Shown here piece after piece: positions 1 through 64,000 of a stretch of DNA of 64,000 nucleotides (the first letter of the stretch is position 1; every line of letters starts with the position of its first letter). Position numbers and translations under genes: made by a program. The notes below the pieces were generated by a model that worked only from the letters and a program-made list of their open reading frames with translations, ran no database searches and was not told where the DNA came from. The DNA comes from a virus: positions 29,973 to 93,972 of IMG/VR virus record IMGVR_UViG_3300034121_000527. The stretch is one strand, 5' to 3'.

Positions 1-95
1 ACCTCCACTCCCTCATTGCATTTAGGGCATGCATAGTACCCTTTCGGGTATTGTGCTTTCTCTGTATCAGACATGAGAAACATTGTACTACTCAT
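1..95 (-). CDS. Partial small protein with CxxC (runs off window)
   Basis: Manual translation MSSTMFLMSDTEKAQYPKGYYACPKCNEGVE...; TGATG overlap with the upstream gene. Confidence 0.5.
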   Translation of the reverse strand, partial: MSSTMFLMSDTEKAQYPKGYYACPKCNEGVE

Positions 96-334
96 CAGAC
101 TGATTTGCGGCGCTTCCAAGTGATAGCAAAGAACTTGATATCCATTGCGTTCCATAATGGGGTGGCGGCCAAGGTTGTGATTGGCTTGGGGAAGTCAGCT
201 CGTTTACGAAGAGCATGGATCTGTTGCTTTGGGCAATTTAGGATCTCTGCTACTTCTGAAGTTCCAACAATGTCGCCAATGTTAATAAGCAACATATCAG
301 AGTCTAATTGAACTGTTATGGTGTTTTCATTCAT
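95..334 (-). CDS. AlpA/excisionase-like HTH DNA-binding protein
   Basis: VGTSEVAEILNCPKQQIHALRKRADFPKP...PLW matches the AlpA-type winged HTH pattern; SD AAGGAG upstream. Confidence 0.7.
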   Translation of the reverse strand: MNENTITVQLDSDMLLINIGDIVGTSEVAEILNCPKQQIHALRKRADFPKPITTLAATPLWNAMDIKFFAITWKRRKSV

Positions 335-417
335 ATTGTGCTCCTTATGAGGTGCCCATACCGGGCTTTGTTTAGATACTACAACACATTATTAACAATT
401 ACAACTACCGTTGTATA

Positions 418-963
418 TTATTTGCACTTACGAGTCCACGGTATAAACCCGCAACCCTTGTGGTCATCAAACCACCTATACATTTCCCAAGCCCACGTGA
501 AGTTCACTAATGGATCTTGAATCATGTCCCAATCTCCAAAGAAGTCTTCAACTTCGTTAGACCAAACTCTGTTGATCTGCAGTGGTCCATAATCTGAACC
601 GTTCCAGTTTGGGTGTCCTGGAATGATATTTAAGCAACGTGATTCTGACCACGCTTCTTCAAGAACATCTACTAGCAGTTCTTGGGGCCACCCAGCTTGT
701 AAAGCAATGGGGGCTAACTCTTCACATTTTGAACCAACTGGAACCAACGTAGTGGTTGTTGTGGTCTCGGGGATTGTAGTTGTCGTTTCAGGAACGACAG
801 TTGTTGTGGTTGTTTCTGGGATAGTGACCACAACAGTAGTTGTGATGGGGTTTTCTTGGATTTTTACTTTCTGTGATTCTGTACCGTTTGCCAGTGGTGC
901 GACGATTGCGATACTTGCGGCTAGTGCTACTAGTATAACTGGTTTAGAGTATTTAATTTTCAA
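418..963 (-). CDS. Secreted lytic transglycosylase (SLT/lysozyme-like) with Thr-rich linker
   Basis: N-terminal signal peptide, PETTTT repeats, catalytic ES (AWSESRC), DYGPLQIN motif, C-terminal PW. Confidence 0.8.
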   Translation of the reverse strand: MKIKYSKPVILVALAASIAIVAPLANGTESQKVKIQENPITTTVVVTIPETTTTTVVPETTTTIPETTTTTTLVPVGSKCEELAPIALQAGWPQELLVDVLEEAWSESRCLNIIPGHPNWNGSDYGPLQINRVWSNEVEDFFGDWDMIQDPLVNFTWAWEMYRWFDDHKGCGFIPWTRKCK

Positions 964-985
964 AAGCTAGCTCCTTGATAGGGGA

Positions 986-1023
986 TAAAAACAATGCCCA
1001 GCCTGAACTGGATTGGCTGGGCA
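986..1023 (-). terminator. Intrinsic terminator-like hairpin
   Basis: 9-bp stem TGCCCAGCC (995-1003)/GGCTGGGCA (1015-1023), followed by TTGTTTTT on the minus strand. Confidence 0.65.
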
Positions 1024-1061
1024 CTATCTATATTACCAAAGTGTTACGAGTACTAGCTACA

Positions 1062-1445
1062 TTACATGCTAGAAAGCTTGAAAACTAATGATTCTATGTC
1101 AAAATCTTGCCCTCTAGCAGGGAAAATGTCTAGTGTGACATGTTTCCTAACTACAACAGAGGCCTCTCTACACTTAGGGCATCTGCATCCTGAACGATAC
1201 ATTTCAAGAGATCCATGATGCATTCTTGCTGTACCACGTCTCTCCTGTGGTGTCAAGCCACCCCACAAACCCCAATGCTCTTCAATACCATAATCAAGAC
1301 AGCTTTGCCACACTGGACAAGTATTGCATACTGCCTTACCCACTTTGTAATAGGCGTTGTGGTTGGTCTCCTCTAATGGAGGGAAGAATAAGTTTGGGTG
1401 TAGCCCCTTGCACGGAGCTTCCTCCATCCAAGGTTTAGAGTTCAT
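1062..1445 (-). CDS. whiB: WhiB-family Fe-S transcription factor with C-terminal HG..Y..GCRC..C domain
   Basis: W...APC...FFP...CNTCPVWQSC...GLWGGLTPQER: four Cys plus the G[LV]WGG turn. Confidence 0.92.
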   Translation of the reverse strand: MNSKPWMEEAPCKGLHPNLFFPPLEETNHNAYYKVGKAVCNTCPVWQSCLDYGIEEHWGLWGGLTPQERRGTARMHHGSLEMYRSGCRCPKCREASVVVRKHVTLDIFPARGQDFDIESLVFKLSSM

Positions 1446-1759
1446 TCAGCTTCCCGACGAAACAAACACAAAGCAATAATTGCGTACGTAGCAATATCCA
1501 AAAGACTGTCTTCAACACCTTCGTTTTGAAGTGTTGACCCCTTGGCGTATGACTGGAGTCTTACAACTTTGTCATTTGCTCTGACCATGGCACCTACCCA
1601 CGGTGGTATGCCCCATTCTTGAGAAGCACTTACGTTGGCAAAGAAGTCCTCATCTGTTCCGTAGTCTGCACCCTTACGGCGATGCATTTCCATAACTTCG
1701 TAAAGAACCTTTTCAAATTCCGGATCACCAGTCATGATACACAGTTCCTTCAAATTCAT
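1442..1759 (-). CDS. DUF1599 / nucleotide-modification-associated domain protein
   Basis: K..DYG...ND K..RL...EGVEDSLLDIATYAII pattern. Confidence 0.75.
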   Translation of the reverse strand: MNLKELCIMTGDPEFEKVLYEVMEMHRRKGADYGTDEDFFANVSASQEWGIPPWVGAMVRANDKVVRLQSYAKGSTLQNEGVEDSLLDIATYAIIALCLFRREAE

Positions 1760-1928
1760 CTAAAAGTCTCCCTCCAATTAACGGGCTCGTAGTTAGAAAT
1801 GTAAAGAAACTCCAAGTAACTAAAAATGGCCAATCTATTCCGTTACTAGAGATAAGGTTAGTAAGTGTAGCTATGGTTGAAATTACAATAGCCATAAACA
1901 CTCGGCGTCTAGTTTGATATATGGTCAC
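1725..1928 (-). CDS. Small membrane protein
   Basis: Two hydrophobic segments; overlaps both neighbours in the operon. Confidence 0.6.
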   Translation of the reverse strand: MTIYQTRRRVFMAIVISTIATLTNLISSNGIDWPFLVTWSFFTFLTTSPLIGGRLLDEFEGTVYHDW

Positions 1929-2224
1929 TCTTGGTCACCATCTGATACATAAAAAAGTACATTGTATATCTCGTTAGTTAACCACTCAGCTGCCTTCTGC
2001 AGACCATCTTCTGATGAGATGTCCCAGTTAACCCAAAGAGTACAACCCTTGGTGCTTAGATAGCTCATTACTTCTTCTACCCCAATAACAGAGGTTTCAA
2101 TATTATTTCCAATAATGTTGTTACAGCCAGCGATATTCCCAGATTGGTAAGCATTATCACCAAAGTGTTGAACAGCACTTTCTGGATCAACTTTCTTACC
2201 GTCTCTCCACCATATCTTAGTCAT
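1925..2224 (-). CDS. Hypothetical protein with G/N-rich motif
   Basis: Strong SD AAGGAGG; contains QSGNIAGCNNIIGNN. Confidence 0.7.
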   Translation of the reverse strand: MTKIWWRDGKKVDPESAVQHFGDNAYQSGNIAGCNNIIGNNIETSVIGVEEVMSYLSTKGCTLWVNWDISSEDGLQKAAEWLTNEIYNVLFYVSDGDQE

Positions 2225-2264
2225 ATTTCCTCCTTATTGTGTTACTTGTATTCTATAGACTGGG

Positions 2265-3692
2265 TTAGCTTAAATCAATTACATCTTGGATAAATTGGTC
2301 TGTTTGATTTGGGCCCAATCCTCCACCAGGAAGCTGCCGAGCAGTTTCTCCGGCTTTGCTACCAAACAATCTAGAAAGTACCCCTGCGTTACCTCTTGCT
2401 TCTACTTCAATGCGCATAAGATCACGGGTGTCGGAGATGTTTTTAAACTTGTCAATTAGAGAGAATAACCTATCCATTTCTGATGACAAGGCGGGGTCAA
2501 GGCCCTGGCCCTCAAGCTCTTCGGCAAATCTTGCAAACAAAACTCGACTGGCTTGCATCTCAATCATTGCCTGCAGAACAGCATTTAACTGATCCTTAGA
2601 TCGTATTTCTACAGGTAACTTAAACCCACAATCTGAATGTTCCTTGAATGCAGGACAACGTGATGCAAGATAGCAACTATCACATTGTCGCAAAGGTCCA
2701 CTTTGATACCTAATGACAGGGGTTTCTGTAGGGGCGATTTCTATGTGTTCTCCCTGCTCAGAGCCACTTTGTGTACCCATTGAGATGATATGTTCTATGC
2801 CCATAACCGGTAGCAATAGACGCTCACTTTCGTGCCGCTTCTCTAGGTGGGAGATAGCAATATTACCCCCCTTGGAAACCGGTTTATCTACATTAGGTGA
2901 CATAGGGGGTATATCAACTATATCCCCCTCTTCTACCTCTCCAAACTCAGACTCATCATCAGTAACTTGAGGGTCATAGCCCAAAAATGTGGACTGTTCC
3001 CAAGCCTTCCAAGACTTGATTGCAAGTGACCCAACCGCTGTCACATTGTCTTCTAAGATTGCTTCGTAATCAATACCTAATCTTAAAATGTCCGCTCTGT
3101 GCTTCTTGCGAGAAGATTCTTTCTGCTGCGCAGGGTATCTATGGAGACCATGACCATCCCATACTTGGGTCTCACCATAGCGTATGGATGAGGTCCAAGA
3201 TCCAACTACAACAGCTTCCCAAGGGAGTGCTTGGATAACGTCAGGTTTACTTGTTAAACCATAAAGCTTTGCTCCCCAACGCTGTGAGAGTGACCGGATA
3301 CGCGGAAGTGTTTTAGAGTTTATGGCCTTGTCTGAGATAGCAGCTCTACCATAACGTTGGCATAACCATGCCAGTCTTTCTAAATCGTCGTCATCTGACC
3401 ATACCGGGACGTACTTATCTCCCAACCATTCCCCATCCATATCAGGACGCCCAATAACAACAGATAAGGAGTCGGCGTGGTCTCTTACAAAGGTTTCATA
3501 CTTATTGAGGTCCTCATCCCCCTCTGATGTATACACCAGAATTTCAGCAGAAGCAAACACCTCTTCAGGGTTAAACTCCTTACGTTTTGGGATGGGCAAG
3601 TGAGTAATGTTCACAGCTACTCTAGTTATTTCATTAGATATGAGCAGGTTTCTGTGGGTGCCTTTTTCGGCACCTCCAAAGAATATGTGCAT
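2265..3692 (-). CDS. TGT/DpdA-like barrel protein (degenerate catalytic motifs) with C-terminal Cys cluster and helical domain
   Basis: YVPVW...LERL..L..RY...AI, LYGLT.PD...LPW...SW.S..RYG resembles phage queuine-tRNA-ribosyltransferase-like proteins; CDSCYLASRC...C cluster. Confidence 0.5.
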   Translation of the reverse strand: MHIFFGGAEKGTHRNLLISNEITRVAVNITHLPIPKRKEFNPEEVFASAEILVYTSEGDEDLNKYETFVRDHADSLSVVIGRPDMDGEWLGDKYVPVWSDDDDLERLAWLCQRYGRAAISDKAINSKTLPRIRSLSQRWGAKLYGLTSKPDVIQALPWEAVVVGSWTSSIRYGETQVWDGHGLHRYPAQQKESSRKKHRADILRLGIDYEAILEDNVTAVGSLAIKSWKAWEQSTFLGYDPQVTDDESEFGEVEEGDIVDIPPMSPNVDKPVSKGGNIAISHLEKRHESERLLLPVMGIEHIISMGTQSGSEQGEHIEIAPTETPVIRYQSGPLRQCDSCYLASRCPAFKEHSDCGFKLPVEIRSKDQLNAVLQAMIEMQASRVLFARFAEELEGQGLDPALSSEMDRLFSLIDKFKNISDTRDLMRIEVEARGNAGVLSRLFGSKAGETARQLPGGGLGPNQTDQFIQDVIDLS

Positions 3693-4162
3693 TACTCTCT
3701 CCAGGTCTTCTCAGCAGCTTTTAGGGCTTGACTGTCTAATTCCTCAACCAAAACATCCCACTCTTTTATTATCTTCATGTTAGACCATTCAGGTCGTACC
3801 AAGTACGGGGATGCAATTAAAAGGGTAGCCATACCTAGTTTAAGTAGTTCTGCACAGGTTCTAGGATTGTTATCTACATACCACTCTGGTTTACCAAAAA
3901 TTGCACCAATACGGTTTATCTTTTCTGCCTGTAAAACAGGATCAGGTTCATCAAGCATTTCATAAAATGAAGGTTTTATTCCTTCTTTTTTAAGCCAATC
4001 TTCAAGTACTGGTCTGCTGTAGTCCTCATTAACTACTAGGCATATACGACCAAGTGACTGTTCATGCAACATACGCCAGATATACAACCCTTGTGAGTCT
4101 GGCTGGCGTAATGCTATGGAGTCTGCTGGGCGAGCCAATACAGAAAAGTTAAAAAGTATCAC
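3692..4162 (-). CDS. HAD-like fold hypothetical protein
   Basis: ILFNFSVLA (degenerate motif I) and WYVDNNP (motif IV-like). Confidence 0.45.
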   Translation of the reverse strand: MILFNFSVLARPADSIALRQPDSQGLYIWRMLHEQSLGRICLVVNEDYSRPVLEDWLKKEGIKPSFYEMLDEPDPVLQAEKINRIGAIFGKPEWYVDNNPRTCAELLKLGMATLLIASPYLVRPEWSNMKIIKEWDVLVEELDSQALKAAEKTWRE

Positions 4163-4617
4163 TAGTCATACATCTTTTTAGCAATACGATTCTTGTGAGT
4201 TACAAACTCTTGTGCTGGGCAGTAGTGGCAAAGGTACTGGCGGTTTTCTCTAGGAACACCAATCTTGCGACCAATGGTTTTGCTCTCATCTTCATAGTCA
4301 ATACACATGCCTGCTGGCCGGTTATGTCTACTAAAGCACTTAAGAGCTTCAACTTTTAGGTCATCTTTTAGTTCACGAACTTGCCATTCATTTTTAGCAA
4401 GTTCTTTATTGATCTGAGTTTCATCACCAAGTTTGTCCCAGGTGGCTTGATCACACCTAAGAATAAGGGATTTGTGGGCGTCTGGATCAGGGTTTGCGGC
4501 CTGACCAAGGTGCCTATTACACAGCTCTATAAGCTCCATGTCATACTGAACAGGACCTTCATAGTCCTTCATTCTGTACATGGTTCCACAGGTTTGACAC
4601 GTCAAAAGACGGGGCAT
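4162..4617 (-). CDS. Cys/His-rich putative metal-binding protein
   Basis: CQTC, C..H, C...HNRP...C, CHYC; SD AGGAG. Confidence 0.65.
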   Translation of the reverse strand: MPRLLTCQTCGTMYRMKDYEGPVQYDMELIELCNRHLGQAANPDPDAHKSLILRCDQATWDKLGDETQINKELAKNEWQVRELKDDLKVEALKCFSRHNRPAGMCIDYEDESKTIGRKIGVPRENRQYLCHYCPAQEFVTHKNRIAKKMYD

Positions 4618-4639
4618 GTTGTACTCCTAATTGTTTATA

Positions 4640-4864
4640 CTACTGCTTGTCTGCGTAGCCGTATTCGTAATCATCATCTGAGTTTACATTAACTCCACGC
4701 TTTTTGTCAACGACATTGTACTGTGTTTGAAGCATTTTTGCTCTGTCAAATACATGGCTTTCTTCAAGGTCACCACCACGGTCTGGGGTGATGCTCTTCA
4801 TTGTACCGTCTTGTTCTCCAAGCTTACGGTCACCATTCATTGATCTTGATGTATTAACTGCCAT
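4640..4864 (-). CDS. Hypothetical protein
   Basis: ORF with SD GAGGAGG, in operon. Confidence 0.65.
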   Translation of the reverse strand: MAVNTSRSMNGDRKLGEQDGTMKSITPDRGGDLEESHVFDRAKMLQTQYNVVDKKRGVNVNSDDDYEYGYADKQ

Positions 4865-4874
4865 TTTAACCTCC

Positions 4875-6560
4875 TCAGGTTCCTGGGCGTCGTGAACGTT
4901 GGCGGAAAGCCTGACGCTTCATTTCCATATCAGCTTGCCCAATTCCTTGCATTCCAACTCCCGCATAACCTGTTTGACCTTGGGTAAAGTCAGGAGTAGG
5001 GGCTTGTGGGTGACGTGATGGGCCTTGATAGCTTGGGTTACCAAAATCAGGACGTACTGCACCAGTAAGTGGGTTCATATCATGACGTCCTGGTTGTGGG
5101 CCCATTGGGGTCATTTGTGATGGGTCAAACCCCATGTTTTGTGATTGTTGCATAGCATATGCATTATAGCCGTTCATCTTACCCTGCCATGCATCATTGC
5201 TTGGAAGAGCACCTGGTCTTGCAGTTCTTCCAACTGGCCCACGTCCACCATAAGCACCTGGTGGAGTAGTGTTTTGAATAGGGGCAGCTGCGGGGTTACT
5301 ACCAACACCATTAACACCTATTGTTCTACCTGGTGTGTCTAATGCTTGCACCTGTGTTTGGGGTAGTCCTGTAGTTGCAGGGGGCTGTGCTGCTTGTGGT
5401 TGGCTAGCAACCGGGGTGTTACCTACACCACGTGCTTTTGCGTCTTCTAATCCTTTTAAAGCCGTTTGGGTGTATACATCTAGGTTACCTGGATTTTGGT
5501 TTACTCCAGGAGTTGCGGATTGTGTAGTGGGTTGTGCCATGCCTGGGGTGACTGGCGGTACAAAGCCAGCACCAGGAACACCATTACCAGCACCACGTGC
5601 TTTTGCTTCTGCTATGCCTTTTTCGGCAGTAGCTGTGTACACATCCACATTACGTGGAGCAGCTTGTTGTGGAGTGGCTGTTTGTTTTGGAGCAGCACCT
5701 GGTTTTGCTTTGGGTGCCCTAGGGGCGCGTGCCTTTTTAGCTGCAGGAGGTGCTGCACCTCCACCAGGGGGCGGGGGAGGGGGCGGAGGTCCACCTGGAG
5801 GTCCACCTGGAGGTCCACCTGGAGGGCCACCTGGAGGTCCACCTGGTGGGTTGTTGAACGGGCTGTTAGGGCCAAATGATAGGTTTAAACTGGATTGCCT
5901 TGCAAAGGCTCCTAAGTTGTTTTGGGTGCCAGATCCACTATTTATGTTTCCTAGAGCGCCCATGTTTCCAGACATGTCGTTTCCAACAAAGTTTCCAACA
6001 CTACCAGACATGTCATTACCTATAATATTATTGCCACCAGCTTTGTTGCCTGATTGACTCATGGCTCCTCCTCCTGAACTCTGTGTGGTCACGGGGGGTT
6101 GAACCGACCCAGACGCTCCTGAACTTTTCTCTGTCTTATCTTTTTTCATCTTGCCCGGTCCTCCAAAGAACTTTCTAATAGTAAATTCTTCGTTAGAACC
6201 ACTACCTTGGACTCTCCTACTATTATAGCTTGGGCCTGAATTGGGAACTCCAGTAGTTCCTGTTGCACTGCTTGCTTCATACCCAACTCTTCCATTACTA
6301 CCTAAGCTAGTATTAATGTCTCTTGCATAAGTAGAGCTAAACCCAGGATTGGCAGGGTTACTACCCATGGCCGGAGCACCCTGTATGGGGTTGATATTCC
6401 CACGTATTTCTCCAGAAGACTGCGCTCCACCTTGAGCATATGCTTGGCGCATTTGCCAAGAGCCCTCAAGAGTACCTTTGTTCCTTAGGTTCTGAGAGTA
6501 AAAGTCATGTGTAGGGGCTTTACCGTCATTCTGTGTATAAAAGTCTCCGTTGAAAGGCAT
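4875..6560 (-). CDS. Gly/Pro/Gln/Asn-rich intrinsically disordered protein
   Basis: 561-aa ORF, low complexity, PPGG repeats, internal duplicated motif. Confidence 0.75.
   Translation of the reverse strand: MPFNGDFYTQNDGKAPTHDFYSQNLRNKGTLEGSWQMRQAYAQGGAQSSGEIRGNINPIQGAPAMGSNPANPGFSSTYARDINTSLGSNGRVGYEASSATGTTGVPNSGPSYNSRRVQGSGSNEEFTIRKFFGGPGKMKKDKTEKSSGASGSVQPPVTTQSSGGGAMSQSGNKAGGNNIIGNDMSGSVGNFVGNDMSGNMGALGNINSGSGTQNNLGAFARQSSLNLSFGPNSPFNNPPGGPPGGPPGGPPGGPPGGPPPPPPPPGGGAAPPAAKKARAPRAPKAKPGAAPKQTATPQQAAPRNVDVYTATAEKGIAEAKARGAGNGVPGAGFVPPVTPGMAQPTTQSATPGVNQNPGNLDVYTQTALKGLEDAKARGVGNTPVASQPQAAQPPATTGLPQTQVQALDTPGRTIGVNGVGSNPAAAPIQNTTPPGAYGGRGPVGRTARPGALPSNDAWQGKMNGYNAYAMQQSQNMGFDPSQMTPMGPQPGRHDMNPLTGAVRPDFGNPSYQGPSRHPQAPTPDFTQGQTGYAGVGMQGIGQADMEMKRQAFRQRSRRPGT
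5785..5844. repeat. 5 x 12-bp tandem repeat GGAGGTCCACCT (encodes GGPP repeats)
   Basis: Five copies read directly; one has a single substitution. Confidence 0.95.
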
Positions 6561-6561
6561 G

Positions 6562-6855
6562 TTATACGTTTCCTAACGAGTTCATAGAGTACCGTCCAGT
6601 GGCTTCAAAGTCACCAGTGTTCATCTCTGGCATAACCGGCATACCTGAGATCCACGAACGATTGGTTACCCCATAGCGGCTCATACTAAAAATGTCCATA
6701 AGGTTAGGTGACTGCTTAATAAACCCACGAGTCTGTGGAAAAAGCTGTTGAGGAACAGTAGGGCGGATTGCACGTATGGTGTCGGGGTCGCTAATGGCGG
6801 CCTGTAAGGCCTGATCCACTAGAAACTCCTGACGTGACTGCCATGGACGTGCCAT
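6562..6855 (-). CDS. Hypothetical protein
   Basis: ORF with SD, tightly packed in operon. Confidence 0.65.
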   Translation of the reverse strand: MARPWQSRQEFLVDQALQAAISDPDTIRAIRPTVPQQLFPQTRGFIKQSPNLMDIFSMSRYGVTNRSWISGMPVMPEMNTGDFEATGRYSMNSLGNV

Positions 6856-6873
6856 TCTTATCCTTTAAATATG

Positions 6874-7071
6874 TTACCCAGTGTATCCTGGGTAACCTCT
6901 ACGGTTACCTAAACTGTTTTGCATTTTTGTAGATGTAGCTATTACATCTTTGTATTGCTCACTAATCTTTTCTGAAGTTTTAATTGCTTCTTCTAAAGAA
7001 AGACCTGGGTTAAGTCCTTCAACGTTAATCTTGTACCAAGCTTCAGCAATTGTCATGTGAGGCTTAATCAT
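6874..7071 (-). CDS. Hypothetical protein
   Basis: ORF with SD AAGGAG. Confidence 0.6.
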   Translation of the reverse strand: MIKPHMTIAEAWYKINVEGLNPGLSLEEAIKTSEKISEQYKDVIATSTKMQNSLGNRRGYPGYTG

Positions 7072-7096
7072 ATTGTGTTCTCCTTGTTGTGTTTAG

Positions 7097-7522
7097 TTAG
7101 TATCCGCCAACTCTAGGTGTTGGCTTTCCATAAGCATCTTGAATCATATTCTGGTGTCCATTAGCGCCGACAATTGAAGCTTGTCGTGCATTACTTCTAC
7201 CCATTGTTTGATTTTCTGGGTTCTTACCTGAGTTATTGGTACCCGTTCTAAGATCTCTATAATGGTCTTTAATTCCAGCCATATTTTCATTAGGAACAGC
7301 ATACGCCGCAGAACCTGAATAACCACGCTGACTGGTGGGAGCGTTATAAACTTTAGATGTACCCATGGGTGCTGCTACTCCTGCGGGGGTAGGATTAGCA
7401 GATTTTACAAGAGTACTAAGTTCGGGGGTACCCATATCGCCTGATGGTGCAAGTCTAGGAGTGTGAGGGTTATCTCCACGTCCGGCATTCCCGCCGCCTC
7501 TCATACTGTCTTTAATAGCCAT
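7097..7522 (-). CDS. Disordered G/N-rich hypothetical protein
   Basis: ORF with SD AAGGAG. Confidence 0.65.
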   Translation of the reverse strand: MAIKDSMRGGGNAGRGDNPHTPRLAPSGDMGTPELSTLVKSANPTPAGVAAPMGTSKVYNAPTSQRGYSGSAAYAVPNENMAGIKDHYRDLRTGTNNSGKNPENQTMGRSNARQASIVGANGHQNMIQDAYGKPTPRVGGY

Positions 7523-7552
7523 AATTTACTCCTTTGTTGATACACAAGTTTA

Positions 7553-8056
7553 TCATCTCCACGGGGGAGCAAGTGACTTTAATAAGCTTCTTCGTTGCAT
7601 GTCTACAACTTCTTCTTGAGGGCGGTCTAGGCCCCTAGGAATGCCTCTGGGACCAGCTTTACCATCATTAGTTAACCTTACTGGTTCAGCCCCTGGAGGG
7701 GCAAACTTGAGTCCTTGTGACTGTAGCACTAACCCTGTTTGTAGGTTGAACTCATCTGGCCAAACATAGTCACCGGCATTAATACGCTCACCCTTATGTA
7801 CACCACGTGTATAAGGACGACTATTAGTACGTTGTACAGCATTTAATATCTTGTCTTGTCTCCGGTTGGATGACATAGTTCCCAGGTAGCCGTCTGGGTA
7901 TTGCGTGTCAGGTGAACCACCCCATGCTGAAAGTTGTGCGTCTTTAGCACTACGAAAGGTAGGTGTAGGGCCTAGTAATGGTTGGCTCTCTGGAGTATAA
8001 GGGTCGTAACCCCCACCCCAGTCAGTGAATGTTTGCTGGTTTGGACTAGCGGCCAT
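7553..8056 (-). CDS. Hypothetical protein (possible virion protein)
   Basis: ORF with SD GGAG; YPDGYLGT and RGVHKGERI segments. Confidence 0.65.
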   Translation of the reverse strand: MAASPNQQTFTDWGGGYDPYTPESQPLLGPTPTFRSAKDAQLSAWGGSPDTQYPDGYLGTMSSNRRQDKILNAVQRTNSRPYTRGVHKGERINAGDYVWPDEFNLQTGLVLQSQGLKFAPPGAEPVRLTNDGKAGPRGIPRGLDRPQEEVVDMQRRSLLKSLAPPWR

Positions 8057-8195
8057 TTACTCCACCAAATGCCCCAAGAATTCCACCTTGTCCTCCACCA
8101 ACATTAGAAATTGGCTTAGGACGTGGAGCAACCTTCTTAACTACTTTTTTATTAAGCTTTTTCTTAGAAGTTGAAGAAGTCTTCTTTGAGGCCAT
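8046..8195 (-). CDS. 49-aa Lys-rich protein (not in ORF track)
   Basis: MASKKTSSTSKKKLNKKVVKKVAPRPKPISNVGGGQGGILGAFGGVNGR; SD AAGGA. Confidence 0.55.
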   Translation of the reverse strand: MASKKTSSTSKKKLNKKVVKKVAPRPKPISNVGGGQGGILGAFGGVNGR

Positions 8196-8325
8196 GACGG
8201 TCCTTTTCTTTACGTTTCTGTTTGCGTTCTAGCTTATCTTGTTCTTCGTAGATGTTATCAAACTCATCATCTAAATGTGGTGAATTAGCTAGCTTGCGCC
8301 AATCGTCATTATTATACTTACGCAT
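8164..8325 (-). CDS. 53-aa charged protein (not in ORF track)
   Basis: MRKYNNDDWRKLANSPHLDDEFDNIYEEQDKLERKQKRKEKDRHGLKEDFFNF fills the gap. Confidence 0.45.
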   Translation of the reverse strand: MRKYNNDDWRKLANSPHLDDEFDNIYEEQDKLERKQKRKEKDRHGLKEDFFNF

Positions 8326-8357
8326 TTTAGTAGTTTACACCTTATACCTATATTTGC

Positions 8358-11300
8358 TTACATTCCCTGAGGAATTATTTCTCTACCCATACGTGATGGG
8401 CCCTTGGTAGGGTCATACACACGGTTGGTAGTATTACCCATTTGCTTCATGCTTAAATGGGTGTTGGGAGCACTAGCTGGGGTTCCTGACCATGCGTAAT
8501 CACTAGTGTTATCTTCAACTGCTGTAGGTGCTTCAATTGCTGCTGGTGCTGTTGCACTAGCTTCTTGTGGACGCATTCTTTTTGGTGCAATCTTTGAGTA
8601 TTGCCCTGCATTAAACAAACGGCCAGTTGGCTTAGCATCTTGTCCTCGTTCACCGAAATGTGCCCCAGTGCCAAGTCCTTGTGTTTGTCTTTGTGATAGT
8701 TCTCTACGTGTCATCTCAACACCAGTAGTAGGAACTGTATAGTTCCGTTCTTTAACAGCTGTTTCTTGTGGAGTTAAAGAAGGAAGTTGCTTATAGAGAA
8801 CAGGTATTCTTTCTGTTTCTATATTGCTTGTTTTGTAACTTGGTGGAGCAATAGGTTTACCCATAAGAGGATTACGTGTTGTAGAGTTAATTCCAATAAC
8901 TCCACCAGAGCTATCTTTAAGTTGGTCTTCTGAGGAAGTGTAATTACCTAAGTTTTCACCCTCAATAGGCGTTTTAATAAACTCAGCTTTTTTAAGTCCC
9001 TCTAAAGCCATACGTGTGTATGCATTAGCATTATTTGGAACATTAAATTGTGAGCTAAGGCGTGATGACTGCGGGGGAGTTGGTGCAGATCTTGTGGGTT
9101 TAGTTTGCGCCCAAGGAGTTGCCGTAGGAGAACTAGGTTCAGTCCTGGTAACAGTCTCCCTAGAAACAGTACCTGCTGGTTCTATCATACCTCTACCAGC
9201 AGACTTTGGTAGTATTCTGTCGCTGGTACTGGTTGTTTCTATAGTTTCACTTACTTGTGAAGTACCCTCTGCTGCCTTGCGCGCTGCAGATTCTGCTCCA
9301 ATTTTTCTTCCCATTTCAATTTTACCAAATGATGGGAGTTCGGTTCCAGCAGTAATATTCCAACCTCTTTTACGTACTGCTATAGATAAGCGTTGACGTT
9401 CTTCGGTTGATTCTGGAATATTAATAGCACCAGATCTATCTGATACACCTAGGTCATGCAGAGCTTCAATAGTCATACCATTTGGTAAGGTACCAAATGG
9501 TCTAGAAACTTCTCCAGTTTCGGAGGTGTCTGTGTAGCTTTCCAATGCACTGTGAACTTGCTCACTAAGAGTTAGTGGGGACTTAGCTCTTCTTGAGGTG
9601 GAAGTTGACGTATCCTTGACCGGTGCAAGTTCAATTTCTTGGTACTTGGGCTTGCCTGTCTTTTTATCTATTTCTTTTGCTTTTGATCCATATGCAATAG
9701 CGTCAATCCATTTAACGCCAGGGTCAACGCTTGAGTCACCCCTAGTATAGGCTTCATCTGGGTTAGTGGTACTGACTAGTCTACGCCTACGTATTACCCG
9801 CTCTTTGCCCCCTGCTTTTGACAGTCCAGCAATAGACTGAGCAACATGTAAACGAACCGCATTTGCTTTTTCAGCTTCTGCAGTGTCTGTTGCAGACCCA
9901 GCAGATACTGGCCGGTCTATGACCGTGCCATCCGGTAGTTCTACTTCTTCAGTCTCCATGTTTCCACGAAGATCGCGTTTGACAGAACCTTGGGAAGCAA
10001 TTATATCAAGGTGTTCTCTTGCTGCTTTGTCACCTGCAGCTTTTATGGCCTTAGTATGAACAGCTCTTAAAGCTTGATGAGCACGTTTTTGAGCGTCATC
10101 AGCATTAGCTGGGAGTTCAGTAAGCATAGCAATTTGTTCACCCTTAGCATTTACATGCGTACCTTCTTCAAGGGCTTTTCTAGTTTCCATTTGTGCTTTT
10201 TGCCGTTTTGATTCAATGTCTCTAGCATCTATGATGCCTTGTTCAACATGTGGTTTTCTGATGTTTAGAACTTCTACTGCTCGTTTTACAGCATCTACGT
10301 CTGCATCAACAAGGCCTTGCCGTACGTCACGAGCCATGCTTGTGTTAGGGGATTCTTGAGCAAGACCAAGTTGGTCTTTAAGTTGGGTAATGTCTGTACC
10401 TTCAGCATTTGCTTTTGAAATCTGTGCCTGAATACCTCTAGCGGCAAGTGCTTCATAACCTTGGAACTGTCTACCAACTGGGCCAATGGCTACAGGGTCG
10501 GTATAAGTTCTGTTTAAAGCGCGTCCACCTAATTGACGTACTTCCCATGGTTTAGCCGCGGTTGCATCCCGCATAACTTTTATGGGGGTACCTCTAGAGT
10601 TGGTCTTATCTACCAATCGTCCATCTTTATCTTTTACTTTTTCAGTTTGGACAATGTTTTCTGGAATCTTTCTCTTTGCCATTTCGGCAGCAACTTTTGT
10701 TGCAACAAGTGAAGATTCTGGCATGCTTGCAAGTTCTTCTTCAGTATGCCCGGCTGCTTTAACTTGGGATTCAACCAGTCGTCTAGTTATATCATATTGT
10801 GGATTACGAATACGTGAGGCAGTTTGAGGAGTAAGAATCCCTTCGCGACGTGCTTTCTGCGTTATCTTTGCTTGTTCTCTTATAGGTAGCTTCTCAAAAC
10901 CTGGTGCGCGTGTTGGGTCACCTTGGTCAGAAATAAATTCACTTGTCTTAGTACTTGCAGCGAGCTTTTCACGTTCTTCTGTACTTAAATTAAGTAAAGA
11001 ACCAGAACCAGTTCCTTCAGCCATCTGAGATAGCTTCATTCTTTCTCTATCTCCGAGATTAGCTTTACTGTTACGAGTAACTACATTTGGTCTGGTAGCT
11101 CTTTCTTTTGCTATTTCATGAAGGTCATGCAAGTAATCAAGTCTGTTTGGAGTAACATTACGCTTTACGTAAGACCCACCTCCTGCAGCTCCAACCTTTA
11201 CTACCTCTCCACCCTGCCCTGTTATTTCATCTACTACTTCTTTAATGAGACCAAGGCCAGTAATATTTTTTGTGGATTTTCCTTCTTCATCTTTTCCGTC

Positions 11301-12956
11301 TTCTACTTTAACGCCTTGTCGTGTTGACTTGGCTCTGACGTAGTTGTAATTGATTGGTTTATCACCCTCATACGCCACAGGACGGGTTTGCTCGTATTTG
11401 AATCCTGCTTTTTCTAGGATTCCATGGATTTCTGAATTTGGGTCAGCTACTTCTGCAGCAGTAAGTGAAAGAGGGGTTCCTTCTTTAGCTGCTCTTTTCT
11501 TTTCTTGTTCAATAAAAGAGTTGTAGTCTACTGGTTCGTCAGAAGATACACCGTATTCATCCTTGTTTGTTGCTGCTTTTTCTCGTCTCCAGCTTTCAAA
11601 AGAGGTATTGCTAGCAATTGTGCCTTGAGCTTTTGCGGCATCAAACTCGGTTTTCATCAAACCTATTTTGTTACTCTCGGCTGTAAATCTTGCTTTTTGA
11701 CCTCTTGTGGCTTCTCTAACTGCGGAAAATGCAGGTGCAAGTGCGTCTCTATTGGAATCAATCCATGCTTGTGCATCTTGTAATGCAAGAGTTTTGCGCT
11801 CATCTTCAATACCACTAGCAATATCTTTAAATGCGGCTGGATCAATATCTGTATCTGGGGATTGTTCAGCTTTACGGAGTTCTGATACTTGACCTGCTTG
11901 CCCACCAATAAACCTTGCTGCGCTAGCTTCTCGTGCTGCGTTTCTACCCTCACGTGTTGATACATCAAACTGGGGGCCCATTGTTCCGCCAGTACCAGCA
12001 ACCATTCCAGAACCTTTAGCATCAAGTTCTGCTTGTTCATCTGCTGATACATCACCAAATTGTGGTGTTACGGCATTAGCTGCGGCATATTCAATTTCAG
12101 CAGCTGTTTGTAAAGTACCTCTAGCTTTTTCAGAGCCACCACCAGAAGATGGGTTATAGGCATCTTTAGCAGCTTCAATGTCTTTATCTGAAGGCATTGT
12201 CTTGCCTGTGTCAATACCCTCGGTATCACTGGGGATCTGTTCGCCTGCAGCGTTTTCACCAGATACTCCACCACTACCAGAAGGTCGGGCTGTCCCAGGT
12301 CCAAGAGTTTCTCTAACGTTCTCATCTATACCTGGGATACCACCCATGTACCATATACTGGCAATAAAGTCAGCTTCTGTTGGCGTTTGCCCAGTGCTAG
12401 CACTTACATAACCACGGTAAGCTTTAGGATTTTCAGGTTCGTAGCGAACTCCGGTGGTACGTCCACCAACTGTTTTAAAGAATGCTCGTGTGTCAATACC
12501 CATTCTTGCAGCTGCTTCATGACGGGCAGCTTCACGTGCGTCCTCTTCTTGGATGACGTCATCTTCACTGTAATAGCTTCTTTTTGCGCGTTCTGCAACA
12601 ACTTGTCTGTTCTGTTCTGCAGTGGTGTCTTGCCTTGAAGTGCGAGCTACTGAGGTGTTTCTACGGCTGGTTTTAACCGACTTGGTTTCTCCACGCTTAC
12701 GTTGTTTTGCCTTAGGAGTAGCTCTTGTTGCTTCAGCTGCACCTGTTTTACGTTGGTTTGCTTTGCGGTTTATTTCATATCTTTTAAGGTTCGGTGGAAG
12801 AGCCTTAAAAGCAGCTGCGTAAGTTTCAGTTAGAGGGGTTTCTTTACCTTCATCATCCCAAAATCTTTCCATACCGCCTGGCTGGTCTTTGGATAGGTTT
12901 GCTAATATCCCCAGTTCTTCTGCACTAAACGGTTTTGGTATTTTCTTTTCAGCCAT
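8358..12956 (-). CDS. 1532-aa hydrophilic, largely disordered/helical protein (possible internal head/ejection protein)
   Basis: Long open frame; A/E/K/R/T/G-rich, no Cys seen, no recognisable catalytic motif. Confidence 0.8.
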   Translation of the reverse strand: MAEKKIPKPFSAEELGILANLSKDQPGGMERFWDDEGKETPLTETYAAAFKALPPNLKRYEINRKANQRKTGAAEATRATPKAKQRKRGETKSVKTSRRNTSVARTSRQDTTAEQNRQVVAERAKRSYYSEDDVIQEEDAREAARHEAAARMGIDTRAFFKTVGGRTTGVRYEPENPKAYRGYVSASTGQTPTEADFIASIWYMGGIPGIDENVRETLGPGTARPSGSGGVSGENAAGEQIPSDTEGIDTGKTMPSDKDIEAAKDAYNPSSGGGSEKARGTLQTAAEIEYAAANAVTPQFGDVSADEQAELDAKGSGMVAGTGGTMGPQFDVSTREGRNAAREASAARFIGGQAGQVSELRKAEQSPDTDIDPAAFKDIASGIEDERKTLALQDAQAWIDSNRDALAPAFSAVREATRGQKARFTAESNKIGLMKTEFDAAKAQGTIASNTSFESWRREKAATNKDEYGVSSDEPVDYNSFIEQEKKRAAKEGTPLSLTAAEVADPNSEIHGILEKAGFKYEQTRPVAYEGDKPINYNYVRAKSTRQGVKVEDGKDEEGKSTKNITGLGLIKEVVDEITGQGGEVVKVGAAGGGSYVKRNVTPNRLDYLHDLHEIAKERATRPNVVTRNSKANLGDRERMKLSQMAEGTGSGSLLNLSTEEREKLAASTKTSEFISDQGDPTRAPGFEKLPIREQAKITQKARREGILTPQTASRIRNPQYDITRRLVESQVKAAGHTEEELASMPESSLVATKVAAEMAKRKIPENIVQTEKVKDKDGRLVDKTNSRGTPIKVMRDATAAKPWEVRQLGGRALNRTYTDPVAIGPVGRQFQGYEALAARGIQAQISKANAEGTDITQLKDQLGLAQESPNTSMARDVRQGLVDADVDAVKRAVEVLNIRKPHVEQGIIDARDIESKRQKAQMETRKALEEGTHVNAKGEQIAMLTELPANADDAQKRAHQALRAVHTKAIKAAGDKAAREHLDIIASQGSVKRDLRGNMETEEVELPDGTVIDRPVSAGSATDTAEAEKANAVRLHVAQSIAGLSKAGGKERVIRRRRLVSTTNPDEAYTRGDSSVDPGVKWIDAIAYGSKAKEIDKKTGKPKYQEIELAPVKDTSTSTSRRAKSPLTLSEQVHSALESYTDTSETGEVSRPFGTLPNGMTIEALHDLGVSDRSGAINIPESTEERQRLSIAVRKRGWNITAGTELPSFGKIEMGRKIGAESAARKAAEGTSQVSETIETTSTSDRILPKSAGRGMIEPAGTVSRETVTRTEPSSPTATPWAQTKPTRSAPTPPQSSRLSSQFNVPNNANAYTRMALEGLKKAEFIKTPIEGENLGNYTSSEDQLKDSSGGVIGINSTTRNPLMGKPIAPPSYKTSNIETERIPVLYKQLPSLTPQETAVKERNYTVPTTGVEMTRRELSQRQTQGLGTGAHFGERGQDAKPTGRLFNAGQYSKIAPKRMRPQEASATAPAAIEAPTAVEDNTSDYAWSGTPASAPNTHLSMKQMGNTTNRVYDPTKGPSRMGREIIPQGM

Positions 12957-13019
12957 AGCTAGCTATCTCCCAGAATGCGCAATTAGAGGTACTTAATAAT
13001 ACCACTTTATATAGGGTTA

Positions 13020-13301
13020 TTATCGTTCGACTGGTTTAAAGGCGATAGCTGAGATGGTCTCTCCGTTATCCCCTTCAATGTCATCAAAACCAATAACAAA
13101 GCATAAATCTACGCCTCGTGGAGCAACAAAGCCACGTGCGATAGCGCATGCTTTGACGGCCTGGTTTACCGCGCTTGCACCAATAGCGCGCATCTTTGGG
13201 TGCTGTCCGGCGATTACGGCTCGGGCTACGATAGATCCAACACTCTGTGGGTTGCTGCTACCGGAAACTTTTACAATATCGTCTACGTTGTCTTGTGACA
13301 T
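13020..13301 (-). CDS. spoVS: Stage V sporulation protein S family (Alba-like fold)
   Basis: KVS..SNPQSV....A......RAIGASAVNQAVKACAIARGFVAPRGVDL...GF.DI.....ISAI.F is near the SpoVS consensus. Confidence 0.92.
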   Translation of the reverse strand: MSQDNVDDIVKVSGSSNPQSVGSIVARAVIAGQHPKMRAIGASAVNQAVKACAIARGFVAPRGVDLCFVIGFDDIEGDNGETISAIAFKPVER

Positions 13302-13317
13302 GATTTACTCCATATAG

Positions 13318-13343
13318 TTAAAGGGTTATTATCAACCCTTTAA
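13318..13343. promoter_or_regulatory. 10-bp inverted repeat upstream of spoVS (operator or terminator)
   Basis: TTAAAGGGTT-N6-AACCCTTTAA. Confidence 0.45.
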
Positions 13344-13345
13344 TT

Positions 13346-13708
13346 TTACGAGTAACCACCCTCTTGTAGCAGTGTAACGAAGTCATCTAACCTCATCACA
13401 ACATAGGTATCACCCAATGCTTTTTCACCTTTACCAGCGCGTTTAACAACTAAGGCAGGCATAGATTTTCCTAACCTAGCTGCTTGCTCTACTGTAGCAT
13501 CTAACCAGCCACTTAAGCTTAACTTACGTTGGTTTTTACATTGTATAGCAAGTTCTCGTTCTTGCCCCTCATTACGGATACCATTGATATCCCCGGTATC
13601 TTCCCCACCCTTTAAGACCGTACGGGATGCTTTTGGAAAACCTTTAGCATTAAGGTACTTACGTATGGCTGTTTCAAAGGAAGTGCCTTTTTGTTTAGCC
13701 GCTGACAT
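13346..13708 (-). CDS. Holliday junction resolvase (Hjc-like PD-(D/E)xK)
   Basis: KQKGTSFE...YL...GF...D.GDI...IQCKN; typical actinophage resolvase pattern. Confidence 0.8.
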   Translation of the reverse strand: MSAAKQKGTSFETAIRKYLNAKGFPKASRTVLKGGEDTGDINGIRNEGQERELAIQCKNQRKLSLSGWLDATVEQAARLGKSMPALVVKRAGKGEKALGDTYVVMRLDDFVTLLQEGGYS

Positions 13709-13880
13709 TCTTGGTGTCCTTTATAGAGTTCCTAATTTCTATAAGAAGTGCTTTAATTTCTTTGAGTGTTTCATTAACTCCGTTAATAGGGGCAACTGAC
13801 GCACGTGCGTTTGCAGCTTGGCGCATACGCTCGTTTTCTTCTCTAGCGTTTTTAGCGCCAAGTTCATCCCATGTTGTCAT
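13695..13880 (-). CDS. Small coiled-coil protein
   Basis: Start moved to MTTWDELG, after the upstream stop and SD GGAG. Confidence 0.55.
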   Translation of the reverse strand: MTTWDELGAKNAREENERMRQAANARASVAPINGVNETLKEIKALLIEIRNSIKDTKNVSG

Positions 13881-13881
13881 G

Positions 13882-14379
13882 TCATGCTCCAAATCTTGAT
13901 GTACGTTGTTCTTTACTGTGCAAACCAATTCTACGACTAAGTTCTCGTGAGAGCAGCTGTGCTCCACGTTCGCATGAGTCAAACAATGCTTCTAATAGCT
14001 TTCTATACGCTCTAGAAACTTGGTATTTCTCTTGTTGGGACAAGACGCGGGAATCTACATCTCTTTTTGCTTTTGCGATAGTAACGCGATCCCCCTTGGC
14101 ATCTGCTCCCCACTGCTCTATTAAAACCTTTGCCTCTGTAACCCGACATTGATTACCCTCTCTGTCTTCTTCAATCTCTGCTTGAACTAGCTGGCCTTTA
14201 AGATATGACACCCATGCCATAAACTCCGTGTAGACGTTCATGAGGTCTCTATCATCCATGTCATCTAAATCATTAGGTAAGTCTGGTGGGGAGTCTGACG
14301 GGCGTGTTGGTAACGCAAACTTAGTTTTAAAGCGTGTAAGTGCTGGGCCTTCATCTTCAACTTTGGGAATTACTCTCAT
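13882..14379 (-). CDS. Helical protein, possible UvsY-like recombination mediator
   Basis: All-helical and close to recA/exonuclease; ATGA overlap. Function is inferred from context. Confidence 0.4.
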   Translation of the reverse strand: MRVIPKVEDEGPALTRFKTKFALPTRPSDSPPDLPNDLDDMDDRDLMNVYTEFMAWVSYLKGQLVQAEIEEDREGNQCRVTEAKVLIEQWGADAKGDRVTIAKAKRDVDSRVLSQQEKYQVSRAYRKLLEALFDSCERGAQLLSRELSRRIGLHSKEQRTSRFGA

Positions 14380-15245
14380 TTCCAGCATTCCTTTTTATAT
14401 GGGCAAAACTTACATCCACTAGAATTTTTGTCGTACGCCCAATCCGGTGTATCGGGAAGGGTGTCCTCTTCTAAATGGTACATAACTGTTTTACAGTTAT
14501 CTAGTATTGGCTGCATAATTTCTTCTTGGTAATTTACCGTAAACTCTTTTACCTCTTGTGTGGGCTTCCACTCGTAGATAAACACAATACTGTCATGCCC
14601 TGTGCAATACATGTACACATGGCCTTGTCGAACGTGTGAAGCAAAAGGCTTTTTAATGTTCTTCCAAAGTCCATCAAGAGTAAGTTCGCCACTTGAGTAC
14701 GCTTTAAAAAGAGTTGGGTGATCCCATCTAACAGTTCCTAGCCCTACGCTCTTTATCTCAATAAGGGCTCTACCATCCGCATCCACAACTTCTCCATCGG
14801 CGTGACCGAGTATTCGGTGTGCATCGTTACGTACAGGTACCTCCCTATAACGAAAGGCATTACTAGAACAAACAGGGCAGCACTTAGGAGAAACACCTTC
14901 CCAGCGTTCATTACAATCTTCACATTCCCAGGTTCCCCCAAGAATGCCAGCTTGCTGAATCCACTTTTGCCACTTTGCGTGTATTGCATGGCCCTCCTCA
15001 AAAACGTTAAGGCGACTAAAGGCTAAGGATTCTTCTGCCGCAGGGTATTGTTTAATTTTATACCATGCGGCTCTAGCACACCAGTCCTTTTTAGAAAGTT
15101 CTGAAGGGTGTAGATGCTCTGTGTCTCTAGTGCTATTGCGCTCTTTACTATTAAGAGCCACTTGAGTTTGTATTGCTGGGAGGATTCTTCCCTTAACTTT
15201 TGCTAGATCTTTGTAGTTCTTTGTGTACCACGGGGTATCAGTCAT
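14376..15245 (-). CDS. Cas4-like PD-(D/E)xK exonuclease with Fe-S Cys and Zn-ribbon insert
   Basis: HPSE...C, G..IH, GHADG, IEIKS, Q..VYM, CKFCPYKKEC; CEDC/CPVC insert. Confidence 0.85.
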   Translation of the reverse strand: MTDTPWYTKNYKDLAKVKGRILPAIQTQVALNSKERNSTRDTEHLHPSELSKKDWCARAAWYKIKQYPAAEESLAFSRLNVFEEGHAIHAKWQKWIQQAGILGGTWECEDCNERWEGVSPKCCPVCSSNAFRYREVPVRNDAHRILGHADGEVVDADGRALIEIKSVGLGTVRWDHPTLFKAYSSGELTLDGLWKNIKKPFASHVRQGHVYMYCTGHDSIVFIYEWKPTQEVKEFTVNYQEEIMQPILDNCKTVMYHLEEDTLPDTPDWAYDKNSSGCKFCPYKKECWK

Positions 15246-15378
15246 TTGTTTCCTTTGGAAAAGCAGCGATGATATCTTCAACGCTCTTATTTTTCCAGTT
15301 GTACATTGATGCAATGATTCTTGCTAGGTGTGCGCAATCGCTACGTAACTTTTCAAGTTCGTTAGGTGTGTCAGTCAT
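15238..15378 (-). CDS. 46-aa hypothetical protein
   Basis: MTDTPNELEKLRSD...; coupled to both neighbours. Confidence 0.5.
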   Translation of the reverse strand: MTDTPNELEKLRSDCAHLARIIASMYNWKNKSVEDIIAAFPKETND

Positions 15379-15547
15379 TTTGTGCCTCTTCGTAGTTATA
15401 CATTGCTGGAATTGATCTGTTCCTACATGGTTTGCAGTTGTCCATGTGGGCTGCCGCCATGTATAAATCATAGGCAATCTTTTTCCATTTGTTACGTTCT
15501 TCTAATAAAGCCATGTAACTAATGGGCTCTGTGTTTGGGTTACTCAT
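15371..15547 (-). CDS. 58-aa hypothetical protein (not in ORF track)
   Basis: MSNPNTEPISYMALLEERNKWKKIAYDLYMAAAHMDNCKPCR...; ATGA overlap with upstream gene. Confidence 0.55.
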   Translation of the reverse strand: MSNPNTEPISYMALLEERNKWKKIAYDLYMAAAHMDNCKPCRNRSIPAMYNYEEAQND

Positions 15548-15873
15548 GCTTCTCCAATAAGCATTTGAAAATCAGCTTCGTTCAATACTACATAGTGACG
15601 ACCACCCAAGTCAAATTGCAAAACAGGTAGTCTGTCTTCTAGTACTGCACGTTGTGTTAACTCTACCAGCTCTTGAGACTTAACTGAATATGATTTAACA
15701 TTATTTGTAAGTTTGTTCTCAATAAGCATCTCGTGAGTGCGCACATCATTCTTGCGCATCCAACCAGATCCTGACCCTGCATTACGACTTCCATTGTAAA
15801 TCTTTGCAGAACGGTTTTCTTGTTTCTTGGAAGCCTTCATTATTGAACGCTTTTCTTCTTTACCAAACATCAT
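15544..15873 (-). CDS. PD-(D/E)xK endonuclease / resolvase-like protein
   Basis: SKKQE...A....G.RNAGSGSGW..KNDV....LIENK. Confidence 0.75.
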   Translation of the reverse strand: MMFGKEEKRSIMKASKKQENRSAKIYNGSRNAGSGSGWMRKNDVRTHEMLIENKLTNNVKSYSVKSQELVELTQRAVLEDRLPVLQFDLGGRHYVVLNEADFQMLIGEA

Positions 15874-16889
15874 AGGAAATACTCCGTAGCTTTCTGTCTT
15901 AGCTCTGCTTGCATGTCTAGATCTTCACGAACAGCATTGAGTAATGCTTCCTTACCTTGCCATTTCTGACCGTTGTAGTTATAGTAAGCCCCACCTCGTG
16001 TAATGATTTCTACCGAGATGCAGATGTTAACAATATCTTTTATTGTGTCAAATTCCCCAAGTTTAAAACCGTTTGCCTCTGAGAAGTAGAAATCTACGAC
16101 GGCAACCTGCTGTGGACGGTATGTCTTGTTCTTCATGGTGCGAGCACGTATAGTCTGACCTACTGGCTCATCCTTTTCTTTAATCCACTCGTCACGCTTA
16201 ACTTCTACTCTGGCAAAGTAGTGGAAGTTCTTGGCCTTACCACCTGGGGTAGTTCGTGGGTCACCATACATGACGCCAATCTTTTCACGCCATTGGTTGA
16301 TAATCAAACCTGTACAACCACGGTCTTCTACGACCATTGAGCGTTTCTGTGCCTTGCTACTCTTGCGGAAGAACTTACCTGTAAGACGTGCTCCTAAACC
16401 CATCGTGAACTCATCCATCATCTTTTCTGCTTCATCACCTGGGACTAGGGCAGGTAAAGAATCAAGAATGATGCAATCAACAGCACGGTTTTCCATTGCA
16501 CGAATAATCAAGTCATAAACTTGTTCCATGATGTTGGTTTCAACTACCCAAAGTCGGTCAAGGTCTACACCAATTGCTTTGGCATAATCCGGTACAAACT
16601 CTTCAGCAGCAATCCACATAGCTACCCACTCGGGATCTAGTGCTTGGTTAGCCGCAATAGTTTTGTAAGCAAGTGCAGTCTTGCCTGAGGATTCATCCCC
16701 AATAATCTCAGACCACTGGTTTGCTGGCCATCCTCCGCCAAGCATTAAGTCATAGGCAAGAATACCTGTAGTAATACGGGGTACTTCTTCTTTGACTTGA
16801 TTACCTTGGACAATTATGTTTTCGCCGTACTTTTTATTGATTGCGGAGATGATTGAATCAAGGCTCTCGCGTGTTGCATCAATGCGCAT
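15870..16889 (-). CDS. recA: RecA recombinase
   Basis: DLMLGGGWP, EIIGDESSGKT (Walker A), ILDSLPALVP, INQWREKIGVMYGDPRTTPGGKA. Confidence 0.96.
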   Translation of the reverse strand: MRIDATRESLDSIISAINKKYGENIIVQGNQVKEEVPRITTGILAYDLMLGGGWPANQWSEIIGDESSGKTALAYKTIAANQALDPEWVAMWIAAEEFVPDYAKAIGVDLDRLWVVETNIMEQVYDLIIRAMENRAVDCIILDSLPALVPGDEAEKMMDEFTMGLGARLTGKFFRKSSKAQKRSMVVEDRGCTGLIINQWREKIGVMYGDPRTTPGGKAKNFHYFARVEVKRDEWIKEKDEPVGQTIRARTMKNKTYRPQQVAVVDFYFSEANGFKLGEFDTIKDIVNICISVEIITRGGAYYNYNGQKWQGKEALLNAVREDLDMQAELRQKATEYFL

Positions 16890-16903
16890 TTGTTTCCTTT
16901 TTG

Positions 16904-17308
16904 TTAGACGCCCCAGGAACTCTGGGAAGCTTGGTCATACATGCCATTCCAGCCACATTCAAAACATCTTGGTGCTGGTGACTTACCTTGAATACTTGTG
17001 CTTGCTGCTCTAGAACTGCGTGTAAATACGTTAGGGCTACCACATTCAGGGCAAGTAACGTCCCCTTGTTTTTTGGCAGCTTCCCCACCCTTCCATAGTC
17101 TTAACGCTTCACCCATTGTAATTTGTGCTTGTGAATCTAAATCTGGGCGTAAAACGCGTTGTGGTTCATCAGGACCTTGTTGAGGGATTACTGGTTGCGG
17201 GAATCTGATAGCACCAGAGGTAGGTGGTATAACTGGGTTGAAGCTACGGTTGGTAGATGTAACGGGCTTTTCTCCACTTAGTTTTTTTGACCACCAGTCA
17301 CTGCTCAT
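16904..17308 (-). CDS. Zn-ribbon protein
   Basis: CPECGS...RCFECGW. Confidence 0.7.
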   Translation of the reverse strand: MSSDWWSKKLSGEKPVTSTNRSFNPVIPPTSGAIRFPQPVIPQQGPDEPQRVLRPDLDSQAQITMGEALRLWKGGEAAKKQGDVTCPECGSPNVFTRSSRAASTSIQGKSPAPRCFECGWNGMYDQASQSSWGV

Positions 17309-17765
17309 CTTCTTCGTCCTCCTCCTCATAATCGTCTTCGTCATAGTCTAGGTCATCTAGTGCCGCTGAAAGCATCATTTCAACTAAAGATTCCATTGTT
17401 TTTGTCATAGATGGATCAGAGGTTAAAGTTTCATCAATAGATATTATATCTTGATCTACTAGATGCGCAATGGTAGCTACTGCAAATGATGTAATAATAT
17501 TTTCAGTAGCTTTTAAGGTTACTTCATCAAAGTCATTGTTCTCTCGAAGGACTGTTATCATCCATGAGGCACATTCTTTTAAATGATGTAGTACTCCTGT
17601 ATTAGATAATATAAACCACTTTTGCATAGTGTCTATAATCTCGTGTTCTTGAACATCCGGAGACGGCACAGAGAACCCAGCAGTGTGAGCTAACTTTTGA
17701 CCCTCCAATATAGATAGAGTCAGATAGAAGTTACGTTCTTCTACTGGGCTTGAAGCCATGATCAT
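17298..17765 (-). CDS. Hypothetical protein with acidic tail
   Basis: ORF coupled to polA. Confidence 0.65.
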   Translation of the reverse strand: MIMASSPVEERNFYLTLSILEGQKLAHTAGFSVPSPDVQEHEIIDTMQKWFILSNTGVLHHLKECASWMITVLRENNDFDEVTLKATENIITSFAVATIAHLVDQDIISIDETLTSDPSMTKTMESLVEMMLSAALDDLDYDEDDYEEEDEEDEQ

Positions 17766-19849
17766 CCTTTCGCCTCCGACCAGTTATAAGCTGAGTGGCA
17801 AGACACTCTTAGTGGTATTCCACTAATAATGTTACCATCACCCATGGCATTTATAAATAAAGGTTGGATTACGTCCACTGAGTCTTCTGGAACCATTGCT
17901 ACTAGTTCGTCATGTACTTGAACAAGTATCTTAGAGTCTGTATCTTTGAGTACTTCATAAACGTCAATCATAGCTTTTTTACAGATATCAGCTGCTGATC
18001 CTTGAACCACCGCATTAACGGCCTGACGTTCTGCTCTAGAACGCAACATATAGTCGTCTGATCGTAAGTCAGGTAGTCTGCGGCGGCGACCTGAGATGGT
18101 TTTTACATACCCCATTTTTATACCCTCGTCAATAATTGACTTCTTCCATTTAGTTATTCCTGAGAACTGTTTATAGTACTGGTCAATAACAAACCGTGCG
18201 TGCTCTTCGTCAACGCCAGTTGTTCGTGCCAGTTTTTGAGGGCCTCCACCATAGGCAGTTAGGAAGTTAACCCCTTTTCCAAGCTGTCTTTCTTCTGAAG
18301 TAACTTCCTCAACTGGTTTACCCAAGATAAGAGCAGCTGCTCCAGAGTGGATGTCATCGCCATTGAGAAAGAATTCGCTCATTTTCTTATCTCCTGAGAA
18401 CATGCACATAACACGAAGCTCAATCTGGTCATAGTCAGCTACTAGTAGGACATTTCCTGGAGTGGCCACAAACAAGCTACGAACACTGCTGTCTCTTGGG
18501 ATATTTTGTAGGTTGGGGTTACTTGAGGACAAACGACCAGTGGCAGTTCTGTGTAAGTGGAATGACGGATGTAAAGAACCCTTATTCAGCTTTGTAAGCA
18601 ACCCATCAACATAGGTTGACTTAACCTTTTTTGTTTCTGCCCAGTCAATTAACATTGGAACAATTGGGTGTTTGGCCTCAAGGTTGTGTAAAGCCTCTTC
18701 GTCTACTGAGGCTGAGCCCTTTTCTGTAAACTTGGTGGGCTTTAGACCAAGACCACCCTCCCGCTTCTTTGTAAACAACAACTGTTGTTTGTGTTTAGGG
18801 CTATCTGGGTTGAATCCAGGGGGAGCGTAGTCCATCATGTTTAGAAGCAAATTGTTTAGACTTTTGTCTAGTTCAACACCTAGCTTCTTCATAGATCTGT
18901 AGTCAACAGGTATACCTGTATCTTCCATTTCCATAAGGACACGTATAACTTCCATGTCTTGGCGTAAGCATGACAGTAGTTCTTCTTTGTTTTGAATCTT
19001 CTGCCAAAGGATCTTGTACAAGTGCCAGGTCCATTTGGCATCTAGGTGCACATACTTTGTTGCTTTTGAAAAAGGAACCAAAGTTATCATTGCACCAAGT
19101 TTCCCATCTTGATGGTAGGGGTTAAACCCACCAAAGTTATGGGCTATTAGTTTATCCAGGCTGTACTCAGACAGATTCTCATTTAAGATATGCTGTGCGA
19201 TCATTGTGTCAATGAACGGGCCCTCTGGCAGTTCATTATTAAAATACTTACGAACAGATCTTGCATCAAACTTGACGTTATGGCCAATCTTTACAAGATC
19301 ACCAAAGAATATAGGTTCAAGTTCCTTAAAAACCTCAGTTCGAGACAGCTGTTCCGGAGCAGGGGAAAACACTGCTGGGATATAATACCTACCCTTAGCC
19401 ATTGACTCCTTACCATTAGCCAGGAGTTTACGGTAGCCGCTTGGAGGAATGGTAGAGCCATCACCGCGTTCTTCAGGGATAATGATTTCGCCGTTGGGAT
19501 GCCCCATTGGAATTGCCCATGAATGACCCTCTGTAGCAAGCCCAAGCCAAAATACTTCATTGCGCATTGGATCTAACGCAAGAGTGTTTGCCCATTTGTT
19601 TACAAGGATTTCTTTTGATCGGGCAATTACATCTTCAGAGGTTGTTTTAATGGTTGTGGCGTGTGTTTCCCATTCCTGGTCAATCCAAGCCATAACATCA
19701 GAATGCCGTTCTACAATACCTCGGGTTTCAACGTCAAATGCAAACGCCCCTACTTCAGTAATTGTAGCTACAATTTCCTGTAACTCTTCTATTGTAGATA
19801 CAACATGGGGGGCCGTTAAGCCCCCCATGCAACCATTAAACTGGTTCAT
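17762..19849 (-). CDS. polA: Family A DNA polymerase with 3'-5' exonuclease
   Basis: ExoI FDVET, ExoII HNVKFD, ExoIII YVHLDA; TATGRLSSSNPNLQNIP, ADYDQIELR, R..GK.VNF...YG, VHDEL. Start codon uncertain. Confidence 0.97.
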   Translation of the reverse strand: MNQFNGCMGGLTAPHVVSTIEELQEIVATITEVGAFAFDVETRGIVERHSDVMAWIDQEWETHATTIKTTSEDVIARSKEILVNKWANTLALDPMRNEVFWLGLATEGHSWAIPMGHPNGEIIIPEERGDGSTIPPSGYRKLLANGKESMAKGRYYIPAVFSPAPEQLSRTEVFKELEPIFFGDLVKIGHNVKFDARSVRKYFNNELPEGPFIDTMIAQHILNENLSEYSLDKLIAHNFGGFNPYHQDGKLGAMITLVPFSKATKYVHLDAKWTWHLYKILWQKIQNKEELLSCLRQDMEVIRVLMEMEDTGIPVDYRSMKKLGVELDKSLNNLLLNMMDYAPPGFNPDSPKHKQQLLFTKKREGGLGLKPTKFTEKGSASVDEEALHNLEAKHPIVPMLIDWAETKKVKSTYVDGLLTKLNKGSLHPSFHLHRTATGRLSSSNPNLQNIPRDSSVRSLFVATPGNVLLVADYDQIELRVMCMFSGDKKMSEFFLNGDDIHSGAAALILGKPVEEVTSEERQLGKGVNFLTAYGGGPQKLARTTGVDEEHARFVIDQYYKQFSGITKWKKSIIDEGIKMGYVKTISGRRRRLPDLRSDDYMLRSRAERQAVNAVVQGSAADICKKAMIDVYEVLKDTDSKILVQVHDELVAMVPEDSVDVIQPLFINAMGDGNIISGIPLRVSCHSAYNWSEAKG
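19804..19829. promoter_or_regulatory. Perfect GC-rich hairpin at the polA 5' end
   Basis: CATGGGGGGC-CGTTAA-GCCCCCCATG. Confidence 0.6.
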
Positions 19850-19850
19850 C

Positions 19851-20546
19851 TCAGTCTGCCAAATCTTCTAAGGCAATCTGAGTAAGGTCCTTGCGGGTTG
19901 GGATTTGGATAATTTCAGGGGTGTAGGCATCCTTGCGGAAAACCTTTAAGTCATCTTCGGTAAGACCGTCAATATTCCACTCTTCAAGATCTCGTTCCTT
20001 AACTAACTGATGGTTAGTTGCAGAAGTTGCACCCTTGCCTGAACGGCTGACCGCCCAGTAGTGCTTGGAAAGTGGTCCCTGTCGTGGGTCAATGTGGAAG
20101 TTCTTAAGTTGGTCAATAACTCGTGGTCCAACTTCATAGGACTTGTGCATTGGTTCAGCATCTGAAGACAACAACACTACGTTAAACGCAAATCGTGTTG
20201 AGGGTCGGCTACCTGCATCACAAAGCGGACAACCCTTGGGGTCTAGGTCAGCAATGCAAGTAAAAGACTTCTGACCAGTACGTTCTACCCAGTGTTGGCG
20301 GTAGGTGGCGTACGGCTCATCTTCAAGAAACTTAATAATGGTTGTATCTTCTGAAATACGTAATCTCTGTGCGTATGGGGAATCTGCTGATTTAGCTTGC
20401 TCTACAGCACCCCAACCACTACGGATTACTTTGGTAGCCACAGCGGGCTTGTCATCATCATCATCATCGATTTTGCGGCTTGCACGTGTTGGCTTTGCCG
20501 CTTCTTCCATGATTTCTGTTTCGTCGTCGTCGTCGTATCTGCTCAT
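19851..20546 (-). CDS. Single-stranded DNA-binding protein (gp32-like)
   Basis: IIKFLEDEP...QHW...FTC....CPLC...R...FNV...V.R.G.G; adjacent to polA. Confidence 0.75.
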   Translation of the reverse strand: MSRYDDDDETEIMEEAAKPTRASRKIDDDDDDKPAVATKVIRSGWGAVEQAKSADSPYAQRLRISEDTTIIKFLEDEPYATYRQHWVERTGQKSFTCIADLDPKGCPLCDAGSRPSTRFAFNVVLLSSDAEPMHKSYEVGPRVIDQLKNFHIDPRQGPLSKHYWAVSRSGKGATSATNHQLVKERDLEEWNIDGLTEDDLKVFRKDAYTPEIIQIPTRKDLTQIALEDLAD

Positions 20547-20566
20547 TATTTTGTCCTTTGTGTTTG

Positions 20567-21007
20567 TTAGTTGGGCCATTTTTGTTTTATGTATTTTCTG
20601 AATCCATCCCAGTTGGCCTTTGCTGGGTTGGAAATTTGAAACTGATCAACAGCGTCAATCAGAAACTCTACCTGCTCCAAACTGTAAAGTCTACGACCTT
20701 TCAAAGTTTTTCCAGGAATTTGTTGGCCACGTGGTGTGGGGGTTCTAAAAGTGGCTCTAGGTATCCACCCCTGTTGCTCCCACATCCTAATGGTCACCGG
20801 CTTTCTATCTAATGCCTTAGCAAGTTCTCCAACAGAAAAGAACATACGCTCTTCTCCAGACATATGGAAAACCTTACCACGTGCACCATTTAGTCTATCT
20901 TCAAGTCTTGAATCTTTTTTCTTGGCACTTTCTCTATTTTTAGGAGGAGTTTTACCAGGATAGTCAGGTAGATCGTTGAAGAAGTCTAACGGGTCTTTGG
21001 GCATCAT
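20567..21007 (-). CDS. MerR-like HTH DNA-binding protein
   Basis: FSVGELAKALDRKPVTIRMWEQQGWIP...GRRLYS. Confidence 0.8.
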   Translation of the reverse strand: MMPKDPLDFFNDLPDYPGKTPPKNRESAKKKDSRLEDRLNGARGKVFHMSGEERMFFSVGELAKALDRKPVTIRMWEQQGWIPRATFRTPTPRGQQIPGKTLKGRRLYSLEQVEFLIDAVDQFQISNPAKANWDGFRKYIKQKWPN

Positions 21008-21432
21008 TCGTCTCCGTAACTCTTGCCCTCTACGACTTTAAACGCCCATGATTCTTTTTTGACATAAAGCTCGTCAAGTTCAAGTTTTAGTTCTGGGTTA
21101 TCCCATACTTTACCTAAAAGCTTATCTTCGCTAAGTATTCTTACTTCTTCAGAGACGTCTTTCCACATGTTCTTAGATCTAGCCCACTGTTCTGCAGCAT
21201 GGTTATCTAGGTTGATAGACACACGACGTTCTCTTTTAAGTTGGTGCTCTCCTGCAGGGAGCCACTTGTGTCCTTTGTCATCAACGTCTCCGAAAGAATC
21301 TACTTGGCTGCTCAGCTCTTTTTTAATCTTGTCTAGGCGCTCTTGGTATTTTTCAATAAGGCTCTTTAAGTTTACGTATTCAGTAACTATGCGTCCTAGG
21401 TCAATTTCATGGATCTTTGAGTTATTACTCAT
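21004..21432 (-). CDS. Hypothetical coiled-coil protein
   Basis: Start moved to MSNNSK, with SD AGGAG. Confidence 0.6.
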   Translation of the reverse strand: MSNNSKIHEIDLGRIVTEYVNLKSLIEKYQERLDKIKKELSSQVDSFGDVDDKGHKWLPAGEHQLKRERRVSINLDNHAAEQWARSKNMWKDVSEEVRILSEDKLLGKVWDNPELKLELDELYVKKESWAFKVVEGKSYGDE

Positions 21433-21439
21433 GGTGCTC

Positions 21440-22987
21440 CTATACGTGTGAGTCACGCAGAAATTGCGTGAGGCTTCCTAGTGTTATGTCAAACCCACCA
21501 CGAACATCATGGTGTTTTCCATCTACAAATGCTTCATTAATTGAACGTTTTTGTTGAAGCATTTCGTATTGGCGTTCCTCAATACTACCCTGCATAACAA
21601 AAGTTGCAATAGTAACGTGAGGAAATTCTGAAGAAAGTCTAATAATTCTTGCTTCTCTTTGTTCAAGTTTTCCACTGCTCCATGGAAGGTCATATGAAAT
21701 TAGATAGTTGGCCATAGGTAAGTCAACACCATACCCACCAGCATCTGAGGAGAGGAACAACCTGGTATCTGGGTCAGTACCAAACTGTTGTTTAGAATTA
21801 TCGCGATCTTCCGCTGACATCCCGCCCATAAATAAAACACTCTTTGTTAACTTAGAGGTGGATTCTTTAATCAATCTTAGGTTTTCTTTAAAGAAAGAAA
21901 ATAGAACTACTTTATTCTTGGGGTCAGCACTAAGGACTTCTTCAATGTACTCAACTACTGCATTAAGTTTGGGGGTGTCTATCGCTTTAGATAGGTAACC
22001 TCTTGCGTCAATGTCAAATGCGTAAGCACTCCCCTCATTGGGGCGTTTTGGGTCTGCGTATATTGCAGCGGATCTTGATACGAGGTTTGGGTTGTCACAC
22101 AACATTCTAAGGACGGTCAGTCTAGACATGATTTGCCCTTGTGCTTCGTTAGAAGCTGGGTCGTTGTAGTGTTTCCATAAGTTGAAAGAACCACCGTGCT
22201 TAGACATGGCTTGCTGAAGTTGGTGTAGTAGGTCAATTGCAATAGTTCTGTATAAGGTTGCCCCATGGGTATCAAATGGTACGGGGATTAATTGATGGAT
22301 AATTTCAGGAAGCTGATCAGCAATGTCTTCTCGAGTTTTTCTGATCATGCAGTCTTCCATTGAAGAATGTAGGTTGTTTAAGTTTCGATAGCGCACGGGT
22401 TTACCATAGTAATCACGAACTATGAAGGTTCTATCAAAGGCATCAAATGGACCAAGTACCGTTGGGTCAACAAACTCCATGATGGAGAACAACTCTTCTG
22501 GTCGGTTTTCAATTGGCTGGCCGGTTAGAGCGTACCTGTATACCATTGGTTTGGATATTCTTTTTACCATCTTAGAGCGTTTACTTGAACGGGATTTAAG
22601 CATGGTTGCTTCGTCCACCACAATTGCTTGACATGGGATGCGTTTAAAGAACTCTAGGTCTCTAATAAGACATTCAGTATTAACAATCACATACTGTGAT
22701 GAAATGGCTGCTTTCCAAAGTTTCTCTCTAGTCTTTGCAGGGCCATCAATAACAGTTACTCTGGAGTTTGTAAACCTCTGTATTTCACGTTTCCACTGGT
22801 ACTTGAGTGATGCTGGGACAACAACTAAACATCGATCAATATCTCTGTTGACTAAGAGGGTTTCTATGCAAGAGATAGTTGTAACGGTTTTTCCTGCTCC
22901 CATAACAAGTCCAAGAAGTACTTGACCACGGTCAAGCATCTTTTCAACTGATTCTTCTTGGTATGGGTAAAGGGAACCTGTAAACAT
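21440..22987 (-). CDS. SNF2-family helicase
   Basis: LYPYQ, MGAGKT, VVDEA, LTGQPIEN, KVVLFS, GGYGVDL, LPW...EQREARI.R. Confidence 0.92.
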   Translation of the reverse strand: MFTGSLYPYQEESVEKMLDRGQVLLGLVMGAGKTVTTISCIETLLVNRDIDRCLVVVPASLKYQWKREIQRFTNSRVTVIDGPAKTREKLWKAAISSQYVIVNTECLIRDLEFFKRIPCQAIVVDEATMLKSRSSKRSKMVKRISKPMVYRYALTGQPIENRPEELFSIMEFVDPTVLGPFDAFDRTFIVRDYYGKPVRYRNLNNLHSSMEDCMIRKTREDIADQLPEIIHQLIPVPFDTHGATLYRTIAIDLLHQLQQAMSKHGGSFNLWKHYNDPASNEAQGQIMSRLTVLRMLCDNPNLVSRSAAIYADPKRPNEGSAYAFDIDARGYLSKAIDTPKLNAVVEYIEEVLSADPKNKVVLFSFFKENLRLIKESTSKLTKSVLFMGGMSAEDRDNSKQQFGTDPDTRLFLSSDAGGYGVDLPMANYLISYDLPWSSGKLEQREARIIRLSSEFPHVTIATFVMQGSIEERQYEMLQQKRSINEAFVDGKHHDVRGGFDITLGSLTQFLRDSHV

Positions 22988-23905
22988 CTAAGCAATCCAT
23001 GGGGGCATAATCTTGGCTGTTTCTAAACCAACCTCAATTTCAACGTCCGTCATATCTCCTATATCTTTAGCATCAGTATTTTTGTAGTTCCACCAGTACA
23101 ACCCTTTGCGAGGTGTACCAAGTGCGTGGTAAAGCTTCTTACTAGATTCTACACCAGCTTTATCGTTATCCATTGCTACTATAACTTTATCAGCTAAATG
23201 CAGTATAAGGTCTATTTGCTCTTGAGATACATACGCACCAAAAGTTCCAAGTGCTTGGGCTTTATCCGTTACCTTGGCAAACCTAATAACATCTAATGGT
23301 GACTCTACAATAACTGCTGTTGAGCTGCGGAAACGTTCAACTCCAAATAGGGTCTTAGATTTCTTTACCCCAGTTGGAAAATTTAATACACTACCTAATC
23401 TTTTTTCTTGCCAACCATCCAACCGTCCAGTAGCAGACATGATTGGGATGGCCCAGGATTTATTCTTGGGGTTCCAACGTACACCATATCGGTGTGTTAT
23501 CTCAGGGTCTAAGTTGCGAGAATTGCATAACCGTTCTGGAACTCGGTCAAATCCAAAGAAGGCATCGCGATCTACAAACACATCTTCTTGTTGGGCTTTG
23601 CCCTCTATCAAAGTTTTGTAGCTTGCGTCTACAATCATCTTCTGTATTTCAATCCCAGAGTCACCCCCTGAGAGCTCATACAATAAAGATGAGAGCGACC
23701 CACGTGCTCCACATGAGAAGCAGATCCATAACCCAGTTGTGGCATTCATGCTCCAAGACGGAGAATTGTCTGGTTTGCCAACTGTTCTGATGTGAACTGG
23801 GCATTTACCAGTTATTTCTTTGTCTCCAACTCTTTTAACCTCCACCCCTAGTGATTCTAGGACTTGGGCCAAGTTAGTCGAATGAGGGGTTGATGTGGTC
23901 GTCAT
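22988..23905 (-). CDS. DNA primase (Zn finger + TOPRIM)
   Basis: CPVH...PSWS...CFSCG; IVESPLD; AMDNDKAG; KDIGD. Confidence 0.9.
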   Translation of the reverse strand: MTTTSTPHSTNLAQVLESLGVEVKRVGDKEITGKCPVHIRTVGKPDNSPSWSMNATTGLWICFSCGARGSLSSLLYELSGGDSGIEIQKMIVDASYKTLIEGKAQQEDVFVDRDAFFGFDRVPERLCNSRNLDPEITHRYGVRWNPKNKSWAIPIMSATGRLDGWQEKRLGSVLNFPTGVKKSKTLFGVERFRSSTAVIVESPLDVIRFAKVTDKAQALGTFGAYVSQEQIDLILHLADKVIVAMDNDKAGVESSKKLYHALGTPRKGLYWWNYKNTDAKDIGDMTDVEIEVGLETAKIMPPWIA

Positions 23906-25130
23906 AATCTGATACCTCCTCAAATTCCATAGTAGTCCAGTCCCACTTAACGTGTACTTCACCAGTAGGGGCTGTTCGGGCTAATACAACTCTAATGATT
24001 GCTTGGTCTTCCATATCTGGGTTTCGCTCAACACCAAGAATCAAGTCAGCGTCTTGCGCAAAAGATGAGGTGTAACCAATTGCATCTGCCGTAACCGCAC
24101 GAGTCTTTTTATTGCCTAGCTTCCAAGAAAGAACCTGGGTAGTTGCAACCACAGGAATATCAAAACGCTGTGCAAGTCTTTTCAGAGATCTTGTGATGTT
24201 GGTTAGGGCTTGGGGGCTTCCCTTTGCTTCACCCTCCTCATCATCCATCAAGTACACACCATCAACAAACAACACGTCAGGTTGGTACTCCTGTACTTTT
24301 CCAGCAAGAGCTGTAACTGTTGTAAGTGATGAGGTATCTTCACTGAAAACAAATGGATGCATGTTTTTGCGGATGCTCAGGGCTTTGCGGATCTTTACCA
24401 TGTCATCGTTGTTTAAGTCACCTGACAAGATGCGGGTATACGGTACTTTGGAAATCAATGAGTCATACCGTGCTTCTTGTTCTTCAATGCTCATTTCAAA
24501 AGAAACAAAGAGTGGGCGCTTGCCGTGAATGTGTGCAGAGTTGGCAAGGATCAAAGCAAACAAAGACTTACCACGCTTTGGTTCACCAGCAAACACAATG
24601 AATTGCTGTGGACGTAATCCGTGTGTAATTTTGTCAAGACCATGAAAGCCAGTTGGAATACCACGAAGAGCGTTTGGAGTATTCCGCATTACCTCATAGC
24701 GGGCCATTCTGTTTTCCCAGTTTTGGATAATGTCAATGTCTCTAAGGCGGGCAGCATCAACCGATGCTTTTTGTAAACCTACCGATAGAGCGGCCATTGC
24801 CTCTTCAAGGTTGTTTGCGTCAATCGCAGGAATTGCATGAGACAAAGAATCCATGATGGTTCTTCTTCTAAACCCTGCTACCACTTCTTCAATCAACCTA
24901 GAGAAAGTTTCTCCAGAGGCATCTTCTAATGTGACATCTCCAAATTCTTGGTTGAACACACGTTCGGTAGGAACTGCACCATGAACGCGGTTGAATTCCA
25001 ATAACCATGACCATATCTCAGGCCATGAACCAGTAAAGTGGTCAACTTTCAAACCGGCTTTGATTGGGGTATTCAAGTCTTTTTCTTGAATGATTTTTGA
25101 AACTAGGTATAGCTCGCTGGAAGCCATCAT
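23874..25130 (-). CDS. dnaB: DnaB-like replicative helicase
   Basis: GIPTGF..LD.IT.GL, GEPKRGKS, SFEMS, FVDGVYL, LK.LA, QDAD. Confidence 0.92.
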   Translation of the reverse strand: MMASSELYLVSKIIQEKDLNTPIKAGLKVDHFTGSWPEIWSWLLEFNRVHGAVPTERVFNQEFGDVTLEDASGETFSRLIEEVVAGFRRRTIMDSLSHAIPAIDANNLEEAMAALSVGLQKASVDAARLRDIDIIQNWENRMARYEVMRNTPNALRGIPTGFHGLDKITHGLRPQQFIVFAGEPKRGKSLFALILANSAHIHGKRPLFVSFEMSIEEQEARYDSLISKVPYTRILSGDLNNDDMVKIRKALSIRKNMHPFVFSEDTSSLTTVTALAGKVQEYQPDVLFVDGVYLMDDEEGEAKGSPQALTNITRSLKRLAQRFDIPVVATTQVLSWKLGNKKTRAVTADAIGYTSSFAQDADLILGVERNPDMEDQAIIRVVLARTAPTGEVHVKWDWTTMEFEEVSDYDDHINPSFD

Positions 25131-25570
25131 ATTCTCCATGCAGTGTTTGGTTTAACAACGTGGGCTCTAAACCCTATCGTAAACGCTTCTTCGTCAGTTG
25201 ATACATACACCGTTCGTATGCCTCTGTTGTATCGTAAATCTATTTCGTAATCTTTTGGTGAGTCGTACCACAACACTGTGGTACGGACTCCTTTACGTAG
25301 TAACCATTCGTAAATTGGATCAACTGCATCGGGGTGCAGGAAGGTAATTACATCAGTACCAATTCCCAACCGATTAACGCAGTCAGCTAGGGAGCGTACA
25401 GCAAGATCATTTGGTTTCCACATTGGAATTGCAGTTTCCCAATTATTTGCTCGTTCATAAAATTTGTACTTGGTCTTAGCTGTAATTCCTTCGGGAGGTG
25501 TTGCTAGGACACCCTCCCATATACAGGATTGTCCAAGAATGGAATACTCTGCTATGTCACCACGTTCCAT
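25127..25570 (-). CDS. Hypothetical protein (HAD-like fold?)
   Basis: IWEGVLA motif; coupled between the loader and helicase genes. Confidence 0.6.
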   Translation of the reverse strand: MERGDIAEYSILGQSCIWEGVLATPPEGITAKTKYKFYERANNWETAIPMWKPNDLAVRSLADCVNRLGIGTDVITFLHPDAVDPIYEWLLRKGVRTTVLWYDSPKDYEIDLRYNRGIRTVYVSTDEEAFTIGFRAHVVKPNTAWRI

Positions 25571-26178
25571 TAGGAAACCCTTATTTCAGTCATCTCTGTT
25601 GTGGATACCTTGACCCGATCACCATACCGACGATTGAAGTCCATAGTTCCTAGGGTTGTGGTAATAATCATTGATCGGGTGTCCTCATACCGTCTGCGGA
25701 TAAGACTGCCAACTTCATGAGTTGAAAAGTCTGTTTCACGCTCTTGTCCCACTCCATCCAGTAGCACAACATCAAATACTCCTTGGATGTACTTAAGCAA
25801 GTATGGCATTGAGTACATCTCTGGAAGAAGACCACCATCTTGTTCAAACGTATCTTTGAGCATGTCTATGTATCGGTCACTGCTTACAAAACGGCCAGAT
25901 GCACCGTTGCGCAAAACAAGTTCTTGAAGAACTGCTTGACCAACAATACTTTTTCCTGATCCAGTCTTGCCGTACAAAAACAAGCTGTCACCTTGCTGGT
26001 AGTTATTAACCCAGTTGGTAACTTCTTCAATACAGCGATCACTTACCGTAAGTGACTCTAACGACCATTCTGCCCAGCGTGTGGGAATTCGTGTATGGAA
26101 TAAGCGCTCTTCAACAGAGCGGTTTCTCCACCACTTCTCTGATTTCCAATCAGTCGGAACCTGGAATGTCTGTGTCAT
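25570..26178 (-). CDS. DnaC/IstB-like AAA+ helicase loader
   Basis: IPTRW, LFLYGKTGSGKS, VLLDGVGQE, LIRRRY, IITT, YGDRV. Confidence 0.85.
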   Translation of the reverse strand: MTQTFQVPTDWKSEKWWRNRSVEERLFHTRIPTRWAEWSLESLTVSDRCIEEVTNWVNNYQQGDSLFLYGKTGSGKSIVGQAVLQELVLRNGASGRFVSSDRYIDMLKDTFEQDGGLLPEMYSMPYLLKYIQGVFDVVLLDGVGQERETDFSTHEVGSLIRRRYEDTRSMIITTTLGTMDFNRRYGDRVKVSTTEMTEIRVS

Positions 26179-26365
26179 GATTCTCCGTGTAGTAGCCATT
26201 TTCAATTATGCTCCAAAAGTCTGAGTCAATGGTTGAAGCTTCTGAGGTGCGCAACTCTAGCCACTCTTCAAACTCTTCGTGTGTTTCAAATGCGGTTGTG
26301 ACCCAATTCACAAAACGTATTAGTTCTTCAAAACTTGTAAATGCAAACACTCCATCAATTTCCAT
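26150..26365 (-). CDS. Small acidic hypothetical protein
   Basis: ORF in operon with SD GGAG. Confidence 0.55.
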   Translation of the reverse strand: MEIDGVFAFTSFEELIRFVNWVTTAFETHEEFEEWLELRTSEASTIDSDFWSIIENGYYTENHDTDIPGSD

Positions 26366-27620
26366 GGGTCACTCTCCGATAGTTGTAAATCGCTGAAACA
26401 ATCGTATCAGCGGCGGGTCGGAGGGTGGTGCGAGTTTTTGCAAGCAGTTCTTTTGGAAGTGTGATACCAACAAGATCTTCCTGTAATTCTTTAAGGTCTG
26501 CCTCTTCTTCTCCAATATGCCACTTGACCAGGGAGTTTAAAGAACTAATTTGGTTTCTAAACATCGATGATGAAAAGTCATCAGCTAGCTCGATAACTTG
26601 TGCTACTAGCTCTGGGTATCTATAGCAAACATCCATTCCTGAGATAATGATAACCTTACGTAAGGATTCATCAGAAGCTTTATCCCAAGGTAAGTCCAGC
26701 CCCTCACGATTAAAATCATTGAGCATCAAACTTAGAATTGGGCTGGTGTTATCTAACACTGTGTCAAGTGTTTCCATTAATGATGCTTGAACACCTTTGC
26801 TAGAAAACATGAGCACTGGGGATTCTGCTCCACGCATACGGTCGGTGCTAAAGAACTTGTCAATCATCTGACGAACGGTTGTTCGTGAAACACCAGCGTC
26901 TAGTAGAAGCTTGATTGTTCTGCGGAGAATGTTCATGTCCTGAAAAGAGTACGAACAAACCATTACTGATCTGGGATGGTACACAAAGTAACTAGCTAAA
27001 TCGTTTACCTCTGGTCGAGGTTTACGTTTTACGGGTTCTTCAACCTTTGCTTTTTCATTTACGTCTGCGCCAAGAATCATATCCTCTACCTTATCACGAG
27101 GGCCATCGGCCTTCTTTACGGTTTTATTACTATTACTCTCTATTATTACTATTTCTCTAGAGATCAGCGCTTTTGTTACCTGTGCTGGTGTTATGTTCAT
27201 TTTGATAGGGTCATGGGTGACCCTATCAGGGGTAGTAGGTAGGGTCATGGGTGACCCTATTGAGGGTGTTGTGTTGGTGGTTGATAGGGTCATGGGTGAC
27301 CCTATTGCTGGTTGTGTGTAGTTAATAATGTAAGTGTTTGGTTTTGGTTTTTGTCGTAATTTTGTTGTGATTATTTGTTGCTCTGAGAGCCATTTGAGTG
27401 ATCGTTTTACAGTTTCTTTTGAAGTGTATGATGCATCAGCAATCTCTTGAATAGACGCCGAAACAGATTTGTTATGGATGTGCATCATTGAAACAAGGCA
27501 TGTTAAAACCTGCAGATCGCGTGGTTGACCATGCTTAAAAATGAGGGGCACTGCCCACTCAGGGACTGCTAAAAAGCGTCCACCAAAAACGTTACTGGTT
27601 CCCATTGGACTAGTGATCAT
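26355..27620 (-). CDS. Replication initiator with N-terminal winged HTH
   Basis: SIQEIADASYTSKETVKRSLKWL....I......N.Y (HTH_36-like); internal iterons; lies upstream of the DnaC-like gene. Confidence 0.8.
   Translation of the reverse strand: MITSPMGTSNVFGGRFLAVPEWAVPLIFKHGQPRDLQVLTCLVSMMHIHNKSVSASIQEIADASYTSKETVKRSLKWLSEQQIITTKLRQKPKPNTYIINYTQPAIGSPMTLSTTNTTPSIGSPMTLPTTPDRVTHDPIKMNITPAQVTKALISREIVIIESNSNKTVKKADGPRDKVEDMILGADVNEKAKVEEPVKRKPRPEVNDLASYFVYHPRSVMVCSYSFQDMNILRRTIKLLLDAGVSRTTVRQMIDKFFSTDRMRGAESPVLMFSSKGVQASLMETLDTVLDNTSPILSLMLNDFNREGLDLPWDKASDESLRKVIIISGMDVCYRYPELVAQVIELADDFSSSMFRNQISSLNSLVKWHIGEEEADLKELQEDLVGITLPKELLAKTRTTLRPAADTIVSAIYNYRRVTHGN
27203..27305. repeat. Three palindromic iterons TAGGGTCA-TGGG-TGACCCTA (putative replication origin)
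   Basis: Copies at 27203-27228, 27240-27259 and 27284-27305. Confidence 0.85.
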
Positions 27621-27658
27621 AGCCCACTCAAGTCACCTCCACAACCCCTCTTCAAAAA

Positions 27659-27667
27659 TGATACGAT
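27659..27667 (+). promoter_or_regulatory. Extended -10 promoter for the dps island
   Basis: TG-A-TACGAT about 30 nt upstream of the dps ATG; SD AAGGAG. Confidence 0.5.
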
Positions 27668-27695
27668 TTGTGGTGGCAAATAACAAGGAGTTTTT

Positions 27696-28130
27696 ATGAA
27701 AGATTTAGCCAAGTCGCTCAAAGTGTTAGTGTCTGACGTAGTTACATTCTACTTTATGGCACATGGGTATCACTGGAATGTGGAGGGTCAGGACTTCAGC
27801 CAGTACCATTCATTGTTCTCGGAGATTTACGAAGATGCATACGGGTCAATTGACCCAATTGCTGAAAACATTCGTAAGTTGGATGATTATGCTCCCTTTA
27901 GTCTTCAAAAATTCCTTGATCTAAGAACTATTGATTTTAAAGATGTTCAACCTAATCCTAAGGCAATGGCCAAGTCATTGCTAACAGCAAATGATTCTTT
28001 GCTTGTATCTCTTAAAGATACCTTTGAAGCAGCTATGAAGGCCGACGAACAAGGTATTGCTAACTTCTTGTCAGAGCGTATTGACATGCACCAAAAATGG
28101 GCTTGGCAACTTCGAGCCTCAACCAAGTAA
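27696..28130 (+). CDS. dps: Dps ferritin-like DNA-protection protein
   Basis: HGYHWNVEG.DF...H.LF.EIY...DPIAENIR.L; H.KW.WQL.A C-terminus. Confidence 0.95.
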   Translation: MKDLAKSLKVLVSDVVTFYFMAHGYHWNVEGQDFSQYHSLFSEIYEDAYGSIDPIAENIRKLDDYAPFSLQKFLDLRTIDFKDVQPNPKAMAKSLLTANDSLLVSLKDTFEAAMKADEQGIANFLSERIDMHQKWAWQLRASTK

Positions 28131-28139
28131 GGAGCCAGC

Positions 28140-28439
28140 ATGGCAGAAAAAAAGAAAGCCCCAGCTAAAAAGACAGCCGCTTGGTCTCGTGCCGAGGGTA
28201 AAGACCCCAAGGGGGGTCTTAACGAAAAAGGACGCAAGTCCTATGAACGTGAGAACCCTGGTAGTGACCTTAAACCACCGGTAAAGAAAGAACAGGCCGC
28301 TAAGTCTGAGAAGTCAGCAGCGCGTCGTGATTCTTTCTGTGCGCGTATGGAAGGCATGAAGAAAAAGAACACTTCATCAAAAACAGCCAACGATCCTGAC
28401 TCCCGTATTAACAAGTCCTTGCGGGCTTGGGATTGCTAA
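28140..28439 (+). CDS. Basic protein, DUF6321-like
   Basis: EGKDPKGGLNEKGR.SY....GSDLKPPV...RRDSFCARM...SR...LRAW.C. Confidence 0.75.
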   Translation: MAEKKKAPAKKTAAWSRAEGKDPKGGLNEKGRKSYERENPGSDLKPPVKKEQAAKSEKSAARRDSFCARMEGMKKKNTSSKTANDPDSRINKSLRAWDC

Positions 28440-28440
28440 T

Positions 28441-28605
28441 ATGGCTGAAAAGAAAAAAGTATGGGAAACTAAAGACCCTACTAAGTCAGACAAAAAACTT
28501 ACCCCTGATCAAAAAGCTAAGGCAAAAGCTTCTGCCAAAGCGGCTGGTCGTCCTTACCCTAATCTTATTGATAATATGAAAGTATCCAAGAAGGGAGGTA
28601 AGTAG
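28441..28605 (+). CDS. 54-aa Lys/Ala-rich protein (not in ORF track)
   Basis: MAEKKKVWETKDPTKSDKKLTPDQKAKAKASAKAAGRPYPNLIDNMKVSKKGGK. Confidence 0.7.
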   Translation: MAEKKKVWETKDPTKSDKKLTPDQKAKAKASAKAAGRPYPNLIDNMKVSKKGGK

Positions 28606-28606
28606 T

Positions 28607-28720
28607 ATGTGCACAGCATGTGGATGTGATCTTAAGGACAAGAAGGACCCCGGCTATGGTAAGGGTCCTGCAAAGAAGAAAGCAGCACCAGCCAAGAAGG
28701 CAGCCCCTAAGAAAAAGTGA
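28607..28720 (+). CDS. 37-aa CxxCxC + histone-H1-like PAKK peptide (not in ORF track)
   Basis: MCTACGCDLKDKKDPGYGKGPAKKKAAPAKKAAPKKK; SD GGAGG. Confidence 0.7.
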   Translation: MCTACGCDLKDKKDPGYGKGPAKKKAAPAKKAAPKKK

Positions 28721-28754
28721 ACTCATTAATTTAGTAGTAGTTACTACTGAATAA

Positions 28755-28782
28755 CAAAAGGCCCCCGCAAGGGGGCCTTTTG
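28755..28782. terminator. Bidirectional intrinsic terminator
   Basis: CAAAAGGCCCCC-GCAA-GGGGGCCTTTTG between convergent genes. Confidence 0.92.
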
Positions 28783-28814
28783 CTTGGTTTGGGAACCGTA
28801 TGTAAAGGACAATA

Positions 28815-29588
28815 TTACTCGTCCGATTGACTATCTACAACCAAATTCATAATCTTTTTCAAAAGATCTTTATTTACTCCAAAGCCAAGTTCAGTCCCGT
28901 CATTAAACAATAACAGGATTGATCCAATTTCAATATCTTCTTTGACCTTGGTTGAACCAGTCAAAGCGTCAATTGCTTCCTCCTTGTTCTTTACCAGGAA
29001 CCCAGCATTAGCTGCCATTCTTTTTACTGATGCAGCTGGCATAATTTCAAGAGTTTCTCTATCAAAGCTAGTTACATCTAAATCAAGAACCTTGTCCAGA
29101 TGATCTTCCATTTCAGATACCTCTGTCACTGACAGGGTTACTTCACTTTGTTCTGGTAGGTCAACCACAATAGGACACAACCCATTAGTAAGCTCTAATG
29201 ATTCAAGACCACGGTTAATTGTACTGTTGGCAAGATTAAGTGAACGCTCAGGATTGATTTCATCCCACATGATAAGTGCAATACCAGGTTTGCAGTCAAC
29301 CAAAAGGTCAATCACTGTAGAGTCTACATCTTCTACTAGGGTCACATTTAAAGCATGGTTGCTCAATGCTTTTGGAAGTGGTCGTCCTTCCGAAGAAGCA
29401 ACTACCTCATAGTCAATTTCATTATCAAGCATCCAGTCATAAACGCATTCCATTGATGGGGAAATTGTTTTTGAACCATACCAGGGGATCACAAAAGCGT
29501 GTTTTGCAATATCATTAAGTGAAGCGTTAATTACTTCTTTTGGAACACTAGCCCCGCCAAGAATTCCGTATGTATTTGTCTTTGCCAT
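28815..29588 (-). CDS. Hypothetical protein
   Basis: Start moved to MAKTN, with SD AGGAG. Confidence 0.65.
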   Translation of the reverse strand: MAKTNTYGILGGASVPKEVINASLNDIAKHAFVIPWYGSKTISPSMECVYDWMLDNEIDYEVVASSEGRPLPKALSNHALNVTLVEDVDSTVIDLLVDCKPGIALIMWDEINPERSLNLANSTINRGLESLELTNGLCPIVVDLPEQSEVTLSVTEVSEMEDHLDKVLDLDVTSFDRETLEIMPAASVKRMAANAGFLVKNKEEAIDALTGSTKVKEDIEIGSILLLFNDGTELGFGVNKDLLKKIMNLVVDSQSDE

Positions 29589-29595
29589 AACACTC

Positions 29596-29850
29596 CTATC
29601 GAAGACTCTTGCGGTGTGCAGCATCTCCACTAAGAGTCAAAAGGCGGAGCGCTGAATGCACTGTACCAGATAAAGCTGCTATTGCAGCACCGGCTACAAT
29701 AATATTATCAACATCAATAACTAGGCACGCTAAATAAGATAGGGCTATTGAAGCCAATATTTTGACCCATGGCATTGCCTCTTTTGGAAGCAGCGAGTCA
29801 ATAAGTTGTAGCACTTTATATACAGCTAATGAAGCTATTAATAAGTTCAT
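29596..29850 (-). CDS. Small membrane protein (holin-like)
   Basis: 2-3 hydrophobic helices, basic C-terminus. Confidence 0.55.
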   Translation of the reverse strand: MNLLIASLAVYKVLQLIDSLLPKEAMPWVKILASIALSYLACLVIDVDNIIVAGAAIAALSGTVHSALRLLTLSGDAAHRKSLR

Positions 29851-32069
29851 GTGTCTCCTGGTATCACGTCGTACGTAACAGCATACTTGTAGGTGGGTGT
29901 TTTTGAAATTACATTACTAGTGTTTTTGTAGTAACCATTACTATACAGCGTTCCAGATGTTAAGAGCTCTGGGACTGGCAAGATACTTTGAAGGAATCTA
30001 GAAACTACTTGTTGTGTCTTTTTCCAGTTTGTACTGTATACAGAGTATGAATTATCTTTTTCTCCAAGCCATCGATAATCTGAAATGCTTCCAGTACTTA
30101 AGCCACTTAATAACCAACCACCTTCAACGGTATTTCCATCAAAGTAGGTTCCAATGTAGTCTCGCTCCAAAAGCGTGTAAGCAAAATCATTATAAGAAAT
30201 GCTTTGTCCTTGAAAAACATTATAATATTCAATAGATAAAGTTAACTGTCTATAACTAGTAACAGTGCTAGGTATTTCTAATCTCCAATATTTTGTTGAA
30301 CCAAATACCTGAGGGGTAACATCAGTTACAATTTCCCGCCCTACCGCCGTACCACCTGATGAATAAGCAACACCCGCGGTAAAATAAATAAAATAGAATT
30401 GTGTTGGACTGGAAGCAACAACCTGTGATGTGTGATCATAATCACTTGGTGTTACCCCAGTTACTGCAACAGTCTGTCCAGTAACAAAACCGTGAGGTGT
30501 TGTTGTGTTGTAAGTTGTTGTACCATAGAATGAAGAGTAAGAAGCACTGGATATACTGATTTCTGGTGGATTAGCGGCACCACCAGCTGTCCAAAAGGAA
30601 ACGGATTTAATAGCTCCCTGAACATCTTTTACCCCAGATACAGCACCAGGAACATTTATTGAAAAGTAAAAAGTTTCTCCACCAGTCGCATTTACATAAC
30701 TGTATGATTTATAGGCTTTACCAGATGTTGAAAACGTTCCCGGGCTGTTGCCTTGTGCAATTGTTTTAAAACTTGTAGTACTCAGCACAATTACGGATTG
30801 TTTAGATTTATTGTATCCGCTTGGGCTTACTCCAGTAATATCAACTAAATCACCATTAGTAAAGTTATGGGGAGTAGTAGTTGTATAAGTAAACGTTCCA
30901 GAAGATGCCGAGGAATACACAGCATTACTGACTGCATAAGTAATACCACCTGTTTCAAGTATAGAAGTACCAGTAGTCCCTTCTGGGGAAAAATTAAGCC
31001 AACTTTGAGTTGTAGGTGTTGCGGAAGTTAGAACAGTACTTGGGGTGCCTCCATCTAGTGGAGGAGTTGTAAAAGCTGAAGTGCTAGCGTTCCCATTATC
31101 GTAAACAACCCCACCATAACTACTGGAGGGGTATCCTCCATCAATACCAGCGGCAACCCCATTAACAAACCGTGGATCTTTAAGTAAATTTACTCTCTCA
31201 GAGTAAACTTTTATAGTTTTGTTAGTTGAGTTAACCTCAACATTAGCACCACATATTGCCTCTAGATACTTTTCAATGGAACTTGGTGAACCGTTATTGC
31301 GTCTTGTAGTGCTCACTACCTTTAGTAATTCTCGTAATCTCTGTGATCCCAAATCATTAGTTGTTACGGGTACACCCATATCTTGAGCCAAAAAATTAAG
31401 AGTTTCTTCGTTGCCTACAAAAGGATCTTTCATAGCCATACTAAAATCTAGTGTTGTACGAACTTTGTCAACTTCCCAACCAAATATTGATAGGTACTTT
31501 TTAAGATCCCCGGTATTATTCTCATCCTGATTTTGGTAGTACACAGGAATTTTTGAATATAAATCCTCAGTAGAACCATAGTCATTTGGGATTAATACCT
31601 CTAACTTTGCAACCTGTTCGTAGTAGTCATCACCACTAGTTGATAGGTACCTAATAAACATTGTGTAATATGCCCAATCATCAGCAATACCCACATGTCT
31701 AAATTCCCCAATAGTTCTTGTATCCACTATTCTTGTTCCCTCAGCAATAGTGTCTGGGCATCCAGTTGATGAGTACACAATATGCACAGAATAGGGCTTT
31801 GGAAGAGATGTAGCATCATACAATGTAAGCCCCCAACTAAGTACTACTGATTGGTAGTCATACGCATATGCTTCAAAAAATGCAGCGTTAGATAGTTTTC
31901 CACCTGCAGTTATCTGTGTATCAAGAATTGGGGCTATCTGTACATCGTCACCTTTAATATATGTAGCAGAAGCACCGTGAGTAGACGCACCAAATGTAGC
32001 TGTATCATACTGCACATACGAACCACCAAATGACTGGGTGTCTCTTAGTATAAAAGATTTACGTGTCAT
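29847..32069 (-). CDS. Baseplate wedge / tail protein I-like with beta-rich repeats
   Basis: LYSKIPVYY...L.KYL..FG...L.FLA.DMG...RR.NG.....E; follows baseplate J. Confidence 0.7.
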   Translation of the reverse strand: MTRKSFILRDTQSFGGSYVQYDTATFGASTHGASATYIKGDDVQIAPILDTQITAGGKLSNAAFFEAYAYDYQSVVLSWGLTLYDATSLPKPYSVHIVYSSTGCPDTIAEGTRIVDTRTIGEFRHVGIADDWAYYTMFIRYLSTSGDDYYEQVAKLEVLIPNDYGSTEDLYSKIPVYYQNQDENNTGDLKKYLSIFGWEVDKVRTTLDFSMAMKDPFVGNEETLNFLAQDMGVPVTTNDLGSQRLRELLKVVSTTRRNNGSPSSIEKYLEAICGANVEVNSTNKTIKVYSERVNLLKDPRFVNGVAAGIDGGYPSSSYGGVVYDNGNASTSAFTTPPLDGGTPSTVLTSATPTTQSWLNFSPEGTTGTSILETGGITYAVSNAVYSSASSGTFTYTTTTPHNFTNGDLVDITGVSPSGYNKSKQSVIVLSTTSFKTIAQGNSPGTFSTSGKAYKSYSYVNATGGETFYFSINVPGAVSGVKDVQGAIKSVSFWTAGGAANPPEISISSASYSSFYGTTTYNTTTPHGFVTGQTVAVTGVTPSDYDHTSQVVASSPTQFYFIYFTAGVAYSSGGTAVGREIVTDVTPQVFGSTKYWRLEIPSTVTSYRQLTLSIEYYNVFQGQSISYNDFAYTLLERDYIGTYFDGNTVEGGWLLSGLSTGSISDYRWLGEKDNSYSVYSTNWKKTQQVVSRFLQSILPVPELLTSGTLYSNGYYKNTSNVISKTPTYKYAVTYDVIPGDT

Positions 32070-32076
32070 GTTTTTA

Positions 32077-33549
32077 CTACACGCTCATTCCTGAAAGCAT
32101 AGTTACCCCTATATTTCCTTTTCTTAAAACACTAGCTGGGTCTAAGGTAGTAACTATGTTCCCAGAAGCAGCAGCAGAACTTCTCATTTCAAATGCAGTT
32201 ATATCTATGTAGTCTATCCCATCCAATGCCATTACAGTTTTGTATACTTCTGACTTTCTAAGTTGTTTACCAAAATCAGTATTATCAAAATCTAGCAAAC
32301 CATTAATTGCGTTTTTTACATTTGTTTCAACCCAACTTCTCACAAAACCATCAGACACAGTAACAGTTATGTCTATATCTAATCTAACTACAGGGATTGA
32401 AGATACTGCAACTGGGGTGACACCTAACATAGATCTTGGGGTTACAAACGATAATATTGAAGTTCTTAAAGCAGCAGGAACAGCTATTGAGTACCCAGTC
32501 ATTGTTAAGAAATCGCTAGTGTATGGAAGTGCATAAAGGTTTACTGATGCGTTTGCACCTGACGTTGGGGTGTACGTTGCAACAGCTTTATAAACCCCAT
32601 TAACCGATTTAGTAAGATCAGCGTAATCAACAAGAGTTACGGCCCTATCCTGTGTACGCATGTACGAAACAATATTGGTTTTAAGAGTTTCTGCGGTTTC
32701 TCCGTTACTACCACCAGTAGCCGAAGTTGAGCCGTTTATTGTAATGTACGAAGGAGTGCTACTAACAAAACTATTTATTAAATTACTACCAATGTTTCCA
32801 TTTACTCCAGAACTTCTAGTGTAGTTAATTGTAATAGTTGACCCGGATGGAGGAATAAAACCATTTGTACGGTTACCAAAAGTAACACGTACATCACCAG
32901 ACGCAGCCAAAGAAACAACAAACCCTCTAGCATTTTTAGGGATTTCCTGCACAGATGCGTACCTTAACCATAAGGTTTTAACGCCATCCTCAGTCACGTA
33001 CACCGAAGTTGTTTTCATATCTGCGTCTGAATACCCAATAAGGTACGACTGGTTTGGGGCCCCACTTGCTGAAGTAGACAGTACTTCATCAACAATCTTA
33101 GTTCCTTCAAAAAGGTTAACCGCAGCACTAACACTTGGCCCAACTGTAGCATCATCTATATTATAAAAATAATAAATTTTATTGTCTGATACTGCAGAAA
33201 ACTTAGTTCCTGCGGGAATGCTATATGTACTTGCAGAAGAGCTATTTGATATGTAAACAGTTGCCATTGCTGAAGCCCTACCACTAGGTACATACCCAAA
33301 CATATTTGCGTACGCAACAAGGCTTTCTCTTTGTGTAGCAGTACTTATGAAAGATTCACGCCCAGCTCTATCCACATAATAATGTAGGATGTCCCCCATA
33401 TAAGACCATAAGTCCACAAATAACATACCAAAGTCAGAAGGATCACGGTCGGTCCATTCTGGGGACACTTTATTTGCCCTAGTCAATAGGTCTTGACGGA
33501 TGGTTGAGTATGTCCTACTTGCGTAGTTAAATGTTTGTTCAGTTGCCAT
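32077..33549 (-). CDS. Baseplate J / gp6-like wedge protein
   Basis: EWTD...SDFG..FVDL.SY.GD..HYY.DR...E.FI.TA; FG....G.IP; ATGG...E; RAVT..DY. Confidence 0.9.
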   Translation of the reverse strand: MATEQTFNYASRTYSTIRQDLLTRANKVSPEWTDRDPSDFGMLFVDLWSYMGDILHYYVDRAGRESFISTATQRESLVAYANMFGYVPSGRASAMATVYISNSSSASTYSIPAGTKFSAVSDNKIYYFYNIDDATVGPSVSAAVNLFEGTKIVDEVLSTSASGAPNQSYLIGYSDADMKTTSVYVTEDGVKTLWLRYASVQEIPKNARGFVVSLAASGDVRVTFGNRTNGFIPPSGSTITINYTRSSGVNGNIGSNLINSFVSSTPSYITINGSTSATGGSNGETAETLKTNIVSYMRTQDRAVTLVDYADLTKSVNGVYKAVATYTPTSGANASVNLYALPYTSDFLTMTGYSIAVPAALRTSILSFVTPRSMLGVTPVAVSSIPVVRLDIDITVTVSDGFVRSWVETNVKNAINGLLDFDNTDFGKQLRKSEVYKTVMALDGIDYIDITAFEMRSSAAASGNIVTTLDPASVLRKGNIGVTMLSGMSV

Positions 33550-33557
33550 TTTTCACC

Positions 33558-33956
33558 TTACACAATCGTATCTTCAGTAATTAAACCAGGAACAGCTATC
33601 TTTATATTGCTTCTTTGTACAACGCCCAGAGGGAGACGGTATGTAACGTACACGTTAAGTGTAGGATCAGAGTTTGTTATAGATGAGGCATCAAACCACA
33701 TATCTAGTATAGTCGCATTTTTTATACCATCTTCAAGATCCATTAAAGCATCAATCTTAGCGTCAATTAACATTAGGTCATCTGGGATCTCATTAATTAA
33801 GGATGCAACTGTACTTCCATAACTAGGGTTTAGGATTCTTTCTAGTTTTTGTGTATTTAATACATTCTCTATTTTTTGGTTTATAACAGTAGAAACATCT
33901 TTAGTTGCTGATACTTTTCCACCAACAAAAGTGAAGGGTGTTTTAATTGCTTTCAT
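33558..33956 (-). CDS. gp25/GpW-like baseplate wedge protein
   Basis: L.T.K.ERI.NP.YGS motif; position before baseplate J. Confidence 0.8.
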   Translation of the reverse strand: MKAIKTPFTFVGGKVSATKDVSTVINQKIENVLNTQKLERILNPSYGSTVASLINEIPDDLMLIDAKIDALMDLEDGIKNATILDMWFDASSITNSDPTLNVYVTYRLPLGVVQRSNIKIAVPGLITEDTIV

Positions 33957-33969
33957 AGAATCCTCCTAA

Positions 33970-34206
33970 TTACGCTGTTCTACCATTGATATTGCTTACT
34001 AAATAAACTCTATTAAAGTTTTCTCCCTCAACAGCAACTAGAACTTGGTCACCTTCAGAAGGTGGCCAATCTGCACCAACGTTGGTTGGTCTGTACACAG
34101 ATATAGTTTCATTTGCTCCAAGTATTGAAGGTATTTTTACGTAAACCTCTTGGTCTAGTGACCTAACTACAAGGGCTCTATGAAGAGTTATGTCTGAACT
34201 AGGCAT
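33970..34206 (-). CDS. Baseplate spike OB-fold (gp5/GpV N-terminal-like)
   Basis: RALVV...VKIP.ILG...P..GDQVLVA.EG. Confidence 0.7.
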   Translation of the reverse strand: MPSSDITLHRALVVRSLDQEVYVKIPSILGANETISVYRPTNVGADWPPSEGDQVLVAVEGENFNRVYLVSNINGRTA

Positions 34207-35359
34207 ATTCTACCGACCTCATTGTGGGTGTTACCCATTTACCATCCATAAGTTTAGCCTCCAGTGGTGTAGAAAAAGCGGTTACTTTAGAAGCACTCGG
34301 TAACTCTTCAAATTTAGTGTCTTTTGATATAACTAAGTCTGTAACATAGTTTGCCGATTTAACAGAATGCTTAACCTCAGTGATATACCACACACCATCA
34401 AACTCAGAGGAGTACCCACGCAAGTCTATAATGCCTCCTGGCACAGCACCAGCTCCATACATAACTTTCATATTTGCATTGTATATAGGACTATACTTAT
34501 CTTGAGAATCTACTATTCTTAAACCCTCTTCTAAAGATGCCGCAGAATAATAAAGAGGTTTTTTAAAAAGGTTAGTTAAAGAACTTACCCCTGGAGTAAA
34601 CTCAGTTCCATCAGAAGTAACCGTGTGTACACTGCTTTGGTTATCCAATACAGTAATAACAGACTTACTAGCATTAGCACTTGAGGATATACGACCAAGT
34701 GTTGCTTCAAAATTTAAAACAGAAAATGGTTGGTTAGACTGAAGTTTATTACTGGTTAGGGCTCTATGGTAAGAAGGGAATCTTCCAAATGCTTTTAACC
34801 TATCCCAAATGTGTATGTGAGTTCCATGTACATTAAAAGAATACCCAAAAGTTTTGCACACTTTGTTTAAAAATGCCCAATCGCTTTCCATAGATTGCAC
34901 TAGTCTTACTGGCCTATACGAATCTTTTGGGTAGTCAATACTAAAACGATGACGATTAGCTATCTCAGTTACAACATTTTCCAAAGTAGGATAATCCCAA
35001 ACTTTTGAGTTTATTTCTTTCATGACATATGATGCCCCAAGACAATACAACCTAGCTAATTGTATAGGGCTATCATTAACTAGCCCATCTCTGTTATGTG
35101 TAACAGGTTCAGTGTACGAAACATATCCATTAAACGTCTGACTTCTACCAGGCGAAGACCCAACAGAAAACTGAACTGGAGAACCAATGTAGTCTGTTAA
35201 CGCCAATGGGGGGATACCAGCCATAGTAACTACTAGAATATCATGTTTGTTTTCTGACAAAGTTAGTTCGTATTCTGTTAAAGAACTATACATAACTGGA
35301 GATCCAAAAAGAACAAAGGTGCAATCTCCAGCAAGAGAATTTGAAGAGGCTGTTATCAT
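34199..35359 (-). CDS. Baseplate hub (gp27/GpD/VgrG-like)
   Basis: Q..ESDWAFL......G; G.....FDG.WYITEVKH. Confidence 0.85.
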   Translation of the reverse strand: MITASSNSLAGDCTFVLFGSPVMYSSLTEYELTLSENKHDILVVTMAGIPPLALTDYIGSPVQFSVGSSPGRSQTFNGYVSYTEPVTHNRDGLVNDSPIQLARLYCLGASYVMKEINSKVWDYPTLENVVTEIANRHRFSIDYPKDSYRPVRLVQSMESDWAFLNKVCKTFGYSFNVHGTHIHIWDRLKAFGRFPSYHRALTSNKLQSNQPFSVLNFEATLGRISSSANASKSVITVLDNQSSVHTVTSDGTEFTPGVSSLTNLFKKPLYYSAASLEEGLRIVDSQDKYSPIYNANMKVMYGAGAVPGGIIDLRGYSSEFDGVWYITEVKHSVKSANYVTDLVISKDTKFEELPSASKVTAFSTPLEAKLMDGKWVTPTMRSVEYA

Positions 35360-35601
35360 GTGGGTATCCGTAAGGAGGTACCAACAGGTATACGATCAGG
35401 CCATTGTACTTGTGGATTAATATCTGCAATTTCCCAGTATCTGGTTTGGTCATTTAGGAAGCGTATACTGAGTGACATAAACGTATCCCCCTGTTGAGAT
35501 GTATACACAACATATTGACTACTAGCGAATCTTGTCCTAGAGGCAGTCTGACCAGAAGCATCCAGGCTATATCTGTCTGTTGATAGGTACTGAGTTTTCA
35601 T
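35356..35601 (-). CDS. LysM / tail-X protein
   Basis: YT...GDTF..LS.RFL.D...YWEIADINP.....IPVGT.LRIP. Confidence 0.85.
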   Translation of the reverse strand: MKTQYLSTDRYSLDASGQTASRTRFASSQYVVYTSQQGDTFMSLSIRFLNDQTRYWEIADINPQVQWPDRIPVGTSLRIPT

Positions 35602-37850
35602 GATACCGTTCCAATTGGTCCATACAAAAGACCTTGTGCAGATGGGTAAACTTGTCTAGCTGATGCTACATATTTGGTAGTTGATCCTTGTAACACATCA
35701 GCCACTCTAGTGGTAACTAATGAAAACGGAACAGTTCCAGCATTAGCTACAGTTAGTACTTTTATTTCTAAAGATGTTTCAGTAACTACCACAAAGTATC
35801 TATTATTTAAATCATGTACAGTTCTAGCTACTGATAACAATGAGTCCGGTAGTGCACTATAAGTTCCCGCTGGAAAGGTACTGGAACCATAAGTAACATT
35901 AGTCCCATCAACAGCACTATCCCATCTTGGGTTAGTGTTTTCTTGAGAAGAACCAGGGGTAGCACGATATAATTTTGTTAATTGTGCTGTGTCATTAACT
36001 TTTTGAGTAGAAGTACCAGTTAAACCACTCACATACGTAGTAATAGAACTAACTACAGAACTAAAAGCAGAAACATTAGAACTGTTAGTAGTTGCTGGGG
36101 TAATAGGGTTGGCAGCTTGATTAGAATCATTAAAAAAGTTGTCATTAGGAGAGTTTGCAGATAGCAAGAAATCATGGGGACCATCTGCAAAATCTTCCCA
36201 TGCTTCCTTACTAGCAATGTCGGCCCCAACAAAGTAATTACCAAGTAGCTTCACTCCTGTTGGGTAATCATTTGTACCTGGGTAAGCACCAGGCGTTACA
36301 CCAAGTTTGTTTACTTTAAAAGCAGTAGCTGCTGCACTTGTAGAAAATGGTCCGTATATTCTTGCACCTATATTTATTTTGATATTTGGTGTTTCTTTGT
36401 CGTACTCTTCAAACACTTTTTTAGATATTTCATCTTTTTCTGCTTTACTACTAACAAGTGTAACTGTCAAACCCGGCATAAAGTTTGGGGTGGTAGTTGG
36501 GCTAACATAAGATATACGATATGAAGGATCATAGTCTAATGTGGGGTCTTTTACAAGAGTAGATTCATTTACAATGTAAGGACGTCTATACCAAAAGTTT
36601 TTAGTTCCATAAAGCCATATTGGTTGGTAAATAAGACCTGAGTCAGCTTTGTTACTACCTTCTTTGTTACTACCAGTACTTAATGCCCATTCTGAAGTTG
36701 CTTCAGAGATATCACTAAGAATTCTTTTGTCACTGCTATACCCAACATTTATTGCTGTTAAATTTTTAGCAAGAATTTTTGTAATCTCAAAATTTGAAGA
36801 ATCTGCAAGCTGCTGTCCATCCGTGTTTGCGGCAGCAGTATCTGCAAGCTGTTGAGAAATAAATGTTTTGTTTTTTGCAAAGCCAATATAAACTGCTTGC
36901 ATTTGTAAAAACACTTTGCATTGTATTGGAATCATTTTTGCACTAAACTTTGTAAATAAAACTCGGGTGTTCATCACAAACCCATCAACCATAAACATTG
37001 GAGAAAATATAACTCGACATGGTTGTGGTATTAGAAAAGCGGAGTTTCCAACATTTATATTAGACATAAAACTCAAATTTGTTGAAGCAGTACTAGATGG
37101 GTCATTTATGTCGTTTATAAAATCTGCTAAACTTTGCGAGTTACTATCTACTGTAATATCATCACCTTCGCCAGTGGTCACACCATTATATCTAGTTGTA
37201 CCATCACTTGAATCTACTTGGATGTTTAACTCAGAGTAGTTTTTACTTGCGTAGTACGCAATGTCTGATCTAGTTTTATCTTCTTGAGCTTTCATTAACT
37301 CTGCGCTTAACCCTTGCCCAATTATTGAATACAATACTCTTAAGTCATGAAAAACACCTACAGTTTGGGGTGAATCCTGATCAGGTACTTGTGAGTTACC
37401 TTCTTTAGTAAATAGAGAAACAGCACTATTAACTTCTGTAGTTCTATCAAAAATTAATTCAAAAGCAAACGAAGCGTTTCCAGCCATAGGCTGGGTAAGT
37501 TGCTTAGGGTCTTGAAGTATTGGTAAGTACATATCCTTACGTGCTTCAATCATATGCTCAATATCCTGAGGGTTAAATTGGAACCTACAGCGCATGTTTG
37601 GGAACATTGCTCGACCTTCACCTTGGTCAGTTATGAGGTTTCGTATAAATCCACGGGTCAATCTTGTTGTGTGGTTAGTAGTATCAAAGGTACTATCAAC
37701 ACTTACAGAACCTGTGCGTACAAGGTTTGGATTAAAAGCAAAGTCTTTGTTAATTACATCATTTTTTTTATCACCAGCACCTCTAGCAGTACCCGGTGAA
37801 GTTTGATCTAGAAAATCATATAAATCAGGGTAATTTTTATACGAGGCCAT
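35598..37850 (-). CDS. Tail tube initiator-like structural protein with long C-terminal extension
   Basis: FQFNP..I, FELIFDRT motifs; sits between tape measure and LysM genes. Confidence 0.6.
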   Translation of the reverse strand: MASYKNYPDLYDFLDQTSPGTARGAGDKKNDVINKDFAFNPNLVRTGSVSVDSTFDTTNHTTRLTRGFIRNLITDQGEGRAMFPNMRCRFQFNPQDIEHMIEARKDMYLPILQDPKQLTQPMAGNASFAFELIFDRTTEVNSAVSLFTKEGNSQVPDQDSPQTVGVFHDLRVLYSIIGQGLSAELMKAQEDKTRSDIAYYASKNYSELNIQVDSSDGTTRYNGVTTGEGDDITVDSNSQSLADFINDINDPSSTASTNLSFMSNINVGNSAFLIPQPCRVIFSPMFMVDGFVMNTRVLFTKFSAKMIPIQCKVFLQMQAVYIGFAKNKTFISQQLADTAAANTDGQQLADSSNFEITKILAKNLTAINVGYSSDKRILSDISEATSEWALSTGSNKEGSNKADSGLIYQPIWLYGTKNFWYRRPYIVNESTLVKDPTLDYDPSYRISYVSPTTTPNFMPGLTVTLVSSKAEKDEISKKVFEEYDKETPNIKINIGARIYGPFSTSAAATAFKVNKLGVTPGAYPGTNDYPTGVKLLGNYFVGADIASKEAWEDFADGPHDFLLSANSPNDNFFNDSNQAANPITPATTNSSNVSAFSSVVSSITTYVSGLTGTSTQKVNDTAQLTKLYRATPGSSQENTNPRWDSAVDGTNVTYGSSTFPAGTYSALPDSLLSVARTVHDLNNRYFVVVTETSLEIKVLTVANAGTVPFSLVTTRVADVLQGSTTKYVASARQVYPSAQGLLYGPIGTVS

Positions 37851-40800
37851 TACATACTCCTAATTTTATTAATGTTGGTTTCTTGCTCTATTAACTTAGC
37901 TATGCGCTTAGCCATTGTTCTTAAATCATATTCACTAACTGATCCACCGGCCCCAGATGAGGTCATGTTTATAACTGGGGCAATCGTGATAGTACTACCT
38001 TCATGTACAGTAGTTCCTCCAAGAGACCCCACTCCTGATGTGATCATAGGAGCAGAAGGTATGTTCATAGGAGATACTTCTGGCTGTGGGTCACCAGTAT
38101 ACCCAATGGCAGCTAACCCATAAGAACCATAGTTACGTTCTAACCCCGTGGCGTCTTTGCTAGCTACTGCGTTGTTATACTCTTTAACAACACCATCAAT
38201 CATGGACAATAGCCCTTTACTAGTTGCGCCCCTACCTCTACTCGCTACTGATTTAAAATCCTCAATAGAGGGGTTTGGTTGCATCATAACTTTCATTAAA
38301 CCTTGTTCATTCTTTAACATATGGTACAAAGTATAATTAAGGCCTTGTTCAAGAGTGTCAAAGTTTTGAACAGGGTAGTTACCATTTTGGTTGTAATTAG
38401 TCTCAGTTCTGTCAAGCCCATCAAGAGTACGACGGTTGTTACCAGAAACTACGTTGAAGGGGTTGTACATACCTCCTCCACCTTCTTTTTTAGTCCAAGC
38501 CCTCAACCACATCAACTTCTCTGGAGTTATGTTTGTTCCAAGTCTCTTTAAAAACTTTTCTGAAAATACGCTAGTGTCAACGCCAAAGCCTGGGTTAATA
38601 TTTTGATTCCATTGGACTCCGCGGCCTCTAGCATTCTTTGAAGCTTCTTCTAGAGAAAGACCCGTTTCTCCCAGGAATTTAGCTACATTCATATTCTTGG
38701 TCCAAGAAAGTTGCACGTGGTGGTCTTCCCCTTCACCAGTAGCCAGTCCAAATCTATACAAGTTTTGTTTAACCCATGCTTTAACTTTGGGGTCAGATAG
38801 GTCTAAGTCAGCCGCCATACCAATTTCGTGAAGGGATTCACCAGGAGCAGCAGCTGGTGGGTTGCGATCACCTGGTTTTTTCTTATATTTCTTACCATTC
38901 CAATTTACTACTTGTCGGGTTTTACCATCGTATGCATCTACAAAAGTTGATTCGCCATTAACAACTTCTGTGTAACGGTCAGTAAACATTTTAGCCTGTT
39001 GATAAAAGTCTCTGCGTCCACCACCTGGGCTTAACTTCAAGTCTAATCCAGCTTCTTCATAAGCTTTTGTTGCCATGTTTTCTACTGACGCTTTGAGCGC
39101 TGGGTTTAAGTTTTCACTTGCAAACTTGTTTGTAGTAGCCATTTTAATTTCTTTTTGATTACTACCAACCGTTCTTTCATCAACCAATAGTCCTAACATT
39201 GACTTGGGGTCAAACCCCTGAGGAAAGAAGAAGTCCTTACTCTGAGGAACAGCTGGGTCAATAGCAAGAGGGTTAGAGGGGGTAACATTTGGGTTGCTTT
39301 TACCGGACGTTGAGGGGGGTGTACTAGCAAACCCATAGAACCCAGACTTTCTAGAAAAGGGGCTTGACTCGTCTAGAACAGGGTCACCAGCTAACGCCAT
39401 TCCACCAGCCATCATTCCAAAACCAAGTGGTGCTCCGACACCAGATGCCACCAAAGCTGCTCCTCCTAGACCTAACACACCCCCAAGTAACTTTTGGCCA
39501 ATGCGGCTACCGGTTCTTGCACCAATAATGTCTTTAAGTGCATGCTCAAACTTTCCTAGTGCATCAGTTACACGTTGTGTTTGACGCTCTAGTTTAGCGT
39601 AAGAGCCAGCTTGGTCTCTGTAGAACTGTTCGTCTCTTTTTCCACGTCTACGTTCAGTTTCTTCTGCTTCCATAGCAAAAGTGTCATCAATACCCATACG
39701 CTTACGATCTTCTTCTTTTGTTGGATCGTACATTCCTTTGCCACCCTTACCCCTAAAGGCAACATTAGATTGGGCGTATTGGATTACTTGATCTTGCAAA
39801 TCCCCAGATACACCCATAGAGGACAAGGTTGCTCTGGTGACAGATCCAGGAGCTGAGGCGGTTTTTGCAAGACCTGGATCATTTAACCCAGCTTTTCTAG
39901 CAATATTTTGGATGATATCTTTAGTGCTATTCTGTTTTCCGCCTGGACCAATAAGGCTCATACCAGTCATCATAAACATCTTGTTTACTGTTTCCGGAGC
40001 AGCAAGGTTTTCGATAATACTGGATGCGCCTTCTGCTCCCATAGAGAAGCCACTAATAGTTCTCATCATCTCAACACTTGATGCCTGTTGGGCAGCATTG
40101 ATGCCTGTACGGGCCTGTAGTGACATCAATTGGTTAATACCATTAGTACCAAGCTTATAGTCAGTTAAAGGCATTCTAAGGTTGTTCATTACCTGACCTT
40201 GGCTCATGCCTGTTAACTGCTGCATCTGGAGAGTAGACCTATCCGCATTAAGGGCGTAATCTCTTCCAGCCTCTACACGATTATCAATAGCTTGAATTCC
40301 TACTTTTGCTAGGGTACCAGCCATACTTGCAAAGTTACCAGCTTTTGAAAAACCACCACCAAATAGTTGCTGGCTTCCACCTATAGCCCCACTGCCACCT
40401 TTAAAGCTTTCATAGCCAGGGGCAGAAGTAACACCCCCTGCTATTCTTTGAAAGAACCCTCCACCACCACCACCACTAACACCACCGCCTTGATTTTGTG
40501 CCAAGGCGTTTTGTCCCGATAAGGCAGCGGATACAGCGTCAGGAGCAGGCTGAATATTAGGGGATTTACCAGGATTGGTACCTACAGTTTTAGTACCAGC
40601 TGCTTGAGTAGTTGAGCCACTAGAGTATTGACCACCTTGAGCACCAGCCTGATGTACTTGATAAAAAGCTCCCGTAAGATCAAACTTTTCAGCCATCTCC
40701 TTGAGAAGGTCTCTGGCGTTCTTTAGCTCATTAGACAGCTCTTTAGCCTCTAACTTAATTGCCTTTATACCATCTTTAAGGTTACGAAGAGACGCAAGAT

Positions 40801-40879
40801 CAGCGTTAATACCAACAGAAGCAGAGACCATTCCTCCTGCTTCTTTGGAAACTGATTTGTTAATTTCATCTTCGGTCAT
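37850..40879 (-). CDS. Tape measure protein with M15 peptidase and lysozyme-like domains
   Basis: G/A-rich helical N-half; R....Q, APGESLHEIGMAADL, EDHHVQ (M15); AW.K.EGG...NPFN. Confidence 0.8.
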   Translation of the reverse strand: MTEDEINKSVSKEAGGMVSASVGINADLASLRNLKDGIKAIKLEAKELSNELKNARDLLKEMAEKFDLTGAFYQVHQAGAQGGQYSSGSTTQAAGTKTVGTNPGKSPNIQPAPDAVSAALSGQNALAQNQGGGVSGGGGGGFFQRIAGGVTSAPGYESFKGGSGAIGGSQQLFGGGFSKAGNFASMAGTLAKVGIQAIDNRVEAGRDYALNADRSTLQMQQLTGMSQGQVMNNLRMPLTDYKLGTNGINQLMSLQARTGINAAQQASSVEMMRTISGFSMGAEGASSIIENLAAPETVNKMFMMTGMSLIGPGGKQNSTKDIIQNIARKAGLNDPGLAKTASAPGSVTRATLSSMGVSGDLQDQVIQYAQSNVAFRGKGGKGMYDPTKEEDRKRMGIDDTFAMEAEETERRRGKRDEQFYRDQAGSYAKLERQTQRVTDALGKFEHALKDIIGARTGSRIGQKLLGGVLGLGGAALVASGVGAPLGFGMMAGGMALAGDPVLDESSPFSRKSGFYGFASTPPSTSGKSNPNVTPSNPLAIDPAVPQSKDFFFPQGFDPKSMLGLLVDERTVGSNQKEIKMATTNKFASENLNPALKASVENMATKAYEEAGLDLKLSPGGGRRDFYQQAKMFTDRYTEVVNGESTFVDAYDGKTRQVVNWNGKKYKKKPGDRNPPAAAPGESLHEIGMAADLDLSDPKVKAWVKQNLYRFGLATGEGEDHHVQLSWTKNMNVAKFLGETGLSLEEASKNARGRGVQWNQNINPGFGVDTSVFSEKFLKRLGTNITPEKLMWLRAWTKKEGGGGMYNPFNVVSGNNRRTLDGLDRTETNYNQNGNYPVQNFDTLEQGLNYTLYHMLKNEQGLMKVMMQPNPSIEDFKSVASRGRGATSKGLLSMIDGVVKEYNNAVASKDATGLERNYGSYGLAAIGYTGDPQPEVSPMNIPSAPMITSGVGSLGGTTVHEGSTITIAPVINMTSSGAGGSVSEYDLRTMAKRIAKLIEQETNINKIRSM

Positions 40880-41040
40880 TAGCTACTGCCTCCATCGGAT
40901 ATTCTCCATTTAGCCATACGGAACCAAAAGTCTCTTTGGCGTATTGTCATACTCCGTATATCATCTAAACTAAACCCTTTGTAAACAGTAGCTACGCCTT
41001 CGTATTCCCAGTATATACTTTTTAGGTCAGGCAAGTAGAA
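40879..41040 (-). CDS. Tail assembly chaperone C-terminal (frameshift) segment (not in ORF track)
   Basis: FYLPDLKSIYWEYEGVATVYKGFSLDDIRSMTIRQRDFWFRMAKWR... in the +1 frame, overlapping the chaperone end; TAATG coupling to tape measure. Confidence 0.7.
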   Translation of the reverse strand, partial: FYLPDLKSIYWEYEGVATVYKGFSLDDIRSMTIRQRDFWFRMAKWRISDGGSS

Positions 41041-41821
41041 GGGATACCCAGTCTACATTTATCACAATATCAGCGCCACAAGTAGCGCACTGGGTATTCA
41101 CCTCCCCAAGCTTGGGTCCTACTTTGGGACCTAAAATTGCTGAGAGAATAGTATTACGATCTTGAAGGCCAAGGTTTTTGGCCCACTCTTCACTATACAA
41201 GCTATCCTTGTGGTCTTTCCAAACTACACAACGACTAATCAGCAAAGTACTTTGCTGAGCAGTGCTTTCACCCTTTGACATAGCAATATTATCTGATCCT
41301 ACAGGGAGTTTAAACTTCATTACTTCACCACTTTTAAGAGTGACGTTGAAAGGTTCACGTAAGTTAAACGTGGTCTTTTGAATTGGGAAATCTTCTTCAA
41401 TGTTGATAGTTACATCATTTGATGTTTTACAAGCACTACATGGGTACTTGAAGGTACGCTCTGGGCCGTAAGTTGCTCTTAGTATAGCAACCAACAAAGT
41501 GTCTCTATCACCTGTAATCAACTCTTCAATGACACTCTTGTTGTTCTTAACAAGAGTGTCACCAATACGAACAGTCGCACGGCTAACTAAGGTACCAACG
41601 TACATTGCATACGTAATATTCTTGTTACCTTCTAATGATGCTAAGAACTCCTCATCCTTACCATTGAGCTCTCTAACCTCTGCTGTAGTCTGCCATTGAC
41701 CCGTAATAGGGTTAAGCAACCCTCTTTGCAATTCCACAATTACCGATTCTGGGGCAGCAATAACAGGGGCTGGTTCTTTGAACATTTCGTCCATAGACTC
41801 CACTTCAATTGTATTACTCAT
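41027..41821 (-). CDS. Tail assembly chaperone / baseplate hub assembly protein (gp26-like)
   Basis: VRELNGKDEE.L, L.TGDRD.LL.AI...TYG, two CxxC. Confidence 0.8.
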   Translation of the reverse strand: MSNTIEVESMDEMFKEPAPVIAAPESVIVELQRGLLNPITGQWQTTAEVRELNGKDEEFLASLEGNKNITYAMYVGTLVSRATVRIGDTLVKNNKSVIEELITGDRDTLLVAILRATYGPERTFKYPCSACKTSNDVTINIEEDFPIQKTTFNLREPFNVTLKSGEVMKFKLPVGSDNIAMSKGESTAQQSTLLISRCVVWKDHKDSLYSEEWAKNLGLQDRNTILSAILGPKVGPKLGEVNTQCATCGADIVINVDWVSLLLA

Positions 41822-41844
41822 TGTTTACTCCTTGTATGTTTGGT

Positions 41845-42459
41845 TTAGTTTAACGATTCTAGGGTTGCAATGTCATTTGCATTCCAGCCTAGTTTAAATC
41901 CTTCATGGTGTACCGTAAGTTGTTGCACAATAATACCAGAATCTCCTGCTGAGAGGTCACTCAAAGTATAAGCGCCTGGCCAGCAATCAAATAGTTTAAT
42001 ACCCAAGCGCACTTTACCCAGGTTGTTAGCTGAAGAGCTAGTTGTTCCTGATTCTTGGTAGGTACCAACTGAGTGAGGATGATCAAAAACTTTAACCATA
42101 ATGTTACAACGGTAATCATTACCATTTGTAGCATTGGAGTCGGAACCACCTACTGTAGCGGTATTCCATGAGTGAAGGAATTCAGACCACTTCCACAGAT
42201 GGCTTTGTTCTGCAATAACACCACGACTAAATGTAATGGGGCCAAAGTCAGACTGACCAACTAGCTTATGGGTATGGGTATTCATTCCACCTTCACGGTA
42301 ACCTACCATTTGGTGTTGTACTGAAACGCCAGTCATAGCAGCAAACCCCAAGTCACCAATACCATTAAGTACTGTTGCTAAAGCAGTGTTAGCGGTAGGT
42401 TGAATAGTTACTTGGAATTTAAAGTTACGTACTGGGTCTGTAGCGGCTGAACGTGCCAT
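41845..42459 (-). CDS. Tail tube protein (T4 gp19-like)
   Basis: DP.RNFKF.V, GF....G, YREGG, ITFSRG, WP...SDL.A. Confidence 0.92.
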   Translation of the reverse strand: MARSAATDPVRNFKFQVTIQPTANTALATVLNGIGDLGFAAMTGVSVQHQMVGYREGGMNTHTHKLVGQSDFGPITFSRGVIAEQSHLWKWSEFLHSWNTATVGGSDSNATNGNDYRCNIMVKVFDHPHSVGTYQESGTTSSSANNLGKVRLGIKLFDCWPGAYTLSDLSAGDSGIIVQQLTVHHEGFKLGWNANDIATLESLN

Positions 42460-42474
42460 TATGCATTCTCCTTG

Positions 42475-44025
42475 TTAGATATTTTCGATTGCGTTTGAAC
42501 CACCGGTCCACTGGGACAGGTTAATTACTATAAATTCAGCTGGGTACTGCAGAGCAACACCAACTTCAATTCTTACTTCTCCATTGTCTATGCTTACTGC
42601 CGTGTTATTTGATGAGTTACAAGTTACATAGAAAGCATCAGCTGCGGTTTCTCCCTTTAAGTTACCCTGGCGCCAAAACTCAGCAAGCATGGATGAAATA
42701 CCAATAGTAAGTTGACTCCATAGTCTCGAGTCATTGGGTTCAAACACAGCGTAAGCCGTACCATCTTTAAGGGCCTGCTTCAAGTAGTTCAAAGTACGAC
42801 GTGAAGAAATGAACTTTCCTGGAGCAGTCTTATCTAGAGTACGACCACCATTAATAACTATTCCACCACCAGGAATAGCTTTGAGTGTATTAATGTTGTA
42901 GGTACCGTACAAGGTGCCAGTTTCAGCTGCCGTAAAGTTGGTTCCAATACCAATTGCATTTCTAAGTCCTACATTAAGTCCTGCCGGGGTCTTAGCAACT
43001 CCTTTTTCAACTTCAGTTCTAATGTAAGCACCAGCAATAGCACCGCCAGGTGCAGTTGCTTTTACTGCTCCGGGACCAGTTTTTGAAGGGTCAATCATCA
43101 GTAGGTGTGGGTAATACACTGCTGCGTAGTTTGAAACTGTATAGCCTCCAATGTTACCCCCAATAGTTGAAACGTTGGTCTCTGTCATTGATGGGTCAAT
43201 AATAACAAAGCTGTCACCACGACTCTCAGCCTTAGCAATAAACGGATTGATAATGGCTGCTGAAGTCTTGTTAACAGCATTTAATAACAACACACCTTGA
43301 ACTACATCCAGCTTTGTTAACGCTGCAACGTAATCTGAATCTTGTACTCCTACTGACGCTCCCGCAGATCCACTTGAAAAGGAAGTGGGGGTGCTTTTGT
43401 ATGCAAAGGCTGAGTTAGTTCCAGTAGAGGTTGTTGGAACAGGAACTGGGCTTCCAATTACTACATTGTCAAGATATTTTGAATAGGTATTCAAAATAGT
43501 TACAAAGTATCGGTTATCTGCAATGTTCGGAGAAAGGTCGTTCCAACGTTCAACTTCAGTACCACTAAGTTTAACAACCAAGTTAAAAGATGGCATAATA
43601 TTAGCACTAGCTCCAGTATTACCAGGACTAAACTCTATAGTAAGGTTATTGCCCCAAGTTCCCTTACTAATCGCACTAGCCGTAAACAATGTTGCCGTGG
43701 CAGAGCCAGCACCACCAACGTTAGGGGAGTAAGTAGCTGTTACAGTTGCAGCAGAAGCGGTTGCTGATGTAAGTCTTATGATGTAAGCATCCTTACCACC
43801 ATTTGCAAAGTAGTGATAAACAGCAAATCCAAGATCGTAATCCTGGCTTAATTCACCATACAGAGTACGGTATTCTGACCAAGAACTAATCAATGTAGCA
43901 TCAGAAGGTCCTCGCGAGGCTTCTCCAAAGAAAACAGCGGTTGAACGTGAGGCACTAGGTTGTCTTGGCTTTGATACAAAAGCTGACTCTGTTACGTACA
44001 CACCAGGGTTTTGGTAAGTGGGCAT
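42475..44025 (-). CDS. Tail sheath protein
   Basis: PGVYVTE, SW.EY...YG, YFANGG, YYP, G.RT, VFEPND..LW, PAEFI. Confidence 0.95.
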   Translation of the reverse strand: MPTYQNPGVYVTESAFVSKPRQPSASRSTAVFFGEASRGPSDATLISSWSEYRTLYGELSQDYDLGFAVYHYFANGGKDAYIIRLTSATASAATVTATYSPNVGGAGSATATLFTASAISKGTWGNNLTIEFSPGNTGASANIMPSFNLVVKLSGTEVERWNDLSPNIADNRYFVTILNTYSKYLDNVVIGSPVPVPTTSTGTNSAFAYKSTPTSFSSGSAGASVGVQDSDYVAALTKLDVVQGVLLLNAVNKTSAAIINPFIAKAESRGDSFVIIDPSMTETNVSTIGGNIGGYTVSNYAAVYYPHLLMIDPSKTGPGAVKATAPGGAIAGAYIRTEVEKGVAKTPAGLNVGLRNAIGIGTNFTAAETGTLYGTYNINTLKAIPGGGIVINGGRTLDKTAPGKFISSRRTLNYLKQALKDGTAYAVFEPNDSRLWSQLTIGISSMLAEFWRQGNLKGETAADAFYVTCNSSNNTAVSIDNGEVRIEVGVALQYPAEFIVINLSQWTGGSNAIENI

Positions 44026-44724
44026 TTAAAACTCCTCTAAAATGTCGGTTATTGACGGAAAACTATCATTGTTATCTACAGCTAAAGCACCTTCAACTGA
44101 ACTAACTTTCTTGAACACAGTAAGGTCTGTGTCAGCTATTTCAGCATTCATTTGAATTGTAAACACTTTTCTGAAGATACGTTTGCGGTATCCTGCTTCT
44201 CTATCAAGGAGATCTGATGGGTTCCATGACAAAAGATCAAATCTGCGAATTGTGCCATCCTCTGGGATTTCAATAAACCCTTGTCTAAATGGCACTACTC
44301 GTCTTAATATTTTACTAGATAACTGTCGATCATGTAGGGCAGTTCTAGTATAGGTGGTTACTTGGTACACTAAGGTCACTGGAATAAAAGAGTGGACTTT
44401 AAGACCAGTGGTGTTTGTAACCTGGGTGGCAAGCTCTGATGCAGTCAACTCTGATGGGTAATAGTTAATGTATGCAGGGCTATTAGAAGCTGAGGCAGAG
44501 TTACTATAGTAATAAGTAGTTTCTGAAAGCTGCCGTCTCGTATCGTGTGACATTCCAACCATCTCTACAGTTATAAACGGGTAAGCTTTTTCAGTCTCAC
44601 CTTCAGGATACCTGAAAAAAACCTGAACTTGCCTTTCCTGGTTACGATCATCGGAAACAGTTAGGTTACTAAACCTATTTTTTACAGCAGCATCTTCTGC
44701 GAGCAGGAATCCTTTATTAGGCAT
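44026..44724 (-). CDS. Tail terminator / sheath stabiliser
   Basis: YPFITV, P..L.YQVT.Y; directly before sheath. Confidence 0.65.
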   Translation of the reverse strand: MPNKGFLLAEDAAVKNRFSNLTVSDDRNQERQVQVFFRYPEGETEKAYPFITVEMVGMSHDTRRQLSETTYYYSNSASASNSPAYINYYPSELTASELATQVTNTTGLKVHSFIPVTLVYQVTTYTRTALHDRQLSSKILRRVVPFRQGFIEIPEDGTIRRFDLLSWNPSDLLDREAGYRKRIFRKVFTIQMNAEIADTDLTVFKKVSSVEGALAVDNNDSFPSITDILEEF

Positions 44725-45098
44725 TATTTAAGACCCACTTTTACAAGTTGGGCGGTAATTAAAGGTATGAGCTGTTCTTGTGCCTTTATTGCTGCCATTC
44801 TAATAACTGGCTTAGGAGGAGAACTATCAGACCCATGTTCCAGCCTATCAGCATCTGGGTGGCTTGATGTAATCCGTACAAGCATAGTGTCATAATCAAA
44901 CGTTACATTTATGCTGCTTGCAGCCTCACCCCAAGAATCCTTGGCCTCTTTACGCACCTTGGTCTGGTATTTTCTAACTGCAGCTTTTATTGCTTTTTCA
45001 ACTTTATTTAAACTAGTAATTAAGTTGTTAACTGCATGGGGGGTGCTTGGCTTAGTTTTAGAACGGTAAGAAGAAGTTGATGCAGTTTTCCCAGTCAT
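44724..45098 (-). CDS. Neck / tail-completion protein (HK97 gp10-like)
   Basis: LEHG....PP.PVIR.A motif; position. Confidence 0.55.
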   Translation of the reverse strand: MTGKTASTSSYRSKTKPSTPHAVNNLITSLNKVEKAIKAAVRKYQTKVRKEAKDSWGEAASSINVTFDYDTMLVRITSSHPDADRLEHGSDSSPPKPVIRMAAIKAQEQLIPLITAQLVKVGLK

Positions 45099-45158
45099 TG
45101 GGACCCCTTACAGTTCTAGGCGTTGAATGTTACAACGCATGTTGTAACTAGAACAATT

Positions 45159-45701
45159 TTAGCCTATCTGGGGTAATGTTGCAGGCCAAGGAAGATTATT
45201 ACTAGATAACTCTGGAAAGTTATTATCATTAACAAACTCTTGGTCAATATAAAGTTCTTGACCTTCAATGAGTACAAAAACTTCACCTTTAACACGTCCT
45301 CTAACTGTGTAGCTATACACCGAGAAGAACCTACCATCATATAAAAATATGTCATTAAGATGGTTTCGGTATTCCCAAGCTGTTTCAATACCAGAATTAC
45401 GCATAGCCTCAATGGGCACAAACAGGTTCATTGTTTCTAAAGTTAATCGACCCTCAGGAATAGACCTTCTTTGGTCTTCTGTTTCTGAAGCAAGAAGGGC
45501 AGGTAGCACAACCCCTGGTTTGTACTTACGCCCACCAGAACCATATGGAGACTCATCATATACATCATCATAAACACTAGTGGTGCTGGCACTGGTTCCT
45601 AATGGTAGAAACTCATACCATACCAAATACTCCTGGCCAGATTCTTTATGCCTTTTATTAAAATGCTTGTTTATTAATGAAAGCTCAGTATGTAGATTCA
45701 T
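45159..45701 (-). CDS. Head closure / neck protein
   Basis: YDDVYDE, D.FLYDGR.F.V; position. Confidence 0.6.
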   Translation of the reverse strand: MNLHTELSLINKHFNKRHKESGQEYLVWYEFLPLGTSASTTSVYDDVYDESPYGSGGRKYKPGVVLPALLASETEDQRRSIPEGRLTLETMNLFVPIEAMRNSGIETAWEYRNHLNDIFLYDGRFFSVYSYTVRGRVKGEVFVLIEGQELYIDQEFVNDNNFPELSSNNLPWPATLPQIG

Positions 45702-46501
45702 TAGTAAAATGCATTCGTTGTGCTACCCATTGGAGGGTTGGTATCTATATAGACGTCTTCGCGAAGGTTATCGCTCTTAGTTTCTGGTGTAACAATTCCT
45801 TCATCAATTTCTGGCCATTGACGTTCCATAGGAGAGTAATCTCCAAGTTCCTTAGACTTATAGAGTGGTACAAGACGATTGGTTGTTCTTGAGGTACGTC
45901 GAAGATTAAATACCTCTAGTCTGTCAAAACCAATGTTAAGTGATGTAGCATGACGCCTATATTCACCTTCCCATTGAGAAAGCAAAGATTGAACCATACG
46001 AAAACGTTGACTTGCTGGAATATGTACAGACTCAGATGTAATCACATCAATGTCACGACTGTACTCAGTCATTAAAGCCCATAACGATTCGCAAATTGCT
46101 GCAATACCAATTGCGTTGATAACCACATCTGACAACTGCTCTACGGACAAGTTAATAGTATGCAAATGCTTTTCTAGTGCTCTTTTAGCATAAAAGGTAA
46201 GGTCAGTGGGTGTGACCCATTCATAGTAGTAACCCTCAACCATAACTTTAGTGTTACTGGAGTATGTACCCGCCAATCGTAAAATTCCATTACGTTCATC
46301 CACACTATACTGGGATGCCGATAGCACAGATGCTGACCCAGAACTAGACGCATAAACGGCTACCCACAAAGATTCAGAATCAATGTTGATATGGTTTAGC
46401 TCATAAGTACGCCCGACAACATCAAATGATGTTTGAAAGAACTTAGGGAAATCCCTGAGGTAAGTCCTTGCGATGGTTTCAATGTCTGTTTGCGTTGCCA
46501 T
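45701..46501 (-). CDS. Head-tail adaptor protein
   Basis: Position after capsid; Y.VD..NG.L.L, V.IP.SQRF. Confidence 0.6.
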   Translation of the reverse strand: MATQTDIETIARTYLRDFPKFFQTSFDVVGRTYELNHINIDSESLWVAVYASSSGSASVLSASQYSVDERNGILRLAGTYSSNTKVMVEGYYYEWVTPTDLTFYAKRALEKHLHTINLSVEQLSDVVINAIGIAAICESLWALMTEYSRDIDVITSESVHIPASQRFRMVQSLLSQWEGEYRRHATSLNIGFDRLEVFNLRRTSRTTNRLVPLYKSKELGDYSPMERQWPEIDEGIVTPETKSDNLREDVYIDTNPPMGSTTNAFY

Positions 46502-46515
46502 ATGTCCAGTCTATC

Positions 46516-46671
46516 TCAAGTAGGGGTATCAGCGGAGTCTTGGCCTGGCACAGTTTTTTGGGTTGGTTGGTTTATAGCTGGTTGTTCTGGGCGCATTGCC
46601 CCAACGCTTGTTATGCGCCTAATTCGTATTTCGTCAGGAGTACCAGTTGGTTTTGGGAGTTTTTCTGTCAT
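46516..46671 (-). CDS. 51-aa hypothetical protein (not in ORF track)
   Basis: MTEKLPKPTGTPDEIRIRRITSVGAMRPEQ...; ATGA overlap. Confidence 0.5.
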   Translation of the reverse strand: MTEKLPKPTGTPDEIRIRRITSVGAMRPEQPAINQPTQKTVPGQDSADTPT

Positions 46672-48101
46672 AAGGCGCGTATAAACCAACGCATGGTTAT
46701 ATTAGGGGGGATAATACTAATAGCAGTACTCGCTCCACCACCACCACCAGTTTGTGCAGCTGTATTTTCTGCAGTGTTGCCAGTACTATTTTCAGTAACA
46801 CCTGTATGTTCTGGAAATACAATGGCGTGTTGGTGTGAAGGGGCATCATTAGTTTCTGATGACCAATGCATTTGCATTCCAGTTATGTTTACTCCAAAAA
46901 TGGGAGTAAGACCATCTGCCACACCATCAGCATTAAATGAATACGGAGCTACAAACCCAGTATTACCAAATACACTAGATTCTACTGTTCCAGGTATAAA
47001 AGCATTAAGTCTGGTGGCAAAATCCCCAGATAAACCATCTTGAGTCTTTGTACCAATATGGCTGTGAGCTCCACCAGAGTTAGTGTTTTGTTGTGCATGA
47101 GTATGTGTTACAGAGTGTGTGTGGTCCCCAACATCATGGGTGTGCACAGGGGAACTGTGCGTGTGTGTAGGTAGGTTACCTTCACTTAAGGTAACAGTCG
47201 ATGCTCCACCTGCAGTACCTGCAGTACCTGATCCTTGAATAAACTTACTTGATAAATTAGGCAATTTAAAAGTTGTGCCAACATACGGACCGTATGTTTC
47301 TCCTAGTAGGTTTTTCAGTGCAGCGTAGGTGCTATTAGAAACATAGTTACCATTGCACTCTAGCCAAAACGTTTTACCAGTTGGATTAGGGGTTGTTAAA
47401 TTGCTTGGCCACATAATTATTGCACCAATAGGAGTTACAGACCCAGATTCAGTCTGTAGTAGCAACTCTACCCATTTACCATCTTTTTTGATAAACGTAC
47501 CTGAACTACCAGAGACTGTTGTGTATCTATAATAGAAATCACCGTCACTACCAACACTGTCACTAGGGTTTGCACTGCCTCTAATACTGATACTTGATGG
47601 GATATTTACACGTTTGTCTACTATGCAGGAATCAGAGATTGCTGAAGAACCATTTCGGTAAACGGCAGCTAAAACAACATCTGTTGTAGGTTCAATATAT
47701 GAACCAGTTGGGGTATTTAGTCTATCTGATGATTTTGGAAAAGTAGGGTTACTGCTACTTTCAGAACCAGATAAAACAACAAGAGAAACAGTGTTTGTTG
47801 TTGTGTTTAAACGTGCAACAACTAAATCAAATCTGCTTGTAGTAGCTGATGGTACTGCGGGTAAGGCTTTTTGAGGGGTACTAGCTACTTGGTATACCTC
47901 TCCATCTATGCAAACCCATCCCGGGTCAATTGCCACTACATAACTTCCAGTAGCTACACTAACTTTACAACCAGAAACTACACCAGTTGCCCGGTTTCCC
48001 AAGATTTGAAAATCAAGGGAATCCGGTTCAGCCTGGTCTAGGCTAATAAAACGACTGTTGCTATCTGGAATATCAGTAGCGTTAGGAATTATGAAGGGCA
48101 T
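46668..48101 (-). CDS. Fibre protein with tail-collar domain and HxH repeats
   Basis: PIGAIIMWP...WLECNG...Y..L...LG.TYG...FKLPNL; LP.HTH..HTH; PP.I...W.IRA. Start moved to MPFIIP (SD GAGG). Confidence 0.8.
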   Translation of the reverse strand: MPFIIPNATDIPDSNSRFISLDQAEPDSLDFQILGNRATGVVSGCKVSVATGSYVVAIDPGWVCIDGEVYQVASTPQKALPAVPSATTSRFDLVVARLNTTTNTVSLVVLSGSESSSNPTFPKSSDRLNTPTGSYIEPTTDVVLAAVYRNGSSAISDSCIVDKRVNIPSSISIRGSANPSDSVGSDGDFYYRYTTVSGSSGTFIKKDGKWVELLLQTESGSVTPIGAIIMWPSNLTTPNPTGKTFWLECNGNYVSNSTYAALKNLLGETYGPYVGTTFKLPNLSSKFIQGSGTAGTAGGASTVTLSEGNLPTHTHSSPVHTHDVGDHTHSVTHTHAQQNTNSGGAHSHIGTKTQDGLSGDFATRLNAFIPGTVESSVFGNTGFVAPYSFNADGVADGLTPIFGVNITGMQMHWSSETNDAPSHQHAIVFPEHTGVTENSTGNTAENTAAQTGGGGGASTAISIIPPNITMRWFIRAL

Positions 48102-48108
48102 GTATACC

Positions 48109-48357
48109 TCAAGCCATAGTGTCGTAAATGTTACCGTTATTACGAAGATAGTTAAACAAATCCTTTGGCAACTTGTAACTCTTTCCATCAACAAAATCAA
48201 ACTTGTCTTGACCCCAGAACATAACCCATGTTCCCTTAACTCTTGCTTTAACAAAGTCTGGGTCAGATGAAGAAACAATGACGGGTTCGTCAATAACTAC
48301 TTCATCATTTTCTACAGGTTCAGCCCAATTTGTGGTGGTAGTAATCTTGCGAGCCAT
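48109..48357 (-). CDS. Small head-associated hypothetical protein
   Basis: SD AAGGAG; directly downstream of the capsid gene. Confidence 0.65.
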   Translation of the reverse strand: MARKITTTTNWAEPVENDEVVIDEPVIVSSSDPDFVKARVKGTWVMFWGQDKFDFVDGKSYKLPKDLFNYLRNNGNIYDTMA

Positions 48358-48392
48358 GATATCTCCTTGTTGTTATGTGTTTATAAATGGCA

Positions 48393-48420
48393 ATGGGTGG
48401 GGGTTTCTGCCCCCACCCAT
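48393..48420 (-). terminator. Hairpin downstream of major capsid gene
   Basis: ATGGGTGGGGG-N6-CCCCCACCCAT, 11-bp stem, weak U-tract. Confidence 0.65.
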
Positions 48421-48472
48421 ATTACACCATTCGTACCCTCAAATGGGTTACGATTCCTTACCTTTTTTAGGT

Positions 48473-49600
48473 TCAGGAAATGGCGCCACCAAGCGTGTTG
48501 AGAATAACACGCGACTCGTGTGTGATCACACCAAAGCCCCAGATGGCGTACCAGGCAAGACCGTGCTCACGACCAAAGTCAATGACACCACCGTCACGCA
48601 ATTCAACCGGAAGGCTAATGGCATGACCAAAGGAGTTGTCACCAATCATGATGGCGTTGTAAGAATCGGCATTTTCCTGGAAACCAGCAGTACCAGAGTT
48701 AGCATCAAGGGTTGAACCCATGCCATAAAGAGGAGCAGTGGTTGCAGTAGCATCCAAGCCCTTCTTAACCTGGGTGGTTTCAATGAACACGACGTCGTAC
48801 AAGCGGCCAATTTCACCGAGCATGAAGTTGCCCGGAGCAGCGTACTTAGTGACTTCGATGAATTCCGGCCAGTCACGGAGCGAGCGGCTCTGCGACGGGT
48901 GGACGAAACACACGTAGGTGTCGCCCAAACGCGGGATGTTCTGACCAGCGAGGACTTCAACTGCGTCCTTGATGGATGCGGGGCTCAAGTAACCAGGCGA
49001 CGAAGCGGTACCAAGGGTACCTGCGTCGTACGGGCTGATAGCTCCACGGGTGGTAGCAGCCTTGCGACCGAACACAACGCTCGGAGGAACAGCCGATCCA
49101 CCACCGAACGGGATACCGTTCTTGTAGAGGGTGTTACGAGCCTGAATGTCCATGCTCTGTGCCATGTGACGACCAAGCAGACGCGAGGACGAAGCCATGA
49201 CGTCATCGAATGATGCATTGAGCAACAATTCGGTAACGGCAACGGCCTTACCCTGTTCTGACACGGTGATCTGAATCTGGCTAGCCGACAAAGCTGACGG
49301 TTCCATACGTGAACCTTCAGTCAAGTTAGCTCCAGCTGATTCATCAACCGTAAGGTTGTTGTAGCGCATGAAGTTGATGGTCAAACCTGGCATAACACCG
49401 AGTTCCGTCTTCTTCACAGCGAACTGTTCAAAGCGTAGAACCGGCATAGCCTGGAAAAGGATTTCCTTTGACCAAATTTGCTGGATTGCGGGAGATAGAG
49501 CCGAACTACCGTCAGTGTATCCTGTAACCTGGTTGCCTGTGCCTCCAGTATAGGTACCTGTTCCGGTAATTGCTCCACCTGCGGGTGCGGGTAATGCCAT
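48473..49600 (-). CDS. Major capsid protein (N4-gp56 family)
   Basis: IWSKEILFQA.P.LRFEQFA, LTEG, HP.Q..L, GEIG.LY.V.FIET, D.GRE..LAWY. Confidence 0.92.
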   Translation of the reverse strand: MALPAPAGGAITGTGTYTGGTGNQVTGYTDGSSALSPAIQQIWSKEILFQAMPVLRFEQFAVKKTELGVMPGLTINFMRYNNLTVDESAGANLTEGSRMEPSALSASQIQITVSEQGKAVAVTELLLNASFDDVMASSSRLLGRHMAQSMDIQARNTLYKNGIPFGGGSAVPPSVVFGRKAATTRGAISPYDAGTLGTASSPGYLSPASIKDAVEVLAGQNIPRLGDTYVCFVHPSQSRSLRDWPEFIEVTKYAAPGNFMLGEIGRLYDVVFIETTQVKKGLDATATTAPLYGMGSTLDANSGTAGFQENADSYNAIMIGDNSFGHAISLPVELRDGGVIDFGREHGLAWYAIWGFGVITHESRVILNTLGGAIS

Positions 49601-49639
49601 TTTAATATCCTCCGATGGATAGGTTGTTGGGTTTAATTA

Positions 49640-50410
49640 TTAGTAGCGGCCTCTAGGAGCCCGCGTTGCTGACATGAGTCTTTCACGCATTTTTACGTAT
49701 TGATCCATCGGCATATTGCGGATATCCTCCGCGCTGACCGTTTGGTAGTCCGTTTGGTTGTCCAGTGGTCCAGAGGGGGGCGCCGTAGTGGTGGTCCCTT
49801 TCAAACGAGGGGGACTCGCTTGCTGGATTGATTCAATTATAGCAGTACTTCGATCACGAAGTACTGTAATGCTATGTTCAATCTCTTCTTCACTATTACC
49901 TGCTACAAGATCTCGTAGCTCAGGAATAATCGTGTCGGTCTCAGCCTGAATGCGGCGTTGACGATACGACTCTAGTTGCTGGAGGTAACGTTCTTTTTCA
50001 AGCATTGCATCGGTGGCTTGGCGTTGCTTTTCCAGTTCGGAAAACTTCTGGCCCCACTCTTGCTCAACCTGGTTAATACGTTGATTGAATTCATCTTCCC
50101 GCTTTGAGAGAAGATCTTTTGCAGAAAGCTCTTCCATCTCACGCTGACGAGTAAGCTCGGCTTCCTTCTTAGCGCGGTCTGATGCTTCCTTAATGGCTTT
50201 CTCACGGTCACTGCTAAGCACTGACAGTTGTTCTTCCATTGACTTGACTCTATGATCGGCATCTTCAAGACGCTTGTACATCTTATCCTTCTCCTGCTGA
50301 CGGACTTTTTGAATGTCCTCTTCAGAGAAATACTTTTCTTCCTGCACCTTTGGAGCCGGGTTTTCTGCCGGATCTACGGGTACCTGAATACCATCTTCAA
50401 ATTTTGACAT
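49640..50410 (-). CDS. Capsid scaffolding protein
   Basis: Charged coiled coil between portal and capsid; M.M.QY...R C-terminus. Confidence 0.8.
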   Translation of the reverse strand: MSKFEDGIQVPVDPAENPAPKVQEEKYFSEEDIQKVRQQEKDKMYKRLEDADHRVKSMEEQLSVLSSDREKAIKEASDRAKKEAELTRQREMEELSAKDLLSKREDEFNQRINQVEQEWGQKFSELEKQRQATDAMLEKERYLQQLESYRQRRIQAETDTIIPELRDLVAGNSEEEIEHSITVLRDRSTAIIESIQQASPPRLKGTTTTAPPSGPLDNQTDYQTVSAEDIRNMPMDQYVKMRERLMSATRAPRGRY

Positions 50411-50460
50411 AAGTTAACCTCTTTTAGTTGGGCTGTTAATAGCTGAGTTAAAACGACAAT

Positions 50461-52155
50461 TTATTCTTCATCAGGAACACGACGCTGGGATAACCTAGCT
50501 CCGTATGCCTTTGCAACGATATTGTTTACCATTCCTTCTACAGGACCACCCATAACTTGAGTACCCGGTAAGGGGCCCCCTTGTCCTTGTGGTGAACCTG
50601 CACTTGTTACATTACCATTTCCAGAGGGTACCGTGCTGGTACCATCTGGGCCGGGTAACAAGCCTGTTGCCATCATGACAGCCTGATTAATTTGGGCGCG
50701 TAACATGTCAAGCGCACCCTGGTCAATGGCGTCATCACGGAGTTCTTCAAATATCTCAGCAAGCTTTTCCCGTGGGAATTCCTCACCGAGCATGCGCATA
50801 GCGCCTTCTTTAGATTCAAGACCCATAGCCATTTTGGCTTGGGCTTCGTTAAGCTTAATAAGCACGTCAATTGGCAAGGGTTCTGGCCAGTGGACTTGAG
50901 TGCGGTAAGTTAAAGGGTCCATAGGATCAAGCTGTGTAAGTTGATCCATCTCAGGCTGCTCTGTAGTAGCAGGGTTGTATATGAGAGCTTCAGGAGTAAA
51001 TATTGCTGCTGTTCTAATGATCAACTCATTAATCTTTTCAAGTCCCTTAGTAAAGTGAATGCGCTTCATATTAAAGCGGTTCATTAAAGGCTGGTATTGG
51101 ATAGCTAGAGCTACACCAGAAGTGTTTGATACCGGTTGAAATTGTCCGAGAGCTGTTTCGGGTACACCTGTGAGTTCATGCATAGCTCTCTTAAGGAACG
51201 TAATGTACTCTAAAGCTCCAGCCATGTTTCCGCTTGACTCAAGGTTAAATACACTAGCTTCTTTAGGAAGACCTGCCCAAACTTTCTTAGGACCACGTTC
51301 CAGCTGACTTGCCTTAGCACCAGTAATGATTGTCACTGGAGCAGCATGGTAGTTAATGATGTCTGATACTTCAGTCATCTTTTCATTCAACTCACGGTTG
51401 AGAGGAATGATGTCCCATATATCAGCTTGTCCCCAAGGGGATGAGGATATAGTCATGTTAGGAATGTGAACAATTGGAATGTGCCCAATAGGGTTAGGGT
51501 ACTGGTCAACAAGTTCGTCATTAATGTACTGCTCAATTGAGTCATCAGTAAGTATTTCAGTAAATGTGTAAACCTGACGAGTACCTTCAGGGCTAGTGCC
51601 CCAGAAACGATACTTCAGTTTAAATCGCAACAAACGGTCACGGTCATGAGGGTGATACTCAGGAAAGCAGTGTGCTGGGTTCAAAGCAATAACACGAATA
51701 CGACCTTCATTTGTTACCCCAATTGGGTCAACATACGGGTCTTCATAAGCTACTTTTACAAAACAGTCACCAGTTACTCCTGCGAGCTGCCCCATTTCCC
51801 AAAGAACATTATGTTTTGAGTTATCTTGTTCCCATACACGGTGTAGCAATTGGGGGATAATTGCACCGTTCTGTTCGGGAACTTTCCATTGAACACCTTT
51901 ACCAAAACAGAAGTTAGTAATGTAATCTGCCAAAGTACGTGTGTAGTTAAGGGTGATGTTTTGTTCACCCTGTTCACGTCTGTATGACCAGTGGTGACCA
52001 AGATACCAGGCCCAGCAAGCACTATAACGGTTAAGACGTGGACCATGAACTTCAAACTCTTCGTCTGCAAGTTCTACTAGGCCAAGAGGAGAAATAGCAA
52101 CAGTTAGGTCACTAGAGGAAGCTCTATAACTTGGTGACCAAAAATCAATCGGCAT
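50461..52155 (-). CDS. Portal protein (SPP1-like)
   Basis: NY....D....F.FGKG, GVTGD.F, NPIG.IPIVH.PN, SGVAL...Y.P. Confidence 0.9.
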   Translation of the reverse strand: MPIDFWSPSYRASSSDLTVAISPLGLVELADEEFEVHGPRLNRYSACWAWYLGHHWSYRREQGEQNITLNYTRTLADYITNFCFGKGVQWKVPEQNGAIIPQLLHRVWEQDNSKHNVLWEMGQLAGVTGDCFVKVAYEDPYVDPIGVTNEGRIRVIALNPAHCFPEYHPHDRDRLLRFKLKYRFWGTSPEGTRQVYTFTEILTDDSIEQYINDELVDQYPNPIGHIPIVHIPNMTISSSPWGQADIWDIIPLNRELNEKMTEVSDIINYHAAPVTIITGAKASQLERGPKKVWAGLPKEASVFNLESSGNMAGALEYITFLKRAMHELTGVPETALGQFQPVSNTSGVALAIQYQPLMNRFNMKRIHFTKGLEKINELIIRTAAIFTPEALIYNPATTEQPEMDQLTQLDPMDPLTYRTQVHWPEPLPIDVLIKLNEAQAKMAMGLESKEGAMRMLGEEFPREKLAEIFEELRDDAIDQGALDMLRAQINQAVMMATGLLPGPDGTSTVPSGNGNVTSAGSPQGQGGPLPGTQVMGGPVEGMVNNIVAKAYGARLSQRRVPDEE

Positions 52156-52504
52156 TAAAACCCCTGGTGTTAAAATCGGACAACATTAAGGCAACTATGT
52201 CAGCAGGTACATCAATGTATGTTATTGATTGTACCATTTTAAGTGGTATATGAGCAGGATTGCTGTAATATTCCGCTTTAGATTCTTTGTTTTCTTCGTT
52301 GGTATCAACAAGGAATGTTCCGGCAAGGGTTATATAATCGTCTAAGAAATCTGGAATAACCCAACCAATGCTTATTGGTCGTATTGGGTTAGGTTTGTAG
52401 GATTTGGGGTCCATCCAACCTGTTGGGCCATCAAACGCATCTAGCCAAGTAATAATAGCTAACTGTGGGGTTATTGGACTATCAACTTTCTTTTTTCTCT
52501 GCAT
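52145..52504 (-). CDS. Hypothetical phage protein
   Basis: I.WLDA...W...SIGW...YITLA...IP..MV.SI pattern. Confidence 0.6.
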   Translation of the reverse strand: MQRKKKVDSPITPQLAIITWLDAFDGPTGWMDPKSYKPNPIRPISIGWVIPDFLDDYITLAGTFLVDTNEENKESKAEYYSNPAHIPLKMVQSITYIDVPADIVALMLSDFNTRGFNAD

Positions 52505-53480
52505 TATAAAACTTCCCTCTAAAAAAGGCCGACCCGTTATGAAACGGCACTTGTTCATACCAAAACGCACCATCACCTGGTTCAAAGGTAACTATCCCAA
52601 TACCCTGCTGCCAGTCTTCTACAATGGTCATAGGTCTACCGTCCAGGTCGATTGATCCTTTGGTGGATGGGACGGTGCCGTCGCATCTTGCCAACGTACC
52701 AGGGGATGCGGCCATGATGGTCTTTGCACCATCCCAATCGTCACGGGACCGTTCAGCCCATTCACGCCGGTGGATGTGGCCATATAAGACTGAAGTCTTT
52801 TCTGTGTTGAGGTAGGCATGTGCTGTCGACCCGTTACTGCGTACTTTCGTGCCGTGTATGACACGGAGTCTTTCGTTGATCCAAAATTGTCCAGCTGGAT
52901 AGCCCGGTACATAATGTATCCCATAATCGTCGAAACGACAGAGATAAGGAATACTAAGCACAGGCCAGGACTCTGGCGTATTACCTTTACGAATCCCAAA
53001 AGCAGCTTTCGCGTTATCGAGTACAAAGTTCACCAATCTTTCTTCATGGTTTCCAGCTATCCATACAATCTTAGCGTTAGGAGCATAGGTCCGCAGCTGT
53101 GCTCCGAGGGTTGTAGCACGATCAATGGATGCTTGTGTAGTTAGTGCATAAGCACTACTAAGACGGTATTTACCAAATTCAGGAAAGTCCAAGTTGTCTC
53201 CAACTAACACAATCATGTCTGGATTTAGGGATTTTGTAATAGCTAAGGCCATCTCAATGGCGTGTTCATCATGAGTGGCTTCTAATTCGCCATTGCGGGC
53301 ACGGAAATACCCAATTTGCATATCTGGAAGGATTACGCAGGTTTGGTAACCTGGAGCGTTTGATGAGGGCTTAACTTTAATTGTTGGCATTTTTACTGAA
53401 GGACCAGGTTGTACTAATGGCCATTCAGGTTTGTTTAAAGAGTTAGTTGACAAAGCAGATACCAGATTACTCACAGCCAC
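52482..53480 (-). CDS. Calcineurin-like metallophosphoesterase
   Basis: PDMQ, GDNLD, GNHE, HG, GHIHR. Confidence 0.88.
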   Translation of the reverse strand: MAVSNLVSALSTNSLNKPEWPLVQPGPSVKMPTIKVKPSSNAPGYQTCVILPDMQIGYFRARNGELEATHDEHAIEMALAITKSLNPDMIVLVGDNLDFPEFGKYRLSSAYALTTQASIDRATTLGAQLRTYAPNAKIVWIAGNHEERLVNFVLDNAKAAFGIRKGNTPESWPVLSIPYLCRFDDYGIHYVPGYPAGQFWINERLRVIHGTKVRSNGSTAHAYLNTEKTSVLYGHIHRREWAERSRDDWDGAKTIMAASPGTLARCDGTVPSTKGSIDLDGRPMTIVEDWQQGIGIVTFEPGDGAFWYEQVPFHNGSAFFRGKFYNAEKKES

Positions 53481-53742
53481 ACCGCCCGTTCATATGACGG
53501 GAGATAGTGCTAGAACTTACTGGATACCCATTTTTTGTAAGCACTTCAGATAACCAGGAACAGGAGTAAGTCTTTGCTCTACCGTTCCCGGTATCTACTT
53601 TGATTTCTTCTTCAGCTTTATTTACTGCAGCATGCTCATCTGGAGTCATACTTTCTTTTATGCGAGTGAACGAGCACTTTTGACGAAGTGCATTCGCTTG
53701 TCGCTCCGTTAAGTCTGCAATCAGACTTGAGGAATCGGACAT
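53467..53742 (-). CDS. Small protein with C...H.C.C putative metal site
   Basis: L...GY.VS..TI.RH..G.C.C; SD AAGGAG. Confidence 0.6.
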   Translation of the reverse strand: MSDSSSLIADLTERQANALRQKCSFTRIKESMTPDEHAAVNKAEEEIKVDTGNGRAKTYSCSWLSEVLTKNGYPVSSSTISRHMNGRCGCE

Positions 53743-53783
53743 GTGATACTCCTTGTGTTACCCCACTGGAATACCAGCAGTTG

Positions 53784-53945
53784 TTATGCGGCTGTTTTGC
53801 CTTCTTTAGTATACACATTATTGCAGGAGTTTGACAAGTGTGTTACTGATTGTATTAATGAATACAATTCTTGTTCTTCTTCTGCTCCTCTAGCGACAAC
53901 TCGCTGAAGGTACTTTGAAAGTAAGTCTAGTTGATGAGGGGTCAT
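53784..53945 (-). CDS. 53-aa hypothetical protein (not in ORF track)
   Basis: MTPHQLDLLSKYLQRVVARGAEEEQELYSLI...; SD TAAGGAG. Confidence 0.55.
   Translation of the reverse strand: MTPHQLDLLSKYLQRVVARGAEEEQELYSLIQSVTHLSNSCNNVYTKEGKTAA
53808..53837 (-). promoter_or_regulatory. Sigma70/SigA-like promoter
   Basis: TTGTCA-N18-TATACT upstream of the 91-aa/phosphoesterase genes. Confidence 0.5.
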
Positions 53946-53984
53946 TAATGCTCCTTAAGTACGGAGCATCTACTCTACCAGATC

Positions 53985-54386
53985 TCAGCCAGAAACAACA
54001 GTCGGGTTTGGCAGATTCATACGGCCACCCGTGTTATATGAGTATTCAAACTGCGGCATAGAATCGCCGGCCATGCTACCCTGAACAAACTCCTGAAGGT
54101 GCTGAGGAGCTTCAATCCAGGAAGCTGAGCCAACGTGAGCACGCTCACGCATGGTCTCTTCGGGGTACTTGAAGAACATCTCAGGGTTGGTGTGGTTTTC
54201 ACGACCAGGAGCCGGAGCGGTGTCTTCATATGCACCTACACTGAAGTCATACGGAACGTCAGTGTCAGTTGCAATACCTTCTTCAAAGCGCAGTGGTCCG
54301 CGGTTGCCAGGAATGCTTGCAGCCATTGAACGCTCAAACATGGGGGTTCCTTTTTCTGGGAACATGGGGGTGGGGCCTACAGCCAT
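53985..54386 (-). CDS. Hypothetical protein next to terminase
   Basis: SD AGGAGG; RGPLRFEEGIATDTDVP; capsid-like codon usage. Confidence 0.7.
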   Translation of the reverse strand: MAVGPTPMFPEKGTPMFERSMAASIPGNRGPLRFEEGIATDTDVPYDFSVGAYEDTAPAPGRENHTNPEMFFKYPEETMRERAHVGSASWIEAPQHLQEFVQGSMAGDSMPQFEYSYNTGGRMNLPNPTVVSG

Positions 54387-54444
54387 AGTTTTCCTCCTAG
54401 TGGAATGGAAGTTTGTATATTTAGATTACCACGTTTTAGCATGA

Positions 54445-56004
54445 TTATCTGAAGAATGGGTTATCAGACACACTAACCATTGGCATTGTGTCTAATACTG
54501 ACATAGCACAGGCTATTGCCAGGCTGTCTGGGAAGTCATCAAAAGCTCCCTTTTCTTCAGGTGCAGCGGCCAGCATGTACGGGCCTCTGTAAACCTTTTC
54601 AAGGTCAGACATTTGTTGGTTAAACCGCTTCCAACTTCGTGTACGTCGTGCTTTAGAATGCCCAGGTATAACCAGTTGATCCCGCTGAATTAACTCAGTT
54701 AAATGCACCCAACGATCATTTTGGGTTTTAGCATCAGAAGTAACAGCTACTACATCAATCTTTGGCATAAGGATTTGTAAGCGTTCTGCAACTGCTCCAC
54801 CAACACCCTGGGAGTCAACACCAATACGGTATACATTATAGTTTCTTAGGAAATCAATAATTTCAAAATATTGAGATTCCCATTCTTCATTGTTGATCTC
54901 TAGCCAATTAAGAATTCTGTGTTCATAGAAACCAAACCCATCAGGACGATCCCAGTCAACCCAACATACTGTAACTACGGTTGAGTCATTTGAACGGGCT
55001 ACGTCAATACCTACGACTACTGGGGTACGCCACCACTGTTTAACAAGCCCCATTGAAGTGTCATACATCCGAGAAAGACGGTCATCACTGACAAACATAC
55101 CTTTTTCAAGAACCCACTTGTTGCAGTAGGACATCTGGAATTCGTCGGAATCTTCTCCGATTCTTACCTTCTCTTTACCTATAAACTTAGCATAGTTCTC
55201 GTTATATTTTGCAGCAGTTCTCCAGTCGTACTCAAAATGGCACTGCCTATGGTTACGTTTACTGTTTACATCTCTGCGTTTATTAAATTGAATCATTTTA
55301 TAAAAGTATGACTTGTTGCGAGTAGCTGTGCCAGTTAGTGCAATAGACCCGTTATTGAACGCCAACATTGGTTTGATGGACTTTGCAATCATGTACTCAT
55401 CAGCTTCTTGAGCTTCGTCAATAAGTACAAAGTGGTAGGTCTTAGATTCAATCTTTGCCTTAGGGTTACAGGTCTGCATACGGCAAAGGGAACCAGAGTG
55501 CTTAAGACTGATGATTCTGCCTTTACCTCGTGAACCGCCCGACGTAGCTTTATCGTCAATTTCTGGGTCAAGAAGGAAGTCCATAGCGTGTTCACTAGTT
55601 AGTTTGTTGACAATTCGGCTAAACACGGTGTCGGCCTGATCTTCAACCGGGGCAAAAACACCACACCAAAACCCCTTTTCAAACTTACCCAACCAGGTTG
55701 GATAAACCTTTGAAAGCTTAGGGAGGATGACCATCATTGATGCTAAGACATTAGACAAAACTTCTGACTTACCAGACTGTCGAGTAGCCACCAATGTCAG
55801 TTCTTCACCATCACCAATAACTATTGACTCAATTACTCGGTAAGCAATAGGCACCTGGTATGGGAAGAAGGTTACATTACAGAACTCCTCCGTAAAAAGG
55901 ATAAGCTTTAAAACAAGCTGGTCAATGAATTCTTGTGATGTTTCGTCTAGTTCAACTGCCTGAATATCCTCAGGCGAAGACCCATCTTCTAGTAGTTCCT
56001 GCAT
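54445..56004 (-). CDS. Terminase large subunit
   Basis: PYQ, TRQSGKS (Walker A), LIDEAQ (Walker B), LTGT, GIDVAR..DSTV, DDFPDSLA. Confidence 0.95.
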   Translation of the reverse strand: MQELLEDGSSPEDIQAVELDETSQEFIDQLVLKLILFTEEFCNVTFFPYQVPIAYRVIESIVIGDGEELTLVATRQSGKSEVLSNVLASMMVILPKLSKVYPTWLGKFEKGFWCGVFAPVEDQADTVFSRIVNKLTSEHAMDFLLDPEIDDKATSGGSRGKGRIISLKHSGSLCRMQTCNPKAKIESKTYHFVLIDEAQEADEYMIAKSIKPMLAFNNGSIALTGTATRNKSYFYKMIQFNKRRDVNSKRNHRQCHFEYDWRTAAKYNENYAKFIGKEKVRIGEDSDEFQMSYCNKWVLEKGMFVSDDRLSRMYDTSMGLVKQWWRTPVVVGIDVARSNDSTVVTVCWVDWDRPDGFGFYEHRILNWLEINNEEWESQYFEIIDFLRNYNVYRIGVDSQGVGGAVAERLQILMPKIDVVAVTSDAKTQNDRWVHLTELIQRDQLVIPGHSKARRTRSWKRFNQQMSDLEKVYRGPYMLAAAPEEKGAFDDFPDSLAIACAMSVLDTMPMVSVSDNPFFR

Positions 56005-56011
56005 GCTTTAA

Positions 56012-56308
56012 TTATAGAGCATCGTCAGTGAATAATACTCCCTGATCAGGAACTTCAAGAGGTTTCTTGGGCATTCCTAATGATTCATTGATTCTATCTA
56101 CTAAATAGAACAGGTCAGGAAGACTTACAAGGTAAGTGGACATATCAGGAGTGCTGGAAATAATGCTAGATACACAACCAAAGTCGTAACCCAAATGGTT
56201 AAGGTGGTCTACCAACTCATTTAAGTATGCAGTATCTCTGGTGTTACCACGCAAAATAGCCTTACGTGAAGGGTTTAAATTACCTTTATCCATATTTGGC
56301 TTGTGCAT
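56012..56308 (-). CDS. Hypothetical protein
   Basis: ORF in operon. Confidence 0.6.
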   Translation of the reverse strand: MHKPNMDKGNLNPSRKAILRGNTRDTAYLNELVDHLNHLGYDFGCVSSIISSTPDMSTYLVSLPDLFYLVDRINESLGMPKKPLEVPDQGVLFTDDAL

Positions 56309-56316
56309 TTTATTAC

Positions 56317-56538
56317 CTACTTTTCTGTCATACGATCTGATATTTCAGCCCATAGTGACTTTAAAATATCTACATGCTGGGTTACTTCTGATTCCGGCAG
56401 ATCCTTAAAACGCCAATCATCAAATGATTTACCTAGCCCCATAATAGTAGCATCCATCCAATTAATGAGTGTTGGGGTGTCAGAACGCTCAATTCTTTTG
56501 ATCTTCTTAATTGGGTCGTCTGCTTTTCTAAAAAACAT
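56317..56538 (-). CDS. Hypothetical helical protein
   Basis: ORF in operon. Confidence 0.55.
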   Translation of the reverse strand: MFFRKADDPIKKIKRIERSDTPTLINWMDATIMGLGKSFDDWRFKDLPESEVTQHVDILKSLWAEISDRMTEK

Positions 56539-56540
56539 TA

Positions 56541-56873
56541 TTACCACTTTCGGATTGTATCAGCATCATCATCTAAGTATCTTCCACCTAGTGCCCCTAG
56601 GATACCCGATGTCTCATCAGTATGGGTGGACTTACGACAAAAGCCTACTTGAAATGAGTAATTTTTGTACGAAACTTGAATACCTTTACCTATTTTCCAA
56701 GGTGGGGCAATTTGACGCATAAAACCGATAGATATAAAAGGAGCCGTTAAGCTGGTGTTATCTCTTGTAATCCAGTAAATAGGGCCTAAATACTGAAGTT
56801 TATTTAGTGTGTTCCTAAACAGGAAGTATGCCCCTATTATTATCATTAAAATACATAAACTTATTATAACCAT
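56541..56873 (-). CDS. Membrane-anchored hypothetical protein
   Basis: N-terminal transmembrane helix. Confidence 0.6.
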   Translation of the reverse strand: MVIISLCILMIIIGAYFLFRNTLNKLQYLGPIYWITRDNTSLTAPFISIGFMRQIAPPWKIGKGIQVSYKNYSFQVGFCRKSTHTDETSGILGALGGRYLDDDADTIRKW

Positions 56874-56891
56874 CTAATTGTCTTTCAATCT

Positions 56892-57635
56892 CTAGTTATC
56901 AGGATTAACACCTGATTGTGAAAGTATATCTGTGTATTCTACATATTTTTCTCTATTAGCAGAAACTTCTCCAGGATTTAGAGATGCTCCCTTAGCGTAA
57001 CCCTTTGGTTCTAACACTGCTCTGACAGCATTTCCATAGCTACCTAAAGGCCCACCTTCTTCAAATTCTTTAAAGGTGGAGTAAGTCATGGGACCATACA
57101 GTACTTCTGTTCCATACTTATGAAATCTTACCCAAGTCATGCCCTCAAGAGTAGTGTCATCTGCAATGAGGCTAAGTACAGCATCTACATCCCCAGATTC
57201 AACTAAATCTTTATATCCATCTAATCTTTTAATATCGGAACAGTTATATTTTCCAAAGTCAAATTTAAACGCTGCTACACGACTGCTTGAGCCTAATCCA
57301 TTGTATTCTTCTTGGCTAAATGGTACTGAGGTTACTTCATTTAGTTTTGTAGTTACTTTTGCTGCTAGTTCTTCACATAACTTTTGAATGCGCTGTTCTT
57401 CTTCTTTTTGTTCTTTCTTTTGTATGTCTTCATCTTTGGTGTAGTTGTCGTCAGTTATTTCAACGTCGTTTTCCCAGTCATAGTCTGAACCACTGTCAAA
57501 CTCAATTTCACGCATTTCATCTAGTTCTTTAGTCCAACCAGTGCCCTCTAGGGGTTCATCATCTAAGTAGCTTCTTGTTCTACGTTCTTTTGCGTATCGA
57601 GCTAGCCTTGCCGCAATATCTGGGTCCATTGCCAT
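56892..57635 (-). CDS. Acidic protein with interrupted KTSC-like domain
   Basis: SSRV..F.FD ... VRF..YG...Y......F.EF......S.G..V...L. Confidence 0.5.
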   Translation of the reverse strand: MAMDPDIAARLARYAKERRTRSYLDDEPLEGTGWTKELDEMREIEFDSGSDYDWENDVEITDDNYTKDEDIQKKEQKEEEQRIQKLCEELAAKVTTKLNEVTSVPFSQEEYNGLGSSSRVAAFKFDFGKYNCSDIKRLDGYKDLVESGDVDAVLSLIADDTTLEGMTWVRFHKYGTEVLYGPMTYSTFKEFEEGGPLGSYGNAVRAVLEPKGYAKGASLNPGEVSANREKYVEYTDILSQSGVNPDN

Positions 57636-57648
57636 TTTGTGTTACCTT

Positions 57649-59157
57649 TTATTTGTTGTTTTCTAATTCTTTCACACGGGCAGTCAGTTCTTGTACTGCA
57701 CCAACAAGAACAGCAACTAATTTTGAGTAGTCAACTTGTTGTGGCTTGATGTTTCCTTCTTCGTCTATTGCATCTTTTTGTCCAGCAACAGCGTAAGGAA
57801 TCACTTCTGCAAGTTCATGTGCAAAAAAGCCATGTTCGGTTACTGTTGGATTTGAAATAAAATTATATGTTTTTGGTGCAAGCATTTCAATTATTTCTAG
57901 CGCATCAACAAGAGGTATAACATTTTCTTTCAGTCGATAGTCAGAAGTTGTGTTATATGTGACACCTGAACCATTATCATATATTGATCCAATAACAGTA
58001 CCTGAACGATGAAATGTTGCGTGATAAGTATTAGTAGGCCCATTAGTAGTCAGTGGAGTATTGGCAGTAGTAATCACTCCAGTTCTAACTATGCCATTAC
58101 TTGACAAAGTAGAGTAACTACCAAATGCTCCACCGCCAGCAATATCGAGTGAACCTGCCGCAAAACCACCAGAACCATCACGAGCAACAATTGCTGATGC
58201 CGTATTAGCTGATGTAGCAGTAGTGGCACTATTAGAAACTTTTCCTGTTGTTGAAATAGTTGCCAATTTTGTATCAACAATTCCAGCAGAAGCACTGATA
58301 TCAGCGTTAACAATTGTTGCATCAAGAATATTTGATGAGGTTATTGTTCCAGCTGCAATATCTGTTCCAGTAATGGTTGCATCAACAATGTTGGCTGAAG
58401 CAATAGTTATTGCTGTTGGTAAAGCACCAGTAGCTAACTTAGACAATGCAATAGCAGCTGAAGCGTTAATATCAGCATTTACAATTGTTCCATCAACAAT
58501 ATTGGCTGATGCTACAGTGATGGTAGTTGGCAAAGCACCAGTTCCTAATTTAGTCAATGCAATAGCAGCTGAAGCGTTAATTTCAGCATTAAGAATTGTG
58601 CCATCAGCAATTTTAATTGCAGTAATTGCACCATCGGCAATCTTAGCTGTAGTAACATTACTATCGGCAATTTTAGCGGTAGTAACATTAATATCAGCAA
58701 TCTTACTAGTCGTTACTGCACTAGTTGCAATAGATGCTTCAACTACTTGGCCCCACTTAACTCCGTAGTTTGTATCAGTAGAGTCAGCAACTAGCACAAA
58801 ATTGTTTGTGCCAGAAACTGGTAGTGCAACAGGAGAACTAGCACCTCCACCGACTACTACTTGACCTTTTGCACCTACAATAGCTCGCGCCATCATTATA
58901 GCTGTGTCAACATCTAGGGTAACAACGCCCCCAGTAGAAGTTGCTCCAGCAACAGTATTTAATTTAAGACCAGTACCAGCTGTAATTTGAGTAATAGTAC
59001 CTGAACCCCAGTATGGAAGAGCACTCCATGTGGTTGTACCATCGCCAACTTTGTACTGTTTAGTGGTAGTATTAACGCCTACTTCACCAGCATCTAGTAC
59101 TAGAGAACCCGGCCAGTCAGCAGTAGCTCCACGCCTTAATTGAATTTTAACAGCCAT
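57649..59157 (-). CDS. Tail fibre/spike with Mtd-like N-terminus and S74 intramolecular chaperone
   Basis: IQLRRG...W...L..GE.G.......KVGDG.T.W..LPY; TTAKIAD repeats; TSDYRLKENV...GF.AHE...VDYSKL. Confidence 0.88.
   Translation of the reverse strand: MAVKIQLRRGATADWPGSLVLDAGEVGVNTTTKQYKVGDGTTTWSALPYWGSGTITQITAGTGLKLNTVAGATSTGGVVTLDVDTAIMMARAIVGAKGQVVVGGGASSPVALPVSGTNNFVLVADSTDTNYGVKWGQVVEASIATSAVTTSKIADINVTTAKIADSNVTTAKIADGAITAIKIADGTILNAEINASAAIALTKLGTGALPTTITVASANIVDGTIVNADINASAAIALSKLATGALPTAITIASANIVDATITGTDIAAGTITSSNILDATIVNADISASAGIVDTKLATISTTGKVSNSATTATSANTASAIVARDGSGGFAAGSLDIAGGGAFGSYSTLSSNGIVRTGVITTANTPLTTNGPTNTYHATFHRSGTVIGSIYDNGSGVTYNTTSDYRLKENVIPLVDALEIIEMLAPKTYNFISNPTVTEHGFFAHELAEVIPYAVAGQKDAIDEEGNIKPQQVDYSKLVAVLVGAVQELTARVKELENNK
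58381..58720. repeat. Degenerate coding tandem repeats (~40-aa duplication and 10-aa VTTAKIAD units)
   Basis: NA.INASAAIAL.KL.TGALPT.IT.ASANIVD x2; VTT.KIAD x3-4. Confidence 0.8.
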
Positions 59158-59171
59158 TTAGTGGCTCCTTA

Positions 59172-59972
59172 TCAGCCGAACATCTTCTTCCATGTTACAG
59201 GACCAACAGAGCCATCCGCAGTTAGTCCATGAGCTTTCTGCCACGCCTTAAGTGAAGCAACAGACTTGGGGCCGAAATCGCCATCTGCTTTTGCTCCAAT
59301 GACTGCCTGAACAAGAGCAGCACTTGGTCCCTTAGAACCAAGGGCAATAGGGGTACCTGGATAACTAAACTTCAAACCCCCACCAGCAGGTGCTGCTGCA
59401 GGTGCCGCTGGGGAGGCCTGTGCTGAAGCATCAGGAGAAGCATCACCAAGACAATACTGCCAGTGCCAAGCCTCAAACTCTTTGGATGCCCTGTTGTCTC
59501 CTTGAAGGTAAAAACCATACTTGGGGGCGTTAGCGCACATCCAATCAAAACAAGCCCCACCCATTGAGGTAAGTTTGCCATTGACATCATACCCAAGGTC
59601 AATTGCAAGACCCCAGCCATGATTAGAACCTTTAAGACCAGTTGGGTCTGGGGCAGCTGACGGGGCTTTGCCCTTCTTCAACCACCAGGTCTTACCGTCA
59701 TATTGACGGGTAACGCCAGTCCCAGTGTCAGTTGTTACATAACGATCCATAAACATGAATAACTGACCTTGAAATGAACGGTAGTCACCAATGTTTTTAA
59801 GTTTGAAACCAGCGACAAGGGCAGCATCATACATCTTGTTAAATTGTGCAGCAGCAACATAGTACATCTTGCCTCCAGATTTAACTGGCACTAATAAGGA
59901 TTCGGGTAATTGACCATTCTTATGCTTAGTAAGTGCCGTTGGTACAACTAACTTAATAAAAGGAAGGTTCAT
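59172..59972 (-). CDS. Endolysin: M15 (VanY-like) peptidase + PG-binding domain
   Basis: YRS..Q, SNHGWGLAID, EAWHW; DGDFGP......WQ..HGL.ADG.VGP.TW. Confidence 0.92.
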   Translation of the reverse strand: MNLPFIKLVVPTALTKHKNGQLPESLLVPVKSGGKMYYVAAAQFNKMYDAALVAGFKLKNIGDYRSFQGQLFMFMDRYVTTDTGTGVTRQYDGKTWWLKKGKAPSAAPDPTGLKGSNHGWGLAIDLGYDVNGKLTSMGGACFDWMCANAPKYGFYLQGDNRASKEFEAWHWQYCLGDASPDASAQASPAAPAAAPAGGGLKFSYPGTPIALGSKGPSAALVQAVIGAKADGDFGPKSVASLKAWQKAHGLTADGSVGPVTWKKMFG

Positions 59973-60160
59973 TTGTTACCCTTACCAAATGCGGTATCGT
60001 TGGGGTTAAGAAAACGGATAGCCACAGGCAAAGCCGCAGCCCAGAGGGCATTTAACGTCAACTTCCAGTCTTGTGTAGCTGTGTAGGTAGCCAAAGCGGC
60101 TCCCAGTACACTTCTAGCATAAGATGCTAATATAGCTTTATTTTGTTGTGAAAGATTCAT
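59969..60160 (-). CDS. Holin
   Basis: ASY.RS..GA.LA.Y......L.AA.LPV.IR.LNPND.AFG; ATGA overlap with endolysin. Confidence 0.8.
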   Translation of the reverse strand: MNLSQQNKAILASYARSVLGAALATYTATQDWKLTLNALWAAALPVAIRFLNPNDTAFGKGNK

Positions 60161-60168
60161 TCTGATGA

Positions 60169-60318
60169 TCATTCTTCTTCCTGAAAACCAGGGGTTACTG
60201 AAGTTTTCTGTATAGCATCAATTGTAGCCTCTAGGACAGCTATACGCTGGGCCTGTTGTGAAATCTGATTTACCAGTGATTCAACAATCTTGTTAACATC
60301 TAGTTGTACATTTGACAT
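60169..60318 (-). CDS. 49-aa coiled-coil protein (not in ORF track)
   Basis: MSNVQLDVNKIVESLVNQISQQAQRIAVLEATID...; SD AGGAG. Confidence 0.6.
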   Translation of the reverse strand: MSNVQLDVNKIVESLVNQISQQAQRIAVLEATIDAIQKTSVTPGFQEEE

Positions 60319-60444
60319 TTTGTTTCTCCTGTGCTAGGTAGGTTTGGTAGTTTCTTGTTGCTAGCTTATCACATGCACCTCGTGGTTTACGCAACCAAAA
60401 GAACAAATCAAGGTTAAAAAGCATTTTGAGTGCGTTACGAGCCA

Positions 60445-60645
60445 TTAGTTACCTTCCAATATTTCTTGTTCTTCAATTATCGGCGCTTGCCATACACCAT
60501 CAACGAGCATCCATCCCGTGTTGAGCGGGTTCTCTGGTGTTACTTCAATCAAGGTACAGCGTAGTGCCGCTTCTGTCGCCTCTTTGTCATCTGCAACAAT
60601 TATGTTTGACACATAGTTGCCGTTTATCATTGCATAAATTGCCAT
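60445..60645 (-). CDS. Small tail-fibre accessory protein
   Basis: YA.I....V.NIIVAD......GW....G.W.AP pattern; follows the Gly-rich genes. Confidence 0.6.
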   Translation of the reverse strand: MAIYAMINGNYVSNIIVADDKEATEAALRCTLIEVTPENPLNTGWMLVDGVWQAPIIEEQEILEGN

Positions 60646-60654
60646 AAATACTCC

Positions 60655-62220
60655 TTAATAGAAAAGATATATAACACCGTTGCCTCCAGTACCACCAGTG
60701 CCGTAATTCATTCCAGCACCTCCCCCACCCCCGCCGTTTCCGCCATTTCCACCGTTCACGGTTGATGCGTTAGAACCAGCACTAATATACCCTCCGCCCC
60801 CGCCACCTGCACCAACAAGAATGCCTGTGCCACTTGTTCCCGTTCCGCCAGCAAATCTGTCTCCAGCACCACCAGACGCACCAGTGACTGTGTTTAACCC
60901 CGTAACACTTGCAGCACCCCCGCCAATAAGACCCCGACCGCCACCATTGGCAGTTACTAAACCAGCAACAGAAGCGTTTGTATACCCTCCGCCCCCACCA
61001 GAGACACCAGCCCCTCCAGGTAACCCGCTCCCACCTCCACCCGCATAACCAATGCCACTCACTGACGAGGCTGGAGCACCATAGAAAGAAGCGCCACCTC
61101 CTGTTGGACCTTGAAAAGAAGAAGAGTTACCACCGCCAGCACCCCCAGCAATGGGAGCCAAGTCATCACCGCCACCGCTCCCGCCACCAGCAATGACCAT
61201 TCCGTAAAGTGTGTCACCACCTTTGAAACCCTGTCCGTTTGAATTGTTATAATTAAAAGCTGTGCTGTCTGTCGTGAAAGCCATTTCCATTTGACCGCCC
61301 GCACCACCATTACCAACAGTGCAAGTATTAGAAGCAAATGTCCAACCAGCAGAAAATCCACCGCCCCCACCACCACCATAACTTGCTACTGGTGAAAGGT
61401 GGAACTGTGAGTTGCCACCGCTAGTCCAAGCCGTTGCTTGGGCGAGAGTGCTAGCAACAGAATATTGCGTAGAACTTGCTCTGACCACAGTCAGTGCTGA
61501 TAAGTTAAACCCTGACGCAGTGTGACCAGTCATAGAAACTATTGAACCAACTTTATAATTGTTTGCGGCAGTATATGTGACCACCCCAGTAAATGTGATG
61601 GTTCCAGTTGCAGCGCCAGTAGTTGCGTTTGTAACAGTGAAACTTGTTCCAGGAGTGCTTGCGATAACAACATATGTTCCGTTGTATCCAGTGGGTGTTG
61701 AACCTGAAATTGTTACTGGCACACCAACTGGAACGGCGGTTGTGGTGCTGTATGTAACCTGACCAGCAACGGGAGAACCTGCTGTCACGGCAGTTATTGT
61801 TCCGCCCGCAACGGCACCAGTCGTTACTGTTCTTGCTGTAGCAGTAGCGGTTGTCAGGGTTGGCGTACCAGTAGTGGCGTTTGTGACCGTAAAATTAGTT
61901 GCGGAAGCCGTAGCAATAGCAGTGTCAGTAAGATTGTATCCAGCAATACTTGAACCCACAGTTGTCACCTGCATGCCTGCAACAAAATTGTTATCACAGG
62001 TGTATGTAACAGTTGTTCCATTACCTGAGATATTAGTTATGTTGCGAATGTTTAGAAGCGGTCCTGTTCCACCACCACCACCACCACCAATGCACACCGC
62101 ATAAACACGCTTGACACTGCTAGGAATTGTAACGCTTCCGCTTGCAGTAATTGTCTGTTGTAATTTCAATCCAAACGGTGTATCCGAAAATTGAGAATTT
62201 TGATAAATGTTTACGCCCAT
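60655..62220 (-). CDS. Gly-rich adhesin-like protein with three beta-sandwich repeats
   Basis: SG.VTIP..V..V....IGGGGGG; GG.GGNG.IY.FY terminus. Confidence 0.75.
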   Translation of the reverse strand: MGVNIYQNSQFSDTPFGLKLQQTITASGSVTIPSSVKRVYAVCIGGGGGGGTGPLLNIRNITNISGNGTTVTYTCDNNFVAGMQVTTVGSSIAGYNLTDTAIATASATNFTVTNATTGTPTLTTATATARTVTTGAVAGGTITAVTAGSPVAGQVTYSTTTAVPVGVPVTISGSTPTGYNGTYVVIASTPGTSFTVTNATTGAATGTITFTGVVTYTAANNYKVGSIVSMTGHTASGFNLSALTVVRASSTQYSVASTLAQATAWTSGGNSQFHLSPVASYGGGGGGGFSAGWTFASNTCTVGNGGAGGQMEMAFTTDSTAFNYNNSNGQGFKGGDTLYGMVIAGGGSGGGDDLAPIAGGAGGGNSSSFQGPTGGGASFYGAPASSVSGIGYAGGGGSGLPGGAGVSGGGGGYTNASVAGLVTANGGGRGLIGGGAASVTGLNTVTGASGGAGDRFAGGTGTSGTGILVGAGGGGGGYISAGSNASTVNGGNGGNGGGGGGAGMNYGTGGTGGNGVIYLFY

Positions 62221-62229
62221 AACTTCTCC

Positions 62230-63090
62230 TTAATAGAAAATGTAAAGAATCCCGTTACCGCCTGCGGCACCTGCGGCACCCCCACCACCACCGAGGCCCC
62301 CAGCACCACCAGAACCCGTTGTTGCATTACTACCGTTTGCTGCAATTCCCGCGCCACCACCACCATTGACATTTCCCGTATGACTGACTCCCGTCCCACC
62401 TGTGTAGATAGTTCCGTTAATACCAATGGCATTCCCACCAGCACCAGATGTACGAGTTCCTGAAGGTGATTCGCCACTACCACCCGCACCACCAATAATC
62501 CCCGACCCGCCATTGCCTCCAGACTCTCCAACAGACTGAGAACGAGAGCCACCACCACCAGAAATGCCGTCAGCACCATTTCTGTAACCCAACCGACCTC
62601 TGCCACCACCAGCGCCACTTCCAGTCCGTGCTAAAACTGGCGGCGAAAGCGTGGCACCAGCGCCACCTGCAAACCCATAGTAATTGGTACTGCCAGAATT
62701 ACCATTAGTATCATTGCCTCTACCAGCACCCCCAAGCACACCAGAGTTTCCGCCACCAGCAATAATATGCCCATAGCGGCTATATCCTCCTGGGTCACTT
62801 GCACCAGCGCCAATGATGCAACTTGATTGTGCCAATGTCCAACCCCACGAAACACCACCAGCACCACCACCACCACCGAATGCGCCCTGAGAACCAGCGC
62901 CAGTGATAATCACATACACCCAAGTTATACCACTAGGAATTGTTACCGCACCTGATGAAGTAATTGTTTGTCGCAAGCGAAGTCCATGTGGTGCAAAAAA
63001 AGATGTGTCTGCAATCGGAGTATAATCAAGACCCTGCATCCCAGTAGAAACTTCACTTCCTACCTGTCCTCTGCGGTTTGGGTTAGCCAT
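62230..63090 (-). CDS. Gly-rich adhesin-like protein (paralog of 60655-62220)
   Basis: Same N- and C-terminal motifs, without the repeats. Confidence 0.75.
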   Translation of the reverse strand: MANPNRRGQVGSEVSTGMQGLDYTPIADTSFFAPHGLRLRQTITSSGAVTIPSGITWVYVIITGAGSQGAFGGGGGAGGVSWGWTLAQSSCIIGAGASDPGGYSRYGHIIAGGGNSGVLGGAGRGNDTNGNSGSTNYYGFAGGAGATLSPPVLARTGSGAGGGRGRLGYRNGADGISGGGGSRSQSVGESGGNGGSGIIGGAGGSGESPSGTRTSGAGGNAIGINGTIYTGGTGVSHTGNVNGGGGAGIAANGSNATTGSGGAGGLGGGGGAAGAAGGNGILYIFY

Positions 63091-63452
63091 TAGGAAATCC
63101 TATTGATGTAACCAGAAATAGTAATAACTGATGCCGTTGCAGCGAAAGCATAAACTGTGTTCGCTGCTGCACCTGTGCCAGTCAACGGTAGACCAGCAAC
63201 AATCAAAACATCACCAGATTGCGGAGAAAGAGTAATTGGTTTGGCGTGCTGTACCGCACCTGTTCCACCAAATTGCACCGTGAGCAACACTGGCGATGTT
63301 GAAGTATTATTTGCATACAACCACACCTCGTCAATAATTGAAGACGAAGTTCCTGTTGCGTGAATGGTTGTGCCAGTTGAAGCAGTTTGAACTACTGTGA
63401 TGGGTTGTCCTTGTGTTGAACCACTTAGTAAAACTTTGCTAAATGTTGCCAT
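63090..63452 (-). CDS. Small beta-rich tail-associated protein
   Basis: DEVWLYA.N...GYINRI; in fibre cluster. Confidence 0.65.
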   Translation of the reverse strand: MATFSKVLLSGSTQGQPITVVQTASTGTTIHATGTSSSIIDEVWLYANNTSTSPVLLTVQFGGTGAVQHAKPITLSPQSGDVLIVAGLPLTGTGAAANTVYAFAATASVITISGYINRIS

Positions 63453-63461
63453 TGTTACTCC

Positions 63462-64000
63462 TTAACCGAATACTTGATTTGCTATAATGTTTTGGTCGTT
63501 TTCAAAACTACCACCAGCATTGGCAATCACAAACGCAGTCGTAGCAACCTTGGTTGAATTATCGCCAACAGTCTGAGTTGTAGCGGTTGTAGTTGATGCT
63601 AACGCACCATTATAGGATGTTGCAGTAATAGTCCCATTTACTTGAAGGGCTGTTGAAGGTGAGGCAGTACCTATACCGACATTACCTGCGTTGGTAATAC
63701 GCATACGCTCGGCGGTTACGGACGCGCCAACGGAAGTAGTGAAAAAAGTTATACGACCAGGGACACTACCTGTTGCTACGGTACCATCAACCTGAGCAAT
63801 AATTCTTGCCGCAAGAGGGTCTAGTGTTGTTCCATCCGCACCAGCAAACATCAACTCCGCAATGCTGTCACCACTAACAAGTGCTGTTACTGCACCAGCA
63901 GCAGTGCCACGACTTTTACCCAGAACAAAACGCAGACCATTACTGTCGGCTCTGTTAAGAACAGAAGTAAATGCAGTTAACCCACCGCTTCCTTGTTCAT
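63462..64000 (-). CDS. Tail fibre protein, C-terminal part (5' end outside window)
   Basis: Frame open to the window edge; KSRGT, PGRI.F.T, ERMRI...GNVGIGT.SP, DNSTKVATTAFV. Confidence 0.8.
   Translation of the reverse strand, partial: EQGSGGLTAFTSVLNRADSNGLRFVLGKSRGTAAGAVTALVSGDSIAELMFAGADGTTLDPLAARIIAQVDGTVATGSVPGRITFFTTSVGASVTAERMRITNAGNVGIGTASPSTALQVNGTITATSYNGALASTTTATTQTVGDNSTKVATTAFVIANAGGSFENDQNIIANQVFG

Follow-up and report, generated by a model that had tools for sequence, protein, structure and literature searches.

A Dps gene with three small basic companions in a freshwater phage lineage: candidate free-standing cargo of the capsid

The locus described here raises the question of what a gene for a Dps-type mini-ferritin and three genes for small, very basic proteins do together in a phage genome. 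They form a cassette at positions 27659-28782 of the window, the whole 64,000-nt stretch of DNA that was analysed, which is part of a complete virus record of 93,972 bp. Nearly all genes of the window lie on the minus strand, and this cassette is its only plus-strand unit. The initial annotation proposed that the small proteins supply, in trans, the DNA-binding tails that the Dps protein lacks, giving a multi-part system that protects or condenses phage DNA.

Two WhiB genes scored above the Pfam cut-off in the record. WhiB is used as a marker that assigns freshwater phages to actinobacterial hosts (Kavagutti 2019, PMC6802176), and the host of this freshwater lineage is presumably actinobacterial.

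Layout of the plus-strand cassette

The cassette contains four tightly coupled genes on the plus strand: dps (27696-28130, 144 aa), a DUF6321 gene (28140-28439, 99 aa), a gene for a 54-aa protein (28441-28605) and a gene for a 37-aa peptide (28607-28720). The gaps between them are of 9, 1 and 1 nt. Three Shine-Dalgarno sites were read from the sequence, namely AAGGAG for dps (27685-27690, plus strand), AGGAG, and GGGAGG, which precedes the 37-aa gene and is kept across 28 distinct variants of it. An AGGAG-type site upstream of dps was also found in relatives. Plus-strand ORFs of at least 60 aa were rated by a codon-usage score for which the long minus-strand genes served as the training set. 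Only dps and the DUF6321 gene scored positive without being shadowed by a better minus-strand gene, in agreement with a single plus-strand unit, whose elements were recovered where the initial annotation had placed them.

Judged from pN/pS values against relatives, all four ORFs are under purifying selection (0.21 for dps, 0.12 for DUF6321, 0.26 for the 54-aa gene and 0.17 for the 37-aa gene; range 0.12-0.26). The 54-aa and 37-aa ORFs, unannotated and initially put forward from the letters of the sequence, can therefore be regarded as genuine genes. Their products and the DUF6321 protein share a pI of about 10 and net charges of +9 to +13, while the Dps protein has a pI of 5.3 and a net charge of -5 per subunit. 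The MAEKKK start first noticed in two of the small proteins is that of the DUF6321 and 54-aa proteins.

A candidate extended -10 promoter, TGaTACGAT, was read at 27659-27667 on the plus strand, 29 nt 5' of the dps start codon. The motif occurs once in the window, and TGnTAnnnT is found at the same distance from dps in the closer relatives (L001-L012, L022-L031 and L036). However, it has no recognisable -35 and a scan for the sigma-70 consensus made no call, so that the promoter claimed for the cassette stands as a candidate only. The bidirectional intrinsic terminator at 28755-28782 is more clearly delimited: its hairpin has a 12-bp stem with 8 GC pairs, flanked on the plus strand by an A-run 5' and a T-run 3', and it is common to the cassette and the convergent late operon. 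Upstream hairpins of the relatives gave no consensus with RNAalifold, their registers being different, and the cassette had no match above threshold in Rfam.

The slot occupied by these genes has a divergent replication-initiator-like gene on one side and the end of the late operon on the other, and the cassette represents the form that a conserved accessory island takes in this phage. Features of morons or accessory islands present here include the terminator of its own, the variable presence among close relatives and the insertion between conserved modules.

The four products

The dps product is a tail-less, acidic Dps-type mini-ferritin that matched PF00210 (59.1 bits against a cut-off of 24.5, 6e-16) and phrog_3636 (3e-26), and its sequence places it in the phage-specific clade described by the latter. 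Against solved structures, 31 Dps or NAP chains were found at E<=1e-3, the best being 8ff9 (4.5e-19). In the alignment with a Dps structure of 156 residues, residues 4-141 of the query cover positions 15-152. As initially read, the protein consists of the core only, with no basic tail at either end; the Lys-rich N- or C-terminal tail of the DNA-binding Dps subclass (E. coli Dps, M. smegmatis Dps1) is absent.

Residues H26, W27, H38, D53 and E57 were invariant in 50 distinct relatives, and H26, H38, D53 and E57 align with the ferroxidase ligands of 8ff9 and 3iq1. The initial claim of intact ferroxidase residues held for these four positions. At the position of the fifth, acidic ligand, H38+4 (Asp47 in Listeria numbering), the window has Ser42 followed directly by Glu43; an acidic residue was found at +4 in 8 of the 50 relatives and at +5 in 42. 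The predicted ferroxidase site was read as intact and slightly shifted. Tail-less bacterial Dps proteins (Listeria innocua Dps, Helicobacter pylori NAP) share the length of the four-helix domain, the His-His-Asp-Glu ligands and the lack of a Lys-rich tail; in contrast, the window protein has its His+4 acid moved to +5 and belongs to a phage clade that consists mostly of domains of head proteins (see below).

The second product was identified as a basic DUF6321 protein, as had been suspected, by its match to PF19846 (91.1 bits against a cut-off of 28.5, residues 20-97, 7e-26). Its AF2 model (pLDDT 80) is a compact helical domain, for which Foldseek found no match in the PDB; a wide fold search with VIA reached a best Z of 4.5, with generic helical hairpins, and matched no known fold. 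Searches of BFVD returned DUF6321 family members only, and those of the ESM Atlas returned DUF6321 clusters only, which were 100% viral. The family is present in 507 isolated phage genomes, mainly of cyanomyoviruses and pelagiphages, and no paper on it was found in a literature search. In long proteins (at least 300 aa) the domain is terminal in 98 of 104 cases. One example is the 517-aa ORF29 of cyanophage S-SCSM1, flanked by the genes for a tail fibre and the large terminase, which has DUF6321 at its end. Its GenBank product is 'virion protein' and its BLAST matches are hypothetical proteins only. The S-SCSM1 paper gives a virion proteome of 45 proteins obtained by MS, 13 of them without known function, and from the GenBank label we infer that ORF29 was among the proteins detected.

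The 54-aa protein matched phrog_34011 (2.2e-22), with residues 1-52 on profile positions 1-52 of 55. A GRPYPNLIDN loop is invariant in the alignment of its relatives, and the AF2 model (pLDDT 83) is a helix-loop-helix whose loop holds the invariant GRPYPN. No PDB entry matched the model at E<=0.001. Fragments of histone folds formed the top rows of that search and were discarded (E>1), as was an identity with LPD22 (PF18834; 14.3 bits, below the cut-off of 28.6, E 0.051). The fold searches with the small proteins revealed no DNA-binding fold.

Viral contigs contained over 526 relatives of this 54-aa protein. Among 80 loci located through the 54-aa gene, DUF6321 was present in 51, mostly adjacent, and Dps in only 7, all of the window's lineage. 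The two modules also occur fused in the gene order of the window, as two-module proteins of 135-174 aa and as the N-terminal part of longer proteins (at least nine, of 500-1600 aa), where DUF6321 covers residues 3-81 and the 54-aa module residues 102-150. These long proteins carry the nuclease-type domain PBECR5 (above the Pfam cut-off), DUF4214 or a cell-wall hydrolase, and some have an ART-PolyVal match below the cut-off. For polyvalent proteins of such architecture, Iyer et al. 2017 (PMC5512222) predicted packaging and injection together with the DNA; DUF6321 and phrog_34011 were not among the domains confirmed from that paper. Unlike those multi-domain proteins, each protein of the window is a separate, single small module with no enzymatic domain, short of the two or more disparate domains that define the polyvalent class.

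DUF6321 and phrog_34011 appear to serve virion or polyvalent-type proteins as terminal modules of a docking type. It is quite possible that they form a pair independent of Dps, which would dock or act as an adaptor on DNA, portal or capsid, carry effector domains in other phages and be split into two small proteins here. Their adjoining genes, their fusion in the window's order and the nearly always terminal position of DUF6321 speak for such a unit; against it, the nearest relatives do without the 54-aa gene and no homolog of it was found in isolated phages, including those that carry DUF6321. A pair of this kind is compatible with cargo of the capsid and with an intracellular auxiliary island alike. 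The present findings give a first functional handle on DUF6321, a domain of over 500 genomes of isolated cyanophages and pelagiphages, and on phrog_34011 as its partner.

The 37-aa peptide starts with MCTACGC and ends in a PAKK-type tail. It had no Pfam or PHROG match and is a new small conserved family without a database model, of a kind that escapes gene callers. The family signature, drawn from 28 distinct variants, consists of MCxxCGCG with its triad of Cys residues, a KKDPG[YF]GKGP core and a Lys/Ala/Pro tail. The tail is of low complexity and differs between relatives, and its likeness to the PAKK tails of histone H1 and HupB is compositional only. A motif scan that was independent of Dps located the gene in 70 viral loci, 47 of which also contain Dps, and some copies sit in unrelated contexts. 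No longer protein with this module was found with a 44-aa ortholog as query, which is a weak indication.

Dps domains embedded in head proteins

An exhaustive, profile-free search yielded 3808 Dps relatives. Among the best 150 of them (39-62% identity), 101 were longer than 260 aa and contained Dps as a domain. When 79 long relatives were scanned, the Dps domain was recovered in all 79; 25 matched the head-maturation protease phrog_80, 8 matched a portal or virion-structural region, and a few matched minor head or head-morphogenesis proteins. One of the fusions (P0203) combines HAD-like, ferritin and Peptidase_S78 (8e-43) domains. In two viral contigs (L234 and L237) the Dps-bearing protease gene is located between the portal and major head protein genes, with Dps on the N-terminal side of the protease in one of them and on its C-terminal side in the other. 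A literature search found no paper on Dps-protease fusions.

Dps is also joined to the small modules. Two proteins (P0316 and P0330) have the order protease-DUF6321-Dps, and a third (P0230) has Dps followed by the 54-aa module (phrog_34011). With profile HMMs these were the only fusions of Dps with the small modules (3/150 clusters), and the link by fusion is real but rare.

A quick tree of 151 Dps domains, unrooted and without support values, showed free and embedded forms interleaved, with at least 13 switches between them (shuffled labels gave a mean of 25 and a minimum of 21). The window copy adjoins free forms in this tree, and the protease-fused forms are only slightly further off. About half of the sampled Dps loci in the clade are free-standing and could not be placed in head modules. 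In the window, Dps is encoded by a free-standing 144-aa ORF with no covalent link to a protease, scaffold or head protein, and a search of the window for the non-Dps parts of the fusion proteins found no resembling gene.

By homology, then, three of the four genes of the window are free copies of modules that elsewhere are strung onto capsid-interior or virion proteins. We tentatively favour, as the best explanation of the cassette, that it encodes free-standing cargo modules of the capsid. This reading gains support because Dps and two of the three small modules occur fused in capsid-interior or injected proteins. The fixed slot and changeable content of the island also count in its favour, as does the closeness of protease-fused forms to the window copy in the quick tree. 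The products would end up as internal proteins of the head, alongside the DNA. There the Dps cage could oxidise and store Fe(II) and consume peroxide, so that packaged DNA would be spared Fenton damage; the basic small proteins could bind to DNA or dock on it, and may exit with it at ejection. No single complex of the four proteins would be required, since they would be interchangeable cargo.

Several features argue against cargo. The modules are bare: Dps lacks any extension of the scaffold or protease type, and no targeting peptide was recognised. The genes are located outside the head module, on the opposite strand and behind a candidate host-type promoter, an arrangement typical of morons or auxiliary genes. 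Fusions in other phages are no proof of packaging here, and loading into this capsid is a conjecture by analogy.

Small internal proteins of this kind have a precedent in the internal proteins IPI-III of phage T4, which are small and basic, packaged with the DNA and injected. The proteins of the window are likewise small, basic, dispensable and variable among relatives, and are proposed to travel with DNA; unlike IPI-III, to which they have no sequence relationship, they show no recognisable capsid-targeting sequence and no protease site and their genes lie outside the head module. Encapsulins, with their ferritin-like cargo, share the idea of an iron-oxidising cage in an HK97-type shell. The cassette would be an unfused form of such cargo, a viral counterpart of the encapsulin ferritins; it differs from both the encapsulin cargo and the Dps-protease fusions in that the window Dps is a free-standing protein, encoded away from the head module and lacking a covalently attached targeting part.

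Phage Dps has so far been read as a helper of host metabolism, and the fusions point instead to the capsid interior. A broader proposal, which we regard as rather unlikely as a whole, is that this lineage loads free Dps and a changeable basic set into the capsid as an anti-Fenton and DNA-coating kit, and that the DUF6321 and 54-aa dyad would be a general docking tag (for DNA, portal or shell) by which other aquatic phages carry nuclease-type or other effectors into the virion and the host.

Gene content of the island in related phages

Viral contigs contained 126 Dps relatives, and neighbourhoods were counted over the best 80 Dps loci. The borders of the slot were well kept, with the divergent rep-like gene in 63/80 and a convergent 271-aa gene in 71/80. 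The initial annotation had expected the cassette genes to keep company in other phages, an expectation that largely failed: DUF6321 was found in 53/80, the 37-aa gene in 53/80 and the 54-aa gene in 35/80. The 54-aa gene is present or absent among relatives that are 97-100% identical, and four loci (L001-L003 and L005) have a Dps 99-100% identical to that of the window, yet are without it. Extra genes are often found between dps and DUF6321; genes inserted after dps include a methyltransferase-like gene and one for a phrog_3704 protein (category 'moron/AMG'). Full islands from the rep-like to the 271-aa gene but without Dps were also found (L194, L195 and L223).

This variability fits an intracellular auxiliary island, or moron, in which Dps would sequester iron and blunt oxidative stress in the infected cell, and the small basic proteins would be unrelated accessories, such as nucleoid or host-takeover factors, gathered in one insertion hot spot. 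The candidate promoter and the terminator, the opposite strand, the position between replication and late modules, the other morons in the same slot and the bare 144-aa Dps domain all agree with it. So do published readings of phage Dps or ferritin genes as a defence against ROS, or as iron genes, in gut 'Gratiaviridae' and others (Benler 2021, PMC8008677) and in freshwater phages (Kavagutti 2019), with which the window shares a Dps-family gene, an oxic sunlit habitat and the moron-like layout. Compared with the Dps genes presented in those accounts, that of the window has small basic companions and belongs to a clade tied to the capsid interior by fusions. An auxiliary island leaves unexplained why most of this clade is embedded in head proteins, and why DUF6321 and the 54-aa module recur at the ends of virion or polyvalent-type proteins and are occasionally fused with Dps and a protease. 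We consider it possible, and somewhat doubtful.

Because the slot is fixed but its gene content is variable and co-occurrence is loose in both directions, an obligate complex of Dps plus tails is unsupported. It is very improbable that an acidic, tail-less Dps dodecamer recruits the basic proteins as DNA-binding tails in a defined DNA-shielding or condensing complex, despite the complementary charges, the tight translational coupling, the three polypeptides that join Dps to DUF6321 or to the 54-aa module and the frequent company of the 37-aa gene, since the small genes come and go, the 54-aa gene even beside nearly identical Dps genes. In addition, other genes often separate dps from DUF6321, some otherwise complete islands are devoid of Dps, hundreds of phages have DUF6321 and the 54-aa module but not Dps, and either module was found in only the three Dps clusters mentioned above. 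The obligate multi-part system initially proposed is therefore not borne out. The wider idea, that the products shield or accompany phage DNA, possibly in the capsid, gains support from the fusions to head proteins.

The island usually begins with dps, followed by a changing set of small, very basic families. Four further families of this type were found inserted after dps (phrog_7595, 6437, 17747 and 14910), and in distant relatives the small genes are located upstream of dps.

Intergenic hairpin upstream of dps

In GC-richer relatives, the intergenic region between the rep-like gene and dps contains a long, near-perfect hairpin immediately 5' of the dps ribosome-binding site. This was seen in the related viral loci L011 (3930-3990) and L013 (115-180; coordinates within each locus), as well as in L017, L032, L041, L046, L051, L040 and L047. 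The stem, of ~16-22 bp, varies in sequence among relatives and includes G-T pairs in some of them, while the loop is of the TAnnnT type (5-8 nt), with an A-run 5' of the hairpin and a T-run 3'. Folded as single-stranded DNA, these hairpins gave z-scores of -4.2 to -7.2, and none of 200 shuffles folded equally well. In the window, the same intergenic region holds only a weak repeat, CCTCCACAA-N23-TTGTGGTGG (z -0.13). The hairpin may serve either as a bidirectional terminator or insulator, or else as a promoter under regulation.

Variable gene content of the dps island

The gap between dps and the DUF6321 gene holds other inserted genes in relatives (L006:4442-5071 and L011:4439-4945). One insert encodes a 210-aa phrog_3704 protein (labelled ferredoxin, category moron/AMG), and another a 169-aa SAM-methyltransferase-like protein, with Pfam matches below the cut-offs. 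The island also hosts four more small, very basic families, phrog_7595, phrog_6437, phrog_17747 and phrog_14910, as in L040:4434-5560 and likewise in many other Dps loci. An R-x-SF-x-x-RH-like motif is common to phrog_7595 and DUF6321, and phrog_7595 weakly matches (6e-6) part of phrog_220, the family annotated 'minor head protein and DNA pilot'. In L138, L141 and L142 (about 4153-4257 and 545-637), the 37-aa CxxCGC peptide occurs in longer forms that have an added EF-hand-like loop, DVDKDGKLEGSDF, ahead of a terminal Lys run.

Among the island's neighbours, the convergent 271-aa gene is the most constant, being present in 71 of the 80 Dps loci; in the window (28815-29630, minus strand) it had no match in Pfam or PHROG.

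Host marker

The complete 94-kb virus record carries two WhiB-family genes above the Pfam cut-off (57 and 63 bits), one at window 1062-1445 (minus strand) and the other 2.9 kb before the window start, which points to an actinobacterial host.

Head module and Dps-protease fusions

The head module of the window (48473-56004) lies on the minus strand and includes genes for the large terminase (54445-56004), portal (50461-52155) and major head protein (48473-49600). Between the portal and capsid genes, a 256-aa gene (49640-50410, minus strand) is a likely candidate for the protease or scaffold. Past the terminase, a 501-aa gene (57649-59157) matches tail-fibre families.

Among relatives of the window Dps, a Dps-protease fusion (P0203, L234:3820-5577) also bears an N-terminal HAD/polynucleotide-kinase-like domain, and the 777-aa P0198 contains the Dps domain twice in tandem, suggesting that head proteases carry a varied set of attached cargo domains.
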